Positions 1-24,704 of a stretch of 24,704 nt of DNA are shown here, one piece after another. Both the position numbers and the translations under genes were made by a program. Under the pieces are notes generated by a model. The model saw only the letters and a program-made list of their open reading frames with translations, ran no database searches and had not been told where the DNA came from. Source of the stretch: a virus (taxonomy: Duplodnaviria > Caudoviricetes); IMG/VR virus record IMGVR_UViG_3300036546_000362, positions 1-24,704 of that record; one strand, given 5' to 3'. Numbering within the stretch: the first letter of the stretch is position 1; each line of letters begins with the position of its first letter.

Positions 1-236
1 GACAGTAGGCGATAACGCTCAAGTAAAAGATGTCCCATGTTGCCGAGTTGATACTCTTCAAGAGAGCTAATCAAACTGGATAATTGTTTTTCAAGCAGTT
101 CTGGCTCAATGGCATTTTGAGTTAATAGATTGAAATAGAGGCTGTCAATTAGCCCTGTGAGCGGCTGAGTTAGCTGCTCATTAATCATTGCATAAGTTGA
201 TTCAATGATGGCCTCGCGGTCTTCGGGCGTTAGCAT
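1..236 (-). CDS. Hypothetical protein, 5' part only (runs off window); accessory gene divergent from terminase
   Basis: Not in ORF track. Manual translation from ATG at 236: MLTPEDREAIIESTYAMINEQLTQPLTGLIDSLYFNLLTQNAIEPELLEKQLSSLISSLEEYQLGNMGHLLLERYRLL..., open for 78 codons to the window edge, with purine-rich GAGAG upstream. Confidence 0.7.
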   Translation of the reverse strand, partial: MLTPEDREAIIESTYAMINEQLTQPLTGLIDSLYFNLLTQNAIEPELLEKQLSSLISSLEEYQLGNMGHLLLERYRLL

Positions 237-287
237 AATTTTTCTCTCATTGTTTGGTGTGGAAGCTCAACAGTGCAGTAGAAAAAC

Positions 288-305
288 GACAGGGGCAACC
301 CTGTC
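288..305. terminator. GC-rich hairpin GACAGGG-GCAA-CCCTGTC; terminator-like on the minus strand (followed by GTTTTT)
   Basis: Perfect 7-bp stem with a GNRA loop on +; A-tract at 282-286 gives a U-tract on -. Confidence 0.45.
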
Positions 306-330
306 ACCCTATAAAACAGGAGAGAGCTCA

Positions 331-1992
331 ATGGGTAGTGACTCACTTAGCGTGAATGTCGGTACGATAGGTAAAGCGGATGATGGCACCACGCCAGTGT
401 CAAAGGCGGTTAGGCCTGCTGTACCTACTTTTAATGCCGAATATGAGGCGTACCACTTAAGTCTGTTTGATCCCAAAGAGGTATTGTTGGGTTATCAAAA
501 GCGTTGGTTGGCCGATAAATCACAGCTGAAAATCGCCGAAAAGTCACGCCGTACTGGCTTAACCTGGGCCGAAGCTGCAGATGCTTCGTTAACTGCTAGT
601 ACCGCCCGTGGTCAGGGAGGTACCAACCACTTCTATGTGGGCAGCAACAAGGAGATGGCACGCGAGTTTATCGACGCCGCAGCCATGTGGGCGAAGGTCT
701 TCGACAAGGCTGCAGGTGATATCCAGGAAGAGGTGTTTATCGATGATGGCCAAGACGGCAAAGAGATCCTCACCTTCGCCATTTACTTTGCTTCTGGCTT
801 TAAGATCCAGGCGCTGTCATCAAACCCATCCAACCTGCGTGGTATGCAGGGTAATGTGACCATTGATGAAGCGGCGTTCCATGACCGCTTAGCCGAAGTA
901 CTTAAGGCGGCATTGGCACTGACAATGTGGGGCGCAAAGGTGCGCCTCATCTCCACCCATAACGGCATCGACAACCTATTCAACGAGCTGATTAATGATT
1001 CCCGAGCGGGCAAAAAGGACTACTCGATCCATCGCATCACCTTAGATGATGCCTGTGCCGAGGGTTTATATCAGCGTATCTGCCAGGTGCGCGGCATAGA
1101 GTGGAGCCAGCAAGCAGAGGATGAGTGGAAGGCTGGCCTACTCAAAGGCACAGCAACCGAAGAGGATGCCCTGGAAGAATATGGCTGCGTGCCTAAGCAA
1201 GGTGGTGGAACCTACATTAAACGGGTATTGATCGAAGAGGCCATGGTGAAAGATGGCTCAATCCCTATCCTGCGCTTCACCGCACCGAAAGATTTTGAGA
1301 CCTGGTCTGATGCCCACAGACATATTCAGGTCCAAGAGTGGTGCGAGCAACTTACCTCCCATATAGACAAACTCAATCCATTATGGAATCACGCCTTTGG
1401 CGAAGACTTTGCACGCCGTGGTGACTTATCCGTATTTGTACCGCTGGAGATAAAGCCTGACTTAAGTAAGCGCACTCCATTTGTGATGGAGCTGGCCAAA
1501 CTGCCCTATGACACTCAGAAGCAACTGCTGTTCTATCTTTGCGATCGCCTACCACGTCTGCAGGGGTTGGCGTTTGACGCTACCGGCAACGGCGGCTATT
1601 TGGCCGAGGCGGCCATGTTTCGCTATGGCACAGATATGGTTGACCAAGTGATGTTGTCGGAAGCCTGGTATCGAGAGTGGATGCCCAAGCTCAAAGCAGA
1701 GTTTGAAGATCTCAATCTGACTATCCCGCGCCATCAGGATGTGCTCGACGATATGGGCAAAATCAAGGTGGTGAATGGTACCCCAAAAATTGATAAAGGC
1801 TCAGATAAAAGCGCGGTAACAGGTCAGCAGCGCCACGGAGACTTTGCCGTAGGCTTGGCCATGGCCATCAGGGCCAGTTGGATGGAGGGAAGCGTGATCG
1901 AATACACTCCGTTGCCCAGTAGGGCCAGCCGTGAAGATGACGAATTCGACGATGACCTCTATGCAGGCAGTTATGAACAAGGAGCCTGGTAA
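331..1992 (+). CDS. terL: Terminase large subunit (Mu gp28-like)
   Basis: Motifs LLGYQKRW, EKSRRTGLTW (Walker A), LRGMQGNVTIDEAAFH (Walker B), LISTHNG, GEDFARRGD, DATGNG and RHGD. Start placed at ATG 331 after SD AGGAG (318-322) rather than at 205. Confidence 0.95.
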   Translation: MGSDSLSVNVGTIGKADDGTTPVSKAVRPAVPTFNAEYEAYHLSLFDPKEVLLGYQKRWLADKSQLKIAEKSRRTGLTWAEAADASLTASTARGQGGTNHFYVGSNKEMAREFIDAAAMWAKVFDKAAGDIQEEVFIDDGQDGKEILTFAIYFASGFKIQALSSNPSNLRGMQGNVTIDEAAFHDRLAEVLKAALALTMWGAKVRLISTHNGIDNLFNELINDSRAGKKDYSIHRITLDDACAEGLYQRICQVRGIEWSQQAEDEWKAGLLKGTATEEDALEEYGCVPKQGGGTYIKRVLIEEAMVKDGSIPILRFTAPKDFETWSDAHRHIQVQEWCEQLTSHIDKLNPLWNHAFGEDFARRGDLSVFVPLEIKPDLSKRTPFVMELAKLPYDTQKQLLFYLCDRLPRLQGLAFDATGNGGYLAEAAMFRYGTDMVDQVMLSEAWYREWMPKLKAEFEDLNLTIPRHQDVLDDMGKIKVVNGTPKIDKGSDKSAVTGQQRHGDFAVGLAMAIRASWMEGSVIEYTPLPSRASREDDEFDDDLYAGSYEQGAW

Positions 1993-3620
1993 TGGCAGAT
2001 ACAACGCATACTGACACTCATATTGATAAGAATGGAACTCGTTACAAAGTGAGCGACAAGCAGCTGTCACAGACCCAGACCGACACGGCCAGACTGGCGC
2101 ACCTGCAATCTCACTACGCCAGCCATCCAAGCCGAGGGCTAACCCCTGCCAAATTGGCGGGCGTGCTGCTGCGTGCGGAGCAGGGAGATTTAATTGCTCA
2201 GTGTGAACTGGCCGAAGATATGGAAGAAAAGGATGGCCATATTTTCTCCGAGCTGCAAAAACGCCGCCGGGCGCTACTTGGGGTAGATTGGCAAATCGTA
2301 CCTCCCCGTAACGCTACGGCCGCCGAACAGGCCGACTGTGAGTTACTGCATGAACTGCTCGATGACCTGTCGACTTTAGAGGATCTCATCTTCGATATGT
2401 CAGACGCCATCTTAAAAGGATTTTCAAACAGTGAAATCGTTTGGCAGCGTCAGGGGGCATTATGGTTGCCAGAGGCGTTTCATTTTAAAGATCCAAGCTG
2501 GTTTATGCTGCCTGGTCACGAGAGCGGCCTGAGCCGAAATGAGCTGCGGCTGAGGGATAACAGTTTGCACGGCGAGGCATTGCAGCCCTTTGGTTGGGTG
2601 AGTCATATCCATAAAACCAAGTCAGGGTATTTGAGCCGTAATGGATTGGCCAGAGTGCTGGCCTGGCCGTTTCTGTTTAAAAACTACAGCGTGAGGGATC
2701 TGGCTGAGTTTTTGGAAATTTACGGCTTGCCGCTGCGCTTGGGTAAATATCCTTCGGGCGCCGGTAAAAGTGAAAAGGCGACTTTGCTGCAGGCGGTAAT
2801 GAGCATTGGCCATAATGCGGGCGGCATCATTCCCAAAGGAATGGAGATCGACTTTACCGAGGCAGCAAAGGGCGGCAAAGATCCCTTTGAGTACATGGTA
2901 TCGTTAATGGAGAAAACCATCTCCAAGACTATTTTGGGTGGGACGCTCACCAGCCAGGCTGATGGCAAAAGTTCAACCAACGCTCTGGGCAATGTACATA
3001 ACGAGGTACGCCAAGAGCTGCGCGACTCAGATCTCAAACAAATCGCCAATACGCTTACCCGTGATTTGGTACTGCCTCTCTACATGCTCAACTGTAAGAG
3101 TTACCGTCATAGCAGTCGGGCTCCAAGGCTTGAGTTTAACCTGGTGGAAGCAGAAGATCTTAAAGTCTATGCCGATGCACTGCCTAAGCTGGTAGGAATA
3201 GGCTTTGCCATTCCGCAATCCTGGGCACAGGACAAACTGCAGATCCCCATTGCGAAAAAGGATGAGCCTATGTTGTCGATAGGCAAAGTGTCAGTGGAAG
3301 AGAACGGCCAGGCAAAACTCAAACAGCAGACCATTAAACGTATTGTGGCGCTGAAACAACAAGCAGAACGACCAAATATCGTCAATGACGACCAGCAACT
3401 GGACGAGATGATTGCTCAGTTGGGGGATGAGATGATCCCGGCGTTACAGGGCTTTAGCAATGAAGTGCAAGGGCTGGTCAATAACGCGCAATCTTTGGAG
3501 GAACTACAGGCCAAGCTGGCAGCGCTTGACCTGAATATTGATGAAGCCACTGAGGTGCTGCAGCTGGCGATGGTCTCTGCGGAATTGGCCGGTCGCTATG
3601 ATGTCAGCGGAGGCCGCTAG
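1992..3620 (+). CDS. Portal protein (Mu gp29 / DUF935 family)
   Basis: Motifs DMEEKDGHIFSELQKRR, FLEIYGLPLRLGKY, SKTILGGTLTSQ and LGNVHNEVR; TAATG coupling to terL. Confidence 0.93.
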   Translation: MADTTHTDTHIDKNGTRYKVSDKQLSQTQTDTARLAHLQSHYASHPSRGLTPAKLAGVLLRAEQGDLIAQCELAEDMEEKDGHIFSELQKRRRALLGVDWQIVPPRNATAAEQADCELLHELLDDLSTLEDLIFDMSDAILKGFSNSEIVWQRQGALWLPEAFHFKDPSWFMLPGHESGLSRNELRLRDNSLHGEALQPFGWVSHIHKTKSGYLSRNGLARVLAWPFLFKNYSVRDLAEFLEIYGLPLRLGKYPSGAGKSEKATLLQAVMSIGHNAGGIIPKGMEIDFTEAAKGGKDPFEYMVSLMEKTISKTILGGTLTSQADGKSSTNALGNVHNEVRQELRDSDLKQIANTLTRDLVLPLYMLNCKSYRHSSRAPRLEFNLVEAEDLKVYADALPKLVGIGFAIPQSWAQDKLQIPIAKKDEPMLSIGKVSVEENGQAKLKQQTIKRIVALKQQAERPNIVNDDQQLDEMIAQLGDEMIPALQGFSNEVQGLVNNAQSLEELQAKLAALDLNIDEATEVLQLAMVSAELAGRYDVSGGR

Positions 3621-3622
3621 CC

Positions 3623-4861
3623 ATGCCAGTAACCGCCCTGTCTGCTGTAAATTACGGCGCATTACCCTTTAAAGAACAGATTGCCTTTTTCAAAGGCAAG
3701 CTAAACCTGCCTACAGAGCGCTGGAACGATATCTGGCAGGGAAGCCATGCCAAGGCGTTTGTGGTGGCCGGGGCAATGAAACATGATCTGCTGGTCGATT
3801 TGCGCAGTGCGGTCGATGCTGCTATTTCTGATGGTAAATCACTCACCTGGTTTCAGTCTGAGTTTAAAAAGATAGTGGCGAAACATGGCTGGGCGCATAC
3901 AGGCAGCAGTAGCTGGCGGGCGAAGGTGATATTCGATACCAACATGCGCCAAAGCTACAATGCGGGTCGCTACGAGCAGTTGCAACAGTATGCTTATTGG
4001 CGCTATGCGCACGGCGACAGCCGTTACCCGCGAGAGCTGCATCTTAAATGGCACGACACTATTTTGCCGAAAGATCATCCCTGGTGGTCGACTCATTTCC
4101 CTCAAAACGGCTGGGGGTGCAAGTGCCGGGTTTATGGTGTCAGTCAATATGAGTTAGAGCGGCGTGGTCTGACGGTGACCACTGCACCAGAGGATGGCAT
4201 TAGAGAGTGGCTCGACAAAACCACAGGTGAAGTGCACCAGGTGCCTAAAGGAATTGACCCGGGGTTTGATTACAACGTTGGTGAGGCCAGCCTGGGCAAA
4301 CGTTTAACCACCCAGCAGATGCAGGCATGGCAGGCACAAAAAGGCGATGCTTGGCAAAGTCTAACATCTGACACCTGGCAATCGTTTAACTTGCCCCAGT
4401 TGCTTCCTGTTATTGACACTAATGTGGCCTTGGCACCGAGTGCGCAAACGATTGAGCAGCTCAGTGATACTGTGAATAAAGCTTTTGGCAAAGAAAAAAT
4501 TGTCCCAGGGCCAACAGACAACCTGTCGGTTTATATCAATAGTGCAGCCTTGGTTGAACACCTGAGTAAGGATCTGCATCGCTCACGCTTTATACCACTG
4601 CTTGCTGATGTGATCGCCGCGCCGCAGGAGGTGTGGGCCGCATTTGAAAAACACCTGGGCACAGGTAAAGTGGCACTGCGCCTGAGATATATCAAGGTCG
4701 TCAACGTTGGCAAGAATAAGAGCCTGTTGTTGGTGGCGCAGGTGGTTAAAGGGCGTATAGAAGCGTGGACATTCATCCCGCTGACACCTGGTGGTTATCT
4801 CAATAAACAGCGACGCGGACGATTGTTGTATTCGGCAGATATAACTGGGAAGGATGAATAA
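3623..4861 (+). CDS. Head morphogenesis protein MuF (gp30) with C-terminal PBECR2-like nuclease domain
   Basis: N-terminal MuF motifs (AFVVAGA, IFDTNMRQSYNAGRY, HPWWSTHFPQNGWGCKCRV, GIDPGFDYNVG). The ~170-aa C-terminal extension (HL..DLHRSRFIPLLADVIAAPQEVW...RYIK...WTFIP...YLNKQRRGRLLY) matches my recollection of the PBECR2 family. Confidence 0.85.
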   Translation: MPVTALSAVNYGALPFKEQIAFFKGKLNLPTERWNDIWQGSHAKAFVVAGAMKHDLLVDLRSAVDAAISDGKSLTWFQSEFKKIVAKHGWAHTGSSSWRAKVIFDTNMRQSYNAGRYEQLQQYAYWRYAHGDSRYPRELHLKWHDTILPKDHPWWSTHFPQNGWGCKCRVYGVSQYELERRGLTVTTAPEDGIREWLDKTTGEVHQVPKGIDPGFDYNVGEASLGKRLTTQQMQAWQAQKGDAWQSLTSDTWQSFNLPQLLPVIDTNVALAPSAQTIEQLSDTVNKAFGKEKIVPGPTDNLSVYINSAALVEHLSKDLHRSRFIPLLADVIAAPQEVWAAFEKHLGTGKVALRLRYIKVVNVGKNKSLLLVAQVVKGRIEAWTFIPLTPGGYLNKQRRGRLLYSADITGKDE

Positions 4862-4862
4862 C

Positions 4863-4946
4863 TTGCTGGAGTGCCTGCTATACGTGTGGTTATAGCTACA
4901 CTGGCAATTAATTCTCACGCCACACCGCAACCGAATTAATCCACCT
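4863..4946 (-). ncRNA. Candidate structured small RNA convergent with the muF 3' end (two hairpins with complementary loops)
   Basis: Downstream of a minus-strand promoter. Stems ATTAATTC/GAATTAAT and GCTATA/TATAGC; loops carry complementary GTGTGG/CCACAC. The 3' end is undefined. Confidence 0.45.
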
Positions 4947-4952
4947 GTATTC

Positions 4953-4981
4953 AGTATATGGTTAACCCCAGGCTTATTCAA
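4953..4981 (-). promoter_or_regulatory. sigma70-type promoter pointing back into muF
   Basis: Minus strand TTGAAT (4981-4976), 17-bp spacer, TATACT (4958-4953); predicted +1 near 4946. Confidence 0.65.
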
Positions 4982-5022
4982 TTAAGTCACCTTCAACTCA
5001 GATAAGCAGTAAGCGAGGCAAG

Positions 5023-5502
5023 ATGGCAGGCAGTTACATTAAAGTTGAATATCGCGGAGAGAAGAGCCTCACCAATGCGCTTAACAGCCTGCTGAAGCAA
5101 GGTTCCAACCTGGCCCCCGTGCTGGGGGATATTGGTGAGTACCTGCTGCCCAGTACTCAGCAACGTTTTGTGGAGATGCAAGCGCCGGATGGCTCCCCCT
5201 GGGCAGAACTCAGCAGCACCACCTTGGAGCTGAAAGCTGCTAAAGGGGCGCGGTTAGATCGTATTTTGACGGAGTCCGGCACGCTGGCAGATACCCTGCA
5301 CTATCAAATCAGCGCAGATACGCTCAGCCTTGGCACTAACGAGGAGTATGCTGCCATGCACCAGTTTGGCGGTATCACCAGCCCCAGCAGTATGATCCCC
5401 AGTGTTGAAATCCCCGCCCGTGAGTTTTTGGGCATGGCACCATTTGAAAAGAATGAGGTAGAAGCTATTGTGATTAATTATCTGGCCAAGGGGCTACCTT
5501 AA
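5023..5502 (+). CDS. Virion morphogenesis protein (Mu gpG/gp31 family)
   Basis: Motifs IGEYLLPSTQQRF..QAPDGSPW, ILTESGTL, GTNEEYAAMHQFGG and IPAREFLG; SD GAGG; position after muF. Confidence 0.9.
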   Translation: MAGSYIKVEYRGEKSLTNALNSLLKQGSNLAPVLGDIGEYLLPSTQQRFVEMQAPDGSPWAELSSTTLELKAAKGARLDRILTESGTLADTLHYQISADTLSLGTNEEYAAMHQFGGITSPSSMIPSVEIPAREFLGMAPFEKNEVEAIVINYLAKGLP

Positions 5503-5630
5503 CCGCAGCAGAGAATGGCGAGCTCTCAAACGCGATTTAAGCGCCTTAAGCCGTCGGGCCGTCTCGTTGTGTAGTGCGGTTTGTGTTAAACGCGCTAAGA
5601 GGCATTTAAACGGCTTTTAAACTGGGTTAT
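5503..5630. other. Candidate strong gyrase site (Mu SGS-like)
   Basis: Non-coding stretch just after gene G, the interval where Mu carries its SGS. Phased TTAA/TAAA tracts alternate with CGCG/GCGC at about 10-11 bp on either side of a central core. Confidence 0.55.
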
Positions 5631-5680
5631 GCTCGGTGCCAAGTGGTTTGATTGTTAATAAGGCGACAAAATTGAGTGAT

Positions 5681-6790
5681 ATGACAAAAAAAGCTCCAAT
5701 TAATAATTTGGGGATGTATTCACCAAATTATTTGAAGGAGCAACTAACTGCCACTCGACAGATTCGTGAACTGATATCACCGAAGTATATTGAAGATCAA
5801 CTTGTTGCCATTAGGCAGATACGTGAACTTATGTCACCAACGTATATGGAGGAGCAACTAACTGCCATTCGACAGATTCGTGAACTGATGTCACCGAAGT
5901 ATATTGAAGATCAGTTTGTTGCCATTAAGCAGATACGTGAACTTATGTCGCCAGCGTATATGGATGAGCAACTAGCTTACTCTAGGAATATGTATGCGCA
6001 AATGCCGCCAACGTTTGTTGACCAACAGTTAGCTGCCACGAGAAAGATACATGATCTGATGTCGTCGACATTTGTCGAGGAGCAACTGGCCGCCACTAAG
6101 AAATTGCGCACACTATTCTCGTCTAAGTTTATGGAGGAACAACTTTCTGCCCGAAAGGTGATCCTAGAGTTCAGCAATCCCGCTAACTTGCAGAACTTCT
6201 TCGAACATCTGACAACAGATAATTTTTCTCAATTAATGAGACAAGCTCAAACAGTCGATTTAAGTGTATTGGAAGACGTTGATGAGTCTGATGTTGAAGA
6301 ATTTAAAGTTTACTCGCGCAGTGGATTAAGTCAGGATCCTGAGCAGTTTATTGCTGCAGAAACAGCCAAACAGTCAAAACAATGGCAGTGGTTTGTCTGT
6401 CTTTTTGTAAAAATAGTCGAATGGATTTTTGCAGCCTACGTTGGTCTGCTGATGCAAACCTATCAAGCGCAATTGAACTTGCCGCTGTTGGCAAACGATA
6501 GTGCAAGTACACCCAAGCAAGTTATCACAGCAGCTAAAAAAGATGTTTGTGAAGAGTTGCTATCTGTCTGCCGTTTCGTTAAAGCGACTGAATTGAATGT
6601 CCGAACTGGGGCTGGTAAAAAGTATCCAGTAGTAGACACATTACCCTTCGGTCAAGGTGTTATCATTGATGCTTTCGAAGTCAATGAGAAAGATCGAGAT
6701 TGGGTGTTTATCAATTACTATGATAAACAAAGTGAAAGCTACCAACGTGGCTGGGTATATCGCCGTTATCTAAAAAGATACGTTAACTAA
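5681..6790 (+). CDS. Moron: membrane protein with N-terminal 19-aa tandem repeats, one TM helix and C-terminal SH3b-like domain
   Basis: AT-richer gene inserted between G and I. Repeats SPxYxEEQLxAxRQIRELM; hydrophobic WQWFVCLFVKIVEWIFAAYVGLLM; SH3b pattern LNVRTGAG..YPVV..L...DWVFI...GWVYRRYL. Start placed at ATG 5681. Confidence 0.8.
   Translation: MTKKAPINNLGMYSPNYLKEQLTATRQIRELISPKYIEDQLVAIRQIRELMSPTYMEEQLTAIRQIRELMSPKYIEDQFVAIKQIRELMSPAYMDEQLAYSRNMYAQMPPTFVDQQLAATRKIHDLMSSTFVEEQLAATKKLRTLFSSKFMEEQLSARKVILEFSNPANLQNFFEHLTTDNFSQLMRQAQTVDLSVLEDVDESDVEEFKVYSRSGLSQDPEQFIAAETAKQSKQWQWFVCLFVKIVEWIFAAYVGLLMQTYQAQLNLPLLANDSASTPKQVITAAKKDVCEELLSVCRFVKATELNVRTGAGKKYPVVDTLPFGQGVIIDAFEVNEKDRDWVFINYYDKQSESYQRGWVYRRYLKRYVN
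5720..6175 (+). repeat. Coding tandem repeat, 57-bp unit, about 8 copies; first four alternate A-B-A-B (114-bp higher-order unit)
   Basis: Units SPNYLKEQLTATRQIRELI / SPKYIEDQLVAIRQIRELM / SPTYMEEQLTAIRQIRELM / SPKYIEDQFVAIKQIRELM / SPAYMDEQLAYSRNMYAQM / PPTFVDQQLAATRKIHDLM / SSTFVEEQLAATKKLRTLF / SSKFMEEQLSARKVILEFS. Confidence 0.9.
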
Positions 6791-6792
6791 TT

Positions 6793-6845
6793 CCCGAAAC
6801 CTTTCCTATCCCCTCCTAACCAATGGCCCCGCATCATGGGGCCAT
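6793..6845 (+). promoter_or_regulatory. Putative activator-dependent late promoter (Mu PI equivalent)
   Basis: CCCGAAACCTTTCCTATCC-N20-CATCAT-GGGGC, matching the copy at 16009-16058 with identical spacing; directly upstream of the protease gene as in Mu. Confidence 0.75.
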
Positions 6846-8013
6846 GAAAACCAATACCGCTTTTGAATCAATCGCAGCGCTGTCTGCTCAAACCGGCCAC
6901 TTAGTGGCTGAGGGCGAGTCGCTGGCGGCGCTCAACTTTACCTTGGCCGCCATCGATGCCGATGCCAGTCAAAACATTGCTCGTCGGGTGCAGCTGCTGC
7001 CCGATGGCCTGTTTTCGGCCAAGGATGGCCGCCCTTTTGACGTTGATAGCGGTAAGTGGCTAATGGACGAGGTGGCCTTTGCCATGCTGCAAGCCAATGC
7101 TGCCGCCCGCGAAAACGACTTTCACTTTGATTACGAACACCAAACCCTCAATGCCGATGAGAACGGCAAGCCCGCGCCTGCCGCTGGCTGGTTCAAGCAG
7201 TTGGAATATGTGCCTGGTGACGGGGTATTTGCACTCGATGTCGACTGGACAGCACCTGCAGCCAAGTTCATTGCCAACAAAGAATATCGCTATGTTTCGG
7301 CCGTATTTGCGTATGACACCCAAAGCGGCCGTCCCACCCGTTTATTGCATGTGGCCCTAACCAATGATCCCGCCCTCGATGGCATGAAAGCCATTGCCGC
7401 GCTCAAGGCGTGCCATATACCCCGTTCCGCTTACAACTCCACAGAAGGAAACCAACCAATGACTGAAGCACTCAAGCTCTTACTGGGCTTTCTGGGTATT
7501 GATAACCCTGGCGACCTATCCAATGAAGCGGCGCTAAAGGCTGCGACCGATAAGGCCGAAACCGCCATCGCTGCACTCAAAACCAAGGCTGACCGTGCGG
7601 GCACCCTGGAAACCGAACTTAATCAGGCCAAGGAGTCTGTTACCGCGCTTAAGGCTAAAGGCGTTGACCTAAGTCAGTATGTGCCTAAAGCCACCTATGA
7701 CGCCCAGGTAGAGGCTTATGCTGCGCTTAAAGCCGGTAACGACAAAGACTCTATCGCGCAGTTACTCAAAGATAACGCCGACAAGGTGTTTGAATCAGAA
7801 ACTGAATACCTCACCCATTTTGCCGAGCAACAAGGTGTCGCCGCGCTCAAGTCGATGCTGGAAGCTCGCCCGGCGATTGCGGCGCTCAAAACTACCCAGA
7901 CCCAGGGTAAAGACAAGCCTGACGGCAACCAGGATGAGCTGACTGCCGAAGAACTGGCAGTGTGTAAAAACATGGGCATTACCGCTGAAGAGTACAAGGC
8001 AGCAAAAGCCTAG
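6844..8013 (+). CDS. Prohead protease (Mu gpI) with C-terminal scaffold region
   Basis: Motifs VQLLPDG.F...DGRP, FDYEHQT, PAPAAGW, VDWT..A...I..KEYRYVSAVF and LLHVALTNDPALDGM. Start at 6844 chosen from promoter geometry (6823 is the alternative). Confidence 0.92.
   Translation: MKTNTAFESIAALSAQTGHLVAEGESLAALNFTLAAIDADASQNIARRVQLLPDGLFSAKDGRPFDVDSGKWLMDEVAFAMLQANAAARENDFHFDYEHQTLNADENGKPAPAAGWFKQLEYVPGDGVFALDVDWTAPAAKFIANKEYRYVSAVFAYDTQSGRPTRLLHVALTNDPALDGMKAIAALKACHIPRSAYNSTEGNQPMTEALKLLLGFLGIDNPGDLSNEAALKAATDKAETAIAALKTKADRAGTLETELNQAKESVTALKAKGVDLSQYVPKATYDAQVEAYAALKAGNDKDSIAQLLKDNADKVFESETEYLTHFAEQQGVAALKSMLEARPAIAALKTTQTQGKDKPDGNQDELTAEELAVCKNMGITAEEYKAAKA
7459..8013 (+). CDS. Scaffolding protein (Mu gpZ equivalent), in-frame internal start within gene I
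   Basis: Internal SD GAAGGA (7444-7449) before in-frame ATG 7459 (MTEALKLLLGFLG...), right after the protease domain; Ala/Lys-rich helical sequence ending ELAVCKNMGIT.EEY. Confidence 0.75.
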   Translation: MTEALKLLLGFLGIDNPGDLSNEAALKAATDKAETAIAALKTKADRAGTLETELNQAKESVTALKAKGVDLSQYVPKATYDAQVEAYAALKAGNDKDSIAQLLKDNADKVFESETEYLTHFAEQQGVAALKSMLEARPAIAALKTTQTQGKDKPDGNQDELTAEELAVCKNMGITAEEYKAAKA

Positions 8014-8082
8014 GCCTGCTCCTTTAATCACGCTGCGCGCCATGGCGAGCAGTCTCTTAAACATTACAACAGGAGCCTAACC

Positions 8083-8481
8083 ATGGCGTTAACCAAAGAC
8101 AGAGGCACGCCGCAACGTGCCAACGATTTACACAGTGACCCAATGGCGGCGGCAGTGAAGATTTATGCCGGTGCGATTGTGATGCTAAACGCAGCGGGTG
8201 AAGCGGTACCGGGCACAACGGCCACGGGCTTAACCCCTCGCGGTGTCGCCCAGACACAGGAGGATAACAGTGCAGGTATCGCGGGGGAAAAGATCATTGT
8301 CAGCCGTAATGGCTGCCACCGCTTTGTCAATGACGGCAGCATCACTCGCGCCGATATCGGTGCCGCTGCTTATGTGGTGGACGATGAAACAGTGGCCAAC
8401 AGTGACGGTGGTGGAACCCGCAGCGCCCTTGGTGCCATTGTCGATGTTGAAGCCGTTGGTGTGTGGGTGGATATCGCCTAA
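8083..8481 (+). CDS. Capsid cement/decoration protein
   Basis: Small Gly/Ala-rich protein (KIYAGAIVML, DIGAAAYVVDDETV, GVWVDI) between protease and major capsid genes; SD AGGAG. Confidence 0.7.
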   Translation: MALTKDRGTPQRANDLHSDPMAAAVKIYAGAIVMLNAAGEAVPGTTATGLTPRGVAQTQEDNSAGIAGEKIIVSRNGCHRFVNDGSITRADIGAAAYVVDDETVANSDGGGTRSALGAIVDVEAVGVWVDIA

Positions 8482-8533
8482 AGCCTGAGCTTAGCGAGAA
8501 CCAGATTTAATAACGTATTAGAAGGAATCAGCA

Positions 8534-9427
8534 ATGATCATTAACAAGGCCAATTTATCGACCCTGTTCGTCGCCATTAAAACGGCGTTTAACAAGGGGT
8601 TAAAGGATACTACGCCCACTTGGCAAAAAGTGGCGACGCTGGTGCCGTCCACCACTGCCAGTACTACCTATGCCTGGCTAGGCCAGTTTCCACGCCTGCG
8701 TGAATGGCTTGGTGATCGTCAGCTAAAAAGCCTGGCTGCGCATGCCTACAGCGTGGTTAACAAGAAGTTTGAATCGAGCGTGGCTATCCCTCGTGACGAC
8801 ATCGATGACGACACCTATGGCGTGTTTACGCCACTGTTTGAAGAGATGGGTTATGCGGCAGCGACCCACCCGGATGAGCTGGTGTATGCCTTGCTTGCAG
8901 CAGGTTTTACCACCGAATGTTATGACGGTCAGAACTTCTTCGACACCGACCATCCTGTCGGTAATGAAGATAACGGCATTACCTCGGTCAGCAACATGCA
9001 GGCGGGTGCAGAGTCGCCTTGGTTCCTGCTTGATGTTAACCGTCCCATCAAGCCTCTGATCTTCCAGCGTCGCCGTGACTACGCCATTAAGGCTATGACC
9101 AAAGACGATGACGAAGCGGTGTTTATGCGCGACGAGTACCGCTATGGCGTCGATGCACGGGTGAATGCAGGCTTTGGTTTGTGGCAGTTGGCCTTTGGCT
9201 CTAAGGCAGTGCTTAATGAGGCCAACTTTAAGGCGGCGCGTACCTCAATGAAGAGCCTTAAGTCAGATGAAGGTCGCCCATTGGCTGTGATGCCTAAGCT
9301 GTTGGTGGTTGGCCCAAGCAATGAGTCTGCCGCTGAAGCCTTGTTCATGACGCGCACCTTAGCGGGTGGCGGCGACAACCCGCTGTACAAGACGGTTGAA
9401 GTGTTGGTGGTGCCTTGGCTGGAGTAA
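8534..9427 (+). CDS. Major capsid protein (Mu gpT family)
   Basis: Motifs YAWLGQFPRLREWLGDR, NKKFESSVAIPRDDIDDD, CYDGQNFFDTDHPV, KPLIFQRR and YGVDARVNAGFGLWQLA. Confidence 0.96.
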   Translation: MIINKANLSTLFVAIKTAFNKGLKDTTPTWQKVATLVPSTTASTTYAWLGQFPRLREWLGDRQLKSLAAHAYSVVNKKFESSVAIPRDDIDDDTYGVFTPLFEEMGYAAATHPDELVYALLAAGFTTECYDGQNFFDTDHPVGNEDNGITSVSNMQAGAESPWFLLDVNRPIKPLIFQRRRDYAIKAMTKDDDEAVFMRDEYRYGVDARVNAGFGLWQLAFGSKAVLNEANFKAARTSMKSLKSDEGRPLAVMPKLLVVGPSNESAAEALFMTRTLAGGGDNPLYKTVEVLVVPWLE

Positions 9428-9478
9428 CCCTGGCATAGCTTTACCAGGATAAGACTGAACCCAATTAATTTCTCTCTT

Positions 9479-9516
9479 GGTGGGTAAGTTTCAGTGTTTG
9501 CTTACCCACCTTCTTT
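9479..9516 (+). terminator. Intrinsic terminator/attenuator after the capsid gene
   Basis: Perfect 10-bp stem GGTGGGTAAG/CTTACCCACC with a 12-nt loop, followed by TTCTTT. Confidence 0.6.
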
Positions 9517-9535
9517 AACTCGGAGCATACATGCA

Positions 9536-9979
9536 ATGGCTAAATTACTTCCTACAACGGCTGTTATCGTTACCTGTTTGGCCCACAGCGGCTATCGCCG
9601 TGCGGGTGTGGGGCTGGCTAAAGGTGAAAACCGCTTTGAAGCCGACACCTTCACTGAGGCTCAGTTGGCACAGCTTTGTGCCGATCCTCGTCTCAAAGTG
9701 GTGGCAGCAGATGCCGGTGAAACTCAGGCAGATACATCAACACTTTCGCAAGGGGCCTTGGCATCAGCAACAGTGGCTGGGGGCGTAAGCACTGGCATGA
9801 GCTTTAGTGATGCGATCGCCACACTGAACCCTGACGACAAAGCCCACTTTACCGGGGCAGGTAAGCCCCAGTGTGATGCATTGTCAGAGCTAATGGGCAA
9901 GCCGGTGACCGCCAGCGAGCGCGATGAACTGTGGGCCGAGCATTTGGCGGCTAAGCAGACTGAAAGCGAGGCTGAGTAA
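9536..9979 (+). CDS. Mu gp35 / HI1506-like protein
   Basis: GYRRAG...FTEAQLAQLCADPRLKV motif; position between gpT and gp36; start ATG 9536 after GGAG. Confidence 0.7.
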   Translation: MAKLLPTTAVIVTCLAHSGYRRAGVGLAKGENRFEADTFTEAQLAQLCADPRLKVVAADAGETQADTSTLSQGALASATVAGGVSTGMSFSDAIATLNPDDKAHFTGAGKPQCDALSELMGKPVTASERDELWAEHLAAKQTESEAE

Positions 9980-10404
9980 TGCCTTACGCCACGGCTGAGC
10001 AAATGATTGAGCGTTTCGGAGAGCAGGAGTTAACTGCGCTTACCGATCGCGATGGCACAGCGGGCGGCGTTGTGATGGCGGCACTGGATACGGCGATTAA
10101 CGATGCCAGTGCCATCATCGACGGCTATTTGGCAGGGCGTTATGCCTTGCCTTTGGCTTATCCGCTACCCGCCCTTACTCGCTTATGTTGCGATATGGCT
10201 CGGTACGGGCTGTATGACGATTCCGTTTCGGACGCGGTGGCCAAGCGCAATGATGATGCTGTGCGTTTTCTGGAAAAGGTGGCTCAAGGCAGTATTACCC
10301 TTGGCGTGAGCAGTGAGGGCGCACAAGCCGTTTCTCAGGATATACCCGAAATCCAAAGTGCAGGCAGCGTGTTTGCCAGGCCAAGCAGTAAAGGGTTTAT
10401 CTGA
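9979..10404 (+). CDS. Head-tail adaptor (Mu gp36 / DUF1320)
   Basis: Motifs MPYAT..MIERFGE.EL..LTDR, DASAIIDGYLAGRYALPL, CDMARY.LY and A.RFLEKVA.G.ITLG. Confidence 0.9.
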   Translation: MPYATAEQMIERFGEQELTALTDRDGTAGGVVMAALDTAINDASAIIDGYLAGRYALPLAYPLPALTRLCCDMARYGLYDDSVSDAVAKRNDDAVRFLEKVAQGSITLGVSSEGAQAVSQDIPEIQSAGSVFARPSSKGFI

Positions 10405-10826
10405 TGCAGGATATTGTTGCGTTGCTCAAAGCCAGGCTGAATCCGGCAGATGCTCTTTGGGTTGACGTGGATGGCCTGGCGCAGCTGTCAGCGCTGGATG
10501 GTAAAACCAAGGCCCGCCTTCCTAAGTTGTTTGTGATTGAACTTAGCGAGCAGGCTCGCCCTGATGTACGTGGCAGCGGCCCTTATCTGCAGTCATTGCA
10601 GCTTGAGGTGGGCGTGATTTGCGTCATGGCCAATATCAATGGCACTCCCGGCAATTTGACACCCATGCGCGATCAGGTACGGCAACGTTTATTTGGTTGG
10701 GCACCGAGTGCTGAACATGAACCTCTGGCCTTGGCCGGGGGACGCTTATTAAAACTTGGTGATCGGTATATCGCCTGGCTTGACCGCTTTATGACTGAAT
10801 ACACCGCAGATGCTAATCACCCCTAG
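10404..10826 (+). CDS. Putative tail terminator/completion protein
   Basis: Position between adaptor and tail tube, 140 aa; pattern VRQRLFGWAP...PL.L.GGRLL.....IAW.D.F.T. Confidence 0.7.
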   Translation: MQDIVALLKARLNPADALWVDVDGLAQLSALDGKTKARLPKLFVIELSEQARPDVRGSGPYLQSLQLEVGVICVMANINGTPGNLTPMRDQVRQRLFGWAPSAEHEPLALAGGRLLKLGDRYIAWLDRFMTEYTADANHP

Positions 10827-10849
10827 CTGGGGCTGAGAGGAGATAAATC

Positions 10850-11755
10850 ATGGCCCGTAAATTTAGAAAGAAAGCCTTGGTGTTTGCCACCGAAGCCACT
10901 TATGGCATCGATGCCATCGCAGCCGCGCAGCCCGCTACGGCAGTATTGGGGCGTGAGGTTAAAATCACGCCGTTGGCGGGAGAAAATACCGCCCTTGATT
11001 ACGATGATGGCAATTTAGGTAACAGTGCAGAGATTGCCACCGAAACGTATGTATCGCTTGAGTTCGGGGTGGACTGGGCTGGCAGTGGCGTTGCCACGAC
11101 TGCTCCGGCTTATGCGCCTTTGCTCGATGCTTGCCTGCGCAAAACTACCGTTAAAGAGTCGAGTGTGGAGATGGCCATCGATGAAGCGGCTACCACCTCG
11201 ATCACCATGTATTTTTACCTGGATGGTGCTCTGCACGCACTGGTGGGGGCACGCGGTAGCTTTAAGCTAGAAGCCAAGGCCAAAGACTTTCCCAAGATCA
11301 TGTTTACCTTCACCGGGCTGTTTGTTCCTGTGAGTGCTGCGGCGATGCCGGTGACTGACTTTAACGCCTGGAAAACTCCTTTTAAGGTAGGGGCCGAGTA
11401 TTCCTCCTGTGCCTTAGATGGCAATGCCATCAAGTTGATCAGCTTTGAGTATGACCAGGGGAATGAAGTTGTGCACCAGGAATATGTCGGGCACGAAGAA
11501 GTGATCATCACCGATTACCAGCCTAGCGGTAAGTTAGTGTTTGAGGCCGATACCTTGGCCAACTTTGACCCGTTTGCGGCTAATACCGCGGTGTTGCCGT
11601 TCAACCTCAGTCATGGTGAGGCAACCAACCAGGTGATCTTTGCCACCACTCAGTTGCAATTGGGTCGCGCCGAGTATGGTGACCAAGATGGCACCTTGAC
11701 CTATGAGATCCCTGTGCGACCACTGAGTAACCTCGATCTGCTCACGACCAAGTAA
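10850..11755 (+). CDS. Major tail tube protein (non-contractile tail)
   Basis: Motifs EATYGID, GSG.A.TAPAY.PLL.AC and H.LVGARGSF; strong SD GAGAGGAG; followed by chaperones and tape measure, with no sheath gene. Confidence 0.82.
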   Translation: MARKFRKKALVFATEATYGIDAIAAAQPATAVLGREVKITPLAGENTALDYDDGNLGNSAEIATETYVSLEFGVDWAGSGVATTAPAYAPLLDACLRKTTVKESSVEMAIDEAATTSITMYFYLDGALHALVGARGSFKLEAKAKDFPKIMFTFTGLFVPVSAAAMPVTDFNAWKTPFKVGAEYSSCALDGNAIKLISFEYDQGNEVVHQEYVGHEEVIITDYQPSGKLVFEADTLANFDPFAANTAVLPFNLSHGEATNQVIFATTQLQLGRAEYGDQDGTLTYEIPVRPLSNLDLLTTK

Positions 11756-11787
11756 CCCTATCCAAGACTCAGTATTAAGGACATATC

Positions 11788-12126
11788 ATGACCAATGCGT
11801 TTGTATTTAGCCCTGTTCGTCAGGTAAAGCAGTGGCCGGCAGTGATTAAAGTCGCCGGTGACGGCGGCAAGGTGACGGAGCTTGAGATCTATCTCGATCT
11901 CAACTTGTTACCTACCGACAAGTACATGGACAAGCTCAGTGAAGGTAATAAAGTCTTGTTCGACGCTATTCTTAACACCTTCAGTGGCATCAATACACCT
12001 GAAGGTACTCCGCTGAAAGACACTGACGAAAACCGTGCTTTGTTGTACCAGCATGCGCCCTTCACCGATGCGCTGCTGCATGCTTACCGTGCAGCCAACA
12101 CGGGTGAGGCCGCAAGAAAAAACTGA
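11788..12126 (+). CDS. Tail assembly chaperone (lambda gpG-like, short form)
   Basis: Between tube and TMP genes; ends ...AARKN on the slippery heptamer A AAA AAC; SD TAAGGA. Confidence 0.8.
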   Translation: MTNAFVFSPVRQVKQWPAVIKVAGDGGKVTELEIYLDLNLLPTDKYMDKLSEGNKVLFDAILNTFSGINTPEGTPLKDTDENRALLYQHAPFTDALLHAYRAANTGEAARKN

Positions 12127-12458
12127 TAGAAGGTGTGCGCGAACTGTATTTGCGCACACCCACATCACAAGCCGAGCAGCGACAGTTGGATAAAGAGCTG
12201 CAGCTGCTTGGTATTCAAGACACCCCACATGTGGAAGATGCCCCCATTGTGTTTTGGGATGAACATAAAGCGGCACTGGATTGGTGGTGGCAGGTGCAAG
12301 ATTTGCTGCGCTATAACGAGTGCGTTTGCATGGGGTTAGACGTGCTGGCGGTAAAGGCTGACAGTGAATTAAGTGGTCGCGAAGTGAAGGTAGAGGATTA
12401 CCACAAGCTACGGCTCATTGCTCACACTGTGACCCAGCTCTTTAATGAAAAGCTGTAA
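12123..12458 (+). CDS. Tail assembly chaperone -1 frameshift extension (lambda gpT-like, DUF1799-like)
   Basis: The -1 frame is open from the slippery site (CTG ATA GAA GGT GTG CGC...) into ORF 12135-12458, with the W....LRY....MGLD pattern. Confidence 0.75.
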   Translation: MIEGVRELYLRTPTSQAEQRQLDKELQLLGIQDTPHVEDAPIVFWDEHKAALDWWWQVQDLLRYNECVCMGLDVLAVKADSELSGREVKVEDYHKLRLIAHTVTQLFNEKL

Positions 12459-12509
12459 CACACGCTGAGCCCTAAGGTATTACCCATAGCCAAGGTTGAA
12501 CGCTAGATT

Positions 12510-15404
12510 ATGAATGATTTAAAAGTCGCCCTAACCCTGACAGCTGATGGCAAACAGTTGGTCGCCACTGTCAACGAGACCAAAGTCGTTGTATCTAACC
12601 TGAATACCAAGCTGGGGCAAACCAAAGGCGCCAGCAATCAGGCTCAACAGGGGTTAAACCAGCTGGAACGGCAGTCTGGAGCCACAACCGCGACGCTTGC
12701 CCGTATGCGTAACATGGCCGTGGGTGCGTTTGCCGGTTTGTCTGCAATTAACCTGGGGCAGAAGATCTCCCAGGACTTGGCCGCATTTCAGGATGTACGT
12801 ACCCGTTTACAAAGCCTGTCGGGCACCACGGCAGCCTATGCCGCCAATGAAAAGTACCTGCTACAACTGACCCGTGATCATCATAAAGAGCTTATCCCCT
12901 TAGCTGATAACTATGCTGCCATGCTCAACCTGGTTGACTCAGGCTTATTGACGCAAACGCAGTCAAGAGCCATTTTGGAAGGGATGAGTAACGCTCAGTC
13001 AGCGTTGGGGGCGAGCTCTGTTCAGCTTGGGCAGTCCATGTATGGCCTGTCACAGGCATTGGCCTCGCCGATTGTGCGCGCCGAAGAGCTTAACCAGTTG
13101 GTCGAACCTATGCCTGGCCTATTAAACAAAATGGACCGAGCTGCGGGTCTTAGTGCAGGTGGCTTTAGGCAGATGGTACTCGATGGCAAAGTGACCTCTG
13201 AGTTTTTGCGCAATAACCTCATTAAAGCGCTGCAGGACTACAGCGGTGCCGCTGCGGCCACGGCGGCCAACATCAGCGCCCAAACCCGCGACATGAAAAA
13301 CGCCTACCAACAGTTATTAGTGGCGTTTGAAAGCCCGATTAATGACAGTTTAACCCCGGTTTTATCAACCATTACCGACGGCTTAACCTGGGCAACGGAT
13401 AACGCTGATACGTTGCAGCAAGTGTTCGGTGGAGCCTTGGTGGTAGCGCTGACCCGTGCCAGCCAGGCAGGGCTGAGTTATACCGCCGTTGTTGTCAATA
13501 AAATTAGGGTTGAGCAACAGGACAGACTGGCAACCATCGCCAGTGCCGAGGCTGAACTGCATAGAGCCACAATTCAACGCGGCGCGGTATTAACAGCAGG
13601 TCAAGCAGTGGTAGCTGAAGCCAGGTTAACCGCAGCCAAACAGGCACACACCATTGCTACCCAGCAAGCAACATTTGCGACACGTGCCTTTAATGCGGCG
13701 ACGGCATTAGTCGGTGGCCCAGCTGGTATTGCCTTGATGGCCGCATCTGGCATTGCCTATTTTGCATGGAGTGCCAATCAAGCAAAATTTGATATCTCAG
13801 ACTTAGATAGCGAAGTGGATCAGCTACTAGGACGGATGGATAAAATAAAAGCCAGAAAGTTAGATTTAGGCATCGAAAAACAGAAGAAGCATATCGCAGA
13901 GATGACTGCTGAATATAACCGTTTAGCTTATGCCCCAGCTGAGCAACTGTCGATTGTTCAGCAGTTATTTACCAGCGAAGAGCAACTTAGAGAGTCCCAA
14001 CGTAAGAATAACCGTGAAAAGGCAGCTCAATTAGCTCTATTAAGCACTAAGATTGACCAGGCTAAAGCTGACCTAGAGGCATTGAACAAGGAGCAAGACA
14101 AGGTAAGTAACCCACCTAAATCAGGTGAGAAAGTGGACAAAAATCAACAACAGCTGCTGGATAATCTCACTAAGCAAAAGATCTTATATGGTGAAACCAG
14201 CGAGGCGGCCAAGGTGCGTTATGAGATAGAGCATGGTGCGTTGAAAAGCCTCGATCCTGTCATTAACGCCAAGATACTACAGGCGGCCAAAGAGTTGGAT
14301 GCCGCCAAGGCCAGTGCCGATGCCAATAAAGATGCTGCCGATGCTGCAAAGGAACAGGCCAAAGAGCTAAAAGCCTTGTTGGCAGTGCTCGACCCTGTGG
14401 GTACCGCAGCAGATGAGATGGCCGCCAAGGAGCGCCTGCTAAAGGCTTATTTTGAGCAAGCGAATGTGCCGCTTGAACGACGCAAGGCATTGCTGGCGGC
14501 TTTACAAAGTGAATATACCAAGCCAACAGAATATCAGCAGCTGCAGAATCAACTTGATCCTCTGCATGCAGAACAACAGACCCACCAGAATAATATTGGG
14601 GTTATTGATGCTGAAATTGCGCAAACGCCTGAAGATGATGTGGCAAAGTTAGCCTACCTGAATAATTTGAAGTTAGCCGAAAATCAGCGCTTTGCGGATG
14701 CTATGCGTGAGATTGAAGGTGGGTTGACATTGGATATTAAAGCCATGTGGACAGATACGGCTAATCAGTTTGCCAGGGGAATGGGCCAAGCGACAGCAGA
14801 TGCGCTGATGGAGTCCAAGAGCTTAAGTGAAGGCATGCAAAGCTTAGCTAAAGGAGCGGTGAAAACGGTTATCGCAGGGTTGGTTGAGATCGGCGTTAAA
14901 AAGCTGGCCATGGCTGCACTGGATAAAACCATTATGGCCAGTACCGCAGCAACGGCTACTGCCACGGCGGCGAGTACTGGTGCATCAGTGACCGCTTCTA
15001 TGGCCCCTGCAGCGGCCACCTCATCTATCGCTACCTTTGGTGGCAGTGCGATGGCGGGCATGGCCGCCATGATTGCAGCCATGGCCATGTTGCCGATGAT
15101 CATAGGCAAGTTTCACGGCGGTGGCACCATTCCACGGGAAGGTACCTATCTGCTCGATGGTGGTGAAACCGTGTATACCCGCAAGCAACAACAAACACTA
15201 ATGAACGCCATGAGCGCCAGTGCCAATGGTGCCAGTGGTCGGAAACAGCTCAACATTGAGCAGTACAACACGATTGTTGTGAGTAACCAATCCGAGGCAG
15301 CCAGTTTACAAGATGTCTTGCCTCAACTTGTCTCGATGACCAAGAGCGCAGTGGTAGAAGATCTTAATAATCGGGGTGATGTGTGGACAGCTAGCCGGGG
15401 ATAA
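12510..15404 (+). CDS. Tail tape measure protein
   Basis: 964 aa, Ala/Gln-rich and helical; tape-measure motif LSQALAS..VRAEELNQLVE.MPGL; LVGGPAG; C-terminal FHGGG...GTYLLDGGE.V. Confidence 0.92.
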   Translation: MNDLKVALTLTADGKQLVATVNETKVVVSNLNTKLGQTKGASNQAQQGLNQLERQSGATTATLARMRNMAVGAFAGLSAINLGQKISQDLAAFQDVRTRLQSLSGTTAAYAANEKYLLQLTRDHHKELIPLADNYAAMLNLVDSGLLTQTQSRAILEGMSNAQSALGASSVQLGQSMYGLSQALASPIVRAEELNQLVEPMPGLLNKMDRAAGLSAGGFRQMVLDGKVTSEFLRNNLIKALQDYSGAAAATAANISAQTRDMKNAYQQLLVAFESPINDSLTPVLSTITDGLTWATDNADTLQQVFGGALVVALTRASQAGLSYTAVVVNKIRVEQQDRLATIASAEAELHRATIQRGAVLTAGQAVVAEARLTAAKQAHTIATQQATFATRAFNAATALVGGPAGIALMAASGIAYFAWSANQAKFDISDLDSEVDQLLGRMDKIKARKLDLGIEKQKKHIAEMTAEYNRLAYAPAEQLSIVQQLFTSEEQLRESQRKNNREKAAQLALLSTKIDQAKADLEALNKEQDKVSNPPKSGEKVDKNQQQLLDNLTKQKILYGETSEAAKVRYEIEHGALKSLDPVINAKILQAAKELDAAKASADANKDAADAAKEQAKELKALLAVLDPVGTAADEMAAKERLLKAYFEQANVPLERRKALLAALQSEYTKPTEYQQLQNQLDPLHAEQQTHQNNIGVIDAEIAQTPEDDVAKLAYLNNLKLAENQRFADAMREIEGGLTLDIKAMWTDTANQFARGMGQATADALMESKSLSEGMQSLAKGAVKTVIAGLVEIGVKKLAMAALDKTIMASTAATATATAASTGASVTASMAPAAATSSIATFGGSAMAGMAAMIAAMAMLPMIIGKFHGGGTIPREGTYLLDGGETVYTRKQQQTLMNAMSASANGASGRKQLNIEQYNTIVVSNQSEAASLQDVLPQLVSMTKSAVVEDLNNRGDVWTASRG

Positions 15405-15495
15405 TTGACTCTGGAGGGATTTGGAAAGATACCAATTGTAATCAAAGGCAGACAGGGATATCTTGCCTTATCTCTTACTTTACAAAGGATGTGAG

Positions 15496-15999
15496 ATGGC
15501 GTCTGAATGGACAACTCCCGAAATGATCATTGCAATGTCCTCTGTTGTCATTGCGCTGTGTGCTTTGGGCACTTCTTTCTGGCAGGGCTATACAACAAGG
15601 CAGCATAACAAGCTTTCAGTCAAGCCAAGCTTGAACTTGGGATATAGTTTGTCTAAGCACTCAAGCTTTATTGGAATTGAAATAAAAAATACTGGGATAG
15701 GCCCTTTAATTATTAAAAACGCCACAATTTCAAAGGGTGGAAAATCTTTCAAAATTTCTGATGGGAATTTTAAGGAACTATTCCCAGCATTATGTAATGA
15801 AGATTTTCATTTTAATTTATTAAGCCAAAACTATTGGCTGTTACCTGGTCAGGGGGTTTGGGTGGTCAGTACCGCTGGACACCAGCATAACCCAGAGTTA
15901 ATGCACCGAATGGACTATGAACTACAAGGAGTATTGATTGAGGTTGACTTTGAGTGCATCTATCAAAATAAGTACTCTGGAAGAATGCATATAAGTTAG
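15496..15999 (+). CDS. Moron: AT-rich protein with N-terminal transmembrane anchor, unknown function
   Basis: AT-rich insertion between TMP and tail-tip genes; MIIAMSSVVIALCALGTSFWQG hydrophobic segment, then a beta-rich domain (IEIKNTGIGP); ATG 15496 after AAGGA. Confidence 0.75.
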   Translation: MASEWTTPEMIIAMSSVVIALCALGTSFWQGYTTRQHNKLSVKPSLNLGYSLSKHSSFIGIEIKNTGIGPLIIKNATISKGGKSFKISDGNFKELFPALCNEDFHFNLLSQNYWLLPGQGVWVVSTAGHQHNPELMHRMDYELQGVLIEVDFECIYQNKYSGRMHIS

Positions 16000-16008
16000 T
16001 GACCTAAT

Positions 16009-16058
16009 CCCGAAACCCTTCCAATCCGAATAAATCCTAGAGCCAGTCACAATGGGGC
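16009..16058 (+). promoter_or_regulatory. Second putative activator-dependent late promoter (tail-tip operon)
   Basis: CCCGAAACCCTTCCAATCC-N20-CACAAT-GGGGC; 17/19 identity to the 6793-6811 box with the same spacing. Confidence 0.75.
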
Positions 16059-16088
16059 ATCACTTTTCGATGTTCACTATGACTGGCT

Positions 16089-16679
16089 ATGCTGACCTTT
16101 CCCCCTGACATTTACCCAACTCAATGCGATTGGCGCTTGGTGCATCGTACTCGGGCGTTTCGTAACCCTTATAACAACCAGGTGCAAACGCTGTCGCTGC
16201 CAGGCGCCTACTGGCAGGCACAGTTAACCTTTGCCAATTTAAGCCGTGCCCAGGGGGCTAAGCTGCATGGGTTTGTGGCATCGATGCGGGGTATGGCTGG
16301 CAGGGTTAAACTGTTTGACCATGCTATTACCAACCCTGCTTACAGCGCAGCGCCTTTGGTCAGCGGTGCGGGGCAAATGGGTAAACAACTTAACGTAAAC
16401 TGGTTACCTGGTGCACTGTTACCTGCTGGCCATTATGTACAGGTGGGAGAGCAGCTGTTAGTGCTGACCAGTGATGCATTGGCCGATGCTGGCGGAGCTT
16501 GTACTTTTCTGTTTGAGCCCGCGCTACGTAGCATACCTGCCAATGGCACAGCCATTGTGGTTGATAAGCCCTGTGCAACCATGATGTTCAGTGACGACGA
16601 CCAAGGTATGCGCCGCAGCAGTAAACGCCTGGTGCTATCCAGTGCGAGCCTATCGTTTGTGGAGGATATCTACTCATGA
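16089..16679 (+). CDS. Minor tail protein (distal-tail-like)
   Basis: First structural gene after TMP; Q....PGAYW.A.LTF...GFVASMRG..G and FEPALR patterns typical of siphophage tail-tip genes. Confidence 0.65.
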   Translation: MLTFPPDIYPTQCDWRLVHRTRAFRNPYNNQVQTLSLPGAYWQAQLTFANLSRAQGAKLHGFVASMRGMAGRVKLFDHAITNPAYSAAPLVSGAGQMGKQLNVNWLPGALLPAGHYVQVGEQLLVLTSDALADAGGACTFLFEPALRSIPANGTAIVVDKPCATMMFSDDDQGMRRSSKRLVLSSASLSFVEDIYS

Positions 16680-17311
16680 TTGGCTTCGCTTCACCTCAGT
16701 TAAAAGCCTATCTGCGCCAAGCCAACGTGTGCGCCATCTTGCTTACCAAACTCGACTTTGCTTCAGGCTATGTATGCGTCCACAGCGGTGTTGGCACCAT
16801 AGAGTATGCAGGAAACAGTTACCTTGGTGTTGGGGGCCTGGGCAAGGTTGGGGCTGTGACTCAAAACGGGAAGGTGCAGCCAAATAAGCTGCGTCTTACG
16901 TTGTCGGGCATACCGCCTGCGCTACTGGCCACAGCAATGACAGAACAATATCAAAACCGCCTGGGGCAATTGATGTTGGCGGCATTGGATGAACAAACCG
17001 CCGGAGTTATTGCTGCTGATGTGCTGTTTGCTGGTCGTATGGATGTGATGACGTTGCGTGATGGCAGTAGTGCCAGTTTACAACTGGACATTAATAGTCG
17101 CGGTGTGGACTGGAAGAACGCCCGCAATGGTCGTTATACCCATGCTGACCAATTGGCTCGCCACCCAGATGACAACTTTTTCGAGTTTGTTGCCCAGACC
17201 ACAGAGCGTGAGCTGCAGTGGGGTGTGCCGGGTGGCAGTGCCAAGTTAACCAGCGGTGGTGGCCGAGGTGGCAGCGGTAGCCAATCCACTGGCCGCCGCC
17301 AGATGAAATAG
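16676..17311 (+). CDS. Minor tail protein (tail-tip complex)
   Basis: ATGA overlap; Y.GVG.LG.VG, LTLSGIP, F.GRMD and RYT.ADQ..RHP.D.FFEFV patterns. Confidence 0.7.
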   Translation: MIGFASPQLKAYLRQANVCAILLTKLDFASGYVCVHSGVGTIEYAGNSYLGVGGLGKVGAVTQNGKVQPNKLRLTLSGIPPALLATAMTEQYQNRLGQLMLAALDEQTAGVIAADVLFAGRMDVMTLRDGSSASLQLDINSRGVDWKNARNGRYTHADQLARHPDDNFFEFVAQTTERELQWGVPGGSAKLTSGGGRGGSGSQSTGRRQMK

Positions 17312-17319
17312 AGGGGCTT

Positions 17320-17703
17320 ATGACATTAGCTGAGTTTGTTTCGCAGCACAGAGCTACCCCCTTTTTATGGGGAAAACATGACTGCTGCTTGCTGGCAGCG
17401 AATTGGCTTAAGGCAAATGGCCGTGGCGATCTGGCCGCTAGCTTTAGAGGTACTTACAGCTCTGAGCTGGGGGCAATGCGTGCTATTCGACGTGCGGGGT
17501 TTGATTCTCTCTCGGAGTTACTTATTTCATTGCTTGGCCAGCCGACACCACCACTATCGTTAACACGCGGTGCAGTGGTGCTGCTCGATACACCAATGGG
17601 TGACGTGGTGGGCATTTATCAGGGGAGCGATTGCTTTGCCTTGGCCACTGAGGGGCTGGTGTCTTATCCGAAAGTTAACATCACGATGGGGTGGAATGTT
17701 TAA
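17320..17703 (+). CDS. NlpC/P60-like tail assembly protein (lambda gpK-like, DUF6950-type)
   Basis: PF.WG.HDCC.LAA motif and FRGTYSS..GA; located immediately before the tip protein gene. Confidence 0.72.
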   Translation: MTLAEFVSQHRATPFLWGKHDCCLLAANWLKANGRGDLAASFRGTYSSELGAMRAIRRAGFDSLSELLISLLGQPTPPLSLTRGAVVLLDTPMGDVVGIYQGSDCFALATEGLVSYPKVNITMGWNV

Positions 17704-20700
17704 TGGGCAAGGTTGTCGATGCGCTGATAGATGGTACTCCCCTCGGTAAGCTTGTTTGGGATGCCATTGGTGTTGATGCATGGTGGGAAATCGGTGTGGG
17801 GAAATATGTGCGTGAGGCGCTTATCCCTATTCCTGATGATGACTTTGGTAACGAGGCTATGTCGCAGCAGCAGATGCTGCGCTCTCCCACCGAGGCGCGC
17901 CGCTCCATTTACGGTAAGGCAATGGTTTCAGGCCCAATTGTGTTTGCTGCAGAAACCGGCACGGATAACGAATATCTGCACCTGGTGATACCTCTGGCCG
18001 CACATCAATGTGCGGATGTGCTTGAAATCTATTTCGACGATGAAGTGGTGTACCAAAACGGCAGCTTAGATACCGCCTATAGTAAGCATGCTCGAATTAA
18101 TATCCATCTCGGTACGCAAACCGCTGCGGATAGTGATTTGCTGGCCGAGTGCGAACACTGGACGGCAAGCCATATAGGGTTGGGCATTACTTACTTATAT
18201 GTGCGCCTTAAACATGATCCCGAGTTTTATGCCAATGGCCTGCCGAACATTAAAGCCCTGGTGCAGGGTAAGCCACTTTATGATCCTCGCAAAGACTCAA
18301 CCGTGGGTGGCAGTGGGAGCCACCGCTGGGATGATGAGTCTAGTTGGGAGTGGAGTGATAACTGGGCCTTATGTGTATTGGATTACACCCGCTTTGAATC
18401 CGGTGTGGGTGCATTGGTTAACGAAATCGATCTGCCATCTTATGCCTTGGCTGCCAATGACAGTGATCAGTTGGTTGAGTATGACGATGAGGGAAATACC
18501 GAGAAGCGTTATACCTGTAATGGCACCTTTACCCAGTCGATGACCCCCGCCTCAGTACTCGACAAGCTGCTCACCGCTGGGGCTGGAATGCAGACCTATT
18601 CATCAGGTAAGTATCAGCTATTCTCGGGCGTGTATCAGGGGCCGCATCTACTAACCATCGGCGAGGCCGATTTAGCCGGTGAAGTGGAAGTGAGGCCGTT
18701 TAATGCCAGGGCACAGCTGTGTAATGCCGTGCGCGGAACCTTTGTTGATCCCGACAACTTCTATCAGCCCACCGACTTTGCGCCTTATGAGTCAGATTAT
18801 TATCGTGCCCAGGATAATTGCGAGTATATCGATCATGATATCGATTTGCCGTTTACCCAGTCGGCCTATACAGCACAGCGTCTAGCCAAGCTGCACTTAG
18901 AGCTTAATCGTGCCGGGCAGCAGATAGTCGCTCCGCTGAATATGATTGGTCTCAGTGTCTCTGTCGGCCAAGTCGTTGAACTCGATTTACCACGCTTAGG
19001 CATAAAAGCCGAATATCAGGTAATGGATTGGCAATTCGATTTTGGTCAGCCCATAAAAGTGACACTGCGTGAGACTGGGCCAGCACTGTTCGACTACGAC
19101 AAGGGCAGCTATACAGATAGAAAGCTGACACCAGTATTGAACCTGCCATCATCCAAGCGAGTGCCAACCGTGACGGGCGTGCTGTGGACGCCCATGGGCG
19201 ATGATGCCAACTGGCAGGGCTTATTAGCATGGAATGCACCAGGTGGTAACAGCGCCTATCGCTATCGCTTAGAGGTGAGCAATGGACTCAATGTGGTGGT
19301 GTATCAAGCCACTATTGATGGCACCAGGCACCATATTCCCAAGTTGGATGCGGGCAACTACACCATTACCCTGTGGGCCGTAAATCTGTTTGCCAATCGC
19401 TCCAATGTACCAGCGACCATCGCTATCGGTGCCGATGCACCGCCAGCCGTGACTGGGATCTTGGTGGATACCGGAGCCCTTGAATTAACTCTGAGGCCAC
19501 AAACAGCAGCGATCACCGCCACAACTACCGAGTTTGAAGTAAAAGGTGGTCTAAGTAGCGATATTTCCAATGCGCAATTCATCGGCCAAGGCAAGGAAGT
19601 GATTTGGCCAGGACGGCATGCCAATACCCAGTATTTTGTCTGGGCACGCGCGACGAATAACTTCGGTACCAGTGCCTGGTTTGGCCCGATTATCGCGCAC
19701 ACGACTAGCGATAAATCTGCCATAGTCGATCTGCTGGGAAACACCTTTGACAAGTATACCTGGTTCGCTTGGGCCGACGATAAACAAGGCACAGGCTTTA
19801 CTACCGATGAGGCTATTGGGGATGGCAAGGCATATTTAGGCCAGGCTATTAACAAGGATACCGCTACCCCGAGCGGTAACTGGCAGGATTACACCTGGTC
19901 GAAAATTCAGACAGATATCCCAGAGCTGTTTACTCCGGCAGAAGAGGCCGCGCTTGATAACCTGATGGCTGGCAAATTGCCTACAGGTGATAAAGATATG
20001 CTGGCGCTGCAGGATGCGCTGAATGACCCCAGTTTGAGTAACAACCTGCTGACCGCCCAGCAGCTGCTGAACCAGGGCATTAACGCGGCAGGCCTTGGCG
20101 GCGAAACCCCGACCGGGGCACAGAGTAAGGCTGATGCGGCCCGCGATGAAGCCATTTTGAAGGCCAGAAACAACCTGCTGGATTTGTCAGGCTGGGTATT
20201 GGGTGCCGCTGATAACTTTGGCAGTTTCAGCCGTTACTACGGCGAATCATCTTCTATCAATCAGGTGAAGTATTTGCCCGGCCCCTTTGGCGCTCAGGTA
20301 CCGGTTTGGGAATTTGAAACCACGGTTAACCAGTCGCCGTCAGGTTCTTGGGGTGGGGGTTTTAGGGCTTACCTCAGTGGTGCCAATTATAACCCGAAAA
20401 AGGCTTACCGTTTTTGCTGCTGGATAAAGCGCAGTTCGTTAAGTGGTTACACTTACATGGGCTATGACTCAGTTTGGAATTTGGGCAGTACCACGTTAAA
20501 CGCCAATCCATATGCTATTAACAGCAACAATCCCCCGGCCGCTGATACCTGGTATTTGCTGGTTGCGGTGATCCACGGCAGTGATTATGCCGGAACCGAT
20601 AACAGTGGTTTAACCGGTTATTGGGATCCTAACACCGGCAAGCGGGTGTTTGTTGGTAATGAGTATCGCACGATTGCCGATGATAACTCGCTGTGGTTCA

Positions 20701-23700
20701 GGATGGCCCAGTATCGCACTGATTCAGGTACCAAGACGCAATATTATGCGCCTCTGTTACAGGCGCTTGACGGTACCGAAACCCCGATATCTGCCATTTT
20801 GCTTGATCCTGCTATTTCTGAGGCCAGAGCCATTGCAGCTGCTGCAGCTGATGCGACCAGTAAGGCTGACAGCGCCCAAAGTGCCGCCGAGGCTTACGCG
20901 CTGGCCAAGGCCAATCTGGCTGAAACCCAGGCCAAGGCCTATGCCGATGGTGTGGTAGACGCCGAAGAAGCCCGCGCCATTGCTGACGCCCAGGCCAAGG
21001 CAGATGCCGCGAAGGCTGCCGCTATTGCCGCCGCTGCAACCGATGCCACCACCAAGGCCAATAATGCCAAAGCCCAGGCTGAGGCCAATGCCGCCCTGGA
21101 TGCACAAAACAAAGCAACGGCCGCCCGCTCGGGTGCTGTTGCTGATGCCAAAGCAGATCCAGAGCTTGCCAATAACACCACCGCTAACGGGGTGACCAAT
21201 ATTCCAGCCCCGCTTGGCGGCAGCATAAGTTATAACAGCAACCCGATTATAGGGGCGATAAAGATTGCCCTGCCGCAATCATATACATCGACCATGCTGC
21301 GCTTTACCGTTGACGTATTCACTTACGAGGGTGATAAGAGTTTCTCTGTACAGTTTGCTGGATACAACTACCAAAGCGGCAGCTATTGGGCCAACTGCAC
21401 CGCTAAAATAATCGGAGATAGTGCCAGCAACCATCAGGTCCGTTTCGGGAATGAAAATGGTAAATGTTGTGTTTGGATAGGCAACACCGGAGATAGATGG
21501 GTTTATCCAAAAGTGTTGGTGCGTGATGTCTTTGCCAGCTACAACGCCTATGACCTTGGGCGCTGGGCCAGCGGATGGCTGATAAGCATTGAAAGCGCGT
21601 TTGGCACAGTAGACGTTGTGCTGTCAGATAACTTGGTAGGATCGCAGTATGCAAAAACGCAGGCCGAAAACGCCCAAAGCGCCGCCGAGGCTTACGCGCT
21701 GGCCAAGGCCAATCTGGCAGAGGTGCAGGCAAAGGCCTATGCCGATGGCGTGGTAGATGCTGAGGAAGCCCGCGCCATTGCTGACGCCCAGGCCAAGGCT
21801 GATGCCGCCAAGGCTGCCGCGATAGCCGCAGCAGCTGCTGATGCCACCACCAAGGCCAATTCCGCGGTTTCTTCTGCCGTGGCAACAGCAGAAGAAACCA
21901 GCGGCCGCTGGACCCGCAATTATGTGGCCAGTGCAACCCTGCACCCAGAGCTGCTTGGCCGTGATGGTGCCAGTTTACCGCAGTATTACAGTACCACTTA
22001 CGGCGCTACCACCAACACCAAGGCAGTGTATGACGTTACCATGGTAACAACTGGCACCGTCACGGTAACCAAAACCGTGGGTCAGCTGGCCTGGAATGGC
22101 GCCGCCTGGGAATGGACGCTTATCTCTGCAGTAGGCCAAGGCAGTAACCACCCCGGCATCTTGATTGAGAACGGCAAGCCGGTGGTCATTACCTGGCATG
22201 GCAATAACTACACCATTGCAGTGGCTATGTCTTGGGCCAATATCTCAACCAATATTGTTCGCGCCGGTCAGGTGATGGCTGATGCGATTACAGCCAATGA
22301 ACTTTATGCAGATACTGCGTTGATAACCAAGCTGATAGCCAATCAAGCGCTGTTCAATCAGGTTAAATCCAGACTGGGTACCTTTGGCGGCCTGACCGCT
22401 GAAACCATTGCCGCCCTGGCGATTGCCACCAACCACCTGCAGGCTGGCGCGGTGACTTCCGATAAGGTGACTGCTGACACGGCATTGATTAACAAGCTGA
22501 TCGCCAGCCAGGGCTTGTTTGATGCCCTGCAGGCGCGTTTTGGTGTGTTTGGCGGCCTGGCGGCTCAGTCGATTGCAGCCAAGGCCATCAGCACGGATAA
22601 ACTGGCCGTGACAGCCAGGAACCTGGTGAACAATGTTAGCCAAACAGGCGTTATGGATGGTTGGAACGGGTCAACGATCAGTATCGCCGATCACACTCAT
22701 AACGGAAGTCAAATTAAGGTTATAGAGTCAACAGTTGCTAACCTAAACAGCTATAACTACAGCAACTATTTTGATGTAGACAACACGAAGATTTATCAAG
22801 TAGATGTATCTATTCATAGGGTTAGTGGCGGTCTTAATGGGCACCAGTATTTTGGTCTGCTTGCTAATGGTGAGTTAGTTACCCGCTATAACGCATCTAC
22901 ACGGCAAATAATAGGTACAACAACTAATCCATACTTTTGGACGGGCGATCTGAATGATGGTGAAACCAGACAAATTCGGACATATATAGTTGGATCTGAA
23001 GTAGACAAAGATTCGATACCTGAAACTCTTAATGCCAGTGAATATTTTCAGCTGAACCCTGGCATTAAGGTTGCAGGCCTTAGAATAATGAATTACATGA
23101 GTGGCACTTCACTGACAGGCGTCACTCGCTTTTTCAACATCACGGTTACAGAACTGGGCGGCGGCCAGATATCAGCCAACCAGTTACTGGCCAATTCTGC
23201 CCTGTTCAACCAGCTTAAAGCCAAAATTGCCAGTTTTGGCGGCCTGACAGCCACCGAGATCCTGGCAGATACAGCGCTGATTAATAAGTTGGTCGGCAGC
23301 AGCGCTCTGTTTAATGAGCTGCAGGCCCGCCTGGCTGTGTTTGGCGGCCTGACGGCCAACAGCATTGCCGCCGGGGCCATCTTGGGTAATCACATCAAAG
23401 CCGGTGAGAAAATCACATCGCCCATCATTGAGGGCGGCGAGCTGCGACTGGTAGGCTCCAGCTTTATGAAAGTGAGCGCCGCCACCGCCTTTGGCCCTGA
23501 TGGCCTGATTGAGTGGTACGGGCCTAAGCTGCTTGTGGGTGGCAACCCTGACTGGGCCAACCTGAAAAAGAGCAACGCCATTACCTACCTGGCAGCCAAC
23601 GGTGATGCCTATTTTGGCGGCAGTTTGAGTGCTGGGATATTGAAAAATTCAGTCGCGACATCCGATAAAAACAAATATGAAGCCGGAACCGCTCCAGTAT

Positions 23701-24086
23701 CTCTTGGCCCGTTCTCAACCAATGGACGTACCAAGGTCGTAGTTGTCTCATTCGATATGCGAGCGTCAACTCGATATAGCAGCAACCCAGGGAGTGTCTC
23801 AGCCCCTGTTTTAAAGTGGCAATTACAGAAGCTTATTAATGGAAATTGGACATCGTTAACAAGCGGTACGTATCAAGGTACAGCATCTGTGTATTTTGAA
23901 AACGATGACCCCAGCAACACGTACTGGCAGGAATCACAGAGCTGTCAAGGATCCACAACGTATACAGACACCAGCACATCATCAGCAGACGTTACATACC
24001 GCATCCTGGTTACGTCTTACTACAGAAATGCAACAAACGGCGTAATTGAACGACAAATTCTGAGCATTATTTCAACTGAACAATAA
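17703..24086 (+). CDS. Tail tip / host specificity protein (gpJ-like), about 2127 aa, with FN3-like domains and modular C-terminal fibre
   Basis: N-terminal R..IYG.A.VSG, V.GK.LYDPR, WSDNWALC.LDY, RYTCNG, NAVRGTF.DP and LPFT.S...AQRLAK; FN3-like region ~19170-19710; repeated helical linkers downstream. Start at ATG 17703 (TAATG coupling). Confidence 0.88.
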   Translation: MGKVVDALIDGTPLGKLVWDAIGVDAWWEIGVGKYVREALIPIPDDDFGNEAMSQQQMLRSPTEARRSIYGKAMVSGPIVFAAETGTDNEYLHLVIPLAAHQCADVLEIYFDDEVVYQNGSLDTAYSKHARINIHLGTQTAADSDLLAECEHWTASHIGLGITYLYVRLKHDPEFYANGLPNIKALVQGKPLYDPRKDSTVGGSGSHRWDDESSWEWSDNWALCVLDYTRFESGVGALVNEIDLPSYALAANDSDQLVEYDDEGNTEKRYTCNGTFTQSMTPASVLDKLLTAGAGMQTYSSGKYQLFSGVYQGPHLLTIGEADLAGEVEVRPFNARAQLCNAVRGTFVDPDNFYQPTDFAPYESDYYRAQDNCEYIDHDIDLPFTQSAYTAQRLAKLHLELNRAGQQIVAPLNMIGLSVSVGQVVELDLPRLGIKAEYQVMDWQFDFGQPIKVTLRETGPALFDYDKGSYTDRKLTPVLNLPSSKRVPTVTGVLWTPMGDDANWQGLLAWNAPGGNSAYRYRLEVSNGLNVVVYQATIDGTRHHIPKLDAGNYTITLWAVNLFANRSNVPATIAIGADAPPAVTGILVDTGALELTLRPQTAAITATTTEFEVKGGLSSDISNAQFIGQGKEVIWPGRHANTQYFVWARATNNFGTSAWFGPIIAHTTSDKSAIVDLLGNTFDKYTWFAWADDKQGTGFTTDEAIGDGKAYLGQAINKDTATPSGNWQDYTWSKIQTDIPELFTPAEEAALDNLMAGKLPTGDKDMLALQDALNDPSLSNNLLTAQQLLNQGINAAGLGGETPTGAQSKADAARDEAILKARNNLLDLSGWVLGAADNFGSFSRYYGESSSINQVKYLPGPFGAQVPVWEFETTVNQSPSGSWGGGFRAYLSGANYNPKKAYRFCCWIKRSSLSGYTYMGYDSVWNLGSTTLNANPYAINSNNPPAADTWYLLVAVIHGSDYAGTDNSGLTGYWDPNTGKRVFVGNEYRTIADDNSLWFRMAQYRTDSGTKTQYYAPLLQALDGTETPISAILLDPAISEARAIAAAAADATSKADSAQSAAEAYALAKANLAETQAKAYADGVVDAEEARAIADAQAKADAAKAAAIAAAATDATTKANNAKAQAEANAALDAQNKATAARSGAVADAKADPELANNTTANGVTNIPAPLGGSISYNSNPIIGAIKIALPQSYTSTMLRFTVDVFTYEGDKSFSVQFAGYNYQSGSYWANCTAKIIGDSASNHQVRFGNENGKCCVWIGNTGDRWVYPKVLVRDVFASYNAYDLGRWASGWLISIESAFGTVDVVLSDNLVGSQYAKTQAENAQSAAEAYALAKANLAEVQAKAYADGVVDAEEARAIADAQAKADAAKAAAIAAAAADATTKANSAVSSAVATAEETSGRWTRNYVASATLHPELLGRDGASLPQYYSTTYGATTNTKAVYDVTMVTTGTVTVTKTVGQLAWNGAAWEWTLISAVGQGSNHPGILIENGKPVVITWHGNNYTIAVAMSWANISTNIVRAGQVMADAITANELYADTALITKLIANQALFNQVKSRLGTFGGLTAETIAALAIATNHLQAGAVTSDKVTADTALINKLIASQGLFDALQARFGVFGGLAAQSIAAKAISTDKLAVTARNLVNNVSQTGVMDGWNGSTISIADHTHNGSQIKVIESTVANLNSYNYSNYFDVDNTKIYQVDVSIHRVSGGLNGHQYFGLLANGELVTRYNASTRQIIGTTTNPYFWTGDLNDGETRQIRTYIVGSEVDKDSIPETLNASEYFQLNPGIKVAGLRIMNYMSGTSLTGVTRFFNITVTELGGGQISANQLLANSALFNQLKAKIASFGGLTATEILADTALINKLVGSSALFNELQARLAVFGGLTANSIAAGAILGNHIKAGEKITSPIIEGGELRLVGSSFMKVSAATAFGPDGLIEWYGPKLLVGGNPDWANLKKSNAITYLAANGDAYFGGSLSAGILKNSVATSDKNKYEAGTAPVSLGPFSTNGRTKVVVVSFDMRASTRYSSNPGSVSAPVLKWQLQKLINGNWTSLTSGTYQGTASVYFENDDPSNTYWQESQSCQGSTTYTDTSTSSADVTYRILVTSYYRNATNGVIERQILSIISTEQ
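20874..21860 (+). repeat. Two 189-bp near-identical direct repeats (20874-21062 and 21672-21860) inside the tip gene
   Basis: Both encode AQSAAEAYALAKANLAE(T/V)QAKAYADGVVDAEEARAIADAQAKADAAKAAAIAAAA(T/A)DATTKAN; offset 798 bp. Confidence 0.92.
22308..23357 (+). repeat. Four dispersed copies of an ~31-aa motif ADTALIxKLxxxxALFxxLxARxxxFGGLxA
   Basis: Copies at about 22308-22400, 22473-22565, 23176-23252 (partial) and 23265-23357, all containing TTTGGCGGCCTG. Confidence 0.85.
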
Positions 24087-24103
24087 ACAATAGGAGGCCT
24101 AAA

Positions 24104-24517
24104 ATGGCTTTAACTTTACCGACAATTTCACTGGCATCTGGAATTGATATCGCGAATCCGCTACTTGTGATATCGGAGCTAAACGTTAACAACAACGCAT
24201 CGATTAACGAGCGTCTGGAAGTCACCCTGGCCCCAGGAGATGGTGACGCTGTTAACGATGGCTATAAGATTGTCCCTACGAATCACGGTGGCAAAGGTTG
24301 CACCTACATGGTTAGTGTTTTTGCCACCCAGGCTGCATTCGAGGCGGGTAAGCCAGCCGTGGAAGTGTTACGCGATCAACGCTCAGTAAAGGTATTTAGT
24401 GTGCAGTTGTTAGATGCGGCATATGAGGGTATGACTCCACGCCAAGCGGCCTATGCTCATCTAGCTACACAAGAGGGTTTTGTGGAAGCGTCAGAGGTAC
24501 CAGGGATAATGGTTTAA
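24104..24517 (+). CDS. Hypothetical protein, possibly tail fibre-associated chaperone
   Basis: Strong SD AGGAGG; last phage gene, right after the tip protein; pattern V.VFA..AAFEAGKP...AYAHL....F seen in small post-fibre proteins. Confidence 0.6.
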   Translation: MALTLPTISLASGIDIANPLLVISELNVNNNASINERLEVTLAPGDGDAVNDGYKIVPTNHGGKGCTYMVSVFATQAAFEAGKPAVEVLRDQRSVKVFSVQLLDAAYEGMTPRQAAYAHLATQEGFVEASEVPGIMV

Positions 24518-24523
24518 GTAACG

Positions 24524-24560
24524 TTTAAAGGGGGTTAACCAGTTACTAACCCCCTTTAAA
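24524..24560. terminator. Terminator-like hairpin (possibly bidirectional) at the end of the late operon
   Basis: Perfect 14-bp inverted repeat TTTAAAGGGGGTTA / TAACCCCCTTTAAA with a 9-nt loop. Confidence 0.7.
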
Positions 24561-24623
24561 ATAACCGAGCTTCAATTTTTAAGACCACTCGGTTCGGTTT
24601 TTTAAATTACGAGGCGCGCTACA
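24555..24623 (+). other. Prophage right end (attR) with candidate transposase-binding sites; terminal CA at 24622-24623
   Basis: Related motifs TTTAAAATAACCGAG (inverted), TTCAATTTTTAAG and TTCGGTTTTTTAAA precede GCGCGCTACA; flanking IS4 similarity stops at this point. Confidence 0.75.
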
Positions 24624-24704
24624 TTGGCACTTCGCTTAAACACATCCCGAACAACATCAGAGCCCAGCCGTTTGCGCGCTTGCGTGACAGCACTGCGAGC
24701 AACG
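24624..24704 (-). pseudogene. IS4-family transposase fragment interrupted by the prophage
   Basis: Minus-strand translation VARSAVTQARKRLGSDVVRDVFKRSA resembles my recollection of E. coli IS4 transposase (VAPSAVIQARQRLGSEAVRRVF); only 26 codons are visible. Confidence 0.78.

Follow-up and report, generated by a model that had tools for sequence, protein, structure and literature searches.

A conserved, predicted kissing-loop RNA behind muF-PBECR2 genes of Mu-like phages is a candidate immunity factor for a predicted virion-borne nuclease

The stretch of DNA analysed here (the window; 24,704 nucleotides of IMG/VR record IMGVR_UViG_3300036546_000362) is the late region of a Mu-like phage, in which portal, muF and gp31/Neck1 genes are followed by protease, capsid and tail genes (Table 1). 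Among named MuF homologs, the nearest (84% and 76% identity) come from Shewanella, and a Shewanella host is therefore likely. Between gp31 and the protease gene lies a low-GC (~43%) accessory gene (5636-6790, plus strand), the 384-aa product of which has ~19-aa repeats in its N-terminal third and a bacterial SH3 domain at its C terminus. A low-GC, moron-like ORF of 178 aa (15463-15999, plus strand; family unassigned), with an N-terminal hydrophobic segment, follows the tape-measure gene, and a 2131-aa ORF (17691-24086, plus strand) closes the tail module.

Table 1. Features of the portal-muF-gp31 segment, in window positions
Feature	Positions	Strand	Remarks
Mu-type portal gene	1992..3620	+	Indicates a Mu-like phage, with the module in its late head operon
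muF minor head protein gene, 412 aa	3623..4861	+	Phage_Mu_F domain aa 60-170; C-terminal PBECR2 aa 289-403
PBECR2 predicted RNase domain	4487..4831	+	Pfam, residue conservation, predicted structure, fold neighbours
Predicted small RNA, ~80-85 nt	4862..4946	-	+1 near 4946 inferred from the -10 box
Hairpin B (3')	4870..4902	-	Lower stem, A/AG internal loop, 6-bp upper stem, loop with CCACAC 4889-4884
Hairpin A (5')	4903..4945	-	Long stem, internal loop, 3-bp inner stem, loop GUGUGG 4925-4920
Sigma70-like promoter, TTGAAT-17-TATACT	4953..4981	-	Faces muF (convergent); conserved across homologous loci
gp31/G-like virion morphogenesis (Neck1) gene	5023..5502	+	Downstream border of the cassette

MuF of the window has the build of a MuF polymorphic toxin, with a MuF domain encoded downstream of the portal and a variable C-terminal toxin domain. 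A downstream immunity ORF is lacking: the 161 bp between the muF stop and gp31 hold no plus-strand ORF of at least 50 aa. An antisense ORF of 132 codons (4583-4981) is not conserved, and an antisense protein was rejected as a candidate because every antisense frame in the relatives L002, L161 and L196 has at least three stops. The original prediction that no protein immunity gene follows muF thus holds.

The C-terminal region of MuF, where a PBECR2 domain had been anticipated, does match Pfam PBECR2 (PF18810) at the residues given in Table 1, with E=3.4e-19 and 69.7 bits against a curated cut-off of 27.1. Active PBECR domains are described as having a His in an N-terminal helix along with a C-terminal Thr or Ser (PMC5512222). 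In an AlphaFold2 model of the window domain (pLDDT 88.6), His313 (4559-4561) lies in the first helix and Thr383 (4769-4771) in a late strand, the helix His and C-terminal Thr/Ser expected of PF18810; Arg320 (4580-4582) is likewise intact. Nine of the top 11 rows in a VIA fold ranking of this model were CdiA, colicin D/E5, BrnT or another toxin-antitoxin entry, a resemblance to colicin D/E5 and CDI tRNase (CdiA tip) folds that is suggestive only, with Z of 4.4-6.0 (all below 8) and r.m.s.d. of 3.2-4.4 over 71-88 residues. Foldseek returned no neighbour of the model at E<=0.001, and a PDB sequence search with the domain gave no match. Pfam found PBECR2 and Phage_Mu_F alone in MuF, and so no toxin of the ToxN/AbiQ/CptN/TenpN families. 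An AbiF-type HEPN/Abi_2 nuclease was also rejected, there being no Pfam match and the model being an alpha/beta meander, not a four-helix fold.

On its minus strand the gap carries a predicted promoter and, behind it, a predicted RNA of two hairpins. Hairpin A is formed by ATTAATTC (4907-4914) and GAATTAAT (4933-4940); hairpin B by GCTATA (4877-4882) with TATAGC (4891-4896) and by AGTG (4870-4873) with CACT (4899-4902). On this strand the loop of hairpin B would pair with that of hairpin A (plus-strand letters GTGTGG at 4884-4889 and CCACAC at 4920-4925). The promoter, hairpin and loop coordinates proposed originally all agree with the sequence. One detail was given up: the TTGC/GCAA pairs that would lengthen hairpin B are in competition with the base of hairpin A and have not been retained in L002.

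Taken alone, the window element lies only modestly beyond chance. Its promoter and folding energy are unremarkable, the promoter being one of nine such sites in 4 kb (4.4 expected) and the minus-strand folding z-scores ranging from -1.1 to -1.4. The full architecture is rarer: 3 of 150 shuffles of the window gave a kiss of at least 6 bp, and none reached the energy of two hairpins plus kiss. Rfam gave a best E of 3.1 across window positions 4000-5600, nothing over the gap and no match in 20 homologous loci. A tRNA or tmRNA gene was rejected, as ARAGORN found none in the window and nine loci. Contig sets from two sequencing runs, guessed to be RNA, each include a single short piece overlapping the gap (4873-5057 and 4863-5110; depth ~3), which is the sole piece in 20 kb in X2 and is joined by two more elsewhere in X1. 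These pieces extend past the predicted +1 and carry no strand, and one has an uncompensated change in loop A (depth 3.5); we counted them neither way.

The wider family was collected from homologs. A full-length MuF search retrieved 2193 proteins and a PBECR2 domain profile 519 clusters at 50% identity; loci, drawn from named phages as well as viral, genome and metagenome collections, were reduced to 134 PBECR2 and 47 other MuF loci. An iterated nucleotide profile found 45 members of the element, which were aligned by MAFFT and for which RNAalifold predicted two hairpins on the minus strand. The loop-loop helix was added to this structure by hand before pairs were counted. In the 45-sequence alignment, compensatory changes occur at all seven loop-loop pairs, and pairing is kept in 97.4% of kiss cells; 26 of 27 pairs, kiss included, have changes on both sides, and the structure as a whole is 89.7% paired against 34-49% in slid controls. 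Covariance models R1 and R2, built without the pseudoknot, match 96 of the 134 PBECR2 loci in the interval from -60 to +600 nt relative to the muF stop, three further matches sitting inside read-through frames. Among these matches, complementarity of the loops also exceeds that of permuted loops, at least 6 bp being formed by 43 of 61 distinct loop pairs against 9.6 on permutation (maximum 17).

Strand and promoter can be read from the same family. Base pairs of the G-U type outnumber A-C on the minus strand, by 73 to 35 in stems and 14 to 3 in the kiss. A scan for kissing loops succeeded in 90 of 134 loci on the minus strand and 58 on the plus strand, a group statistic only, since it also finds 6-bp matches in three of eight loci without a gap. 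Upstream of 66 of the 96 model matches lies a TTG...16-18...xAxxxT motif (5.5 in shuffles; none on the other strand), the -10 box of which ends a few bases from the model start. At the other end, 80 of 96 loci have their modelled 3' terminus between -10 and +11 nt relative to the muF stop; a T-tract follows it in only 33 of 96.

According to the titles of the sequence records, members occur in Pseudomonadota, Thermodesulfobacteriota, Planctomycetota and Myxococcota, and they are also found in Thermus and Meiothermus phages. Complementary loops were seen by eye or by scan in the distant PBECR2 phages RcapMu, RcWaterboi, EBPR siphovirus 4, RR1-B, L308, L075 and L079. A whole-genome search with R2 returned nothing in five genomes, two of which carry the element by eye, and hence gives no measure of copies in trans. 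A short-motif search of the supplement to PMC5546546 left the RcapMu element unmatched among its 422 putative sRNAs, which counts neither way. Loci with more distant or BECR-like MuF tips (L062, L068, L081 and L254) have similar gaps just after the muF stop, in which, by eye, an outer stem seems to enclose complementary loops; other PBECR families may have the element as well. A single small genome of ~1.5 Mb (G152) has three PBECR2 genes (L252, L257 and L258), two of them on shorter frames of 292-294 aa, with longer elements behind the two examined.

The window RNA itself belongs to a clade of four distinct members (window, L002, L161 and L196). Here all six kiss pairs are invariant, and the covariation evidence therefore comes from the wider family. 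Within the clade, hairpin B shows a single compensatory change, from A-U to C-G, in both L002 and L161, and pairs poorly in L196. Relatives whose domains are 74-92% identical retain the element, and a long stretch spanning loop A is invariant. The gap is 122-125 bp in L161 and L002, as against 161 bp in the window; the -10 box is common to all three, and the extra sequence of the window (4959-5022) supplies the -35 box. Models R1 and R2 do not match the window RNA, even with filters off, nor does model R3, built from the window clade, match any family member, and scans of viral contigs with exact motifs and a clade profile found no further members of the clade. We regard the window RNA as a divergent variant that appears to join the family by its position, strand, size, topology and -10 box/promoter.

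The element follows the PBECR2 domain. R1 found no match in the 47 MuF loci without PBECR2. A minus-strand promoter stands before gp31 in 51 of 87 PBECR2 loci, in none of 37 other MuF loci and in none of nine PBECR2 loci that lack the gap; it is therefore not a feature of gp31. Promoter conservation and covariation among homologs, which the original prediction had proposed among its checks, are both found, the latter at every kiss pair of the 45 sequences. Directly downstream of 27 of 29 long MuF genes with other tips is an ORF of 65-90 aa, and a small ORF behind a MuF toxin is reported as the usual immunity arrangement (PMC5576092). The element occupies the slot in which other MuF toxins have their immunity ORF, a placement that supports an immunity role. 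In the second common MuF tip (L004-L049, C-terminal half of long MuF), the end of the protein has an HExxH-like motif (L031, L041), with weak metallopeptidase matches for L044 and usually the 65-90 aa ORF downstream.

Domain and RNA also behave as a unit. In L221 (613-1614) two PBECR2 domains of different clades stand in tandem, each with its own RNA behind it, an arrangement that we liken to orphan toxin-immunity cassettes. Second RNA copies occur in L119 (1478-1554) and L190 (2889-2967), with different loops and a promoter-like sequence each; in L119 a long inverted repeat lies between the two copies. From the promoter region on, phages RcapMu and RcWaterboi are 94% alike; over domain and element they do not align. 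Copies displaced by 177-485 nt behind inserted ORFs (L036, L225 and L051) keep their structure.

Loss of the element goes with loss of one residue of the domain. Ten of the 134 loci were dropped (three truncated, five too distant to align at the site and two duplicates), leaving 124 core loci, in which position 320 is Arg or Lys in 117 and neither in seven. All seven of the latter abut gp31 and have no model match; a single locus among the 117 keepers (L192) abuts, abutment being assigned by hand from the table of gap lengths. Among the keepers, 93 have a model match of at least 20 bits and 20 more an element found by eye, by scan or as a weaker match; L133, L157 and L229 keep His and Arg with an ambiguous element, and L192 has none. 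His313 is kept in 116 of 116 non-abutting loci, against five of eight abutting ones. The Fisher p of 1e-10 for co-loss is inflated by relatedness and was not relied on.

A quick IQ-TREE tree of 127 rows places losses of the element at five points (L053; L250; a clade of five that adjoins L177; L192; and the distant L261), with Arg320 lost at the first three. Two of these three lineages adjoin RNA-bearing sisters (L005/L099 and L177). The co-loss amounts to only three or four independent events, read from the drawn tree, which has no bootstrap. In L192, which keeps His and Arg and has no element, Thr383 is changed to Ser and Tyr392 is missing; its close sister L188, under the same genome-bin title, carries the RNA. 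Phage JBD25 has a 1-bp gap and a PBECR2 domain that looks degenerate by eye. In phage Mu, F overlaps G without a gap, and the PBECR domain of Mu has been called inactive (PMC5512222).

On these grounds we take the element to be real: a conserved, predicted RNA without an Rfam match, coupled to a phage BECR-family domain. Its structure, promoter motif, tie to PBECR2 and co-loss with Arg320 are established at the level of sequence comparison. What it does is a further step. We think it probable, with moderate confidence, that the element behind muF is a small kissing-loop RNA that binds and inhibits the predicted PBECR2 RNase of MuF as its immunity factor. Direct inhibition is favoured because the element replaces the immunity ORF, because its own promoter opposes the late operon, because it is kept with an intact-looking nuclease and lost on degeneration, and because orphan cassettes exist. 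The original prediction had left several roles open, namely that the RNA neutralises, guides or is a substrate of the nuclease, or silences muF. Of these, co-loss with the invariant Arg favours neutralisation; guiding is unlikely, as it is the two loops that are single-stranded and variable, and these pair with each other; and antisense silencing is weakened by the displaced copies and the need for structure.

In such a scheme constitutive transcription in the prophage, off the strand opposite to the late operon, would supply the RNA before MuF is made. Acting as a tight decoy, the closed kissing fold would sit on the face of the colicin-D-like domain that binds RNA, and would protect the producing cell and lysogens, while head-packaged MuF would be delivered to a new host without the RNA. 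Nuclease and RNA would travel as one exchangeable cassette, like the toxin tip and the immunity gene of polymorphic toxins. Somewhat less firmly, we lean towards a general picture of widespread, virion-delivered polymorphic BECR-fold RNases with a kissing-loop RNA antidote, swapped and stockpiled as cassettes across Mu-like phages and several bacterial phyla.

Co-loss would be equally expected if the RNA were a cofactor and Arg320 merely bound it. The RNA could then be a required partner, either packaged and injected with MuF-PBECR2 as a ribonucleoprotein or forming an oligomer at the portal through intermolecular loop-loop pairing, like the pRNA of phi29. MuF is described as a head component tied to the portal (PMC5576092), and the complementary loops are able to pair between molecules as well as within one. 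We nevertheless consider such a partnership possible but unlikely. Phages with a short MuF, with other MuF tips or with a degenerate PBECR2 (JBD25) do without the element, so packaging does not need it. A sigma70-like promoter that opposes the late operon suggests that expression is separate from assembly, the orphan copies in L119 and L190 fit stockpiled immunity better, and the 45-member alignment reveals no variable, unpaired guide segment.

The promoter might instead drive a cis-antisense transcript into muF that lowers its mRNA, in the manner of type I systems, the hairpins serving as a stabilizing 5' leader. Read-through is plausible given how near the 3' ends lie to the muF stop and how few have a T-tract. 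We find this account doubtful, however. The displaced copies are still structured, antisense pairing requires no covarying kiss, and the RNA pairs with the start of muF no better than with other segments of coding sequence (best in 2 of 40). Moreover, loss of the element follows one residue of the nuclease, not muF itself.

We give little credence to function on the plus strand or as DNA (mRNA processing, control of translation before gp31, or a terminator), or to a small protein encoded on the minus strand. The hairpins form on the plus strand too, yet that strand scores lower in the kiss scan, and the G-U bias and the promoter are both of the minus strand; gp31 in other MuF loci does without the element. 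Minus-strand ORFs of at least 60 aa start within the element in 42 of 96 loci, 29 of them in one frame, but the antisense ORF of the window is closed in its three nearest relatives. Finally, that the window hairpins have nothing to do with the family, being fortuitous or decayed, as the missing model matches and weak z-scores might be taken to indicate, is hardly credible when position, strand, length, topology and -10 box are those of the family, the element with its invariant stretch over loop A is kept in relatives and no shuffle matches it.

The original prediction knew of no description of such a pairing of MuF-PBECR2 with an RNA. Our literature search, which took in few subscription papers, likewise found no account of an RNA beside MuF-PBECR; its scope did not extend to the gene-neighbourhood supplements and web resource of a 2026 BECR preprint (10.64898/2026.08.28.747851). 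If the RNA is indeed an immunity factor that inhibits the PBECR2 domain, it would be a third RNA-antitoxin pairing, on a BECR fold and as immunity for a virion-borne polymorphic toxin, and would widen the class; the missing immunity ORF of these MuF toxin genes would be accounted for as well. What MuF and PBECR domains do, a long-standing question, becomes directly testable, with natural active/degenerate sister pairs and the cultured phages RcapMu, RcWaterboi, RR1-B, Riverbug and MMP7 at hand. The cognate RNA should allow the PBECR2 domain to be cloned, purified and solved, and the RNA is itself a structured family without an Rfam match.

Type III antitoxin RNAs are pseudoknotted and are encoded as a repeat array upstream of the toxin, in the same operon. 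Here, by contrast, a single two-hairpin unit lies downstream, on the opposite strand and under its own predicted promoter, and the predicted BECR-fold toxin domain is fused to a virion protein and is not a ToxN. The prohead RNA of phi29 is another small phage RNA that has two complementary loops and is linked to the head, where it serves the packaging ATPase; the present element differs in following one MuF tip domain and in being absent from Mu-like phages with other tips. The MuF toxins (Jamet 2017; MuF-RelA/SpoT of SPNA45) share the MuF N terminus, the variable C-terminal toxin and the place between portal and next virion gene, whereas the immunity slot is filled here by a non-coding element with an opposing promoter, not by a co-transcribed ORF. 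For the PBECR domains of polyvalent phage proteins, mRNA or crRNA targets have been proposed, and the available part of that account names no adjacent RNA or immunity factor (Iyer 2017).

Protein-binding RNA antitoxins have been described for type III toxins and for HEPN-family AbiF. In type III systems (ToxIN, CptIN, TenpIN and AbiQ) a structured RNA binds and neutralizes a protein endonuclease (PMC12737573), and in AbiF-AbiFr and AbiF(Cd)-RCd22 a prophage RNase is neutralized, in cis and in trans, by direct binding of an adjacent ncRNA (10.1101/2025.04.15.648962; PMC12737573); AbiF has been proposed as a forerunner of Cas13. AbiF, however, is a HEPN protein and a stand-alone defence factor, whereas here a colicin-D-like domain sits on a head protein and the RNA has kissing loops. 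The RNA likely works as a type III or AbiF antitoxin does, yet belongs to neither family, with another toxin fold and another RNA shape.
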